This document shows positions 1-64,000 of a DNA stretch of 64,000 bases, one piece after another; within the stretch, counting starts at the first letter, position 1, and the number at the start of each line of letters is the position of its first letter. This stretch comes from Mantamonas sphyraenae STR306 (taxonomy: Eukaryota > Protista > CRuMs), in NCBI GenBank assembly GCA_026936335.1, contig JAPMXV010000059.1, forward strand, positions 124,001 through 188,000. The letters run 5' to 3'. The notes below the pieces were generated by a model. That model was not told where the DNA came from, made no database searches, and was given only the letters and a program-made list of their open reading frames with translations. A program made the translations under genes and the position numbers.

Positions 1-98
1 TGTGTGCGTGTGCTGGGAGCCAGGGAGTCGCATGCGCGGATTTCTTTTCGAATCTCAACCCCACCCCCCACTCAACCCCCACTCAACCCCTGCCTTAC

Positions 99-355
99 CT
101 CCTCTTGTGCAGCTTGGTGGCCGTGTGTGCCTTGAGGGCGTCGCTGTCCATGAAAAAGCGAGAGCAGGACACGCAGTAGAACTTGCCTGCGCCCGGAAGG
201 TCCAGATCCACCTCCCTGGGTTTGCCGGTGTCGCCAAACTCGCTCAGTTCGGCGTGCACTTGGTCGTGGTCCAGCTTGCGGTTGCGAAGCCGTGTGCCCT
301 TTCGCGTCTGCTTCTTGTCCGCTTTGCTCTTCTTGCGTTTGTAGACGCCTCCCAT
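99..355 (-). CDS. BUD20: BUD20/ZNF593-like C2H2 zinc finger ribosome biogenesis factor; first exon, gene continues off the left edge
   Basis: MGGVYKRKK...DLDLPGAGKFYCVSCSRFFMDSDALKAHTATKLHKRR matches the family motif; GTAAG donor at 98. Confidence 0.85.
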
Positions 356-380
356 GTGTGTGTGTGTGTGTGTGTGTGTG
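355..380. repeat. (GT)n microsatellite in the 54-bp gap between divergent BUD20 and Tag genes
   Basis: Direct reading. Confidence 0.9.
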
Positions 381-409
381 CCTGCGGGTGCGCAGCCAGG
401 GCAAACAGC

Positions 410-1439
410 ATGACCACACGCAAGTTGGATGACCTGCAAGATTGGGGGGATTTGGATGGGTTTGAGGATGATCCGTCGCTCAGTGACATTGTCGTTGAAG
501 CTTCGTCGTCCGAGAGCAATGAGCCAGCAGCCGGCGGATGGCAACGCACCCTGGAGGAGGAGCAGGCATGGCAGGCCCGCAAGCGTCAGCGGCGCGAGCA
601 GCTCCAGACAAAAGTTGTTGTTGACGACTCCACATACACCGGCTACAACGTCGAAGAGCGTCGCAAGGCCAAGGCCGAAGCGATGATTTCGAGCTTCGTC
701 AACGTCGGCAGCGACGGAAAGGCCCGCTGCTGGGGCAGCATCTCGGAGGGGGAGCGTGATTTCCATGACAACGCGTGGGGCGTCCCTGTGCTCGACGACA
801 CAAAGCTGTTTGAGCTGCTCACGCTCAACGTGTTCCAGCCGGTACGTGGGGGTTCCCGAGAACCTTTTGTTCGAGACCATGGCACGCTGACACACACGCA
901 CACACCACAACACACAGGGACTCAACTGGCGCCAGATCATGAACAAGGCACCAAACATCAAAGCTGCGTTTCTGGACTACGACATCGTCAAGGTGGCTTC
1001 GTTCAGCGACGACGACATCAACCGGCTGCTCAAGCTTCCCGACGGCGAGTTTATACGCAACAAAGCAAAGATCCTGGCCACTGTGTCCAATGCACAGGCA
1101 GTGTGCATCCTCCGTGCTGAAAACAGGTGTTCTTGGGCAAAGTGGCTGTGGACAAATCCAGACATCTGGCCCGAACACGATTTTGACGCCTCGTCTCGCC
1201 TCCAGCCATTCATCAAACCCACCACATTCTACGAGAGCTTTTGTGAGACAAACACCGAGTTTTCACGGCGCCTTGCAAAGGTGCTCCTGGCCAATGGCTT
1301 TGCCTTTCTCGGTCCCATCAACACCTACACATTTGCCCAGAGCGCTGGGTTCTACAACATGCACCTGGATGGCTGTTGGCGCTCTCACAAGGAAAACATC
1401 AAGAACGAGCTTGTGCCGAAGTATGGCGAGCTGAAATGA
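410..1439 (+). CDS. DNA-3-methyladenine glycosylase I (Tag family) with acidic N-terminal extension; exons 410-841 and 918-1439
   Basis: RCWG..FHDNAWGVPVLDDTKLFELLTL..QP|GLNW..IRNKAKI..GFAFLGP..NMHLDGC; phase-0 GT-AG intron 842-917 joins the two ORFs in frame. Confidence 0.85.
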
Positions 1440-1448
1440 ATTCCGCCA

Positions 1449-4400
1449 TCAAACGCCCTCCAACACCTCCAGCAACGCATCCACCCACTGCACGAGCGCA
1501 TGCGCAGTCTTGAACACACAGCGGTACTCCTGGTTCATCCTTGCCTTTTCCAGCTTGGACGCCTCGATCTCCTGGCTCGTGAACTTGGAGATCTTAAACT
1601 CGGTTTCCCCTCCAAGCACGGCACGAACACGCTGCAGCACCTTTTTCGCCTCAGCCACACTTGCAGCTTTGTACCACATCATCGCCTCGGCGCCCACGTA
1701 CACCACCGTCGACATCATGGCCGTATACTTGTGGTACGCGGCAGAGAAGTGGCGCACGTCGCCGTCAAGTCGTGGCGACAGGGCCAGCACCTCCTTGCAC
1801 TCTCCAAGCTGCATGTCCTGTGCCATTTGTCGCTGGACCACACCCTGCAGCGCCACAAACCCGCCTTCGGTCAGCAGACCGCCCACAATACGCCTCTGCA
1901 GATCCCGCACCTGGTCCTCCACGTACAGCTGCTCCTGTGTGCCCAGACCACCCCAGGACTCCAGTGCAGCGCGCATTCCCTCGTCCTTTGTCAGTAGTGA
2001 CTTCATCAGCGGCTCTACCATCTGGCACAAGAACAGCATTCCGCGTGTCGCCGGCCGAGTGTCGATGCCGTTCACAATGTGCGCAATATCCTCCAGAAGC
2101 GTGGCGTTCGCCTTGTCCACCGCCTCCCGCACCTCCTTCAGCATCACTGGGCTTGCCATGCTCTCGGGCTTGCTCACATTGAACGCCTTTACAAACATCC
2201 CCTGTCCACGCACCCGTCCAAACGCTCCTCGGTACCGCAGCGGCGCATGCCCAAAGTTCATCTCCACCTTCCACTTGCCCTCCTGTGTGCCCATCACACA
2301 CGCATACACCGCCTTGTTCTCCTCCCCCATCCCTGCATACGCCACTCCCTGGTACACCCCGTCCACCGCATACGCCACACATCCCCGCTCATAGTCCACA
2401 AGCACGCTCACCACACGGCATCGCTTGCTCGCCACCATCGCTTCCAGCTTCCCTGGTTCATCATCCACCGCGTCTTTGCCCTTGCCCTTGCCCTTGCCCT
2501 TGTTTCCATACAGGCCTCCCATCCCCGCCGCAGCCTCCTCCTCCTCATCCGCCTCCCACACCTCCGCTCCACCCTCTCCCTTCCACGCCTCTGGTTCAAA
2601 CCCGCCGCAGAACGTCGCCTCTGCTCCTGCCTCCCTCAGATCCCCCGGTGTCTTGACCAGCCGTCCGTCCGATCGAAGCGCAAACACAGCGCCCGTTCGC
2701 CCGCCCTCCACACCACGCAGACTCATCTCTGTGCTCACTCCAATCGCCACTCCTCCACCCAGCTCGTCCTCGCACGTCACAACCGCTTCAAACACGCTCA
2801 CACCTCGCACAAACGGCAAGTCGCTGCACACGTACGCGCTGTGCTCTCGCGCCGCCTCTTCTGCATGCTCCACCGTCAGGCCATCTGCACTCACACGCAC
2901 GTTCTCTCCGTTCGACGCCTCCATACGCGATGGCCCCTGCATCGCCGCACTCTTCCTCTGCACCTGTTCCACACGCAACTGCAGCTTGCTCATGCCCTTG
3001 ACCCCTTCCATGCGCTGGCCACCCATGCGGTACGACGAGCGCATCGTTGCCCAGTACCGCTGCATGCGTGCAAGCTCCTTGGCCGCTTCGTCCTCGTCCA
3101 GTTCCACCTCTACCACAACTTCGCGATGAGTCCACGCCGACTCTCTCAAGAGGAGGTCCGGGTTTATCGCACCCGTTTGCTCGTGTCGTCGCATGCTGCG
3201 GTCCATCGTCTCCTTCTTCTTCTTCTTCTTTGACATTTTCGCCTCCTCCTTCGCAGGTTTTGCTTCCAAGGCATCCTCCTGCTTTGACTGCGGCTGAGCC
3301 TGTGCAGACTCGCGCGAGACGTCCCTTTTTCGCCTTCGCTTCCCGCCACGCCTCCTCTGAATGCTCTCCAGCTCGATCTCTGGCTCCGGTTGCATCGCAG
3401 ACGACGACTTGGCGGAGCCAAAGTTGATGCTCACACTCGGCATGCTCAGGCTATTGGACGACTTTGCGGAGTTGCTTTCGTACTTTTCGTCGTCGGCAAA
3501 CAACCCGGCTGCACTCAGGTAATTTCGCACGTTGTAGTGGCTCATGACACCGCTCATGGGGATCTCACGGTGAACCTTGTCGGATTCGCTCTCAAAGACG
3601 TCCTCGTACTCGACCCCAGCCATGGCAATCTGCTGGGTAAAGGCAAGGGCGACGCTTGTCTTGCCGACTTTAGTGCTGCCGTGCAGACACACCGTCGCGC
3701 GGTTTGTGGCTTGTGAGTCGGGCAGGTACGACGCCAGATGAATGATCGCCTGCTCCACAGACGTGATGTCTGCCGTTGTGCACTCTTTGTAGCTGCAGTT
3801 TCTGAAGAACGTCGCACCATCCACTCCCTCCGACGCCTCCACACGACGCTCCTCCGTCAGATCACACTTGTTGCCCAGAAGCATGAACGCCACACTTTCA
3901 CTGTGCCCGCCAGAGATCCCCTGCTGCAGTTCCGACATGATCTCCATCGCTTCGTCCAGCGATTGCGGACGCGTCACGTCAAACACAACCACATGGGCAT
4001 CGCTCTCGTCCAGGCGGCTCTTGCCACGTGCCACCTTGAACGTCAGCGACATGGTGTCGTTTCGCAAGCCTGTCGTCGGGTGCCCCTCCCCGTCGCCGTG
4101 GTGGTGTTTGAGCGAGCCCATCGCATTGGCACGCACCTGTCCGTTGCGCAGCCCCGTGTGCACCAGTTGATGCATCTCTGCAAACCGCATTCTGCGCTGC
4201 TCAACGTGATCCTTGGACAGGTGCTCCATCAGCAGGCCCTTGCGCCTGTTTGCAGCCTGGCCGAGTTTGACCATCACCTCCTTAAAGGCCACTGCCTCCT
4301 CGCCGAGTGCCTTGAGCTTCTTCTCCTCGCTGTACTCGTTCGCCAGTGCATCCACAAACCCGTAGCAGCCGCTCATCCACCCCAGCGGCGACACGCTGTC

Positions 4401-6193
4401 CAGCGCCTCCTCGCTCTCCACCTCTCCGTAGTACCGCCCCTGCACATACGTCTGCATCTTGAACAGAAAGTGCTCTGCCAGGTCGTTGTTGTACGACTCG
4501 CCCGTCAGCAGCACATACATGCATCGCCAGTCGTTGCTCTGGTGCAGCTTTCCATACGTGCCCAGCGACGAACTGCCCCTGTACCACGCACTGTTGTCGC
4601 ACGACTCCATGTGCTTCATCACCAGCCGCATGATCGACCCTTTCGCAGGGTCAAACGACTGTCCATACGCAAACAGCGGCACACGGTCGCTCTGCCTCGC
4701 CACCGCGCAGTAGCGAATCTGTCCCAACCCGCCGTCTCTCGTGTCAGTGTGTGTGCCCTCACCCACCCCCTTGTCGCATCATTCCACCCTCACCCCCTCA
4801 CCTTGTCAATCGACACCACCCGCCCGTCGTCCATCACCACCTCTGTGGCCATGTTCACAGGGTGGAACGCAATGTTCAGCACAAAGATCACAAGCACAAT
4901 CACAGTGAGCACATTCAGCACAAAGAAGCCCGTCACAATCGTCTGCCCAAGCACACTCATCGCATCCCATGCTGCACTCTGCTCCACAAACAGATAGATC
5001 ACCATCCCGGCGCAGCCCAACGTCACAACCACAAACGCAGCCAGGTACACCTTGACGTAATGCTTGTGGTTCAGCACGTTCACGTACGTGTACGGGTTGC
5101 CCTCTTCGTCGTACAGCTGCGGCGCAGACGCATCCTCGTTCTTCCCACCCTTCCGCACCTTGATGTTCTTGCGGATCTGGTCCATCAGGTTGATCCCGCC
5201 GATCACAACCTCCTTCTTCATCATCACCGAGTAGAAGATCACCAGGTAGAACACACACACGAGGGAGTAGCCCACCACAATGCCCAGGATCAGGCGCAGG
5301 TCGTTTGTGAGCGACTCCAGCACCACGTAGATCGAATACACCACAAACACCTGCATCGCCGTCAGCACACAGAACATGCTCAGCGCAAAGTACCGCGTCT
5401 CGTCCTTCTGTGCACCCATCACCAGCTTCTTGAAAAAGGTCTCCTTCTTCAGGGCGATTTGGCTGCGCTCCAGCCAGCCAGTGTCTGTGTCAGCGTTTCT
5501 CCTTCTCCCCACATCACCTGCCGCCTCCACTCATCCCACCACACAACGCACCGTGTCGGTGTCAACACCAGAAACGGCCCAAACGCCATTGTGATTGCCC
5601 CAAACCCAAACGACGACTTGTACAGCAGATCCAGCTCGCTCGTGGCTGGGCTGTTCAACACAAGCACCAGCATGTTGAAGGCAAAGTACCACGCGCCAGC
5701 AAAGAACCCCAGCGCCAGTGCTGTGTGCGGTTTGTGTCCGTGTGATCGTGTGCATGCCCAGGGCAATCGGGGTCGCTGTGTCAGTGCTCGCCGCGTTTCT
5801 GTGTGTGCGGGTTGTCCCGGAGAGCCCTCCCGAGGCAAAACACACCTTTCGGCCGGTGCTGGCTCATCTGAAACACCGTCGACACATATTTGTTGGCCGA
5901 CGACACCAGCGCAGACACAAACAGGCCCACAGTGATAAAGGCAAAGTTCTGTGGTGGGGATGGCGTATGTGCGACGACGGCAACGACGCACAAATGGACG
6001 AGGAAGGAATTCGAGCAAACACCGCACGCACACACACGCGCACACACGAGAGGCAACGAGGTCCAGACAAAGGCATGTGCAAGCAAAAGGGAGGAGTGTC
6101 AGCTACATGTGTACGTTTTGCAAACACGAGGGGCCAGTGACATACCGCTTGGAGCGAAGGGTCTGCTGGCTGGCTGCTCATTGTGTTGGACAT
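1449..6193 (-). CDS. Predicted ~1416-aa protein: 7 TM helices + longin-like + circularly permuted Ras-like GTPase + SPRY; exons 6193-6146, 5948-5846, 5720-5552, 5462-4802, 4718-1449
   Basis: Four GT-AG introns with matching phases (0,1,2,0); gccgccATG start; GNKCDL and ECTTA precede GSTKVGKT; SPRY-like VSADGLTV..GVSVFE..IGVS..VDGVYQGVAY..MNFGHAPLRY. Confidence 0.7.
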
Positions 6194-6493
6194 GGCGGCG
6201 CATGTGAGGATGCCAATTGTTCATTTTTTGTGCACTGCTTCCTCTGTTCCCCTTCCCTTCGCCCATCTCACACCTTCTTGTCCTCCAAGCTCTTCATCTC
6301 CACGTTTGCAGCTGCTTTGGTCTCGCTGACCGGCCTGTCAACAAGGCCCGTGATGGCCAGCCAGCTGTTGCCCATGCTAAACACCACCAGGATGATGTAA
6401 AGGGCACCTGTGTTTCGTGTGACGGATGCAACAGTCGAGTGTGCACTGCACGTGCCGCCCTTCCCACCCAACAAAACCACCCGCTTGCCCATC

Positions 6494-7961
6494 ATGGTTA
6501 GTGCCCCACACCCTCACCCACTCCCACACCCACTCCCGCCTCTGACCCAAAACACCCCCCCACCGGCGCGCACGACCCCTGCCTGTGCCCCACACACAGT
6601 CTGTCGCTAGTTTCGGCGGTGGCACGTTGAGCCAAAAGGAAGGCCATCTGTACAAGAAGAGCACGTTTGGCAAGAAGCAGTTCTGGTTTGAGCTGCGAAA
6701 CAACACCCTGAGCTGGTACAAGTCAGATACGGGCATTGGGGTAGGTTGTGTGTGACGTCCAGTGCCCAGAACAGCTGCCCGACGCCCGCGACGCTCCCGG
6801 ACAACGCGACTGACCCTCCGACCATGTCTCAGCTCGGCGACCCTGTAGATACGGCCTTTCTGCGCCACGCATCCGTGGAGGACACCGGAAATCTCACCAT
6901 GAAGCTGGAGACAAAGAGTGGCACCATGAACCTGACAGCAGGTGAGTCACCATGCGTGCGCACGGCCACCCGCGTCCGCCACGCTCGCAGAGCGTGTCCT
7001 TTTGCCTCCGGGAACCGCCTTTGCCTCGCCTCCCCACGCACTCACACGCCGCCCTTTCCCATCATCGCGCCCGCAGAGAGCTCGAGTGAATATCAGGAAT
7101 GGCTGGAAGAGCTGCAAAAAGCCATCCAGTCGGCCACGGAAGAGGTGAGTGGCCGCGCACGAAAAAAGGCGGGTGTCGAACGACCGTTTGCGGCGCAGGC
7201 ACGGCTGACACGCACGCACACCGGGGTTTCCTGCATGCGACACAACGCATGCACACACACATACACACACCCGTGGACACATTTTGCACGCACCTCCTGC
7301 ACAGCTGCCTCTGTGGCAATTGTCGCCAGACTACTCGGGGTGGCTGACGAAAAAGGGAGCCAACCGGAAGAACTGGAAACAGAGGTTCTTTGTGATGAAG
7401 GGCAATTCGATTTGGTACTTCAAGGAGGATGTGATCAACGTAAGCTCGGCGAGGGAGGAGGAGCCTCTGGGGGAGATGAACCTGTATGGGGCCACGCTGG
7501 AGGAGACGACGGAAAAGCCCAACGCCTGGATCGTGAGCACCATGCTGAGGGACTACCCGGTGTACGCAGAGAACGAACAGGAGAAGGAGGGCTGGATGAC
7601 AGCCATCACCAAACAGCTCAAGACTAATCTGGGCTCGGAGGAGGACTGGCTGGACAACCCGGAAAAGGAGGGCTACCTCACCAAGCAAGGCGAAAAGGTG
7701 AAGAACTGGAAGAAGCGCTGGTTCACCCTCAAAAAGAAGAACCTGTACTATTTCAAAACCAAGCCCGAGGGCTCCAACAACGTCATGCCCGTGGGGGTCA
7801 TCAAACTCAACGGGTGCTCCGTCGACGACGACAACAGCCAGGGCCAGGACTGGTGTTTCACCATCAAAACACCCGGTCGCGACTATTACGTCTGTGCAGA
7901 GGATGCCTCGGACATGAACAGCTGGATGTCGGCCATCCTGGAGGCGGTCCTGGCCGACTGA
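6494..7961 (+). CDS. Protein with three tandem PH domains (multi-exon; first exon appears to be the ATG alone)
   Basis: KEGHLYKK..KKQFWFEL..LSWYK; YSGWLTKKG..KNWKQRFF; KEGYLTKQGEKVKNWKKRWF; helical Trp motifs EYQEW, EKEGW, DMNSW. Confidence 0.85.
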
Positions 7962-8017
7962 TGGCTGGGATGGATGGATTTCTCATTGTGTGGCCTCGCA
8001 GTGGCAAGCACCTGCAA

Positions 8018-8018
<1 letters not shown>

Positions 8019-8051
<33 letters not shown>
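8019..8051. repeat. (CA)n microsatellite
   Basis: Direct reading; similar tracts near 15045, 40255, 51660 and 55015-55095. Confidence 0.9.
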
Positions 8052-8052
<1 letters not shown>

Positions 8053-8174
8053 AACTGTACCCCTGCACTTCCACCACGCCTCCTGCCTCCTTCTTCACTC
8101 TCATCACCGGAAATCACAATGAACGCGGCCGCGCAGGCACACCCAGCCTCAACACTCGCATTTCCACAGCCACC

Positions 8175-9324
8175 ATGAGCCAAAAGGAGCCGCTGATTGA
8201 GGTGGAGGGATACGAAAAGGGGGGGTTCAACTTTGACAACGTGAAGCGCAACGAGGTGCTGGAGGAGAGCGGCCTGAAGAAGCCGACGGCCCTCAAGACG
8301 GGAACAACCATTGTTGGCGTTGTGTACAAGGTAAGGCGTGCAAAACAGCATTGGGCAACGTGATGAGGGGCGGTTGCATGTGGGGAGGTGATGCGAATGA
8401 TGGGCACGGGGCCGCGTTGGTTGTGGCCGGAAATTCCGACGGGGTTGGAAGAGTTGGCTGACCCTCTTTGTGCACAGGACGGCGTGGTGCTGGGCGCAGA
8501 CACGCGCGCAACCGCAGAGACAACTGTGTTTGACAAGAACTGCGAAAAGATCCACTACATTGCCCCCAACATCTACTGCTGTGGTGCAGGCACCGCCGCA
8601 GACACCGAGCACACCACCGCGCTCATCTCCTCCAAGCTGCGTCTCCACCGCTACGAGACGGGCAAGGAGTCGCGTGTTCGCACCGCCATGACCATGTTCA
8701 AGCAGGAGCTCTTCAAGTAGGTTTCCCACACGCCCTGCTCACGCCCTCGTCTCGCCTGCACGGCCGCGCACGCCAAGAGGGAAAAACGCGGCGGTGGAAA
8801 TCCAGCGTTTTGGAAGCTGACGACGCACCCGTCCCCTTCCCCTTCCCCTTCCCCTCTCACACACACACAGGTACCAAGGACATGTAAGTGCCGCTCTGGT
8901 GCTGGGAGGTGTCGACTTTGACGGCCCGTCGCTGTACACGGTGTACCCGCACGGAAGTGTGGATCGCCTGCCGTACGTGACCATGGGTTCCGGCTCGCTG
9001 GCAGCCATGGCTGTGTTTGAGGCGGACTACAAGGAGGGTCTAGAGGAAGAGGAGGCCAAGTTGCTGGTGCGTGATGCCATTGCGTCGGGTGTGTTCAACG
9101 ACTTGGGCTCCGGTGGCAACATCGACTTGTGCGTGATCCGCAGCGGCTCCACCGAGTTTCTGCGCAACTACGAACGCCCCAACGAGCGCCAGTACAGGCG
9201 TGAACTGGCCTACCAGTACCCGCGTGGCACCACCACCGTCATTCCCAAGCAGATTGTCCCGCTGGACCAGCGCGTGGTGGTCGAGCGCGTGGAAGAGGGC
9301 GAGATGGAACTCGACGAGATTTGA
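8175..9324 (+). CDS. PSMB7: 20S proteasome subunit beta-2 (PSMB7/Pup1), three exons
   Basis: [12 protein letters not shown]|[59 protein letters not shown]. Confidence 0.95.
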
Positions 9325-9444
9325 TTTGAGCAATGTGGTCGACACACAACAGCACAGAACACAGACAAACACCATCACAATACATAAACGACGACACACA
9401 ACTTCCACACTGCAACGTCACCTCCATTCCATTCGGCCCCACTT

Positions 9445-11145
9445 TCACAGGAGGTCGTCGCGCCTGCGCAGGTACTCCTGCAGGCGCAGGGAGGCATATT
9501 CGACATAATCAAATTCGATTTCGCTAAACTTGGACTGGACGAGGGACCAGATGGCCCACCAGAGGTGGGAGACGAGTGCGTACTGGTTGACCAGCACGTA
9601 CCAGTCGTTCAGCTCCTCCTCGGAGGCTTCGTACTCTTCGTCGTCGTGGTAGCCACGCAGGTAGGTGCGAAGCCATGCCAGTTGCGTGTCTTTGTCCGGG
9701 TACAGCGAGTAGTCTGCCTCGAAGCCTGCATACTCGCTAAAGTGGTTGCCCACGTCAAACGCAGGATGGCCCCAGTTGCTGTACTCAAAGTCGATGAAGC
9801 GAACCGTGTCCTCCTCTGCGTTATAAATGATGTTGCCGTTAAGGAGATCGTTGTGACACAACGTCACCGGGTCGTCCTCCTTCACCAGTTTCTCCTGCAG
9901 CATTGCCAGCTGCTCCACAAGCCACTCCCGCGTACACTGCGACACCACTCCCTCTCTGCACTGCACCAGCTCTTCAAACGCCTCCTCCGGTGTGTTCTTG
10001 ATCCATTTCGCAAGCGTCTTCCACTGGGAGCTTGTTTTCGGCGCTGCACAGCACCAAAGCACCAAAGCACCAATGCGGAGGTCAGCCATTTTCCCCTTCC
10101 CTTCACCTCTGTGTGTGCACATGCAATTTCGCCCTCTTTCTCCCACCACACGCTCTCTTGCCATGTGTGCTCTGTGTCCACGTACCTTCGTCGCCGTGGT
10201 CCAGCGAGTGCCAGTGGCCCAGTTTCGCCGCCACCAGCTGTGCAATGTGCTCCGAAGCCATTTCTGCACCCACCCCCCCACCACGCACGTGTGTCAGTCC
10301 ACCCCCACCATCGCTTTATGCCTTGCCCCTTGCACATGTGTCCATCCTTACCCTGCGTTGTCGGCGTCTCGCCCACGAAATACTCCGTCAGGTAGCCCAA
10401 AGAGTACGTGCCGTAGATCTGAGGCGCCTCGCCAAACTTGGCCAGCAGCCGGATGTGCTACCCAGCGTCCATGCAGCGTGTGCAAACCCCACGTGTCAGT
10501 TTCACACGCATGTGTGTGTGCTTATGGACGACTGATTGACCACACAAGGCCCAGCAACCCTGTGATCAAGCTGTGTGGCATGTCTTGGCGCGGGAACTTT
10601 TCATCAACTTTCCCGTCGACCTCGAGTGCCTGCGTGTGTATGGCCTCCCTGCGTACGCCTACCTTTGCCTCCAGGTCCCGTTCGATCAGATTCTCAGTGC
10701 CAAACCCAAACACGCGCACCAGCGCATCTGTGGGGCTGATCCCCTCCTGCCGCACCGTCAACTGATACACTGTGTCGTGGGGAGGCGACGTGGTCAGCAT
10801 TTTCCTTCGGTGTTTTCCCTTCAAAGCGCCGCACATCTCCACGTACGCTGGTTTGTGATGCCTCCACGCAGCTGCACCACCTCAATGTCTGGTTTGCTCA
10901 GGTTCTTCCATCCAGGCACCTTGTCAATGCCCAATTCCCTGTGCGTTGCGGTTGCCCACGTGTCAGCGTTGCACCCAGTCCGCGCCACACACCACCGCCG
11001 CACACACAGACACACACACACACACACAAACCAACCGCAACATGGCCAGCCGCACACTGGGATCTTTGGGCAGAGGCGAGTTGACCGCTTCTCCGCTTTC
11101 CGAGACCTTCTCCGTGTCAATGGTGAGTTCCGGGTGGTTCGACAT
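9445..11145 (-). CDS. Ethanolamine/choline kinase, multi-exon
   Basis: LRGGITNQ, LVRVFGFGTENLIERD, Brenner motif CHNDLLNGNII, FIDFEYS..AFDVGNHFSEYAG. Confidence 0.9.
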
Positions 11146-11214
11146 GATGATTGTGCGATTTGGCTGGCCGAACAAGTGGATGTGCACTGCACTCCACACT
11201 CACCAATGCCTTTT

Positions 11215-14200
11215 TCATTTTGCTCCCGCCTTGCTCTTGGACGGCACCTTGATGATCATGGGGCTGCTTGTGGCCTGTGTGTACTCCTTGGCGGCCGGCT
11301 TTCCTTCGCCCGTGATCTTGGCCGAGAACAGCTGCTTCTTGGTGCTGCCCCGCGCCGACGACGACGACAACGACGACGACGACGACGACGATGCAAATGA
11401 GCCAGAGGCTCCTCTTTCCACATCCATCTGCGACTCTTTGTTCTTGATGGAGGCCAGGGCGCCCACGAGGCCTCCCATGCCCGTGCGCTTGGGCTTGTTG
11501 CTCTTGGCCTTGAATGTACGCTTGCTTGCAAGCATCTTCTTTGTCTTGTTCCCTGCCGTCTTGGCTGCTTGCACCTGTGCCAGAGACGATGATGTGTCCT
11601 TGCCCCGCCTCTTCTGCTGTTGCTGTTCTTCCTCCTTCTCCTCCGCATCCTCCAGATCAAACTCCTCTTCGCCCTCGTTGGCCTCGGCCACCACGTCGAC
11701 ATTGGCGTCGTCGTCCTCCTTGTCATCGTCCAGATCAAACGCGCCACCATCGTTCTCCTCGTCGTCCTCGTCGTCCTCGTCGTCCTCGTCCAACGACACG
11801 TGGGTGACCTTGTTGGCACGCATGCGACGACGATACTCGGCGGCACGCTTGCCCACACGCGAGTGTGCGGCAGGTGCAGAGTCACGAGCACGCTCCTGGG
11901 TGCTCATGGGCCCCGGTGCACGCTGGATGCCCTTGGCCAGCATCTCACGCGCCTCCCTGTCCAGATCCTTCTGTGCCTGGGCGGCGTCTGCATAGGCATC
12001 GACGCTGGGGACAAAGTCGCTGCGACGGAACTTTTGCGTAAGCAGCGTTTCCATCTTTTCGGCCAGGGCACCCATCTGGTGCTTGGTGGCAATGTTGATG
12101 GCAATTTCCACGGCCTGTGCGTACTGCATCATGGCCGCGAGTTCCAGGGCACGTGCCGCGCGTTCGGTGCTGCACGCTTGGTTGACCTGCTGGATGAGCA
12201 GCGTGTCCAGCGCCTTGCGTTCCCGCTCCAGCTCCGAATCCAAATCCAGCGGCTCGCCGCGACGCACACGCGATTTGATGTCGCGGATGGTTGCGTGCAG
12301 GTCGATGGAGCTGCGCATGTACTGCTCCTCCAGCTCGGTGGCCGCCGGCAGATCTTCGGCCAGCGGGATCTCCAGCGGGGTGGCGTGCTGCACCGGGCGT
12401 GGATGGACGGCCGGGTACGCTTCGCCATTGCGGCAGAGGACGGAGAGCACATGCTCGTCGGTGACCCCCAGCACAAACTGCACATCGGTGTCACTCTTGA
12501 CACTGGAACGCAGATCGGCCACGGGCATCCACTCGTGATCCCATTCGGGAACGAGCATACGCACCGTGTCTGCCGTGTCGACACTCACCAACAGTCCGTT
12601 CTCGGCAAACCCGGCCCACTTCAACTGCTCGGCGGGGCCCAGGGGCAGCCTGTCACGCACCACTCTGCGCTGGCTCTGCATGTCGTACAACACATACTCC
12701 AGTGTTTGGGACTCTTGCGTGGGCATGCCGCCGTGGTAGATCACGGCCAGCTGGTGACCAGCACCCACCGCACACACTACGGGGCCCGGCACGCTAAACA
12801 CCTGCTTCTGGATCCCAGTGTACGAAAACACACGCAGCAGCTGGCGATCGGTGACGACGGCGGCCCACTTGAACCCCAGTGTCACCGCCTCGATGCTCTC
12901 GCCCACGGGCATCTTGACGGTCCACTTTGTGTCTGTGCTCCAGCCCACAAAGGCGCGATAGAACAGCATCGACTGCGTGTCGCCCGTGGCCCGGCTGCCA
13001 AACACCGCGGCGTGGGTGCCCAACGCAGCCATCGAAAAGTCGTAATGGTCGGTGAAGCGCACGTTGGCATATGTTTGCTTGTCCACAAAGTCGATCTCCA
13101 CCGAGGCGTAATTGGCCTCCCGTCGGTGCAAGATGGCACCCACGCTGTTCCAGCACATGAATCGTCGCTCCTCCTCCTCCGGCGTGGCGCTCGGTTGCAT
13201 CGGCTCCTGCATGGCCGTGCTCTGTGCTGCTGCAGCGGCTGCCAGGTACGCACTCGGCGTACGTGGTGTGTGCCGGCTCGAACTCGGAGTCGACACACTG
13301 GCCATCTCCTCATCCGCACGCAGAAACTGTGCGTTTGCAGTTGCGGGCGATGTCTCCATGTCCAGGGAGGACGAGGAGGACGACGATGCCGCTGCGTCAG
13401 CCTCGCCGTTCACAGACACACGACTGCGTTTCACATCCACAGCTGTGCCTCCCGCGTGCACCTCCACTTCCATGCCAAGATCCTCCTCGTCGTCGTCTTC
13501 GTCGTCGTCGTCGGTGGCCTCCAGGATGCGCACGTTGCGCTTGCGCTTCCTTGGTGTGGCATGCTCTTGGTCATTTGCAGCCCCGTCTGCGTTGGTTTGC
13601 GTCGTGGTGTCGTCACCGTCGTTGTCGTCGTCGTCGTTGTCGTCGTCGTCGTCAAACATGGCAGAAATGCGATTGGCAGCCTGTGCAGATTCACCTGCTA
13701 CAAACTCGGCGGGGCTTGCACCCATGTCTTGCGGCGCGGGCATGGAGGCCGGCACGGGGTTGCTCCACAACAAATAGTTGCCGATGTGGTCTGTGAAGCA
13801 GAGGGCATTGAGGGTAGGGTGCCAGCAGACGTCATGGATGTGGTCCGAATGACGCAGTGCCCCGATGCTCTCGCCATCCTTCAGATTCCACACAGTGAGC
13901 TGCTGGTCCAGAGCCACACTGACCAGATAGAGGCCGTTGGGCGAGTAGCGCACCATTGTCGTGTCCTTGGTGTGGCCTCCAGTCAGCGTCTTTGCCTGGT
14001 TTTCCCAGTCGCCACGCGGCAGCAACACCACACGGTTCTCCACAGGCACTGCCAACTGGTGTCCGCTGGGCGACCATGCCACACGGTTGGTCAGCGTGTC
14101 GTCCTTGCCGCCTGTGTTGCGTGCAAACAGGCTTGCGCTGTGCACCGCCGTCCGTTCCTCCACATCCCACACCTTGAGGGTGCCATCGCTGCCCACAGAC

Positions 14201-15042
14201 GCCACAAACTCGTTGTCTGGGTCCATGGCCACGCTTTTCACCTGGCCCTTGTGGCCCTTCAGCAGGGACACGTTGGTCACGTCGGCCACCTTGATCACCC
14301 GGATGTCCGAATCTCTGTGCGTGTGTGCGTGTGTGTGCAAGGTAGCGTGGCGATGTGTCAGGCACTGTGCACAAGCACCATGCGCATATGCGCGCGCACG
14401 GTCGTCCATGTCACCTACTCGCAAGCCACGGCGACGCTGCTGCCCGTCAACGAGAAGCTGACATCCAGCACGCCCGAGCTGTGGCGCAACAACATGCGCG
14501 GTTCCTCGCTGTTGGGCTTTGGATACGAGTACAGAGCAACGGTGCCGTCTTGTGCTGCGCCCACAAATGATGTGCCCTGTGTGTATGTGTGTGTACCGCG
14601 TGTGTGTCCCATGTCAGCCGCCTTGCACGTCTCGCGACCTTTTTTTGCGCGCGCTTTTGGCGCGCTTTTCCCGCGGGGCTCCTTTTGAGGCCATGACGGC
14701 GGCAGCCGAGGCCAGGACAGACCCCAGGACACGTACGCGTGGATGGAATGCGAGACGACGCAGCCCTGCGTCAAAGCCTTTGGTCAGGCTGGCTGGCTCG
14801 GCGTCGCTGAGGTGCGCCTGCTCGTCGAGGTTGCTCAGGTACACCAACGAGTCAGCGCCGCCCGTGATCACAGCACTGTATGACGCACAATTCAATGGAG
14901 TCCGACACACAGCATCCAGTCATGAGGAAGCAGTCCGGTTGAGAAGCGTTGTGCATTGTACATGGCGCGGGAGGGGGGAACAATGGAGAGTTGTGGTGGT
15001 GAGTTGCTGATCACCCACTTTTTGCACAGCCGCGGTGGACCT

Positions 15043-15079
<37 letters not shown>

Positions 15080-15174
15080 ACGTACCTGCCCTTGGGGTGC
15101 ACGTCCAGACACGTGTAGCCACACATGTGCAGGATCTTCTTTTGTCCGAGTTGCCTGCTGCCTCTGCTGGTCAT
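11215..15174 (-). CDS. WDHD1: Ctf4/AND-1 (WD40 + SepB domain) replisome adaptor, several 5' introns
   Basis: N-terminal WD40 repeats; QEPMQPSATP..RRFMCWNSVGAI..VEIDF..RFTDHYDFSMAALG..LLRVFSYTGIQ. Confidence 0.88.
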
Positions 15175-15239
15175 CGTGCGATTGGTGTGGTTTGGACGGC
15201 GTCGGCGCCAGACATGCCAGCCCATCCTTTCGAAAAACT

Positions 15240-17012
15240 ATGTTTGCACGAGTGCGACCCTCACCACGCACGGTGGTGACACAATCCATGCGCACAGTGC
15301 TGAGTGCCACACGCAGGTCACCGTCGTCGTCACGCGGCTGGACGCGCACGCTGAGCACCAACAGCAGCGCAGGTGGCGAAGCGCCAGAGGGAGCCAAATC
15401 AAGCATGCGCAGTTGGGTTATGGTGGGTGGTGCCGTGGGACTGGGTGCCGGGGTGGGGCTCCTGCTGCCCACTCGTCAGGAGATTGCCTCGGCACACTTG
15501 ACGTTGTCCACCCATGATGACGACAACAAGGGCAGCGAAACGTCGCAAGGAACAGCCAGCGAGTGGTCGCCGCCAGCGATTGTGCAGCGGTGGCAGGCCC
15601 AACCCGAGTTGCCGACTGCTGTGGTGCACGCCCTGCAGGAGGCCCTTGGTGATCGCTGCGTTTTGGATGTGGACGAGCGCCAGAGTCACGGCAAGGATTG
15701 GAGTTTCCACAACGCCAGTGCACCCATGGCCGTGGTATATCCGGAGAGTGTGGAGGAAATCAAGGCCGTGGTGGCTGTGTGTCAGGAGCACGGGGTGCCG
15801 CTGGTGCCGTACGGCTCGGGCACCTCGTTGGAGGGCCACACGACAGCGCCCGCAGGCGGACGGGGCGTGTGCATGGACCTGTCGCACATGCGTGAGATTC
15901 TGCGTCTGAGTGTGGAGGACATGGATGTGACGGTGCAGCCTGGAATCAGCTACGGGGAGCTGAACGACGCGTTGAAGGAACACGGGTTGTTTTTCGGCGT
16001 GGACCCGGGGCCCGGTGCATCCATTGGGGGCATGTGCAGCACCAACTGTTCCGGCACACACGCGGTGCGGTATGGCACGATGAAGGACAATGTGCTGAGC
16101 ATGAAGGTGTTGCTTGCGGACGGACGGGTGGTGAGCACAGGTCAGCGAGCACGCAAGTCGTCGATGGGCTATAACCTGACCAACCTGTTTGTGGGTGCGG
16201 AAGGCACGTTGGGTGTGATTCTCGAGGTGACACTGAAGCTGCAGCAAATCCCACCCAGCAGCAGTGTGGCCGTGTGTGCCTTTGACGACCTCGAGCAGGC
16301 CACTCGCACCGTGGTGCGCACCATGCAGGCCGGCGTCCAGATAGGACGCGTGGAACTGTTGGATGCCGAGATGATCCGTGCGGTGAATCTGAACAGCGGC
16401 ACGCGGTTCGCCGAGAAAGCCACCCTGTTTTTCGAGTTTTCCGGAACAGAGGCCGTGGTGGCGGAGCAGACGAAGAGTGTGCTGCGCATTGCCAAGGAAC
16501 AAGGCTGTGCACAGTGCACCTGGGCCACAGACGAGTCGGAGAAGCAGCAGCTGTGGCAGGCGCGCAAGATTGCCCTGTGGAGTGCACCCATGTTGCGTCC
16601 GGGCGCTCAGGTGTGGACCACAGACGTGTGTGTGCCCATCTCGCGCCTGTCCCAGTGCATCAAGGAAACTCAGGCGGACATTGACGCCTCCTTCCTCAAG
16701 GCTCCCCTTGTGGGCCACGTGGGCGACGGCAACTTTCACCTCTTTATCCTCGTCGATCCCGACAACGAGACGGACATGGCCGAGGCCCGTAGACTCAACG
16801 AACGTCTGGTACACCGTGCCATTGCCATGGACGGCACGGCCACGGGCGAGCACGGAGTGGGCATCGGCAAGCGCAAGTACATGACGCGGGAGCTCGGTCC
16901 CGAAGCCGTCGGCCTCATGCAGCAGATCAAACAGCTGCTCGATCCCAAAGGCATCATGAACCCTGGCAAGCAACTGCCGGATGAGAACCTGCAGCCAGCA
17001 GTGCGCAGGTGA
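15240..17012 (+). CDS. LDHD: Mitochondrial FAD-linked D-lactate dehydrogenase
   Basis: PYGSGTSLEGH, VDPGPGASIGGM, HAVRYGTMKDNV, GAEGTLGVI, TDVCVPIS, GHVGDGNFH, TGEHGVGIGK; Arg/Ser-rich presequence. Confidence 0.92.
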   Translation: MFARVRPSPRTVVTQSMRTVLSATRRSPSSSRGWTRTLSTNSSAGGEAPEGAKSSMRSWVMVGGAVGLGAGVGLLLPTRQEIASAHLTLSTHDDDNKGSETSQGTASEWSPPAIVQRWQAQPELPTAVVHALQEALGDRCVLDVDERQSHGKDWSFHNASAPMAVVYPESVEEIKAVVAVCQEHGVPLVPYGSGTSLEGHTTAPAGGRGVCMDLSHMREILRLSVEDMDVTVQPGISYGELNDALKEHGLFFGVDPGPGASIGGMCSTNCSGTHAVRYGTMKDNVLSMKVLLADGRVVSTGQRARKSSMGYNLTNLFVGAEGTLGVILEVTLKLQQIPPSSSVAVCAFDDLEQATRTVVRTMQAGVQIGRVELLDAEMIRAVNLNSGTRFAEKATLFFEFSGTEAVVAEQTKSVLRIAKEQGCAQCTWATDESEKQQLWQARKIALWSAPMLRPGAQVWTTDVCVPISRLSQCIKETQADIDASFLKAPLVGHVGDGNFHLFILVDPDNETDMAEARRLNERLVHRAIAMDGTATGEHGVGIGKRKYMTRELGPEAVGLMQQIKQLLDPKGIMNPGKQLPDENLQPAVRR

Positions 17013-17101
17013 GTGAGTGTGTGGGAGGGGGAGGAAGGGGGGGCAGAAAGGGAAGGGGAAGACCAGCGCTGGCTTGTGGAACAAAATCAATCCAACCGGC
17101 C

Positions 17102-17703
17102 ATGGATATCCTCAACCCGACACCGTTCCTGCAGTCGTTGGAAAACAAGCGCATTGAAGTGGCACTCAAGTGGGGCCAGAGCTATGTGGGCGACCTGGTG
17201 TCGCACGACGCGTACATGAATCTGCGCGTGAGTTTGTCATTAGCACGCCATAGCTAGCACGAGGGGCGGCAGGGTGTGTGAAAGAGGGGGAGAGTGGGGT
17301 GGTGCGTGGTGGAAACGACGTTGGTGCATGCCTGGGTGTGTGGGATGGTGTGGAGGACGTGTGACGGCGAGCGTACGGTGTCGGGCATGCGCACAGATTC
17401 CGCAGAGGAGACAACCGTCGACCAAAACTCACACGCACACATGGAAATCATCCATGAAAAACGGACGCACACACACAGCTGGACAACACCGACGAGGTGG
17501 TCAAGGGCGAGAAAAAGGCCACGCTGGGCGAGGTGGTTATTCGGTGGGTTGACGGGAACGAGAGGGTGGCGCGCTTTGGAACGCAGGGGCTGACACGCAC
17601 GATGTGGACTCACAGATGCAACAACGTTTTGTACATTAGAGAGATGCCGTCGGAGGATGGAAAGGAGGCAGAGAGCAACAGCTCAGACACAATGGAAACC
17701 TAA
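17102..17703 (+). CDS. SNRPF: snRNP Sm protein F, three exons
   Basis: NPTPFL..VALKWGQSYVGDLVSHDAYMNLR|LDNTDE..LGEVVIR|CNNVLYIR. Confidence 0.85.
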
Positions 17704-18455
17704 TTTGCGGGCAGTTGTTTGGCCGCGAGCAGCAGGTGAAGCAGGTGTGGGTTGTTGAGTCGACGTGCAAGCGGCAGAGGACACACGCCGTCGCGTCTGC
17801 ACTCAAGTGGATTGCGTAGACGTGGCACACCTGCGAGGGAGTCTTGCATGGGTCCGTTGGCGCTGAGAAGAGCTCGTAGTGTGGCCACGTCGTTGTTCTG
17901 CACGGCCAGTAGCACGGGACAGGCGTGGTCGCTGCGGCTGCACACGTTGGCATCGGCACCATGGCGAAGGAGCAGCCGCACAACGCGTGAGTGGCGATGG
18001 CGTACAGCCAACAAGAGGGCCGTCCAACCGTAGCCTTGCGACGATTGGGCGTTGACCAGCGCACGACCGTGGCTGGGACGTAGCAAGGCGGCACATGTGG
18101 CCACACTTCCATTCTGGGCGGCCACCATGAGCGGTGTCACTCCCTGCTCGTTGACGATGCGTGGGTCTGCGCCGTGGGACTCGAGTAGCGCGCGTACCAC
18201 GGCCTCCTGGCCATGTTGGGCTGCAAAGAAGAGCATGGTGACACCGTTGATGCCTTGGTAATCCACCTGCAGGCGATTTCTGTGGATATCCAGCAGTTCC
18301 AATGCACGGTGTTCCTTGCCCAGGCGAATGGCTGCAAACACCTTGTTTTCCACCTGCGTTGTGCTCACCAGCACCTTTATGCTGGCCAGCAGAATCACAG
18401 GCGTCAACACAATCAGACAGCAAAACGCTCGTTTGTTCCACGTCGCAGCATCCAT
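17700..18455 (-). CDS. Ankyrin-repeat protein with N-terminal hydrophobic anchor
   Basis: GVTMLFFAAQHGQ, GVTPLMVAAQNGS, GWTALLLAVRHRH..LLRHGADAN. Confidence 0.85.
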   Translation of the reverse strand: MDAATWNKRAFCCLIVLTPVILLASIKVLVSTTQVENKVFAAIRLGKEHRALELLDIHRNRLQVDYQGINGVTMLFFAAQHGQEAVVRALLESHGADPRIVNEQGVTPLMVAAQNGSVATCAALLRPSHGRALVNAQSSQGYGWTALLLAVRHRHSRVVRLLLRHGADANVCSRSDHACPVLLAVQNNDVATLRALLSANGPMQDSLAGVPRLRNPLECRRDGVCPLPLARRLNNPHLLHLLLAAKQLPAN

Positions 18456-18527
18456 GTGGCTGGCGACGTTCGCGCACCGCCGGTCTCTCTATCACACACT
18501 CACACTCTCCTGTCCACCCGCCGCCTC

Positions 18528-21500
18528 TCAGATGATCAACTTGTCGAGTTGGGCCTTCATGCCACGACGGGACCGTGTCTGCCGTGCGTCTTCGTCCTCT
18601 TTGATCTCCTTGCCAAGCTTCTTGGCCAGGCGAAGCCTGCGTTCGCGATGCTGGCCCTCCTCACGCCTGCGTGCCGCGTTGCGTTGGATCATGAGCACCT
18701 CACGCATGCCTGGGTTGTGTTTGTTGTCCGCCAAGTCTTGTTGGAAGTTGGCTTGAGCCTCTTTGAGCTGCATGCTGTTTTCAAACATGCGCCGCACCTC
18801 CTCCTCGTCCCCGTTGTCCACGCTGGGCATCAGTTGGCGCAGCATCGCCTGCTCCTTCGCACTCAGTCTGCTGTACACGTCGTAATTCACCACGTCGCTG
18901 AGATCGATCCGTGCCAGCCTCGAATCCGCCGTCAACCACGCCTCGCCAAACTTGATGTCCTCCTCGCTATCCATCAGCATCCCCCCTTCATCATCGTCCA
19001 AATCGCCGTCGTCTGAGCCCCACGCATCGTCGTCTTTGCTCTTGCTCTTGCTTCGCCGCTGTCGCCTTGCGGCTGGTTTGCGCTTGCGTTTCGCAGGTGG
19101 CTGCTTCAACGTCCCTTCTGGAATCTCTGCTTCCTTTTCGATCACCAGCCGTTCCTGTGCCACCCCGTCGCCCGATGCGCCACCAATGCGCAGCACAATC
19201 CGAGTGGTGATGGACGAGGGAGTTGTGGACGTCGTGCTTGATGACGTGGAGCTTGCTGTTGTTGTCGTGTTGCCGCCACTGCTGCTGTTGCTGTTGTTAG
19301 TAGTGTTGTTGTTGGTGGTGCTGCTGCTGCTGTTGATGCTGTTGCTGTTGTTCACCGGTTCTGTGTCCATGCTATCCTTGCTTTCGTCGCCTGCCTTTCC
19401 TTCGTCGATTGCCTTGCCTTCATCGCGTGCCCTGCCTGCATTTGGCTGTGCTTGTTCCTTGCGATGCTTCTGCGGCGGTTGAAAGGAGCCGCCAGTGCGT
19501 GCCACGGACGAGGTGCTGTCTGACGAGGACATGCGAACACGTGCCATGCCACTTGTGGAAGCCATGTTGCTGCTGTTGCTGCTGTTGCTGCTTCTATGTG
19601 CCTCACCTACTGTCTCAGCTTGCTCCACCACGTGCAGCACCACGTCTGTGTTGTCCTCCACCAGCGACCGTTCCAGCAGCTGCTCCTCGTCCTGTGCCTC
19701 CTGTCCACGTCCCTGTACCACCATGGCACTGTCCCCCATCTTCTTTGCGGTCGGTTTCACCACATCCATGGGCTTCGAGTTGCTGAACGTGCTGGGCCGC
19801 GGGCTGGCCAGGGTACGTGCTGTGTTGACATTGCCACCACTGGTCGTTGCCATCCCAACACCACCCATGCTGCCTCGGCTTGCACTCCTGCTGTTGCTGC
19901 GAGCGCCATTGGGGGGCGGTGTCGGCGTGCCCAGAGCACTGCCCCCTCGATTCACGCTCTCCGACACGGGCGAAATGAACCCGGGACGTGGGATGCTATC
20001 ACGCATCGACACAGGCGTGCTCGTCATGTTGCGTGCCATCAGTGCACTCCTGGGCGTCACAGGCGAGGTCTCCGGCGTGCTACTGCCGCCACCACCACCA
20101 CCGCCACCGCCGCCACCCTCTGAACTCTGTGACAGCGAACTGCCGGGCCGCGATCCCGATCGCCATCGTCGGTCCGTGTACACCACTTGCGCGTCGTAGG
20201 AGAGGGCTGCGGTGCCGTCGCTGGAAAGCACGAAATCAATGCGTCCTGCGTCCAAGAGGTCGCCCAGGGTGTTGATGCGCGGCACCGTGCTGCGCTTGAC
20301 CAGCACCAATTGCATGCGACTGACGTCGTCCTGTGTGATGGGCTCCTTCTTCCAGAACTCGTGCGAGTAGATGCACGAACGCACCGAGGAACGCCAATTG
20401 GAGGCGGCCCCCAGCTTGCGCAGCACCCCCTTGCGGAAGATCCACGTCCGATTGCCTGCGTAGTCGTACAGGTCCTCGTATGTACACCGGCCCCCTTTGG
20501 CCTCCTCCATCATCACATGTTTCACCATGTGCAACACAGAGTCAAACACGAGTGTGCCCCTGTCCAACGCGTGAACCGTCGCCTTGAACCGTTCCAGCTC
20601 CGCTCGCCGCTCGCCACTCAACGCCTTTTCGGGCGTCGTGTGCACTCGCCCGCCACTTGCACGCGACCCCGAACGCCCCTTGGATGGTGTCGATGCCTTT
20701 TTGCCCTTGCCGCTGCCCTTACTTTTGCCCTCCTTCTTCTTGCTCGGCGTGCTTGTGCGCTTCCTGCTTCCTTTCGCCTTGCTGCTGCTCTTGCTCTTCC
20801 CAGGCCCTCCTGATGCTTCCCCCGCCCCATCGCCTCCAGATGTTCCTGTTGCTGTCCCTACCAGCTCGTGGCCGTCTGTGCTGCTGCCACTGCCGCTGCT
20901 GCTGCTGCTGCTGCTGCTGCTCGGGTCGACCTGTCCGCCGTGCCTGATCTGCGCGAGGCCCTCTTTGTCCTCGACCTGCGCAAGCGTCAATGGCGCAGGT
21001 GCTGACGCCATTCCATCTGCAGGATGCAATTGGGTGCGTGCACGCTTCTCCCAGGGCATTTCCGTGTTGCCGTCCGGCATGGCTGCAAAGAGGTCTCGCG
21101 GAGCGCCGGACAGCTGAGTCGCTTCGGCTCCAGCCTCCTCCTCGGCCTCTTCTCGTAGCCGCTTGTGCTGGCCCGTGTGCAGCGAGGTGACCCGATGGAA
21201 CGGAGTGTTGTGCATGTGCATGTGCAACGCAGGCTGTGTGTGCACGTGGTCTGTGTGGTTCATCATCATCTCCGGCTCTTCCTCCTCCTGCGGCTCCGAC
21301 GCCTGCACGTCCTCTTCCTCTTGCGCTCCCAGTTCGGCCCACAACAGATCTTCCGCCGAACGCGGCCTTGGCGCAAGCCTGGGGTGCGTGCGCACGTGTG
21401 CGTCCCCCGACATGGCCATTGCACCCATGCCCGCCCCCATCATGCCACCCATAGCCCCCACGCCTCCACCCATTCCGTCGCGGGCGCTGTCATAGATCAG

Positions 21501-21740
21501 TCGCAACTGCAACTCTGCGTCCATCCCGTCCACATCGTCGTCGTCGTCGTCGTCCACGTCGTCATCCACCGTCAATCCCCGTCTGTCCGACAGCTGTTCC
21601 CGCTCCTCCTCTGTGTCGTGCCCTGCGTCGTCCATGCTGTGCACCAGAAAGTGCCTTGGGGCCAGCACCATCTGCTCCTCCTCTTCCTCCATCATGTCCT
21701 GGTGATGACCGTGTCCACCCTCATGATGGGAAGACCACAT
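18528..21740 (-). CDS. Low-complexity protein with forkhead-like winged helix and C-terminal DEUBAD-like domain; start uncertain
   Basis: SVLHMVKHVM..CTYEDLYDY..NWRSSVRSCIYSHEFWKK; DSRLARIDLSDVVNYDVYSRLSAKEQAMLRQLMPSVD..FQQDLAD. Confidence 0.6.
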   Translation of the reverse strand: MWSSHHEGGHGHHQDMMEEEEEQMVLAPRHFLVHSMDDAGHDTEEEREQLSDRRGLTVDDDVDDDDDDDVDGMDAELQLRLIYDSARDGMGGGVGAMGGMMGAGMGAMAMSGDAHVRTHPRLAPRPRSAEDLLWAELGAQEEEDVQASEPQEEEEPEMMMNHTDHVHTQPALHMHMHNTPFHRVTSLHTGQHKRLREEAEEEAGAEATQLSGAPRDLFAAMPDGNTEMPWEKRARTQLHPADGMASAPAPLTLAQVEDKEGLAQIRHGGQVDPSSSSSSSSSGSGSSTDGHELVGTATGTSGGDGAGEASGGPGKSKSSSKAKGSRKRTSTPSKKKEGKSKGSGKGKKASTPSKGRSGSRASGGRVHTTPEKALSGERRAELERFKATVHALDRGTLVFDSVLHMVKHVMMEEAKGGRCTYEDLYDYAGNRTWIFRKGVLRKLGAASNWRSSVRSCIYSHEFWKKEPITQDDVSRMQLVLVKRSTVPRINTLGDLLDAGRIDFVLSSDGTAALSYDAQVVYTDRRWRSGSRPGSSLSQSSEGGGGGGGGGGGSSTPETSPVTPRSALMARNMTSTPVSMRDSIPRPGFISPVSESVNRGGSALGTPTPPPNGARSNSRSASRGSMGGVGMATTSGGNVNTARTLASPRPSTFSNSKPMDVVKPTAKKMGDSAMVVQGRGQEAQDEEQLLERSLVEDNTDVVLHVVEQAETVGEAHRSSNSSNSSNMASTSGMARVRMSSSDSTSSVARTGGSFQPPQKHRKEQAQPNAGRARDEGKAIDEGKAGDESKDSMDTEPVNNSNSINSSSSTTNNNTTNNSNSSSGGNTTTTASSTSSSTTSTTPSSITTRIVLRIGGASGDGVAQERLVIEKEAEIPEGTLKQPPAKRKRKPAARRQRRSKSKSKDDDAWGSDDGDLDDDEGGMLMDSEEDIKFGEAWLTADSRLARIDLSDVVNYDVYSRLSAKEQAMLRQLMPSVDNGDEEEVRRMFENSMQLKEAQANFQQDLADNKHNPGMREVLMIQRNAARRREEGQHRERRLRLAKKLGKEIKEDEDARQTRSRRGMKAQLDKLII

Positions 21741-22168
21741 TCTCTCCAGCCACACCTTTTGTTTGGGAAAGGGAAAAAAACCAGAGTGTTGTGGGGAGAG
21801 AAGTGCGGATGTGTTGGCAATCGCTGCGCAGTTGGTTGCAATTGAGCGTGAACGTGGCCCTCACCACCGAGAACAACGCCCAAAAACACATAGAATGTTC
21901 ACCGAGGCATGATATCACTCCTCTGTGGGTTCTTTGTGATCACAGAGATGTTCACACCCCGCTCATGGCTGTGCTAACGGCCAATCGTTCCCACTCCCCT
22001 CGGTTTCCACGCGCACTGAAAGAAGCTAACCAAAGTCATCTAAACAATGGTGACAATGAATCCTTGCGAACAATGCATTGTGTGGACGAGAAGGGATGTC
22101 AAGCAGGTGTGATGGACAAGGCGCACCAGACGCCAACCTGACGGATCAGAAATTGTCACCAAACCAAC

Positions 22169-23209
22169 ATGCCCAGTGCAATGAACCCAACGTTCAAGAT
22201 CAACACACACGGTGGGGTGTACAAGTCTGGTTCAGCCATCCCGGAAGCGATGCGTCTCAACATAGGAAACGGCTACCTGACCGCAAACCCCCCGCAATCA
22301 ATGAAGCAGGTAGCCTTGCACTGGAAGGTCAGCGTAGGTGCTGTGCACAAGTACGTTGCCCAGTTTCGTGCCACAGGAGGTGTGGCACCTCAACCTCGTG
22401 CGGGTGGGCGGCCAGAAAAATTGCAGGCGCACCACAAACGATTCCTGGTCCGCCTCATAGCGAAGCACAGTGCCACGTATCTTGATGAGATGCAGCTGGC
22501 TTTGACGAGACAATTCAATCTTCGAGTTTCCCTGTCTACACTGTGTAGATTCTGCCAACGGCATCAGTTGCGACTGAAAAAGTTGAAGATTGTCCCTGCT
22601 GAACGCAAGAAGCCGCACGTGCGTGCGCGGCGGCGCGATTTTGAACGGCTACAACGTACAGATGCACGAATGCGCGCAAGGAATGTAGTGTGGGTCGACG
22701 AGACTGGAGTCAACAACCGCGAGTGTTGGCGTCGCCGTGGAAGAAACAAACCGGGCGTCGACGCCCTCTCTGTGCAAACCTACTCGCGCCAGAGACGGAG
22801 TATCTCTGTACTGGCGGCCATTGGAGGCGGAAGGCATGGTCTCATGTGCTGGCAGACGCGGACTGGGGCACACAAGCGTGTGGATTTCCTTTTCTTTTTG
22901 CGGCATCGCTTGCTGCCGCGGATGCAACGGTACAGGCAGTCAGTCATTGTGTTGGATAACTGCTCGATTCACAAGGGGGACGAAGTGAAGCAGCTGTGTG
23001 CACAGTACGGCGTCGAGCTGGAGTATCTCCCGGCGTATTCACCATACCTCAACCCCATCGAAGAGATGTTCAGCAAATTCAAGGCCATGCTGCGGCGGCA
23101 CCACCATCGCATGGACATCTGCACAGAGGCTGCCATAGACCATGCCCTACATTTTGTAGGATGGCGGGAAGTGAACGGATGGATCAAACACTCGAACTAT
23201 GTGGCATGA
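22169..23209 (+). CDS. IS630/Tc1/mariner superfamily DD34E transposase, intact and intronless
   Basis: VWVDETG, VIVLDNCSIHK, YLPAYSPYLNPIEEMFSKFK with 34 residues between D and E; N-terminal HTH regions. Confidence 0.95.
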   Translation: MPSAMNPTFKINTHGGVYKSGSAIPEAMRLNIGNGYLTANPPQSMKQVALHWKVSVGAVHKYVAQFRATGGVAPQPRAGGRPEKLQAHHKRFLVRLIAKHSATYLDEMQLALTRQFNLRVSLSTLCRFCQRHQLRLKKLKIVPAERKKPHVRARRRDFERLQRTDARMRARNVVWVDETGVNNRECWRRRGRNKPGVDALSVQTYSRQRRSISVLAAIGGGRHGLMCWQTRTGAHKRVDFLFFLRHRLLPRMQRYRQSVIVLDNCSIHKGDEVKQLCAQYGVELEYLPAYSPYLNPIEEMFSKFKAMLRRHHHRMDICTEAAIDHALHFVGWREVNGWIKHSNYVA

Positions 23210-23454
23210 TGAAACGCGGCAACGAAGTTTCTCCAACTGAATCAGCAGTATGGTGTCCCACACTCCCTGCACGCCGTTCACAGCAGCCCAAAAACCGAAC
23301 AAGACCACTCTACACACCACGGGAAGGACGCATAGCCGTCTGTTGCCCGAATCGTTCAGCACTGATCTCTAACCCAACCACCACCGCGGTGTCCAACACA
23401 CCCTGCACACAATCACCAGCAATCCACAACCGACATGTGCCACACGGCATACCA

Positions 23455-24225
23455 CGAGAGAGTTGCAGTGGCAAGGCCGTCCCGCGCGTGTACAAACCTC
23501 CTGACCAGGCGTTCTCTGTGCTGGCGATGAAAAATCCGTACCAAACTGGCTGAGCAAATCCTCCTTCGTCTGTGCGAGGGGGGCGAACTTGTTCTCCAAT
23601 GGGGCTTAGTGGGGCGCCGCATAGCACAGAGAATGGGTGTGGTCTGCACGTCTAGCCGTGCAACTCTTCACGAGAAGAAATGAAGAAGCGTTTCAGCTTC
23701 CACACCAACTGCCCACAATCTCCCACCATTGTGGACGCTTCACCTGGGCACTGGGCAGGGCGCTTGCACCCACTCGCAAAGAGTCGTCTTGAATCACCCG
23801 CCCTGCGTCGCACAGCGTGTGTTTGAGGCACACATGCTGGGGTACACTGCCTGTGACCAGCGTGGAGCTATGCATTGGCTGATGCCCGCACTGAGGGAGA
23901 ATATGATGCAGTGGGTGGGACAGGAGCATGATACAGAGACTCTGGCGAGGAGTGGGGCAGTCTGCCACAAGGGGGGGGCATGGGGAAGCGCAAAAGGGAA
24001 TCAATCACCTACAATGTGCCCCATGCCTTCATGCAATACCGTGTTGGAGAGCATCTACCCCAGCATCTACCCCAGTTGAGGGCGGGAGAGCGAGGATGCC
24101 TGGCGGATGTCCATGCGTGCATGATCTTCCTGACTAGCTGAGCAAATCCTCCTTCATTTGTCCAAAGGGCGAGTTTCCTCTCCAATTGGGCTGAGTGGGG
24201 CGCCACAGAGCACAGAGAACGTCGC
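23455..24225 (-). pseudogene. Two diverged copies (c. 23455-23635 and 24085-24222) of a decayed minus-strand coding segment
   Basis: Both copies read SVLCGAPLSPIGE..RP..EGGFAQ..LVR..HA; differences are mostly synonymous and each copy has a frame-breaking indel relative to the other. Confidence 0.5.
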
Positions 24226-24320
24226 TGCAGTGCGTAGCAGATGCTGCACCATGCTTCCCAACTCAATTGACAGCCTCCCTTCATTGTCGACGTTTCAACT
24301 GGGCAACCCGCTTGCATACA

Positions 24321-24358
24321 GTACGACGACTCTGTGCAATTGCACAGAGTCGTCGTAC
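24321..24358. repeat. Perfect 38-bp palindrome
   Basis: GTACGACGACTCTGTGCAA|TTGCACAGAGTCGTCGTAC. Confidence 0.97.
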
Positions 24359-24713
24359 CACCACACCCCCTTCTGTGGTGTGTTTTGCTTTTGCATCTTT
24401 TCTCCTTGTGCAGCCTTGGCCACCCCTCGCGCAGCACATGCCCAATGTGGTGAGGTCGAGCCAGAGGTGATGGACGGTGTGTACGCGTGTTTCCGCTTGT
24501 ATGTGATTGGTTCGTTCATAGAAGAGCTCTATGTAGACGGTGAGATGCTGAAGAACATATCGCCGCCCGGCCCGCTGCGCACAGGCGCTACACCGCGCCA
24601 CACTGTATCATCTGCACACAACCAAACACACGAGTGTAAAAAGCAACTTTGTATTGGTGGGCATCGCTGGCCAGTGCCTTCCCAATCGGCCCCTTGCTCA
24701 GGCAACACAACGC

Positions 24714-27700
24714 ATGGTCAACAACAGATACAATCTGCGGTCCACCCGTACTACACGAACAACAACTGGCACAGACTCCCACGCCACAACCACTGGTGAG
24801 ACGCCAAGCTCTCCCGCCGGGGCAGCAAGGCAGGCAACGAGTGCATCGGAATCGCATCAGCAGATGCGCAACGTTATTGACGTTGAATACGTATTCAACG
24901 AGCTGTGCAAAGGTACGTATGGCCTGGATTGCAGGGTCTATGCAGAGAGACACTCACACGTGCTGCCCTGGGTAGTTTGGGACACAACGCCACAGAACCA
25001 GCGTGCAGTTGCTCTCGCTGGCGTTGCTGACGCACTTTCCCCGAGCACACGCACTGTTGCCGACGCCGTGGAGCATCTGAACACAGTGACGGATGTCCGT
25101 GCCACTGTAGCAGAGTGCAAGAGAGGCATAGAGTAAGGTTTTTTCTGGCGCGTGTCCGGCGCGGCTCGTGCCTTTGCTGACAGGTCTCTCGAACCCACGT
25201 CTCAAAGGAACCCGATGGCATTGTTGTGTCACGCTACCGTCGCCGTGCGTGCGCTGCTTCTCAGTGTTGGCGCGAACGGGCTTGTGGCTCTGGACGTGCA
25301 TGATGATTGCAGGTGGCAAGGCAGGTGTCTAGTAGGTCTCTTCGCCTACCTCACCGGAATGGAAGGCATTCCTGCTGACGACAGCACAGTATGGATGCTC
25401 CTGCTACATGCAGACGCCGTTGTTTCCAACTCCGGGCTTGTGAGGCACCAGCAAAGCTCGACTGAGACGTAGGTTGCGAGAATCGACCCCACACACGCGC
25501 CCACACGCGCGCCGCCACGCGCGCCTGCACCCTGCACACACACACTCACCCCACGCCTCCCATTCTCCCGCAGTTATGGGTGTTTGTGGGCAACCTTCTG
25601 CAGTTGTGTCGATAGCAAGCATGCCATTCGTGCGTTTGACACCAGTCGCGTGCCCTTGGACGACAGGGTGCTGGCAAACGAGAAGCACGTGGCACTTTTT
25701 GAGGAGGCCAAAAACGCTGGCGTCCCGTCTGCACTTTCAACAACAACCAGGGAGGCTTTTTGTTCGTGTGGCAACAAGGTGACCAGTGTGGAAGCACAGG
25801 CGAGCATTGCAAGCGTGCCTGCTAACAGTGGCCACGTTGCAGAGTTCCAATGGACATGCTCTAGTGGAAGATGCTCAACGGTGATTGGCACGGAAACAGA
25901 CGAGATCACCTGCACCGAAAACTGTTTGATCACGTACGAACGCAACTCCGTCGTGGAGCGGATGGACGTCAGTGAGGCCATGTGCATCGGCATCTATCTG
26001 GGCGATGGTTTGGCAGGCCACTACGTACTCGTCCTGCGTGTGGACGACACGCATTGGCGAGTGTTTGATGACGATCGCGTTCACGACGACTACTCATCGT
26101 ATGTGGATGGGAACGTCGTTCTGCAGCATGGAACACAGGCGCGTGTTGTGTTCTCCATGGGCTCCACCTCTCCGATGTCGCTTTCACGGGCGCCTGTGCG
26201 GGTGCAACAGGCAGCAAGGAACCAGGTTGCCCAGCAGCAGAAGAAGGGAAGGCAGGGAAAGCAACCAAGGAAGGGGAAGCCGGGAAAGCAACCAAGGAAG
26301 GGGAACCGGTCACGCAAACGCCACAAGCCCAGGGTCCATGAGGCCAAAGTCCACGATGAGCAAGTCCGGTTCGATAACGAAGCATCACGTGAGGATTTGG
26401 TGACCGGCATTGGCCACGGGATGCGCAACACCGCCCTGAAGTACGTCGACGACGAGCAGGTGGATGCCACCTGCGTGTGGTTCAGCGAACAAGGCACTGT
26501 GCAGCGCACGGGTGACGTGCGTGACATCGAAAAAGAGCTGAAGAAGGAGCTGCCAAACGGCAAAGTGTCCAAGAGCAGTTTGGAAGCGTTGGTCAAGCAG
26601 AAGGAGGCAACGGAGGAGGCAGGGCAGATGGAAGAGACCCCGGGGTTGTCGTCAAGCGTGGTTAACATCCTGGATTTGGCGAGCGTGGCCTTTGACAAGA
26701 TGACTGTGGACCACGTGCGCGGCACGCACCCCGTTGTGGTTTGCCTTGGGCTGGCCACCATGGAAGATGTGCTGCGAGGTTCGCCAGGAGTCACAGCTGC
26801 CCAGCAACAGAGGCTGCTTATTGCCCTTAGCACAGTGGAGAGTACCAACAGGAAGCGCAAGAACAAGATCAAGCCGTACCTGACATTGCAGAAGCTCGTT
26901 GAGGACTTCCGGCCCGAGTCAGTCGAGGACATCGCACAGCGTCTGCGAGAAGTGGACAACGAGCATACCATCTGGCTGAGGGCGCACACAACGTACCCGA
27001 GAATCGTCGAGTGGGTTGGCGCCCTGTTTCTGCTCTCGCAGGGCATTAACGAGAACCACTTCCGACTTCAGGTCATCAATCGCCGAGGGAACGTGACGAA
27101 AGCCGTCTCTGGTCCCGACTGTGTGGCCAGGGCTGTATCGATGGCTTTCAGTGTGCAAGGCGGTGCCCGGTGGGTTTTGCCGCGGCGACCAGCGCAAGAC
27201 CAGCCTACGGGGGTGGTTGCCAAGGTGTCTCTGGCTCTCGAGCTGGGCAACGGCAGACTGGCGTTGGCCATCATCATGGCTGGCAACAAGGACAACGATG
27301 TGTTTCAGCGCGTCTGTGAAAACATCAACGTGCTGCACAACTCGAACGTGCCGTACACCCACCGCACCAAAGAGTGGACACGCGACCTCAGCGAGGACAA
27401 ACCCCTGGACGCCGTTGTGCGCTACCTGCAACACGAGTTGGCACCGCAGCTGGACGGCACTGGCGCGACTCTGGGCAGGGACGGGTTGATGGTGCCAGAT
27501 GGCGCGACTTTCCCGCTGACCAGGCTCCTGCGCACTCAATCAAACGCTCTCAACGGCTGCTATACCGCTCTTCAACTCTTCCAGTCACTCCGGTTTCGGG
27601 TGAAGCGTGTGCTTGTTACCGACGAGGACCTGGAGCACATCAGGGCAGAGTCGATGTACGACGAAACCCAGCGAGGCATGGTTTATCACACCGGTGCATT

Positions 27701-30527
27701 GCACGGCCAGAAGATGACGGCACGTGCCATTGGGACTCTTCAGGATCGCCCAGAGTTCACAAGGGAGCAACCGCCCGCGCCGCAAGGCCTGACCAGGCCA
27801 AAGAGCGCAGCCGAATCCCCGCCCAAGGACAAGAAGGAGCTCGTATCACAAGTCTCGACGATCCTTCAAGGGGCCCTGGACGATGTTTTCCCCGGCAATG
27901 GCAGTGTGGTTCCCTTCGATCTCGGTCTGCTGCACGCGATTGCCAGCGCCGGTGAAACTCGGTTCCACGCTATGAAAGTGGAGAACAGTGTCACGGTGAT
28001 GCACCTCACCCGCAAGTTTGCCAACCTTGTGCCCAGTGTGATGGAAGTTGCCGGCAGAGTGTTGGCAGTCGCCAGCGCATGGGAGTGCGACGATGCTCAG
28101 GAGAAACTCAAAAGCATCCAGACGTTGGTGGATCGCTACATCATCAGCGGCTCAAGTGACTCCCTGGTGGGAGATCTACTCTCCCATGCCGGAAGGCCGT
28201 TAGCCATCAACACCGAAGGGCACGTTGTCGTTGACGACGGCCGTGGCGACCACACGCTGGACCTGGACCTGACCGCAGCAGGAGACCTTGGGCCCGCCAC
28301 ACAGCACATGCGTGCGATGCTCAGCGACCGGCTGCGCAACGAGCTGAAGAAGATGGTGACCTCGAAGCAGACACTGCTCTTCTTCGCCCTGGTGAAACAC
28401 CAAACGACCATGGCCACAGATGATGTCGACAAGGCGGAGCAGATGGTGGTGCTTGCGGCGTGCGACGCCATCGTTGCCCACTACGGCGAGACACGCATCG
28501 TGCCTGCGCTGGCCCGGCACGGCGTCGGAAAAGACTACCTTGGCGTCGTTCACGATGTCTTGCAAGCAGAAGCGAGAGAGACAAGGTCCAGGGCGCAAGA
28601 GCAGGCCATCAGGACGGGGAACGAGCTCAGGCAGGAGCCAGAGTACGAGGCTGCCCATGCTGTTGCGGTGCGCGTCCTGGGCGAGATGGACGAGAAGAAG
28701 TCGATGCTGGCCACCAAAACCACAGGCAAGAGGGCAAAACAGACGCGACACATCTACTTGTGCATCCTCCATGGCCTCATCGAGGATGTCGGCGACGAAC
28801 ACAGCGTCAACGCAGTCGACTTTAGCCCAGCGGAGGCTAAACGATTGCTGGTTCCGTTCCTACTCCACAGTGATGAGCGATGGAAGGACGTGCACGCAGG
28901 AAAGCTGAACAGTGGGGCGTGTGGCCGTGTGCTCAAAGCGTGGAAGGAAGACCTAAGCAGCATCCCGGAGGATGCGGCGTACTCGCTTTCGTGGTGGCGG
29001 GTACACGCGTGCGAACCTGGACCCCTGCTCGATGATCTGTTTGCGAGCCTCATTGCACACGCTCCCGTGGTTGAACATATGAGGCCGAGCCAACTGTTGA
29101 GATGGAAAGGGACTGTGCGAGAGTCAGACGCAGGCGCGGGTGTCTCGATTTTCTATCCGCAGAACCTTGTGTCTGACCCCATGACGCGTGGTGACCCTGC
29201 TCTGGTCACGAGGATGGAAGAAGAGTGCCTGCGTCATCTTTGGTACATCTTTGCGGAACTTCAAGTCCGCCGCGGGAACGGCGACACGAGCAACAAGGAC
29301 AAGAAGAAGAACTGGTTGAACAAGCTGACGGCGCCCCTGTTCACAACTGCAATCAACATGTTGCAATTCACGGATGAGTTGCCCCCGTGGATGGCAAGGT
29401 TCATTGCAAAGGAGAACTGGAACCATCTGAAGGACATGGGAAGCAAGGTTGGCAAGCGCGGTGTGTACAAGTTCAGAGACATCGGGGGTTGGAGTACGAA
29501 GGAGAGTGGTGAAGCAGCAACGGGGGAAGAGACGGGAACGAGCAGCCCGGAGAACGAGACACAGGCGTTGGGCACGGAGGCTGGCGATGGAGCGCAGGAC
29601 AGGGAGGAGGACGTGGCACGGGCGCTTGGCACAGGGGCTGACGATGGAGCGCAGGACAGGGAGGAGGACGTGGCACGGGCGCTTGGCACAGGGGCTGACG
29701 ATGGGGAGCAGGACAGGGAGGAGGAGACACAGGCGTTGGGCACCGAGGCTGACAACGGTGCGCAGGACAGGGAGGCGGAAGTGACTAGTGGTGGCATGGA
29801 GAGCGAGCAGGACGAGTCGCAGACAACACCCGCTTGGAAAGAGATGGTCAACGATACCCTCTTTGCTTTTGTCGACTGGGGCGTAACGCGTGACACTTGG
29901 GTTCTCATGTGGACGCACAACGACACAGTGTTCCAGATGTCCGTGCCGACCATGACTCACAACGAGATGAGGCAAAGGAAAGGGGGCACACGCACACAGG
30001 CCCGTTTCCTCAGAAGGACAATCGACAAGACGCTGGAGATGATGTCCGACAGGGACATGCCCAAGAACCATGTGCTTGTGGTTGGAGGCAAGAAGCAGTC
30101 AAGCCTGGGGGGACGGACGGGAGACGTGCTGGACAGGCTCGCCGCGTACTACAACGTGGTCAAGGACCTCGACGAGTATCGCACATCCAAGGTGCACAGG
30201 TGTGGGAAGACACTCAGTTTCAACACCAATGTGTCGCGTAAACCTCTGGGCAGGCTCCAGTTCTGTCCCCGATGCAGCAGATCGCGCAACCACCACACAC
30301 GCAAGCAGACCTTATTTGCACTGCTGCAACGGGAAATTCACAACGACGTGAAGATTCCGCTGCACGTAGCAATGCAACGAGACCAGCACTCGTGCGAGGC
30401 ATTTTTCTGGATCACTGTGGAGCAGATCAAATCGGGACAACGACCCGTTCCATTCAGCAGGCCGAGCGAAGCAGCAGTCACGGACACGTCCAATGATCAT
30501 ACCAACACCACTCAAACGGAGGAGTGA
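24714..30527 (+). CDS. ~1885-aa Fanzor (TnpB-family) nuclease with N-terminal USP/peptidase C19-like domain; exons 24714-25132, 25184-25468, 25574-30527
   Basis: Two phase-2 GT-AG introns join three ORFs in frame; RuvC motifs FVDWG, VLVVGG, LDEYRTSK, HRC..FCPRC, QRDQHS; USP motifs NPMALLCHATVAVRAL, HQQSSTE, GHYV..WRVFDDDRV. Confidence 0.85.
29556..29774 (+). repeat. Four coding tandem repeats of about 57 bp (18-19 aa, ALGTxAxDGAQDREE) inside the Fanzor ORF
   Basis: Direct reading of DNA and protein. Confidence 0.9.
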
Positions 30528-30765
30528 GTGAACATGATCTGATGCAGCTCCATCGACGACGGGAGCTGCTCGAAGAGACGGAGCACATCGAGCGCAAGCC
30601 ACCGCTCGATGTTCAAGCAAAATAACCAGGGCATCCAGCAACGACGCCCTGGTAGCCATTGTCCAGAAGCAAGCCAACTTTTGGGCATGGTCGAGTATTT
30701 GTATGTAGTGCGTTGGCGTGCGTTCACGCACTTACGAGAAATACAGCGCACACACCCGTTCATTG
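30528..30765 (+). ncRNA. Putative Fanzor omegaRNA: scaffold of five hairpins (30544-30744) plus candidate 3' guide (c. 30745-30765)
   Basis: Stems 30544-51/30562-69, 30585-94/30603-12, 30625-32/30646-53, 30655-69/30678-91 (G-U pairs), 30695-713/30726-44, directly after the Fanzor stop. Confidence 0.7.
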
Positions 30766-30821
30766 CCTCCTGAATCTCTTCCCATTCTCTCTCACGCCTC
30801 TCTCGCCCCGTGCAGCCCGGT

Positions 30822-33223
30822 TCATACCATGTTGCAGATCTTGTCGCGGTACTCGTCGATGTTGTCGTGGGTGAGGACCACCAATTGGCGCTTGGTCAGC
30901 GGCTTCTTGGTCAGCGGACACACGTTCTTCGTGGCCATGTTGTTGAGACAATTGATCCAGCTGCTCATGTCCATCACGTGGCCGTACGGCGAAATGGCGG
31001 GTTTTTCCACCTCTTCCAGCGTGATGGGATCCACAAAGCCCGGCAGCGGGTTTTCCGGGTTGCTCTCGCGCTTCTCCTCAAAGATCACGCTGTCCACAGG
31101 CACGTACATGCGCTTGCTCGTGTTGCCATACTCATCTTCCACCTCCTCTTCCTCCACCTCGTCCCGTCGTCGCTTGTGACTGCGCTTCTTGCGTCCCTTC
31201 TTTGCCGGCTTCTTCTCCCCCGCCACCCGTTGTGTCTGAAACACCAGCGCCGGCCCGCTGGGCAGCGAGCTCACGTTGCCAACCGCACCCACGTCCACGG
31301 ACATGGACATGGACATGGACATGGACGCTGCTGCCGCCGCAGCACTCGTCAGCGTGTCCATGGACAGCGCCGACACCGCGGCGGCGTGTTTGCTGCTGCC
31401 ACTGCTGCTGGCACTCGATGCGCTGCCTGCGCCTCGCTTGCGTGCACTGCCGTGTGAGTTGAGACGCAAGATCTGCTCCTGTGCCTGCTTCACCAGTGCC
31501 GAGTGCTGTGCGTTCTTTGTGGCCTCGCTCAGCTCGCTCACGCCCGAGCGCCGGCGTCGGTCCTTGGCAAAGATAAAGTGGGCCTTGCCCTTGTCGTCCA
31601 GGTAGTAGTTGGGATCCTTGATGATGCCCTTTTCCAGCTGGTTGCGGTAGAAGTTGGAGCATTGGTAGCCCACTCGGCCCGGTATGGCCATGCTGAAGAT
31701 GCCCCACTGGCCGTTCACGCCCAGCTGAGCCACACGTTTGTAGAACAGCTCCTGCTCATGCGGCTTCCACGCCCCGTTGGCTTGCGGCTCCCCCGGCGCG
31801 TTGAAGCGGTAGTAGTACGCGTTGGGGTTGGTGTCGATGCACGCGTAGGCACGGATGCGTGCCGGCGACCAGCCCTCGAACGAGTCCTTCTTCTTCAGGG
31901 CGTCGTCCAGACGCAGCCGCGAGCGCACGTAGCTCGACTCGTTTGTGCTCGACTTCTTCTTCTTGGTGCTCCCACCCGTGGTCTTGGTGCGCCCTGTGCG
32001 CTTGCGCTGACCTTCGTTGCGCACCATCGAGGCCATCGAGCGCACATGCTGTTGGCACAGGTTGTGACGCACGTGCGTCAGGTAGAGAAAGTCCGAGAGT
32101 GCGCTCACCGCCTCGTTCTCGTCGTTCTCCTGCTCCTTGATCGCATACTCCGCCTCTGCACGCGTCACAAAGTTCAGCATCGACATCACCTGGTTCACCT
32201 TCATGCGCATCTCTCGTCGCTCAAATTCCTGGTACTGCCGCTTCTTCTGCTCCACTCGCGTGTTGATCAGGTCCTTTTCGTCGTCGTTGATGTCACCTGC
32301 AAACATGTCCTTCTTTCGCACTCGGTCCAGTGACAGGTCAGCTGCAATGCGCCGCAACAGGGGCATGGATGGATTCAAGGCACATGGTCAACCCCGCTGG
32401 TGTCAGTGGTTACGCGTCTACGGCTTTGTGCAAGGTGTGGGAGACGGTTTTCGGGTGGGGTGATCAGGGGGCACCAGGAATTTGGCGCCTAGCCACCCGT
32501 TGGCCGCCTTTAAAAAGGCGAGGGTCACCTTGGGCCAGAACGGACGGTGGAGACGTCGCATAATGGCATGCACCAGGCGTGTGGATGTATGCAGACACGG
32601 CACTCACCTTTGACAACGAGTTCCTGCAGACCCAAGTCGCGTTCGCTGGTTGGCTGATCAGGCAAAAGCGCGCGCTTTTCTCGCTGCGTGCGCAGACGGG
32701 CCAGGATGTCATCTTCGTGGCTGTAGGCGGGACGCCCGTCACATTTGACCTTGGACGACACATTTGTGGGACTTCCAGGCATCATTTTGCTGAGAGTGAT
32801 GATCTCGCTGCCTGTAGAGTCGACGACGGCCGACGCCGCCGCGCTCGACGACTCTGTACGACGCACCTGCGCCTGCTGCTCGCCCGTACGCATGCCTCCC
32901 GAGCTGCTACGTGACGACGACGAGGAAGAGGAGGACGTGTACTGCTCCGTCGATGCACTTCCCGTACTGCTGCCTGCCTCGCTGTGCCAGTCTTGGGCGC
33001 GAGTGGTGCCTGACGCCGAACGACGCGCCGTGGCAGGCCCTTCACGTCGCCCTGCACCAGCGCTGCGGACCTTGCTCGCCGCCTTCTGGCTCAATTCATC
33101 CTCCAAATAGTTGCGCTTGGGCTTCAGGTCCAGGGTCACCTGCTTCGGCTGACGTGTGCCGCTGCGTCCGCGTGACTTGCTGCTGCGCGTCGACCGCACC
33201 GCAGGTTGTGTTTCGATTTCCAT
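30822..33223 (-). CDS. Myb/SANT-like protein with C-terminal U-box/RING-like domain, two exons
   Basis: NPNAYYYRFNAPGE..GAWKPHEQELF..WGIFSMAIPGRVGYQCSNFYR; FVDPITLEEVEKPAISPYGHV..CPLTKKPL. Confidence 0.75.
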
Positions 33224-33473
33224 GGTTGCTCTATACTTTGTGTGTTTGCTACAGAAAGAGGCCGCTGTTCAATGGTCGAGTGGATGTGGCACTTTGATTC
33301 AAAAATTGGTCGACCTCGAATGGGGAAAACGAATCGGAATTGGTGGCGATGGCGCTGATGGCGCAACCCACACACACTCTCTCTCTCTCGGGTTTGTGCC
33401 AGCCGCCAGCCGCCAGCCGCCAGCCACCTCTCCTCGCCGTCCAGTTGCAAATAGGAATCCAGAAAAGTGCAAA

Positions 33474-35843
33474 CTAGAGGCCTTGCAGCAGCTCCTGCTT
33501 TCGCTTCTGCTCCTCTTCCTCGAGCACCTTTTCGCTCGCCACACGCTCTGCCTCTGCTTGCATGACCTTGGTCAGCCGTGTGAACACCTCCTCTGTGCTC
33601 TGGAATGTGGTGATTCTCTTCAGCGTTGCCTGTTCCTCCTTGGCATCCGAGGAAAACGCAACTCCCTTGCCCTTGCTACGGTGATGCTCCTCCTGCGCCT
33701 CTTGCTGCTTCTGCATCTCCTCCTCCACATCTTCACGTGTAACCACCACCAACTCTCCTTCCTCCCGTGCCCGTTGCTGCTCCTCCATCTCGTCGTCTGT
33801 CATCGCACGCAGGGTTCCGTCCAGGTTGGCCGTGATTCCCTTCAAATCCGAGCGTTCAAGCTTGACAAAGCAATCTCGCTCTGCTCGCGACAGATGATCT
33901 CGTGCAGACTTGTCAATTTGGATGTGGTTCATCTCTGCCGTGGCCTCGAGGCGAGCGGCAAGCACCACCGGGAATCCCCCCACCTTCCAGAAGCGACGTT
34001 GCGACCCATACACGCCACTGACCACCTCTCCGTACGCGATCCCGATGCGTGCACCCAACATTTCCGACTCTTCCGACGCAGTCTCTGCATCTTCCAGGTC
34101 GTCGTCCTCGTCGACGCTGGACGAGCTGCCCATGCGCGTGCGTGCAGCAGCAGCCTGCTCCGCGCTCAGCGACGACACCGATGTGTTGCGAGCCCAGTCG
34201 ATCATCTCCACGGCGGCATAGAGAGCACGTCTGCACGCGTGCCTGCCTGCGGAAAACGCAAGCACGCTGTCGCCTTCGTGATCCACCACGTCCAGCTTGT
34301 ACTTCTCGGCGATGCGATCCAGGGCACTGTACGTCACCTTGTGGTGACTGTGCAGCAACCCAAAGTTTTCTTTGTGCTTGGTCACCCAGCTGGTGTAGCC
34401 CTTCTGGTCCAGCAGCAACACGGCGCCTTTGAGCACCTCAGGGTCCTCCAGGCTGGCGTTGTCGGACCAGGCAAGACGACGCGGCAGAGTTGCATTCAGG
34501 ATGTTTTGCTTGGCTTCACGCTTGGTGACATACTTGGAGGCGTCGAGAAAGTTGGCACACAGCAGGTCGTCCTTGAGTGTCCACACCGTCACTTTGATGG
34601 GAAACAGTTCCGGTCCACGCGGTCCCATGCGCTTGCCCTTCAGCGACAGCTCTCGGTTGAGCACCCTCGACTCACGGTCGCGTGCCTTGTCACGTCGGAA
34701 GCGTCGCAGGAAGCGGTCGTGCATCTCGGCAATCTCGTCGGGCATCAACATCTTGATGTTGAATTTCTTCTCCACGCAGTAGTCGATGTTGATGCCAAAC
34801 ATCATGGCGATCTTGTCGTTGCCAGCCAGGATGGTGCCGTGGGAATCGGCCATGAGCTGGCCAACCACACTCTCCTTGAAGACCCGTCGGTACACGACCT
34901 CACCACGACGCGCCTCCGACACATCCTCCAGCGACTGTATGGTCATGACAAACACCTTTGCAGGCTCGGCGCCATCGGCCAGGCTGGTGTTGAACGCCAG
35001 CGGACGCAGAAACCACGAGATCTTGAACTCCTCCTCGCGGCCGTGTTGGTTCAGACGGACGGCTTTGGTGATCAAAGGAGTGTCTGTGTTGACCAATTGC
35101 GACGGTGGCAGTTCGCCCGTCTTTTGCCACCGCTTCATGAAGGATTTGATGTAGTTTCCATGGCCCTTGCGCATGCTGCGTGGCATGATGACCTCGATGT
35201 TTTGCCCACGCAGCCATGATCCCGTCATTCTGAACATTTTCTCAAACTGCTCATTCACCTGCATGATGCCCAGGTCGATGTGGTAGACAAGGACGGCATC
35301 TGACATGGTTTCCATCACAGTCTCGGCCAGCAGGCTGTTGATCTGCGCCTGCACCAACTCTGACCGCAGATCCTCGACGCTCTCCATTGCCTCGACACTC
35401 TGTTGGACCTCGCCGCTGTCCACATAGCGTCCAATCTTGCCCACAAGCTCCAGTTGGATGTTGACGCCGCTGTCATCGGGTTCGAACGAGCTGCTGTGGC
35501 TGTGGGGGTAAGATCCGTCCGTGGATACGGATCGGGGAGAAACGGCGCCGTCACGTTCCTCCTCGTCCGACTTGACCACATCCACCGTCTCCTCGCCACT
35601 TGAAGAGATGTCCATGCTCTTGTCCGACGAGTCGGATGCTTCGGCATCCGACTTGTCGACATTGTTGGACGCCGAGTCGGCGAGCGTCTTGGCTCCAGAG
35701 CCCGAAAACTCTCCGGTTCGCTTTTCCTTCTCTGGGGTCCGCAGTGCGGGAGCCAAGCTTGAGGATGCCGAGGACCGGAAAGACGAGCTGTACGTCGAAG
35801 AGGAATATGCAGAAGTGCGGTACCCGCCGGGGCTGAACGACAT
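33474..35843 (-). CDS. PAS-PAS class III nucleotidyl cyclase-like protein
   Basis: ETMSDAVLV..GIMQVNEQFEKMF..GQNIEVIMP; ADSHGTILAGN..NIKMLMP; LLLDQKGYT, EGDSVLA, RIGIAYGEVVSGVYG, LAARLE. Confidence 0.8.
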   Translation of the reverse strand: MSFSPGGYRTSAYSSSTYSSSFRSSASSSLAPALRTPEKEKRTGEFSGSGAKTLADSASNNVDKSDAEASDSSDKSMDISSSGEETVDVVKSDEEERDGAVSPRSVSTDGSYPHSHSSSFEPDDSGVNIQLELVGKIGRYVDSGEVQQSVEAMESVEDLRSELVQAQINSLLAETVMETMSDAVLVYHIDLGIMQVNEQFEKMFRMTGSWLRGQNIEVIMPRSMRKGHGNYIKSFMKRWQKTGELPPSQLVNTDTPLITKAVRLNQHGREEEFKISWFLRPLAFNTSLADGAEPAKVFVMTIQSLEDVSEARRGEVVYRRVFKESVVGQLMADSHGTILAGNDKIAMMFGINIDYCVEKKFNIKMLMPDEIAEMHDRFLRRFRRDKARDRESRVLNRELSLKGKRMGPRGPELFPIKVTVWTLKDDLLCANFLDASKYVTKREAKQNILNATLPRRLAWSDNASLEDPEVLKGAVLLLDQKGYTSWVTKHKENFGLLHSHHKVTYSALDRIAEKYKLDVVDHEGDSVLAFSAGRHACRRALYAAVEMIDWARNTSVSSLSAEQAAAARTRMGSSSSVDEDDDLEDAETASEESEMLGARIGIAYGEVVSGVYGSQRRFWKVGGFPVVLAARLEATAEMNHIQIDKSARDHLSRAERDCFVKLERSDLKGITANLDGTLRAMTDDEMEEQQRAREEGELVVVTREDVEEEMQKQQEAQEEHHRSKGKGVAFSSDAKEEQATLKRITTFQSTEEVFTRLTKVMQAEAERVASEKVLEEEEQKRKQELLQGL

Positions 35844-35874
35844 GCTGAAAAGGTTGGTTTGCTGTGTGCGAATT

Positions 35875-36049
35875 TCACTTCCCTTCTTCATCCCCCTTTG
35901 AATGCACTTTGATGTCCTCAAGCTCCACATCCTGCGATCCGTACACTCCTGTCTCTGCATTCTTGCTGTCCGAGTCTGTGGCAGACTCTGCGGTGGCCTG
36001 CTTGTCCTGAATGGCCGCGTCCTGATTGCCTTCTTCCGCATCATTGTCA

Positions 36050-36088
<39 letters not shown>

Positions 36089-36997
36089 TCCTGTTGCTGG
36101 GCGGCAGCGAGCACACGCTGGCTCAGCTCATCCTGTGTGCCCTTGCGCACGCACCAGAGGTACATGATCAAATTGAACACGCGTTCAAACAGCGCAAACT
36201 CGTGGAACATGTGCACGTTGCCGTCGTTGGTGAAAAGCTGCAGAACATCGCTGTAGCTCTGGCCCTTTTGCAGGTTCGGCACGTCTGTGGGAACGTAGAC
36301 GGCGACCCCGCCGGCCTTTTGTTTGATGGCGACGGCGAGGCGCACGTCGATGACGTCGTCAAAGCAGATGGACACCGGAATCAGTTCGGTTTGATTCTTT
36401 TCTGCGTCCTTGTAGTTGCACAGGAAGCAGAAGTAGCCCTTGGTGATGAACGCCACGCCCGTGTACAGCGACGTGCTGATGTTTGTGGCCAGCGCGTCTG
36501 CAAACAGCTTCTCGTCTGCGGGAAGGTCAAAGTGTTTGTTGAACTGCTGTTCCCTGTCGCCCAGCTTCAGGGCGCTCTTCTCAGCCATGCGGCTCGCCTT
36601 GGCGCTCGCTGCGTCCACTTTGTCCTGCGCCTTCTGCATTCCTCGATCCATCTTTTTGCCCAGATTGGAAAAGAACCCTCCTGTGGTGGATTGCCGGTGT
36701 GTGTATGAACGGCACGTGCGTCCGTGTTTCCTGTGAGTCGCGTGCGAGTGTTTCCTGCTCGCGGCCGCACACGTTTCCCACCGCCGCGCTTTTCCCATCG
36801 TCCCCTCGACCCGTCACACACCTTCGCTCTGCGGTGTTCCGCCCAAACGGGTTTCACGTCCCACACATGCCCATGCCCAGTCCGATCAGTGCAGTGTAGC
36901 ATGTCAGCCGGTGTCCCTGCGAGCGAATCAACTGGAAGCTTCCCGTGTCGTCCACCGTGACGACGCCTGCACTTCCTCTCTGACCCGCCCCTACCAT
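35875..36997 (-). CDS. GRAM-domain-like protein; main exon 36681-35875, 5' micro-exons inferred
   Basis: QFNKHFDLPADEKL..LYTGVAFITKGYFCF; possible ATG-only exon at 36997 and 7-nt exon 36828-36822. Confidence 0.6.
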
Positions 36998-37109
36998 GTC
37001 TGCTTCAGTAGTTAATGTGTGTTGTGTGGATTCCAAGGTGGATGTGTGTTTGTGAGAGGTGCCTGAACAGGCTTTTGTTTGTTTGGCTGGTTGCCCGCGA
37101 GCAGACACA

Positions 37110-39476
37110 TCACGACTCCGCATCGGTTGCCGGTTGAATGCGCTGCAGTGACATCGGTATGTCTGCAACCCACGCCATCTTCTCTTCTGGGAATGTGAGG
37201 TAGTACTCCAGGGCGTGCTGGCAGCCATCGTCACCCCCGTTGCATCCACCATCCCCAGCTGTCGATGCGAGCATCACAAAGAGCACCAGCACAACAATAG
37301 GCATGTACATGCCCAACACCACGGAAGCACGCACGCAGTACACGGGCGTGTCCAGAAGAATTGAGAACAAAACCAACGCGGCCATCTGCTGTTGCGGAAC
37401 CTCCGCAGGCGCATCGTGGGAAAACGTCATCCACAGGAGAGTGAGACGAGCATACGCCACTCCTGCAATCGCCACGGCCACGTAGATGACCAAAAACACG
37501 ATTCCTGCACCCCAGTGCCCAGCCGCAAACCAGAACGCCGCGCTGGTTCCCAGCGCACCTTTGGCAATGTGAAACACATGGTAGGTGTGGTACACATGGA
37601 AAGTCGTCTGGTCTGGATGCATCACAGACCAGTTCGATCCCCGAAGCATCTCGATCCAATCCCAGACAGCGGTCACGGGAAGAACGCCACACAAACCCAG
37701 AGCCACGACGCTTTTCATGTTCACTGTCCCTCCATGGACACCGAATCGGGCATTGCACGTCTCGCTGTCCATGAATCCGATCAGCACGAGCACCACCAGC
37801 TTCACAACGACGAGGATCCCAGCAAATGCTCCAAAGCTTGCCACATCCACTCCGCTCCCCAGAGTGCCCAGCAGGACAAGCTCCACCACATCCAAACCAG
37901 CCACAATCCAATGCACCGGTCCTGTGGCTGTCTCTTTCTTCTCCCTGCCTCGTGCATCCAGGACAACCACGGTGCGTCCGTTTGTGTTTGTGTGCGTGCT
38001 CACGTCTGCCTCCTCCTTCCCTTGCACCTGAAGCACAACATGGGACACTCCTGAAACCAGGGGCAACTCTGGTGCAATAAAGCGCACGAATTGGATATGC
38101 ACGAGCAGCATGATGTTGCATGCCGGCCCAAGCATCATCAGCCACGCAAACTCAACCATCAGTTCGAATCCCCACACCACAGGCATGTCTGTCACCCAGA
38201 ACCCGATGACTGCATCCATGCACAGAAAGCCACCTACCGTGCCCACAATGTGCACAAGTGTGCCTGCCCACAACAGACGGGGCGACTGTAGCCCGCCTTC
38301 CACCACAGTGCCAGCGCTTGTGTACGCGCCCACAATGACCATACCCGTACTCAACATGCTGTTACGCACCCACATCGTCTGCTGAGGCCACTCAACACAC
38401 AGCCACGCAAAGAATATTGTCATCGCCGTGAAGATCGACCCCAAAGTGGGCAAATTGCGCAGCGGTGTCACGAGATTCGCAACAGGATACTTGCTACCCG
38501 TGCTTCCCGTGTTGCCCTGCTTCAAACCTTCCTGTTTCTTCTTTTCCTTCGCCTTGTTTCGCAGATGAAAGCCGAGTGTTGACAAGTACAAGGCGACCGA
38601 GAGCCCAACCAGCACGTACGAGTAGTTGAGATGCCTGGAACGTGGCAACAGCCGCTTGGACATGGCGCCGTACTGCAGCCAAAACGTACCGGCCTTGATC
38701 GACCTATCCTGCACATAGTCGCTGCGCGTGACATTCGGCATCACACTCCCGCAAGTGTTGTTTGCCGTGCCACTCACACGACGAAATGCCCATCCTTCGT
38801 TCGCCTCGTCATCCGAGCCTGAGTCCCTGTATGCAAACGTGGTGCAGTTGGCAGCAGTGCAATAGCGAGGGAGGCCGTTTTCCACAGGCAGGTCGGCACT
38901 CCATGTCAAGGGAGCCATACTGTACTGCTGGAAAATCCACACCCACACAGAAACATTGCCTGATGCAGGCGCGTTGCCTTTCTTGGAGACTGTGAGTTCA
39001 AACGGCCCGTCGACGCCCAAGGCGTCGTCAAGATTCTTCCCCGCGTGACAACACGGCCGACTTGTCGTCTGCGCGTCCAACTCCAACACACACAATGTTT
39101 GGCCAGCGGCAGACAGCGACGCCACCACCGTCATATTTGCGGGCGCATCCCGCAGCTCCAGCATCGGCAACACGACGAGGGACTGGCCGGGCAGCACAGA
39201 AACCGTTTTCGGCAACGACTGCGCTTGCCACGGAGCCAACGGGAGCACCCAGGGACGAGGTGTTGCCACCAAGCCAAAGAACACCGAAAATGCAATCACC
39301 ACTGCGAGCGGAAGCCCCCCCGAAAATTTGGACCACTGCATCGATTCAGAAAAGGAAATTGCGTGTCGCGGTGAACGCAAACTCCAATCGCAAACGCCTC
39401 TTTGTCCCTGCCCACGCATCGGCAGCCAAAAGCACACGTCGTCATACTTCTCCGTTATTGTACCCACTGCCTGCAT
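37110..39476 (-). CDS. Multi-pass membrane protein with Cys-containing N-terminal ectodomain, unknown function
   Basis: 788-aa ORF with an N-terminal hydrophobic segment and about 10-12 later hydrophobic segments. Confidence 0.6.
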   Translation of the reverse strand: MQAVGTITEKYDDVCFWLPMRGQGQRGVCDWSLRSPRHAISFSESMQWSKFSGGLPLAVVIAFSVFFGLVATPRPWVLPLAPWQAQSLPKTVSVLPGQSLVVLPMLELRDAPANMTVVASLSAAGQTLCVLELDAQTTSRPCCHAGKNLDDALGVDGPFELTVSKKGNAPASGNVSVWVWIFQQYSMAPLTWSADLPVENGLPRYCTAANCTTFAYRDSGSDDEANEGWAFRRVSGTANNTCGSVMPNVTRSDYVQDRSIKAGTFWLQYGAMSKRLLPRSRHLNYSYVLVGLSVALYLSTLGFHLRNKAKEKKKQEGLKQGNTGSTGSKYPVANLVTPLRNLPTLGSIFTAMTIFFAWLCVEWPQQTMWVRNSMLSTGMVIVGAYTSAGTVVEGGLQSPRLLWAGTLVHIVGTVGGFLCMDAVIGFWVTDMPVVWGFELMVEFAWLMMLGPACNIMLLVHIQFVRFIAPELPLVSGVSHVVLQVQGKEEADVSTHTNTNGRTVVVLDARGREKKETATGPVHWIVAGLDVVELVLLGTLGSGVDVASFGAFAGILVVVKLVVLVLIGFMDSETCNARFGVHGGTVNMKSVVALGLCGVLPVTAVWDWIEMLRGSNWSVMHPDQTTFHVYHTYHVFHIAKGALGTSAAFWFAAGHWGAGIVFLVIYVAVAIAGVAYARLTLLWMTFSHDAPAEVPQQQMAALVLFSILLDTPVYCVRASVVLGMYMPIVVLVLFVMLASTAGDGGCNGGDDGCQHALEYYLTFPEEKMAWVADIPMSLQRIQPATDAES

Positions 39477-39536
39477 GGAGGAACACGATTGGTTTCCATT
39501 TCATCACGCACCTCCATGCCTGTTTCTTGGTCCATC

Positions 39537-40253
39537 TCACGCCTTGTTGCCGCCACCCACAGACACGGCAGAGGAATCACCGGCTGTCCTGCTGAGCGAA
39601 CCCTTGGCCTGACGCAAACGCAGGAGACGCACGCTGATGACAGAGAAAATGACCATAAAGGCTTCGAGCACGCGTGAAATCCACCGTGTGGTCAGCCATA
39701 CCTGCGGGTCTCGATCGATGCCCGTGATGGCCAGGACAGACACCAACACAATGGAGGTGGTGAGAAAGATGGTGTTGATCGCCGTCGTGCGCGTCAGCTG
39801 GATCAGCAACTTTCCCGTCGACGACCCAAAGTCGTACCGCAGCCCAGACTTTTTCGCATTCGTGTACACCGAGTAGCCCAACGCAGAGCCGTAGCGAACA
39901 AAGCCACACATGATCACAAACGCGTACAGGCCGATGCTGACAAACAACGCCAGCGTGACCCCGGCCGTCTCGTCCGGATCTTCCACCGTTCCCAGAAGCA
40001 CCGCAATCACGAGCTGACCCACCATCACCAGGAACGCTGCCAGTCCCATGAGATACTTTGTCACCATGCTGATTTCTCTCTTGACCCGCGTCGCCTTGCG
40101 CGACACACGGATCCAGGTCAGCAGTTGCGCGCCGTACATGTTGATGATGCACCCAAAGAAGAAGCTGAACAACACCTCCAGCAGCCAGCGGTCGATCAGC
40201 CCCTTGTTGCCCCACGAGTCTACCGGATCCAGAAAGTAAAACAGAAATCGCGC

Positions 40254-40284
<31 letters not shown>

Positions 40285-41017
40285 GACCGCGGGCCAAAGG
40301 GATTTTTTTGGGTGTCAGCCGTCACCGGACACTCACCCTCTTCTCCGGCAACCGCTTTTTGTGCGCGTACGCGGGCATGCACGCCACCGTGTCGCACACC
40401 CCACGCCTGGCCGTTACATCTGCGCACGTCTGCGCCCCAAACTTACTCAGGGTGGCAAAGAAACACGCCACGAGCGACACAAGGGGTGTCTTGTTGAATT
40501 GTTTGTAGTCCTGGAGAACCGTCCAGGCCACCAGTTCATACGTCGTCCAGACCCACAGCATCACAAAGATGCTTGCCGTCGTGTAGCTGTACACATCAAA
40601 TGCCTCGCCTGCCAAGTGTCCAGTGTCCCGCCGTCCTCTTGCCGTGTCAGCATCGCCCTGTGAAGACCTGTGATTGCTTCGCCTCTTTGCGCAAAGGCCA
40701 AAACGGCCTCCCGCCCGCTCATTTCGCAGCCCACCCGCGCGCCCTAGCGCTCTCTGCAACCCCATCTCCCACCCCTGTCACCTACCCAACACTTCGTGAT
40801 AGGTGATTTGGCAATTGGAGCCCGCAAAACCGTTCGATGTGCAGTCGCAGCCCGTAATATTGCCCGAGTTTCCTTCCACACAGGGCCCCTTCGAGTTGCA
40901 CTGGACCTTGCCGCACTCCTTCAACTCCTGTTGGCTCCGCGCGCCCTCCACGCCCGTTGCCACACAGCACAACCACAGGAGCAGCACTGTGGCCATGCCC
41001 ATCCACACAGCTCGCAT
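39537..41017 (-). CDS. Signal peptide + EGF-like domain + 7TM-like receptor, multi-exon
   Basis: MRAVWMGMATVLLLWLCC..CGKVQCNSKGPC..CDCTSNGFAGSNC followed by multiple TM segments. Confidence 0.65.
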
Positions 41018-41124
41018 GGACGACGTGGTTATCGTTGTTTTTTTGTTTGTGTCTGCCCGCGCTCCCCAAACCCTAACCCACTCTCCCCCTCTGTCCTCCG
41101 CAGCGCAGCAGCACAACCCCTCGC

Positions 41125-41901
41125 TCACTCCTTGCTCATGTCGTCGTTGACGGTGCCAAAGTAGCGGTCTCCAAAGTTGCCTACGCCCGGCACAATAAAG
41201 TTGTCCTCGTTCAGGTCGTCATCCACCTGGCAGCACACAATGTGCATGTCTGGATGCTTCGACATGACCTGCTCCACCCCCTTGGGCGATGCAATCAGGG
41301 TCAGGAACAGGATGTGGTCCTCGGGCACGCCGTTCTCCACAAGCACATCCACCGCCTTGGCGCAGCTGTTGCCTGTGGCAAGCAGCGGGTCCAACAGAAG
41401 CACATGTCTGTCCTTGATGTCCGAAGGCAGACGCACATAGATCAGCTCCCGCTCGTTCGTCCCGGTCCCACGTGAAATCAGGATCTTGCCAATGCGAATC
41501 CCGAGACAACATGCGCGCACTGCACTCTCCATAGCCTCACCCGAGCGGATCAGCGCCACCGCACAGATGTTGGTGCTGAACTTCACTCCCGAGTACAAGC
41601 CTCCCGTGGGCGTTTCAACCTCCTCGTCCGAGTATGGAAGGTACGAGAGACCCTCTTCCACCAGCAGCCGGATCAGCCGGTCGCTGTAAAAGATAAAGTC
41701 CTGGTTCGACGTGTCCTTGTCCCGAATCGTCGTCATCAACGCCGTCACCTGTTTGCTCTCTCCCATCAGGTGAAAGTTCTCCCCAAACCTGTTGTCGCTG
41801 TTGTCGCCGCTGCTGCTGCTGCTTCCGCTTTCGCCGATCTCTTTTGCGTCCGTGGTGCTCTGTGCTCCACATATCGCCCCGCCCCACGCCATCGTGCGCA
41901 A
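41125..41901 (-). CDS. UPRT: Uracil phosphoribosyltransferase; start uncertain
   Basis: LMTTIRDKDT..FIFYSDRLIRLLVEEGL, RSGEAME, IRIGKILI, LLLDPLLATGNS, IVPGVGNFGDRYFGT. Confidence 0.95.
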   Translation of the reverse strand: MRTMAWGGAICGAQSTTDAKEIGESGSSSSSGDNSDNRFGENFHLMGESKQVTALMTTIRDKDTSNQDFIFYSDRLIRLLVEEGLSYLPYSDEEVETPTGGLYSGVKFSTNICAVALIRSGEAMESAVRACCLGIRIGKILISRGTGTNERELIYVRLPSDIKDRHVLLLDPLLATGNSCAKAVDVLVENGVPEDHILFLTLIASPKGVEQVMSKHPDMHIVCCQVDDDLNEDNFIVPGVGNFGDRYFGTVNDDMSKE

Positions 41902-42101
41902 AACCCAAACCCATCGTCATGTGTCAGCCTCTGTGTGTTCCTCCTCCAAACCGTCGCCTTGTCACTCCATTCCACCCTCTCACCATTGTCGCTCCAACAA
42001 ATTCTGCTGCCTGGAGCGGCGCGGCACAAAAACAAAACAACAAAATGTGCGCGCAACTCAATCCCGCCTGCATTGCTTCTCGCTTTTCCTCTCCCACATC
42101 A

Positions 42102-44581
42102 TCATCCATCGCTCGGGGCAACACGGTTGCTGCCACCGCCACAGCAGCCCTGGCTGCCACCCTCCTCCTTGCGCTTGCGAGAGCCGTCGACAAACTCGGC
42201 CAGGTCTTCGCTGCAGTACAGCTGCGACGTCTGGCGCTTCTCGTACATCTCCTGGTCGGCGCAGAAGAGGAGCAGCATGGTATCGATGGCCAGATCGTAG
42301 AGCAGCATAAACAGCATGGTGATGGCATACGCGACGAGAACCGTCACAAACCAGGGCACCAGCCAGAAGCGCAGGTCCTTCTGCTCGCGCAGCACCGCGG
42401 CCGAGATAAGCGCCACCAGACCCACAATCATGAGCTTGCCCAGTCCCAGCAGCAGCGGAGCCACCATGTTCACAGCGGCCACACGCAGGATGTTGGCCAC
42501 CAACAGGTGGAAGGCCTTGAAGGCAGCCTTGCAGAAGGCCTTGCCCTCTGTTGCCACGATGATGTATGCGTTCTTGTTGATGAACTTCATAAACTTCTCC
42601 AGGCACCAGAAGCAGCTCTTGAGGCAGCACAGGACAAACTGGATCACCTTGCCCCAGATCGGGTGCGAGTCCAAGCCCTTCTCCTTGATTTCGTGTTCCA
42701 CGTACTCCAGCGTGGCGCGGATGAACTGGATGATGGCAATGATGAGCGAGCCAAATGCAGCGGAACCCAGGTGGTACCTCCACGTGCGGTAGAACGCTGC
42801 GCGCACCTGGCCGTCCTCGAGCTCCTCCTTGTTGTACGTCCAGTACCACGCTGCGATCGCGCCACACACCGTCAGGTAGCCGATGGCAATCACAAAGTTG
42901 GTTGTCCACAGGAAACCGAAAAAGTGATAGATGATCATGTACTGCAGCGTGGTGTCAAACTCAAACTTGCCCGTGCTCGGGTTGTACTGCTTGGCCGATG
43001 CCAGGAACAGCGAGATCGTCACCCAGTACGCCAAAAAGATCAGGTAGATGCCAAACAGCACAAAGGGAAAGTACAGCATCTCCGGGATGTCACGCATGGC
43101 ACGCGACGCCTCCTTGACCAGCTCCACCGCAAGTGCAATGCGACGTCGCAGCCACACCACAAGGAAGAACAGCAGCACAGCAACGGCCGCAAAGCCGTAC
43201 GCCATGTACTGCACAATCTCTGCGTTCAGCTCCTTGCTCGAGTCGCCCTGCGCCTCTGCCGTCAGCGTCGTCGCCGTTGCGTTCAGGTACGCCGCAAACG
43301 CAGCCACCACAAGGATCACACCGATGATGGTGCCCCACGTGATGATGCCTGCAAACTGGCGCAGGAAGGCCAGGTAGGCAAAGGCAATCAGCACGGTGAT
43401 GAAGCACACCGCCAGGATCCACCACCACACGCTGTAGATGTCTCCAAACAGCGTGTATGCAAGCGGCTGGTCGTTGGCGTTCGCTCGTGTTGCCTCAACC
43501 GCTGCCGTCTCGTTGGCGCTCGTCGCTGCGCTCTTGTCCGGCAGACAACGGCGCAGATCTGTGTTTTTGGCGAGGTGGTGTCAGTGTCGTCCCCTGCCAA
43601 GGCATACCGTATCGCCCACCATCGATCCCACACACCAACCCTCGCTGCAGCTACAGAAGAAGCAGCAGCTGCTGCAAGGAAAGCCAGTTGTGGCGAGGGC
43701 GTGGCAAAAAAGGGAGGCGAGGGGCGAAAGAACCGTTGGGCGAAAACGCACAGCTGGTGGTTTGGTACGGACACAGGCACTCGCGCTTGACGTAGTTCAG
43801 GTACGTCGCGTTGCTGATGCTGTACTCGCAGATCATATCCGAGTACGCACATCCTGGCGTCACCTTGAATGAGTCGCTGTGTGAAGCGTGCGTGCAACCA
43901 GGCGAAAAAACGGGCGCCGATGTCAGCGAGCCGCAACTCAGCGGGCGCTCAAAAGGGAAAACGGCTGCCGCGCAGCGTTTGGCCGCACAGGGTCATTCTC
44001 GCATCCACCCACTGACCTAATCTGGCCTGACGATGGACACTTCTCCACACAGATCTGGAACTTGCGGTCCGTGGGGTTCGGGTAGTACAGGAAGGGTTTG
44101 GACACGAGGTTTGTGCCGTTGGAGCCCTGATACAGGGTGTTGTCGATGCCACACGTTTGCCTGTGCCACGTACCCAAGCACACACACACGCACACACACC
44201 GCAAGTGCAGCCGCGTACAAATCGTAACCAATGCACAGCCACAATGCATACAGTCGCACACGGGAAAACGGGAGAACACACACGCATAAACTACAGCGTC
44301 AGCACACCACCACCAACCCGGTTCTCACTTCCCTCTCTCAATCACCCAACCGCAACCTCCATGCCGCTTGAAAGAACGCAAACCCACCCAAACTGGTCCT
44401 CTGGATACACCATGCGCAGCGGGCTGCCCTTTGTCAGGCCCGTGATGCCCACGGCAAACATGCCACCCCAGAACAGGATAAAGAGCACGAGGCACCACAG
44501 GTCTGTGCATGACCTGTCCTTCTGCAGACCTGCCACATTCTCGTATTTGTCACCCTCAGGTGTGACTGCGGCGTTTCCCAT
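42102..44581 (-). CDS. Choline transporter-like protein (CTL/SLC44/PNS1), multi-exon
   Basis: DRSCTDLWCL, LRRRIALAV, RYHLGSAAFGSLI, CLEKFMKFINKNAY, AIDTMLLLFC. Confidence 0.9.
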
Positions 44582-44784
44582 TGAGTGGAGTGGCTCCTTT
44601 CGTTGACTTGTGGCGCGCATCCGAATCACATGTCCACATGAGAGCCATCACCATTGTCAAACGACTCCATGCCAATCCAACCGTGTCCTTCACTCCTTTG
44701 CACACTTGTCCAAACGCCTGAATCGCCGCTCTCAGCAACCAAATTTCGTGCCTTTTCGCGCCACACCCACCCACCGGAGCTCCC

Positions 44785-47700
44785 ATGTCCAAATCGGTGC
44801 TGGGACACAAGTTCCGGCACGACAAAACCTGCACTGCAGACGTGTTCTCTCTGCAGTGTGACTGCGTCATCAGGTGGAACGCATTTGGTACGCAATGGAC
44901 CCCTGCCACCCGTCAAGAAGCCGCTGGAATACCGGACCTTCGCAATTCCCCTCCTTTTTTCGCGCCCCACTAACCCGCGTCCGCGCAACCGCCTCACCTG
45001 CGCACCACAGTCACCCGGTACATCCACGCCGTGGCCTCAACGATCCCACGTTGCTTGTGGCACCTCGACGGAGAGTCACCGCGTGCCGCAGTCCACGGCG
45101 GTGACTTGTACAGCACGGCCACCGTCAGCGGCGTATTTCTGCTTGTGGACCTCAACAGCATCTTCCAGGCCATTGCACAGGCCTTTGAGGTGCGCCAGCA
45201 GCAGTTTACCGCCATGGACACGCATCCTGATGCCGAAATCAGCGGCCCAATGCGTCGCAAGAGCAGCATCACCGGCCGAAATCGGCTGATGTTCTGGAAG
45301 TCGCAGAACGCAACCGGCAAACGCAAGCAGGACCGCTTCCGCGAACATCTCGAGCACTTCCAAACCTTCCACTCCCATATTTATTCCCAGCTCCTTTCGC
45401 CCGTCCTCTTCTTTGCCGGCAACGTCCTCTCCTTTGACGGCGAACGCATGATCGCCTTTTTTGGCAACCCTGCCCAAACTTCCACCGAGTACCTCGACGA
45501 CTCTCAAGCCGCCAACGCGGCCATTCTCGCCGCCCTGTCCATCGAACAGGTGCTCACCTCCTCTGATCTCGTGCCCTCCTTCATCTCTGGTCGCGACTAC
45601 CCCGAGTGTTTGCCCAAGCTGGCCCTAGCAACGGGCAATCTCCACACGCTCTTTCTCCGTGGAAGTTCTCCCACCGACGGAGCCACCTCCATTTCCACAG
45701 GCTCTGCCCTCCGCAATCTGTATGCCACCCTCGAGGTGGCTCAGCCTGCAGAGGTTGTCCTTTCGCCCACCGTCCGCCAACGCGCTCCGGTGAGCGACAC
45801 CTTCCATTCGCAAGACGTACGTGTTCTCCCACTTCCCGCTTTCCGCGCCGCCCACGCCGCCCACGCTGGTCACACTGCCACCTGCTCACACTGCCCCCCG
45901 TCTCTCCCACCCTTCCACACACACACATCCTCCTCGCAGCTTGGCGGAGGCTACGAGATGATTGTACAGATGGAAAAGCGTCCGCCGTTGGGCGACTGGC
46001 CCGTGGACGACCCAGCCAACTCTCGTTTGCCGGGCCCCAACGACTTTCGCCCCTCCCGACACACCCATCTGCTCCCATGCATGCCCGAGCCCATGTTGCG
46101 AGCTCATGTCGACACGGTCGACCTCATGGGCCGCGTGCACAACACCGAGCTCACCGTCGTACTCGTCGCCTTGTCACGTGCCCTCCTCGCAGAACCCCTC
46201 GTCCTCGCACGCATCTACTCCCAAATCGTCAGTATTGCTGCACGTGTGCAAGGCCACGTACTTCACGCCTCCTGTACACCCAAGCACACCGACCTATTCC
46301 ACCTGGCCCTCTACTTCCACACGGGCAAGAGCCCGGCACGTGCCTGCATCGCCTCCCTGGAGATTGCCTCCCTGCTGCGTGCCTATGCGGGCAAGGAACG
46401 CAAGCGAGGGGCCACCGTCCTGGACACCAAACCGGGTGCACGTCTCTCCCTCGAGCTGCAGAGTCTGCGCCAGCTGCGTGAGCGCACTCGCTTTGACTTT
46501 CACATGGTCCTCGGCACGGGACCAGTCCAGTATGGAATTGTCGGGTCCACGTTCAGGGCCCACCTGTGTCTGATGGGTCAGCTCTACACCGACCTGGAGC
46601 AGCTGCTGTATCGCGACTGCGCAGCCGACCAACTCCTCATGCTTGCCTCCACGGCCGAGCGCGTCAAGGACAAGGTCATTGTAAGGGACGTCGTATGCAG
46701 CACGCGTCCCGATGTCGTCCAGCTCCTCAACACCATTGTACAGCCCGGTCCGGCCATGAGCTTCAAGACCGCCTCCAACTCGCCCATTGTCGGTCGCCAA
46801 CAGGAAATGACTCTGATCCGCCGTTCCATCCGCGATCTCAGCTTCATCGACAAGAGTGGCCTGTTGTTCATCCACGGCGAGACCGGCTACGGCAAGACCG
46901 AACTCGCTCTCTTTGCCTCCCAGTTTGCTGCCTCCCAGGGCCTCCAGTGTATGATTGCCCACAACGGGCCCAAGGAGTCCTGCACTCCATTCTACGTGTT
47001 TCGGCAGATTATGGAGCAGCTCTTTGACGTCCACGCCTCGGCCAACACCGACCAGCTCGCAGCCATTCGCCGTTGCCTCCGTGTCTACGATCTCCTGGAG
47101 GCCATGTACGCGCGTCACACCACCACCACCTCATCCTCATCCTCATCCTCATCCTCCTCCTCCTCCGCCTCATCCTCCAAATCCACACCGGCGTCCTCCT
47201 TGCACCCTGACGGAGCGCGCAAACGCGAACCGGTGTTCCGCAGGACCGACAGCAAGGATGGGGACGACAAGACCAATCACAAGAGTGGCACAGGACGCAC
47301 GTGGCGACAGAAAGGCAAGCAGACAATGCGTCGATTCAAACGTTCGAACAGCCTGAATAGCAACGCAGCCATGGTCGAGTTGAACGATCTGCCTTCCTCT
47401 CGCCCCGGCAACAGCATCCGCACCGCCAAGCAACAACACGGGGATGACGACGATGTCAACGAGTCTGAGGACGACGATGCAGAGGACGAGCAAGACGACG
47501 ATGCGCAAGAAGAAGCTGACGAAACGTCGGACAGCGAGAATGGCTTTCCCGCGGAGAAGGGCAGCACAACAACGAGCCCACGCATGCTAAATCGGTCGCG
47601 TCTGTACACTCTGAACGAGGAGGAGCCCGTAGAGGTGGCCGAGGACAAGCAGACGTCCGAACGGATGCCACGACGCAACGTGTTGCGACGTGCACGCTCA

Positions 47701-50700
47701 AGCAGTGACAGCCTGATGATGTCCTCGTCGGAGCTGTTCAAACAGGCTGTCAGCGAGGACGGCAGCTCCTCACCGTCAAGCCGTGCTTCACGTAAGGTGA
47801 ACCTGAAGGGTCCCCTGAGCGAACTGTTGTGCGTGCTTGAGCCTCTGTTGCCATCGCACTTTATGCTGGAGGACGACGATTCCCGCGCCACCATGGGCCG
47901 CGACTACCAGGACGCACGCGACGTCGTCCATGTGGTCACACGGCTCATTGGCACCCACGTCAGAGTGGGGCGGTCGGAAGAGCTGGCAAATGTCAACCCG
48001 TCCACGGCCACCGAATTCCTCTCGGGCGAGGGCGACCTCTCTGCCTATGCCAATCGGGTGTCAAGCACGACGACCAACGAGGCCGAAGCCAGGGACATGA
48101 AGTTGCGCATGGTGGCCGAGACCCTGCGAGCATCGGGCATCGGAAGTTCCTCGGCCACACCTCCCGAGGTGTTTGTCGAAGAGGTCAAGGTTCTTTTGCA
48201 CGGCGACACGCAGGACGAGAACGTGGACACAGACGACGAAGAGGATGAGGAGGATGAAGAGGATGAAGAGGATGAGGAGCATGAGGAGCATGAGGAGGAG
48301 GATGAGGAAGACGCAGACAAGGACGACGATGACAAGGCGAGCACCTTTGGCTCGGAATCGGTCATGGTGCCCGATGGTGAACTGCGTCTGAACCTGGAGA
48401 GTGGCAGCAGTGGCAGCAGCAGCAGCGAGGCTGGCAGCGGAGGTGGTGTGGGAATGAGCAGCAGCAACACAGGCGGCGGCGGGTGTCGCAATCCGCTGGT
48501 GCTGATCCTGGAGGATGTGCACTGGATGGACACCTGGTCGTGGTTCCTCGTGCAGTCGTTGTTCAACGAAATCACATCGGGCCTGTTGCTTGTCCTTACG
48601 TGTCGTCCCGACGAGGATGTGGTGCCCCACTTTGAGCAGGTGATCCGATCCCTGGGCATCAATCCCAAGCGACTGCACACGTCGCCGCCTGCAGGCGCCA
48701 GCCAGCTGGTGACACGCAACATGGGCAACAACTCGGTCCAGTTCCTCAATCTGGCGCCCCTGTCGCAGGAGAGCTTGAGCCGCCTGGTGATGTTGTCGCT
48801 CAACTGCACCAGCATCAGTTCGGATGTGGTGGCGCTGGTGCAGGAGCAGAGCAAGGGCAACCCTCTGTTTGCCCAGAAGCTGTGTGACACCCTGAAGGAG
48901 GAGAGTTTGGTGTCTGTGGACGAGCGTGGCCTGGCCACTCTGTCTCCAGCCTACACGCTCTCGTCCCTCTCCCTCTCCCTGCCACAGACCATTGGCGAGG
49001 CCATGTCGGAGCAGATCCAACAATTGCCGCTGCGTGAACTGGAATTGCTGCGAGTGGCCAGTGTGTTGGGCTTCCGCTTCTGGCGCCGTGCCCTGTACGA
49101 TGTCTACGAGGGCGAGATGGACATTGCGCTGCTGGAGGGCTCGCTCGAGTCGCTGGTGCGCATGGGTTTTCTCGTCGTGGAGCAGGACGGCGACACAGAC
49201 ACACCCGACAACAGCATGAGCATGGGCGGAGGCAGCGGGCGCATGGACGACATGGTATCTGCCCTCAACAGCGCAAACGTGAGCGCCGCCCCAAGCGGCT
49301 TTGCCAGCGCCACAGCCAGCGGACGAAACACTCCGCTCGAGTATCTTGGCGGCGATTACCGCAGTGGGCCGCGCCCGGAAGAGTTGGCCCTCAAGCTGCA
49401 ACAACACCAGGACATGCTTGCGGCTGCAGGGGGGACGATGCAGAGCGGCATGGCTGCCGCCAGTGTCGCCGGGTCGTCCAGCGGCAGTATGGCAAGCAAA
49501 GAGGAAGGAGGAGCAAGCAATGTGGGATTGGGTGCAGGAATGATGATGGGAGGACGATCGACACTGGGCAGCAGTGTGAGTGGTGGCGAATCGCAGGGAG
49601 GGCCTGCAGGGATGTGGAACGAAGCCATCAGCGACGCCTTGAGCAACGTGAGCGACCATTCGGCAGGTACGCCGAGAACTCGACTGGCCATGATGGGTGG
49701 GCGTCTGTCGCCGACGCAGGCGAGTCTGGGCCTGATGTCTGGGTCGTCGTCTCTGGACGTGATGATGGCCTTTCCGCACAGCAATATCATCAGTCTGGTG
49801 TACGCCGGGATGAGCGAGGAGCAGCGACAGGCGTATCACCTTCGTGTGGCCGAGTACTACGACCAGCACCTGGACATGGCCAAGAGCATGGCCACCGTGG
49901 GCGATCATTGGGCGCGTGCCAACCACATGACTCGGGCCTTTCAGTATCTGGAGCAGGCGGCCCACGAGGCACTGATGACACAGGAGATCGAAGAGGCGCT
50001 GCGGTTGTACAGCCAGATGATCAACATGATGGGTGGTGTGCCAGAACTGACCTTGTGGCCCGAGTTGTTGGACAACATGCAGTTGGCCAACGACGACGAA
50101 GAGTACGACTTTGTGCCTGTGGACGACCTGATCGGTGGTCCTGCCACAAGCGGCAGCGTGGGCAGCAGCGCAAGCGGAGACTCGGGGGCGGGTGTGGAGC
50201 CCATGGAGCAGGACAGTTCGTCGTCGGGTGGCTCGCACACACCGGTGAGCAGCAGCAATTCCGCCCGTTCGACACCCGTTCGACGCAGCAGGGACGCAGA
50301 CGGTAATGCTGTGAACAGTGCGGCAAGCAGCCGGCGTGGCAGCTCGGACAGTCGGCTTGTGATTCTGCGAGATCGGGGCTCGCTGGCCCTTGTGGATGCA
50401 CCCGTCAAGGATGTGCGCTTGCAGAATGTCATGTCCACGGCACTGTCTTTGTCGGATGAGCACGTGGACACGGAAATCGGCCAGGCCAAGTTTGCCTACT
50501 TCCTGCTGCGGTTGGCCGAGTGCCACTTTCAGCAGAACAACGTGCTGACGGCGATGAAGTTGCACCTGAAGCTGCTGGAGCACATGGGCCAGGAACTGCC
50601 CGAATCCAAGATGGAGTGTCGCAAGGCCATCTTTGCACTGTGGTTGGGACGCAAGCAGATGGCACCCAGCGTGACGGAGCTGGCCAAGTACACGAATCCC

Positions 50701-51162
50701 GTGACCGACCTTGGTGCACGCGACTATGACACGCAGGTGCGCCTGGCCAAACCGGTGCTTGCGCAGCTGGCGCAAATGGACGAGTGGCAACGCGTGGACA
50801 CGTTCCAGTCGGCCATCCTTGCCGTCACGTTTGCCCGTCTGAGCTCCGTGTTTTACGAAACTGACCAGCTGTTCCACGGCTGGTTCTGTGCCTGGCAAGC
50901 CATCAAGATGGCCACTCTTAGCCATGGAATCTGCGAGTGGCACGACACACGCTTCCTCTACAAGGATGGCAAGACCATTGCTGTCGTGGACGTGTGTCTG
51001 CGCGCTGCCTTTCGCCTCCTCGTGCGGATGGCTCATGAGCAGCAGCAGCAGCAGCAGCAGCAGGATGATGGCGCCATGAACCAGAGTGCCAACAAATTCC
51101 CCACAAGTAGTCACGAGGACAGGCACAGTGGAAAAGAAGCGACGGAAGGAGAGGAAAAGTGA
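44785..51162 (+). CDS. ADCY10-like protein: degenerate cyclase domains + STAND P-loop NTPase + helical repeats; start inferred
   Basis: PIVGRQQEM..IHGETGYGKT, TPFYVFRQI, LVLILEDVHWMDTWSW, SKGNPLF, LRVASVLGFRF; probable in-frame intron near 45817-45939. Confidence 0.75.
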
Positions 51163-51344
51163 GCGATGATGGATTAAGAATGCAAATCGGGCTTGCGCCA
51201 GTGTGTGAACGTGGTCGTCCACCGGGAAAGACACCTCGCCCAGCAGTCACTCAATGGACGACAGGATCGCCGACAACGTGCGCAGTGTTGACCAGTTTGC
51301 CAATTGATTTTTTGCAGACCCCCCACAGCCTCACGCAAGTGCTC

Positions 51345-54300
51345 ATGGATCCCCAGGAGTTTGAAGAGGAGTTGTTGGACATCTTCAGGTAGGCAGGCAA
51401 TGGAGGGAGCGATGGCTGTGTGTGTGGAAGTTGTGCGTCGTGTGGCAGGATCTCACTCACACACCGGACCACCAACCGTGCACGGCCTACCCTTGTGGCA
51501 CGCTGCATTGCGCTTCCGCCTCTGTGTGTTTTGCTCCTCACCCTCCACCATGATGGAACACACAGCAACCCGAGCAAGAGCTACCAGCGGGAACGTGAGT
51601 TGCAAGGGTGGCTTCGCATAGTTCAGACGCATGCCCCACTGCCTCCTGTGCCACTTGACACACACACACTCACTCACACACACACACACACACCGGGACC
51701 CACACCTGCTATGACCCACTCCACCCTCCCTTCACCTCAGAGGATCTCAAGGAGCATGCCGACCTTGTGGAGCTGTGTCTGGATCGCATCGGGGCAACCA
51801 GCAACATTGACGTCCGCTTCTGGTGTCTCTCGCAGCTGGCAGACGTCGTCGGCGACGAACACTACGACCGTCTGCACACCGATGTCCAAGAAGCCATCCA
51901 GTCCGAAACCCTCGAGCTTCTCAAATCCCTCGACTCGTTGCCTGAGCAGGAGTTCCGTATGTTTTTTTTGGGCTAGCACAGCGGGCAGTGAAGGCGGGGC
52001 GAGCATGCAACGCGCCGCTCCCTCGCCTGCCCCTTGTTCCATTGCTTCGTCTCCGGCACCCCGCATCCTGCTGACACGTCCGTGGCCCCTTCTTTGCGTG
52101 TTTGTCCCTGTGCAGATGTAAAAACCAAACTGGCGCTGTTGTTGACCCGCCTTTGCCGCGCCGAGCTCTTTCGTAACTGGCGCTCCTTCTTTGACGGTAC
52201 GTCCACACCCACCAAGGCGACCTCACGCCCATCGCGTGTTCCTTGCCCAGCCACACGCATTCTCTCCCTTTTTCCGCGTGTGTCGCCCATGCCGTGTGTT
52301 TGGCATGTACAAAGGGCCCCTGTCGGTGTGTCCATTCGCCGAAAACCTCGTTCTTCCCACCCACACCCCCCACCCCACTCTGACACCCCCCCCCGCTTGG
52401 CCAACCTTTGCCCTCGATGAAACACACAGATCTGCTCGCACTTGTGGAGAGCGAGCGAGTGTACCTGGAACTGTGGTTTCGTACGCTGACCATGCTGCAC
52501 GAAGAGGTGGTGATGGACCATTCGCAGCGGGCAACGGAAGACCAGGAGCTGAACGCAGACATCAAAGACTTTATCCGAGAGCACCATGCCGGTGATTTGG
52601 TGGAAGTGTGGCAGGGCACCCTGGAGAGCTGTTTGCCAAACGAGGATGACCAGGATCTGTGCAAGTTGGCGTTGGAGTCCATGGCACCGTACGTGCGCTG
52701 GATGGACATTGGGCTCTTTGCCACGGAATCCATGTTTGGTTTGCTCTACACCGCCATGGAGGGAGCCTGTGGCGAAGAAGCCATCACATGTCTGTCGTCG
52801 CTGGTGAACAAGGGCATGCCCGTGGCGGAGAAGCTGGAGCTGCTGGAAATGATGGGCTTGGAGTCACTCGTGGAGTCGCACGCACGTGAAACGGACCTGG
52901 AGTTTCACGTGTGTATGTCACAGCTGGTCAACAATGTGGGCATGGTGCTGTGCAAGTGTTGGGAGGAAACAGAGCCTGAGGACGAGGCCTTGTTTGACCA
53001 GGTGGCCGCCCTGCTGCACGACTGGATGCAGATTGCCATCAACTTTCTCAACGACGACGACGACGAAGTGTCGGGCGCCGTCTACGAGTTTGCCAAAACC
53101 TACCTCAACAAACTGGAGCGGCTGCCCAGGCCGCTGGCCGATCCGTACCCGCAGCACCTGCTGCAGTTCTTTGAGTGCTTCCTGCGCAAGGTGCGCTACG
53201 AGGAGGACCACGACTTTGAGGAACCAGGCGAGAGTGAGGAGCACGAGGAAGAGTACAGGCGAGAAATGTTCCAACTGCTGCGCAAGGTGGCCAAAAACAT
53301 CCCCAAGCTGGTGGAGGCGTCGCTGATGGAGCAGCTGGAGTATGTGATTGGCAAGCAGAAGGAATTGGCGTTCTACGAAGTCGAAGCGGTGTTGGCAACC
53401 CTGTACGAGCTTGGCCAGGCGTACAAAAGCAAGCATGGTGTAGAGTTTGGCCAGGCGTTCATGGAGGAGGCCATGGCACTGGTGGTGGAGAGCGACGTGG
53501 TCAGCTATCCACACGAGTCGATTCAACGCGTGTTTTTCGACCTCGTGCTGCGCTTTGCCAAGGATGTGGAGCTGACGCGGGACCACTACATGGAGATTGT
53601 GGGAGCGTTTACGGACGAGCGTGGTCTGATGCATCCGTCGCCGTACGTGCGTCCACACGCAGCGTACGTGTTTAGCAAGTATGTGACATTCATGCGTGAC
53701 ATGCTGAGCGACATGCAGGGTGACGCACCCGAGATTCTGGCCCAGGTGCAGGAGGTGTTGGAAGACGAGGAGCGCATGATGACAGCCCATCTGAAGCAGG
53801 ACGGGCACTTTGAATTATTTGGGGCGGTGGGCACCCTAATTGGGTGGCAGACGGACGAAAAGACAGTGGAAGCATTGCTGGAGCAGTATGTGCAGCCGAC
53901 GATGCAGAACATTGTGGACATCCTGGACGGGGAGGTGTGGAGGGAGGAGGAAAACGCAGGCGAGGAGGATTTGGCGCTGCTGACGGCCACGGCCAACATG
54001 TTCCACTGCCTGGCCGAGGTGTGTTCGACGCTGGTGTCGCGAGACGAGAGCAATAGCAGCAGCGCAGGCAGCTTGGCACCGGCGGTGGATCTGTTTACGA
54101 GCTCGCTGGAACTGGGCCTGCAGTGTGTAAAGAATATGCCCGTGGCACGGTGTGACGCGTTGGCGTCTGCTGTGTTGCGGCTCGTGCGCAAGAGCCTCAA
54201 CCTGCTCGGGGCAGAAGTGTTGCAATACCTGCCGGAGCTGCTGGAGCTGCTGCTGGAAGTGTGTCAGCCCAAGGAGATGTCGGACATCCTTGTGCTGCTG

Positions 54301-54990
54301 CCACGGCTGATGGGACTGTATCCGGACCGTATGGGAGACATCCTGATGCCCATGTTGGCCACGGTGTGCCAGACCGCGTTTGAGCTGATGGATCTGGAGA
54401 ACAATAGGGCGCAGAGCGACCAGTACTGGGTGCAGGTGGAGCAGGAGAAGGAACAGCTTCAGAAGCAGTACTTGGCGTTTCTGATGGTACTGGTGGATCT
54501 GAAGGAGAACACGTGGCGGTTGCTGGAAGAGCAGGACGCAGAGACGGTGGCGTTCATCCTGCAGAGTGTATCGGAGAATGTGGAATACGCGGTGGAACCG
54601 AGCACGGTGCACAACTATGTGCGCGCCATGAACCGGCTGTTGAAGCGGATCGAGCCAACGGAACAAGCGGCGGATGTGCTGTTCAACCACTTTCTGGCGT
54701 CGGCCATGACGTACTCGGGACGCCCCAATGTCAACCTGAACGACTACGTGGTGGTCAAGGTGTTGCAAGAGGTGGCACAGGCCCAGCGCAACATGGTGGC
54801 GCTGTTTGGCGACAGCGTGGTGACGTTTATCCAGGACGAAGCGCTCCCGCAGTTGGGCTATCCGGAACATCTGATTGGCGAGTACATTGACAGTTTGACA
54901 GGCGACGATCCAAAAGACTTTGCCAAGCTGTTTCAGGAGTTTGCAGCAGAGTTTCAAGCGGCGGAGGCGGGTGACAATGAAGAGGAGTGA
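51345..54990 (+). CDS. XPOT: Exportin-T (tRNA exportin, Los1), several 5' introns
   Basis: VRFWCL..VKTKLALLL..WRSFFD..LHEEVV..NADIKDFIRE..YVRWMDIGL..FTDERGLMHP..AYVFSKYV. Confidence 0.75.
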
Positions 54991-55060
54991 ATCTGTGCAG
55001 TTTGTGTTTGTGTTTGTGTGTGTGTGTGTGTGTATGTCTCTCTCTCTCTCTCCCTGTCTC

Positions 55061-55096
<36 letters not shown>

Positions 55097-55141
55097 GATT
55101 CACAGGGTGCGCATTGGGGCTGTTTGGGCCGGTGTGCACAC

Positions 55142-57183
55142 TCATGCAAGTGTGGTGAGGGGACTGGCGTCTCGTGTGGAGGATCCAGATGCAGAGTCGA
55201 TGGGAGAGCTGGAGCCACTCTTGCGCTTGGCCATCTTTGCACGGGAGGACTTTGTGGTCCACTTGGCCTGGACAATGGTGTCTGCGTTGGTCACCATGTA
55301 CGTAATCTCGCCATGCTCCACATCGAGACCCGACTCTTCGACGGCACGGCTGACACGAAGGCCGACGAGGGAGCGGATGGCCAGAAAGATGGCTGTGCTG
55401 AGGCAAAACGACCACACGCCAATGCAGAGAATGGCCACCAGCTGGCAGGCAAACAGAGCGCCTGTGCCACCGGTGAGAAGGCCTGCGTCGAGAGTGTCTG
55501 GTGCACGCCCCAACATCTGGGAGAGCAGGTCGCGGTCTGCAAACAGGCCCGTGCAAAACAAGCCCCACAATCCAGCGGCACCGTGCACAGCAGCCGCCTC
55601 GAGAGGGTCGTCGACGTGCAAGCGGTGGAGAATGAGGTAGGCAGCGGCGTAGTAAACGGGTGCAGAGGTGAAGCCTGTGAGTGCAGCAGCCCAGGGGCGG
55701 ACCACACCGCACCCGCTGCAGATGGAGACAAGGCCAACCAGGAGGCCGTTCATCATGACCAGGAGGTTGAGTTTGCGCTCAAAGTAGACGGAACAGAGCA
55801 TGGCGGCCACAGTGCCGGTCATGGCACTGACAGTGGTGTTGAGGATGGACGTGGCCACCACCTTGTAGTCCTGCGAGTACGACACAATGGAGCCGTTGAA
55901 GCCGTAAAAGCCAAACCATAGAATAAACGTGCCCAGGGAGGAAAGCACCACCGAATGGCCGTGGATGGGTTTGGGACGTCCGTTGGCGTCGAAGCGGCCC
56001 GTTCGAGGACGCACCAGGTAGGCGCCGACCAGAGCCGCCACACCGCCGTTCATATGCACAGCTGGACGCGATGGACCGAGAGATGACGAGCAAACGACAA
56101 GCGAGCGCACGTGTGTGAGGGGTCAAGATGGCTCATGGGGATGGAAGGGTGTGGCGCAAGCAAACGGGGCATAAAGGTCGGGCTTCGGAGCAAAACCTAC
56201 CTCCGGAACCGGCGTAGTCCAGGGCGCCCGATCCAAAGAGGGGGTTGACGTTGAGGGGGCTGAGCCACCCAAATGGGCTCCAGAGCCCTGTGAGTACCCA
56301 GATTGCGTGTATGTGGCATGAGTGAGTGAGTGAGTGAGCGAGTGTGCGGGAAAATAGACGGCAAAGGAGCGGCGGGAAAACGAACAGTGGGAGACGACGG
56401 GATAGACAAAGCCTGTGATGGCCATTGTGTACACAAAGTAGGCTTCGAAGCGAGTGCGCTCGGCCATCGCGCCGGAAATGATGGTGGTAGAAGTGATGGA
56501 GAAGGCGTATTGAAATAGAAACTGAAAGTTGTGGGAGGAAGGAAAGTCGGCGAGGAAGTACCAGCCCGAACCGATGAAGCCATTGGAGTCTGGCCCAAAT
56601 GCAAACGCATAGCCACAGGCCCAGTAGACGAGGAAGCCCAGGGTGGCATCTCCCAGGTTCTGAGTGGGCACGTGGCGAGCGGGATGGGCGTGCGCAGAGG
56701 GTGCCGGGGTGAGCTTCGCAGAGATTTTTGTGGCGGCTGTGTGGAAAAACACACCAGCAGCTGTGGTTGCCCCCCCCCCGGTCTGTTCTCACCTTGACAA
56801 GGATATTCTGTGCATTTTTGGATCGGACGTAGCCGACCTCGAGCATCGCGAATCCACATTGCATGACTGGGTGGAAAGGCGGTGTGTGTGTCAGGGTTGG
56901 AAAGAGCATGGAGGCATCGAGACGTCCAGAGAAAACGCGTGCTGGGACACGCTGCGGACACTTACAGAGGATTTCTGCGAAACATAGGAGACCCCACATG
57001 GAGTCGATTGCCTCTGTACGCACATAGCCGTTCAGTGTCTGCAGAGACACAGGAACGGTGGCGTTGGAGGACCTGCACCGGGGGCGGTAGAAAGTCAGCA
57101 CCCGTCACAAGGGAATAGTGCAATCGTAGGGGTTCCGATAACAGAGGAACTGCCAAAATGAGCAGGGGCAGGGACACACTCAT
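55142..57183 (-). CDS. Ammonium transporter (Amt), multi-exon; start uncertain
   Basis: MQCGFAMLEVGYVRSKN, FQYAF..IISGAMAERT, LDYAGSG, VHMNGG, LWFGFYGFN, DDPLEAAAVHG. Confidence 0.92.
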
Positions 57184-57256
57184 CCACTCACATCGCGCAA
57201 GGTTGTGCTGTTGGAAATGCTGGCGCAGACACCGCCAACCGAAGACCTGCACGACC

Positions 57257-58763
57257 ATGGGCAACGTGTGCAGCACAAACAGCGATGCTGCAACGGAAAA
57301 GAGCCGTTTGCTGGACAAGAAACTGGCGGACGATTTTGCGACTTCATCCAAGGTTTTCAAGCTGTTGCTGCTGGGTGAGTGGGTGCTGTGTGCTTGCAAG
57401 CGAGAGAGCAGGAGGAGCGGGAGAGGGCCCGTTCTGACACCACCACACCACACGCACGGTTACTGGGGATGTTGTGCTATCGTGGCTTGTGCCACACATA
57501 TATACGCAGGGGCTGGCGAGTCGGGCAAGTCGACGGTGGCGAAACAGATGCGCATCCTGTACCTGGACGGGTTCCGGGACGACGAACGGGAGATGTACAA
57601 AGACATTGTGTTCTCCAACACGATCCAGTCGATGCGAGTGTTGGCAAAGGCCACCTCCAAACTAGGCATCGAGGCAGACGATAGCAGCGTGGAGGAATTC
57701 ATCGAAGTGCTTCAGACGACGCCGTCGTACCCGGAAAACTTCACCTCCGAGTTGGTGGAGATGATGAAGGCGCTGTGGGCGAGCAAGGCCATCCGCAGTG
57801 CGTATGACCAACGCAACACATTCCAGCTGAACGACTCGGCAGACTAGTGAGTTGATACGCTGTCCTGTCCTTTTCCCGGAGGGTTTGCCGCGCGGGTGTG
57901 GCACAGTCGTGCAAGGGAGTCCACGCAACCCAGCAGCTGGCGAGTTTGCTCACACGCCTCATCACCACAGTTATTTCGACCGCCTGGACATGATTTCAGC
58001 CAACGATTACACGCCGACCGACCAGGACATTTTGAGGTCACGCGTCAAGACGACAGGCATTGTCGAGATTGAGTTTGAGTTTGAAAAGACCAAGTTCTGG
58101 TGGGTTGAAAACGGGGGGGGTCGTGGCGAGAGAGAATTCTCGACGGTGGAAACGAGCACACACGCGCTGACACACAAGAGATGATGGGACACACCATGGA
58201 CGTGCGCACACACACTCTCTCTCACACACATGCCTCTTCGTACCCATGCTGATCTTGTGTTGTCCACCGGCAGCATGATGGACGTGGGAGGGCAGCGCAA
58301 CGAACGCAAAAAGTGGATCCACTGCTTCGAAGGCGTGACGGCGCTCATTTTCTGTGTGTCGCTTGTGGGCTATGACCAGGTGCTGCGAGAGGACGAGAGC
58401 GTGAATCGCATGGACGAAGCGTTGATTCTGTTTGACGAGGTGGTCAATTCGCGTTGGTTCAAGGACTCGTCGATCATCCTCTTCCTCAACAAGCTGGACC
58501 TGTTCAAGGAGAAGCTCAAGACTGCGCCGCTGAGGCTTCACTTTGAAGACTACGCCCAGGGGCCTTCTGCGCCTGCGGACGACGCCGTGGACCCTGCTGT
58601 GGACTACATCCAGCAGCAGTTCATGTCCAAGGCCAAGTCGCCCGAGATGAAGATCTACCCGCATCGCACGTGTGCCACCGACACCTCCAACATCAAGTTT
58701 GTGTTTGTGGCTGTGCGTGACATGGTGCTTGAGAACAACTTGCACCGCTCAGGATTCCAGTGA
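57257..58763 (+). CDS. Heterotrimeric G protein alpha subunit, four exons
   Basis: MGNVC, KLLLL|[40 protein letters not shown]. Confidence 0.96.
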
Positions 58764-58823
58764 GCACCCGTCGAGCATGCTGGACGGGAAGTGGCCCGTC
58801 GGTGCGGCCAAGCGAGACCCTGG

Positions 58824-61440
58824 ATGAGTGGTGGTGGCAAGCGCAATTACGAAGACGCCGGCTTTGGCTACGGGGGGTTTGATGGGTACGTAATGTGTGT
58901 GTGGGACGTGTGCGTGGCGCGGGTGTGGTGCGGTGTGGGTGCCGCAGCCAGCGGAAAGAGGATAAATGGAAAGCGCGCGGCAGCGTTTTGGCAGCCCACA
59001 ACGGTTGGAGGAGGCAAAGGACAGGGTGCAAGCGCATGAGAGGGGCACAGACACGCCCATAACCACATGGACACATCGGCGAGACTCGGGTGTGGGTGCC
59101 CGAGCGCTGGCAGCAGCCAACGTTGGAGGGCTTTTTCGCTCCTTACTGGACACGCGCTGACACCGACAGGGCGCACACCTCTCTGCTTCCCACGACGTCG
59201 CATACACCTGGTGGGGCAACGCACACCTATCCACCCACCCACACACTTCCACCGATGTGCATGCGTGTGTGATATGCGCGTTCGTGGTATGGTGGACACA
59301 TGGTGGACACAGAAACAAGCGGCAACGCGCCGACGACTCGCTGTACAACGCGAACAGCAATCCGTACGCGGCGTTTGGCCAGGGCATGGGCCAGCAGGGA
59401 GGGTATGGAATGCAGGGGATGGGACAAATGGGCATGCAGCAGGGATTCCAACAGCCCATGGGCATGATGAACCAGGGCAACATGTCATACGGAGGAGGAG
59501 GCGGCGGGGCGAACAACTACATGCAGAGCCAGCAAGCCGCGTACGCTTCATCCATGGGCGGAGGCGGTTCATATGGACAGAGCGCGTCGTCTTCATCGTC
59601 TTCATCGTCGATGGGCCGATCCAGCACAGCAGCAGCAGGCAACCAGTACGTGCCGCCGTCGCCCGTGTTGCACCTGCGCAACGTTAGCGCGCAAACACCA
59701 CCCGAGGCGCTGTATCAGCTGCTGGGTTCGTTTGGACGCGTGGTGTTTGCCAAGATCCTGTTCAAGGGCAACCAGGCGTTGGTGGAGATGGACAGTGTGG
59801 AGAGTGCGTCGCGTGCGATGGACTACGCACAGTCGAACCCGCTCTCGCTCATGGGCCGCGACGTGTACATCAACTATTCGCGCTCGCAGAGCATCAATCG
59901 CAAGACGAATGACAGCAACAGCACGGCGGGGGCGGCCCACACGGTGCATCAGGGAGAGAACACGGTGCACTGTCGCATCCTCAACGCGCGCGTGCCTGTC
60001 GACGTCGACACCATGCACACCATCTTCCACACCTTTGGCTTCATCAATCGCATTGTGGTGTTTGAAAAGAGCGGCATGCAGGCGCTGGTGGAGTTTGCCG
60101 ATCCGCAGTCTGCTGCAGCCGCCCTGACGGCGCTCGACGGAAAGGACATCTACGACGGGTGCAACACCCTCAGCTTGCGCTTCTCACCCAGCACCCGGCT
60201 GACAGTCAAAGCCAACAACACGCACACGTGGGATTACACCAATCCCAACCTGGGCAGCGGAGGAGGAGGAGGCGGTGGCGGTGGCATGGACTCGTGGGGA
60301 GGCAACGCAGGCTACGGCTACGGCGCATCGCCAGGGATGGGCGGCGGAGCGGCCGGTGGTGGAATGGGAGGATACGGAGGGGGCATGGGCGGTATGGGAG
60401 GTATGGGCGGCATGGGAGGCATGGGCGGAATGGGTGGAGGAATGGGAGGAATGGGTGGAATGGGTGGAGGAATGGGTGGAGGAATGGGCCACAGCAACAG
60501 CAACGGGACTGGTGGAGGGAGTGGCGCAGGCGGATCGCTGCATCCGAATGACCAGTGTGTGCTGATCATGTACGACATGGACAGGACAAAGATTACGGCG
60601 GAGGTGCTGTTCAACCTGTGCTGCGTGTACGGCAACGTGGTACGCGTCAAGTTGCTGATCCCGAAGGAGGAGGAGGAGGCAGCAGCCACGTCGTCGCACA
60701 TCCTGCGTGCCATGGTGCAAATGGAGACGGCAGAGGCGGTGAACCAGATTGTGGAGTTGCTGAAGGACACCCCGCTGTTTGGCGTCCCCCTGTCGCTGTC
60801 CACCTCGAAGCATGCGAGCGTATCCACACGCAAGCCCAAGCTCGAGGTGGACAACTTGCTGGGCCCCGTGCTGGTCGAGTACAGCGGAAGCCCTCTGAAC
60901 CGCTTCAGCGAACAGCCACATCCGGGAGGCTACAACCCGCCCTCGGTGGTGCTGCAATTTGAGAATGCCCCTGGCAACTGGTCTGATGATGCCGTACAGC
61001 AGCTTCTGGCCGCTCGCGGTGCGCCTGCAGCCGAGCTTGTGCAATTGATGGGTGTGGACGGACAGGGTCATGCACAGGGCATGGTCCAGTTTGCCTCCCT
61101 CGACGCAGCCGTCCAGGCCTTGTGCCTCTGCAACAACGCAGACGTCGACGGTCAGATTGTACGTCTGTACTTTTCGCAAACCACCAGCCTCACTGGTGGC
61201 AGCAGCAGCAGCAGCCAGCAGGAGCATGAGAACAACGACGACGACAAGGCCCAGGACGCCGATGGTGATCAAGACGACGATGCTGATGATGGCAACGATG
61301 CAGGCGATGACAATGCCAACGACGGTGGTGACGACGAGGACGATGACGAGGACCCAGAAGAGGAGGAAGAGGAAGAAGAGGAAGAAGATGCCGGCGACGG
61401 CGACGACAACGACGACGACGACGACGACTACAAGGAGTGA
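58824..61440 (+). CDS. hnRNP-L/PTB-like protein with four RRMs, Gly/Met-rich linker and acidic tail
   Basis: PPSPVLHLRNV..NQALVEM..YINYSRSQ; RIVVFEKSGMQALVEF..DIYDGCNTL; LFNLCCVYGNVVRVK; NPPSVVLQFENAP. Confidence 0.88.
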
Positions 61441-61468
61441 TGTGGCCGAATCAATGGAATCCACACGT

Positions 61469-61984
61469 TCAAATACCATCCAACAATGCCTCACTCGCAT
61501 CCTTGCCAAGCAGACGGTCGACCCAAACGTACACGTCTTGCTTGAGGTGGGAGAAACTGAGCTCGTCTTCACCGGCCGTTTGTTCCCGTACATCGGCAGT
61601 GGACGTCGCGTGGCCCTCGTCCATGTGGATATTGGCTGAACGCAACTTGATTTCCAGCGCATGCAGCTCGTCCATGTCCTGCAGCTGCTCGCCCGACGCG
61701 GCGTACACCGCAAGCAGCGTGTTGACCACCCCCTGCAGCTTGCCGATGCGCATACCCGCCCGTGCAGCCGGGACATATGCACGGTCAAATGCTTCTTGCA
61801 AATGAGCCTCTTCCGAAGTCTCGTATCCGTACTGGTAGCCCACGGTAGCCATTTTCCGTGCCAGGACTTCCATTTCGCGTTCGCGGGCCTCTGCGTCGTC
61901 GCTCAATTTCGCACCCCCCTCCGTCTCTGTGTCCTCCTCAAGACCCCACGGATCATCTGCGCCGTCGGTTTCAACAACGCTCAT
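61469..61984 (-). CDS. Yae1-like protein
   Basis: DDPWG..EREMEVL..GYQYGYETSEEAHLQEAFDRAY..GMRIGKLQG. Confidence 0.65.
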   Translation of the reverse strand: MSVVETDGADDPWGLEEDTETEGGAKLSDDAEAREREMEVLARKMATVGYQYGYETSEEAHLQEAFDRAYVPAARAGMRIGKLQGVVNTLLAVYAASGEQLQDMDELHALEIKLRSANIHMDEGHATSTADVREQTAGEDELSFSHLKQDVYVWVDRLLGKDASEALLDGI

Positions 61985-61999
61985 GGACAACTTTGGCGT

Positions 62000-64000
62000 C
62001 TATTGCGAAGTCAGCAGAGGCGTGGTTGGGTTGGGTTCTCCGGCGACGTTCTGCATGCGAAGGGATTCCTCGGTAGGCTCGCGCATGCGTCGGCACACCA
62101 TGGGCATGTCATTCTTCATCCACAGACTGACATGGTGCTTGAGCTGGATCATGGCCAGTGCATCTGCCGACTTGGAGGTGGTGCCTATCAGCTTGGGCAG
62201 CACACCTCCCAGCACCAGCAACACACTCTGGGACACAGTCGACCACACATTGCCTCCCTTGAACATCTGTACGCTGTAAAAGACAATCATGGCCACCAAC
62301 GCAATGCACGGCAGGACCACAAACATGTGCACCGCAAAGGTGTACCGCGGGTCGATTTGCAGGTGATCCAGAAGTACAAAGAACTCCAGCCACGTCATGT
62401 CCACACGGCTGCGTGTGGCATCGAAGCCCAGCGCACGTTGGACCATCATGTCGTTCACGTTCAGGCTCTCCTTGCGGTGGCGTCCCCGCCTATGCGAACG
62501 CCCGTGGTGCATGTGGTGATGATACACATGATGCGAATGCCGCCTCCTCAGCGACTCTTTGTCCAATCCACGTGCCTCGGCCACGCTGCGTGGGCCCTTG
62601 TCTGTTCCTGACGACGACGACGACCTCCCAGCGGCGGACGCTTCTTCGTCGCCGATGTCTGTGGGTTTGCGCTTGCCCTGCTGCGGCCCGTCTGACTCCT
62701 CCTCGCCAGTGTTCTGTTCATCTTCATCTTCGTCCATGTCCACCATGCCCTCGGTGACGCCTTCTTCGTCTTCGTCGTCGTCAAAGTCGTGCTCCATCAG
62801 CCGTTTTTCGTCCTTTTCCATCTTGTCAAACACTTGCATGACCACCAACTTGGTGGCCATGACTGGGCCAGTCATGGTGCTCCACAGGGTGAGAAAGTTG
62901 ACGAATATGGCCACGAGCAGAGCAATCATTGTCGACAGCTCGCTAATGTTGACCGTAATACCGATGAGCACAAATACAAACACATTGGTGACCTTGTACA
63001 TGCTCAAGTACGAGTAGTACGCCAAGGTAAGCAGCCAGATGCCACTGTAGAGCGAAAACAAAAACACACACCCACGCCAAACCGGGTGCGACGACGCAAT
63101 ATCTTCCTCCACATGAGCAAAGTATGCCTCGGCATCCTCAATGGACCGATAGTTGCGCGAACTGAGGCTCGGACGGCCGGGTCGGAGGTATGCGGATGAA
63201 GATGTGGAGGAGATCGAGTCTGTCGAGGCGGTGGAAATTGAACCGTACTCGGCCTCGAGGTCGGTACTGCTCTGTCCGACGGGTGTTTGCATATCGGCGG
63301 CCATTTTGGAGCTCATGCGATCGCGCATCTTCTTGCCCATCATGCCCTTGGTGATGACCACGTCGCGGATGCCGCCGGTGGCACGCGTGACGGCCTTGTC
63401 CAGGGTGCGCAAGTCGCTCACGCCACCGTAGCGAAAGAGAATGTTGATGAGACGAAAGGGAAGAAAGAGATAGGGGAGCAGGGGCACGTAGGAGACGATG
63501 GAAGAACGGCTAAAGAGCTCAGCGTAGCACCGCCTGCGGGCGCAGTCGTAGACGACGTAGTTTGTGCGCAGGAGGATGCGTGTAAAGGCAGCAGAGCATA
63601 CCAGGGAGAAACAGAAGAGGACCAACTTGATGGCAAAGACGACCGGGTTGGCCACAAGCTTGTCGCCAAAGTCGGCTGCATCCTCCACTTGAATGGTTTG
63701 CACCGCGCTGAAGTAGCTAAAGGTGTCCACGCCCTGGTGGACGAGCAACACCGTCTGCAGGACAACCATGACGATTTTGACGCGGAGCAGATAGAACGAG
63801 TCGCTCTCAAGCATGCTGTGGGTGCCCCTGCGGAACAGAAGCTCCAGAAAGGGCAGATAGCCGTTCTTGAGCATGCCGAAGCGCAGATTGTCCCTTCCGG
63901 CACGCTTGTCCACCTCTGCAGCCAAAAGGATGAAAAAGATGAGCCCCACAAGCCAGGATACGATGCTGAGGCTGGTGCGGAAGTTTTCGATTGCTTTCGA
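62000..64000 (-). CDS. Multi-pass membrane protein of unknown function, 5' end beyond the window
   Basis: Open frame of at least 649 aa with several TM clusters, running to the right edge. Confidence 0.65.
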   Translation of the reverse strand, partial: SKAIENFRTSLSIVSWLVGLIFFILLAAEVDKRAGRDNLRFGMLKNGYLPFLELLFRRGTHSMLESDSFYLLRVKIVMVVLQTVLLVHQGVDTFSYFSAVQTIQVEDAADFGDKLVANPVVFAIKLVLFCFSLVCSAAFTRILLRTNYVVYDCARRRCYAELFSRSSIVSYVPLLPYLFLPFRLINILFRYGGVSDLRTLDKAVTRATGGIRDVVITKGMMGKKMRDRMSSKMAADMQTPVGQSSTDLEAEYGSISTASTDSISSTSSSAYLRPGRPSLSSRNYRSIEDAEAYFAHVEEDIASSHPVWRGCVFLFSLYSGIWLLTLAYYSYLSMYKVTNVFVFVLIGITVNISELSTMIALLVAIFVNFLTLWSTMTGPVMATKLVVMQVFDKMEKDEKRLMEHDFDDDEDEEGVTEGMVDMDEDEDEQNTGEEESDGPQQGKRKPTDIGDEEASAAGRSSSSSGTDKGPRSVAEARGLDKESLRRRHSHHVYHHHMHHGRSHRRGRHRKESLNVNDMMVQRALGFDATRSRVDMTWLEFFVLLDHLQIDPRYTFAVHMFVVLPCIALVAMIVFYSVQMFKGGNVWSTVSQSVLLVLGGVLPKLIGTTSKSADALAMIQLKHHVSLWMKNDMPMVCRRMREPTEESLRMQNVAGEPNPTTPLLTSQ

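Follow-up and report, generated by a model that had tools for sequence, protein, structure and literature searches.

A giant Fanzor-type nuclease gene with a fused, probable USP-fold domain in a multicopy transposon of Mantamonas sphyraenae

The transposon and its cargo

The window analysed here is a stretch of 64,000 nucleotides from Mantamonas sphyraenae STR306 (assembly GCA_026936335.1, contig JAPMXV010000059.1, positions 124,001 to 188,000). Fanzors are RNA-guided DNA cutters, the eukaryotic cousins of CRISPR-Cas12. In the window, a USP-Fanzor gene sits inside a multicopy DNA transposon of 8,918 bp. It shares this element with a DD34E transposase of the IS630/Tc1-mariner type and, at the 3' end, with a candidate RNA of predicted structure (Table 1). 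A sequence-only reading of the locus had found the gene and overlooked the transposase, the ends of the element and the family of copies. It correctly described a long frame with RuvC motifs and a USP His box, all of which are conserved over diverged copies, and the codon positions it gave for the Cys, His and Asp of the USP part and for the Asp, Glu and Asp of the RuvC part (Table 1) are all correct.

Table 1. Features of the element, in window coordinates
Feature	Position	Strand	Remarks
Left target duplication	21827..21828	.	CG, 2 bp, within TG-NN-CA target
Whole transposon	21829..30746	+	8,918 bp; similarity to other copies begins and ends at these borders
Left end	21829..21854	+	imperfect terminal inverted repeat, starts CAGTTG; core GCGTGAACG 17 nt from end
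IS630/Tc1-mariner transposase	22169..23209	+	346 aa, DD34E, intact
Spacer	23210..24713	.	decayed duplication about 587 bp apart; perfect 38-bp palindrome 24321-24358
Exon 1	24714..24912	+	opens with RYNLRS at 24726-24743
Probable intron 1	24913..24975	+	63 nt, phase 1, GTACGT..GGGTAG
Exon 2	24976..25132	+	ends KRGI, start of USP Cys box; RGI kept in 6 of 6 copies
Intron 2	25133..25207	+	75 nt, phase 2; acceptor moved from 25183
Exon 3, USP thumb	25208..25468	+	Asn 25209, predicted catalytic Cys 25227, QQ box 25449
Intron 3	25469..25573	+	105 nt, phase 2; retention gives in-frame stop
Exon 4	25574..30527	+	single open frame, 1,650 codons, USP fingers/palm through RuvC
USP fingers and palm	25575..26180	+	His 26019, Asp 26067
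Basic, NLS-like linker	26233..26330	+	from sequence; basic in all copies
Middle region	26340..28283	+	about 650 aa, conserved
Helical REC-like region	28284..29480	+	with WED-like hairpin (29103-29156); AlphaFold secondary structure
Acidic insert before RuvC-I	29549..29783	+	54-57-nt tandem repeat, varies among copies
RuvC	29850..30470	+	D 29874, shifted E 30174, D 30381, HxC..CxxC finger, RP..FSR tail
Candidate omegaRNA scaffold	30528..30746	+	five hairpins; runs into right end of element
Right inverted repeat	30721-30746	+	right end of element
Target duplication on the right (CG) plus adjoining host DNA, predicted guide	30747..30768	+	cross-copy comparison; guide role from published Fanzors

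The transposase matches Pfam DDE_3 at 2e-24 and the NCBIfam IS630 model at 142 bits, against a cut-off of 100, and it combines an HTH with a DDE domain of the DD34E/D type, the D34E spacing being counted on the translation. It is 99% identical in copies C11, C43 and C46 and intact in four copies. The left end was matched 18 times across the genome, and the terminal inverted repeats are imperfect, 26 nt long, with a common core equidistant from both ends. An identical dinucleotide flanks both ends in six of seven copies (CG, GT, CG, CT, CA, CA), the duplication of copy C46 matching only if one extra base is allowed. A TA duplication is absent from all seven two-ended copies, in which CG, GT, CT, CA or TT was found, and the element is therefore not classed as a canonical IS630/Tc1/mariner despite its family transposase. 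A 4-5-bp duplication (NNCA) was also considered; the 2-bp reading is better for the symmetric inverted repeat and for copy C41, and TA results from neither. This variable target duplication leaves the TAM ambiguous and counts against the explanation proposed below.

The spacer is the most variable part among copies, and the element ends are much more similar between copies than the cargo, as would be expected from end conversion or cargo swapping. Of the genome's giant Fanzor-like loci, about 50 in all, only six carry the USP; the lineage thus spreads without needing it, which also counts against that explanation. The USP-RuvC join is common to these six copies.

Gene model and USP-fold domain

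The two-intron model of 1,885 aa proposed earlier is in frame, but neither its acceptor at 25183 nor its intron count was retained: cross-copy comparison favours four exons and three introns, which would encode 1,856 aa. At 25183, GCTGACAG presents a branch-site-like CTGAC followed directly by AG, and this AG is missing in copy C43. With the acceptor at 25207 (CAAAG), exon 3 is exactly 261 nt long and the Cys box reads identically as GI-x-N-x5-C in the window and in copies C11, C46, C41 and C2. Because of the loss of the AG in C43 and the constant 261-nt exon, we place the acceptor most likely at 25207, 25183 being possibly a minor site. A further intron, beyond the two first described, is probable between exons 1 and 2: the region is 63 nt long and open in the window; in C43, C46 and C2 its lengths are 61, 71 and 65 nt, and a frame continued through it meets stops. 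The position and phase of intron 3 are shared by both lineages. We regard the splicing of introns 2 and 3 as very likely and that of intron 1 as likely.

The USP His/Asp half and the RuvC lie within one unbroken frame in four copies belonging to two lineages that are 39% identical, and the fusion is therefore independent of splicing; judging from the reading frames, only the Cys box of the USP depends on splicing to join it. We rejected an accidental joining of a Fanzor to a USP gene of the host, as the join recurs in six copies inside common ends and host USPs match at the His box only.

The Cys box, QQ box, fingers and His box follow one another in the order previously described, but the Cys and QQ boxes are not canonical. 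Compared with G-x-x-N-x-G-N-T-C and QQD, both are degenerate: the Cys box keeps the G, N and C, with the Asn at -6, one residue longer and without the usual GN, and the QQ box keeps its QQ with the Asp replaced. The window's own piece reached at best E 0.043 (the His box) in Pfam/PDB sequence searches, in which the RuvC pieces had no match; exon 3 alone had none in the libraries searched. Because the window pieces gave so little, the assignments of both USP and RuvC needed sister copies and profiles. The C2 copy matches Pfam UCH at 4e-4 and USP14 at 0.003, Pfam UCH gives 20.4 and 19.2 bits on exon pieces (below the curated cut-off of 23.9), the His box aligns to USP14 and Ubp8, and the Atlas neighbours of the USP region are USP clusters. 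The check for an N-terminal USP fold was divided: in Foldseek, all 50 of the 50 matches listed for the fingers and palm model (pLDDT 39.5) are USP-fold enzymes, at E 0.014 or worse, but VIA on this low-confidence model found a best Z of 4.9, to unrelated folds. No homologue came from same-size proteins searched with the USP region or from the USP profile search, nor from viral contigs, all searches being limited by length and common words so that absence is not implied.

Conservation bears on what the domain does. The Cys and the R-x-QQ-x-STE of exon 3 are invariant between lineages at 37-39% identity, as are the Cys, GHY and W-x-x-F-x-D at 26-39% identity, and the Cys-His-Asp/Asn triad formed by the Cys and His boxes is present and invariant in both. 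The USP exons are under purifying selection, with dN/dS values of 0.2-0.45 (0.22-0.38 for exon 3 alone), and the domain may well be an active protease. It would be distinctly unlikely that the fold has been kept as a ubiquitin reader or as dispensable captured cargo, with the nuclease doing the work; the degenerate boxes, the low conservation of the USP between lineages (27% identity, less than in any other part) and its absence from other families would fit such a role, whereas the invariance of Cys, His and Asp, though synonymous sites are near saturation, would not, since a dead domain has no need of a whole triad. Very unlikely, too, is a USP-fold enzyme that processes the polyprotein like coronavirus PLpro, freeing a smaller Fanzor, or whose substrate is a ubiquitin-like modifier, for example SUMO. 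Both PLpro and USPL1 have this fold and occur among the Foldseek matches listed, and neither lineage departs from a V-x-GG-AR site at 27159; this GG site, however, comes after a hydrophobic stretch that is itself conserved, its role may be structural, and nothing besides it supports processing.

The RuvC nuclease and the 3' RNA

The RuvC is the most conserved part of the protein. Its D-E-D is invariant in 12 of 12 aligned family members, including the shifted Glu, which lies nine residues before the first Cys and 30 past the VVGG strand. In VIA, the RuvC model matches Cas12j (Z 13.1), PpFz1 (12.1) and SpuFz1 (10.9), and the range of Z 13.1-9.1 to Cas12j, Fanzor1, Cas12f and TnpB describes a TnpB/Cas12-type RuvC with a zinc-ribbon insertion. 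The Atlas matches of the region are TnpB/Fanzor clusters, and weak Pfam TNB matches appear in nine of the 12 family members, the window copy having none. The family profile finds Fanzor1-like proteins, one with an HH probability of 96.5%; at 1.5e-10 it also picks up a transcript product of Mantamonas plastica, whose tree placement is weakly supported. Same-size proteins searched with the RuvC region yielded no homologue, in a search limited by length and common words that does not imply absence. A cholera toxin B match and the P0001 and P0002 matches were set aside as chance or repeat-driven.

By motifs and modelled structure, the C-terminus is a TnpB/Fanzor-type RuvC with a shifted glutamate, and the agreement with TnpB/Fanzor profiles and structures (HH 96.5%; PpFz1 Z 12.1) is what the sequence-only reading had anticipated. 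Under the broad-sense definition (PMC10530073), the protein has lost the canonical RuvC-II Glu, has an alternative Glu just before the zinc finger and belongs to a eukaryotic transposon with a conserved right-end RNA of predicted structure. The assignment to Fanzor1, in contrast, fails on several published hallmarks. The Bao and Jurka 2013 motif, D-X(125,275)-[TS][TS]-XX-C4 finger-X(5,50)-RD, is not matched: D, TS and RD are present, with a spacer of 102 and an HxC..CxxC finger. The TDG of the WED domain, a Fanzor1 hallmark, is replaced by SDAG in the window, SSAG in C41 and SSSG in C2, so that the "Fanzor1 WED motif" once read there comes down to a predicted beta-hairpin. The RuvC-I to RuvC-II stretch is about 45 residues shorter than in a typical Fanzor1, and the long kinked REC2 helices are absent, the model containing one 22-residue helix. 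Because the TDG, the long REC2 and the C4 finger fail, we class the protein as a divergent Fanzor-like lineage; in a 22-row tree built without TnpB or Fanzor2 outgroups, the Mantamonas rows stand apart on long branches. Taken as a whole, profiles, language-model results, structures and conservation among copies all support the fusion of a giant Fanzor-type nuclease to a domain of USP fold.

Upstream of the RuvC, a PIN/FEN1-XPG identity suspected for the middle region was not confirmed, with no match from shallow profiles and no conservation of acidic residues; no structural match was reported for the REC-like region.

The candidate omegaRNA has a fold z of -4.6 in the window and -4.0 in C2, and its stems are kept among copies, where one clear change affects both sides of a stem and two others a single side; it matched no Rfam family. 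An 842-bp copy retains the ends and the RNA alone, resembling published ghost loci. RNA-guided cutting is probable. A RuvC that no longer cuts dsDNA, in a protein that would bind under RNA guidance and bring the protease and middle domain to the site, whether empty or filled, would be accommodated by the short REC2 region, the altered RuvC-I (DWG) and the three-Cys finger, yet it is highly improbable with three acidic residues invariant across families in the most conserved part of the protein.

Proposed function and known systems

The best explanation as a whole, to which we give a probability of about 0.55, is an autonomous transposon with an RNA-guided restorative homing nuclease and a chromatin-tethered active deubiquitinase. 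An IS630/Tc1-mariner-type cut-and-paste element would bear one spliced cargo gene. Its 1,856-aa protein would begin with a short, basic tail resembling a chromatin anchor, followed by a compact cysteine protease of USP fold, the middle region and, last, a RuvC nuclease of Fanzor type. Transcription of the element's 3' end would yield a structured RNA whose final bases, coming from host DNA, constitute the guide; this would direct the nuclease to the empty site after excision, and repair of the cut from the sister or homologue would restore the element. The active USP, brought to target chromatin, would deubiquitinate proteins in its vicinity, be they histones or repair factors and perhaps the fusion protein too, which would aid cutting, recombination repair or silencing escape. 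Weighing against this explanation are the sub-threshold Pfam score and degenerate boxes of the USP, the lack of matches for exon 3 alone, the low-confidence USP model and the shortened RuvC-I to RuvC-II stretch.

The tethering derives from the tail. The RYNLRS of exon 1 resembles YNLR, by which foamy virus Gag is anchored to nucleosomes, and the sister lineage's RRSRRVA resembles the HMGN motif; such motifs occur 0 times in 23,000 background residues, for a motif defined after being seen. Read as motifs, both tails would match known acidic-patch anchors, and a chromatin substrate for the USP is a tentative proposal. Rather doubtful is its fullest form, a natural RNA-guided chromatin deubiquitinase in which an acidic-patch-anchored active USP erases histone or repair-factor ubiquitin at a site chosen by base pairing, steering repair or lifting silencing, as one of about 50 giant Fanzor-like genes with differing accessory modules. 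The active protease might instead act on nothing but the fusion protein or the transposase, sparing a large foreign protein from breakdown by taking off its degradation chains, which we consider unlikely. Transposons and viruses repeatedly bear OTU, Ulp1 and UCH domains with no known chromatin role, and a cis-acting enzyme accounts for the fusion and tolerates degenerate ubiquitin-binding motifs; on the other hand, most giant Fanzor-like proteins of the genome persist without a USP, and the anchor-like tail beside it would be left unexplained.

If the protease is active, the transposon couples RNA-guided cutting with the host ubiquitin system and makes testable how Fanzors act on chromatin and bias repair toward restoration of the element. 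The fusion would then be a natural design for a programmable deubiquitinase; the locus also adds a divergent Fanzor lineage, in an organism that branches close to the base of Amorphea, and a transposase of IS630 type that does not duplicate TA. The literature search found no report of a Fanzor-deubiquitinase, of a Fanzor in Mantamonas or of a Fanzor with a fused protein-modifying enzyme, published Fanzors being compact, at most about 800 aa; the OTU and RING fusions mentioned in the sequence-only reading are absent from the main text of two Fanzor surveys.

Among known systems, the USP/C19 enzymes (USP14, USP21, USP18, Ubp8 and compact Nucleocytoviricota USPs) are the fold neighbours of the window USP and resemble it in how Cys box, QQ box, Cys-bearing fingers, GHY and W-x-x-F-D-D are ordered and spaced; unlike them, it is compact (about 290 aa) and under the Pfam cut-off, and the collections searched held no close relatives. 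Helitron2 elements with captured OTU, Ulp1 or UCH likewise stably bear a ubiquitin-system protease, but theirs accompanies RepHel and the window's an RNA-guided nuclease (PMC11417382). The best real outside match over the whole RuvC region comes from the Mantamonas plastica products EP00003 P009642/P009643 (927 and 1,048 aa), which are also short between RuvC-I and II; no Pfam domain or visible USP motif was found in P0003, a product of that species. The Mariner-Fanzor1 elements PGv-1, PUl-1 and HMa-1 (Bao and Jurka 2013, PMC3627910) similarly have a Tc1/mariner transposase upstream of a Fanzor gene and form chimeras with common ends and differing cargo, whereas they are flanked by TA instead of a variable dinucleotide in TG-NN-CA, and their extras are separate endonucleases and methyltransferases, without a fused protease. 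Finally, Fanzor1 itself (PpFz1 of Parasitella parasitica, 9cf0/9cf1; SpuFz1 of Spizellomyces punctatus, 8gkh) differs in size, about 600-800 aa against about 1,860 (PMC10711439), and the window protein departs from it through the N-terminal USP, the 650-aa middle, the missing TDG, the short REC2, the HxC..CxxC finger and a candidate scaffold of about 220 nt. The two nonetheless share the rearranged RuvC (fold Z 11-12), with DE-x-x-TS, zinc-ribbon, RD and RP..FSR tail in register, and a setting in a eukaryotic DNA transposon with introns and a right-end structured RNA (PMC10530073).

Transposon copies and giant loci in the genome

A DNA-similarity search of the genome of Mantamonas sphyraenae (25,061,354 bases, 78 contigs), a free-living CRuMs protist (PMC10492846), showed that the Fanzor-USP gene is cargo inside a repeated unit. 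An intact transposase of 346 aa lies 5' of the cargo; it matches Pfam DDE_3 at 2e-24, scores above the NCBIfam IS630 cut-off and has the catalytic spacing DD34E. Seven copies possess both ends: the window element and those named by their contigs C11, C46, C43, C41, C2 and C51. Copies C11 and C46 are 97-98% identical to the window element, the C43 cargo is about 75% identical and frameshifted, and the sister copies C41 and C2 encode a cargo protein 39% identical, with a transposase decayed or absent. The non-autonomous C51 copy (L015, 842 bp), which consists only of its two ends, the final RuvC codons and the 3' RNA, resembles a Fanzor ghost locus. At each end lies an imperfect inverted repeat, with a single core at equal distance from the two ends, and the target duplication is a variable 2 bp within TG-NN-CA (loci L011-L024); it is TA in no copy, which departs from the rule of the IS630/Tc1-mariner superfamily.

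The similarity of the ends far exceeds that of the cargo: over its first 500 bp C41 is 97% identical to the window element, while its cargo is at noise level. Between C41 and C2, dS is 1-1.5 in the middle of the cargo and drops to 0.04 at the C-terminus. This contrast and this drop suggest that cargo may have been exchanged, or ends converted, between copies; cargo exchange has been described for chimeric Mariner-Fanzor elements (PMC3627910). Eleven left ends of the family, without a counterpart among the right-end matches (L016-L022), may belong to elements carrying other cargo. The two ubiquitin-related host neighbours of the window element are probably there by chance, since other copies adjoin unrelated genes.

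Profile matches in the genome number 53, most of them in frames of 1,400-2,250 codons from many families, and several lie 6-7 kb from a related transposase. The USP and middle regions are confined to six copies of the window family among about 50 giant loci. Another family of IS630-type transposases, 45% identical, is found 6-7 kb 5' of other giant Fanzor-like frames, and at least eight further copies of it have no giant-frame partner among the matches listed. A separate 5.5-kb family (L025-L033, at least eight copies), devoid of transposase and introns, ends in CCAACAAT; it carries a structured 3' region of its own, and the motif RRSARI at the C-terminus of its protein.

Coordinates of the element, its neighbours and related features (bare positions refer to the window; prefixes name contigs or loci)
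Feature	Position	Basis or remark
Transposon	21829 to 30746	Comparison of copies
Target duplication	21827-21828, 30747-30748	
Putative intron 1	24913-24975	
Perfect 38-bp palindrome	24321-24358	About 350 bp 5' of cargo start; against Rfam, chance miRNA rows only
76-bp spacer piece	23876-23951	86-88% matches at at least nine other genome places
Spacer tandem array, C41	L013:7270-8190	Units of about 143 nt, related to window 23250-23490
Acidic repeat 5' of RuvC-I, C46	L023:1400-4900	Grown to several kb, frame broken
ASXH/DEUBAD host gene (-)	18528-21755	Ubiquitin-related
Myb + U-box host gene (-)	30822-32378	Ubiquitin-related
PAS-domain adenylate/guanylate cyclase (-)	33474-36116	Ordinary host gene
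Second-family transposases	C57:110906, C2:226621, C44:317879, C44:207228, C11:277669	
5.5-kb family, example	L026:3955-9404	

Gene structure and the two modules

A sequence-only reading had proposed a two-intron gene for a fusion of 1885 aa; every codon it named was found in place and its reading frame holds. Its acceptor for intron 2, at 25183, was revised: that AG directly follows the branch motif and is absent in C43, and position 25207 appears better, because only there do five copies give a 261-nt exon and a single Cys-box spacing. In codon position and phase, the predicted introns 2 (25133-25207) and 3 (25469-25573) agree between the two lineages; they have GT donors and, in most, a branch-like CTGAC, CTCAC or CTAAC, and their length varies freely. 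In the window the putative intron 1 is open; in three copies its length is 61, 71 and 65 nt, and reading through it there meets stops. We hold it as quite probable, and no higher, because its codon-position GC is coding-like (over 20 codons only). The revised predicted product has 1,856 aa. As the frames read, the protease-nuclease fusion is independent of splicing, since the protease His and Asp share one open frame with RuvC in the window, C11, C41 and C2 (1,637-1,685 codons).

Evidence for the protease was gathered on exon pieces; those of the C2 and C41 copies matched Pfam UCH at 4e-4 and 1e-3, under the cut-off. Nearly all PDB matches of the C2 piece were USPs (USP14 best, at 0.003), and in the Atlas the window piece fell among USP clusters, some viral, with a borderline recognition value. 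The best 50 Foldseek rows were all USP-fold enzymes, with weak E-values from a poor model (pLDDT 39.5); a wide VIA structure search with this model did not separate USP-fold enzymes, and exon 3 alone matched nothing in the library. Cys, GHY and W-x-x-F-x-D are invariant between copies at 26-39% identity, and protease dN/dS is 0.2-0.45. A USP fold is likely; the USP domain of the first reading is kept in its fold matches and invariant residues and weakened by its degenerate Cys and QQ boxes and its Pfam scores. These boxes would suit a non-catalytic USP domain, against which the invariant residues speak; we predict, with the odds modestly in its favour, an active protease. Less probably, its role might be polyprotein processing. 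Profile comparisons gave the middle 650 aa no assignment, and homologue searches, viral contigs included, found no relatives of the same size outside the genome.

The window's own pieces of the cargo gene were too divergent for Pfam and were therefore tested through the other copies. In the family profile (12 members) D, E, TS, three Cys and RD are invariant; P. parasitica Fanzor1 lines up with it in register, but with an E of 0.86. Searched against 1.84 billion proteins, the profile returned Fanzor1-like proteins bearing weak TNB matches, a M. plastica protein being the best outside match (1.5e-10); for one Fanzor1-like protein the alignment covered all three RuvC motifs, at a probability of 96.5%. 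When the last 729 residues were modelled (pLDDT 58), residues 515-727 matched Cas12j (Z 13.1), PpFz1 (12.1) and SpuFz1 (10.9); Foldseek alone gave no significant match for this model. Together, the profile, alignment and structure matches lead us to predict that the RuvC module works like a Fanzor. Under strict criteria it falls short: the spacer is 102 against 125-275, the zinc finger has three Cys, REC2 is short and the TDG motif is absent. We place the predicted module in the TnpB/Fanzor superfamily, in a divergent Fanzor-like lineage, and do not accept it as Fanzor1 proper. The RuvC motifs and superfamily fold of the proposed Fanzor survive, and the claimed WED likeness to Fanzor1 is dropped with the TDG.

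Directly 3' of the stop codon, 220 nt have a predicted fold much more stable than that of shuffled sequences (z of -4.6 and -4.0, one per lineage). Stems are kept despite base changes, with weak covariation among two sequence types only, and the structured region stops where the element does, which is also the case for published Fanzor RNAs.

Proposed role and known systems

TnpB-type systems cut the excision site, and the element is then recovered through gene conversion; this has been demonstrated in bacterial elements and is inferred for Fanzors (PMC13565253). The window element has all the parts needed. The nuclease would cut the site left by excision, gene conversion would then restore the element, and an active deubiquitinase would assist the homing nuclease on chromatin; to this overall reading we give a probability of roughly 0.55. 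An unlikely rival holds that the protein is an RNA-guided binder whose RuvC does not cut; the invariant D, E and RD speak against it.

The protease could instead serve self-stabilisation of the fusion protein. Bearing on its place of action, the cargo protein begins with RYNLRS, which matches YNLR, the anchor of foamy virus Gag (PMC12125541), the sister-lineage start carries RRSRRVA, resembling the HMGN and Dsup anchor (PMC12487698), and RRSARI or RRSLRI stands at the end of the protein in two further giant families; the anchor-like motif occurred 0 times in 23,000 background residues. Such a tail may point the protease to chromatin, as a lead only, since the motif was chosen after being seen.

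In the literature, mostly non-subscription papers, we found no study of a Fanzor-deubiquitinase or of Fanzors in Mantamonas. Published sizes for Fanzor1 reach about 800 aa, and Helitrons are known to capture UCH, OTU and Ulp1; we judge the Fanzor-deubiquitinase fusion to be real, and new among the papers searched.
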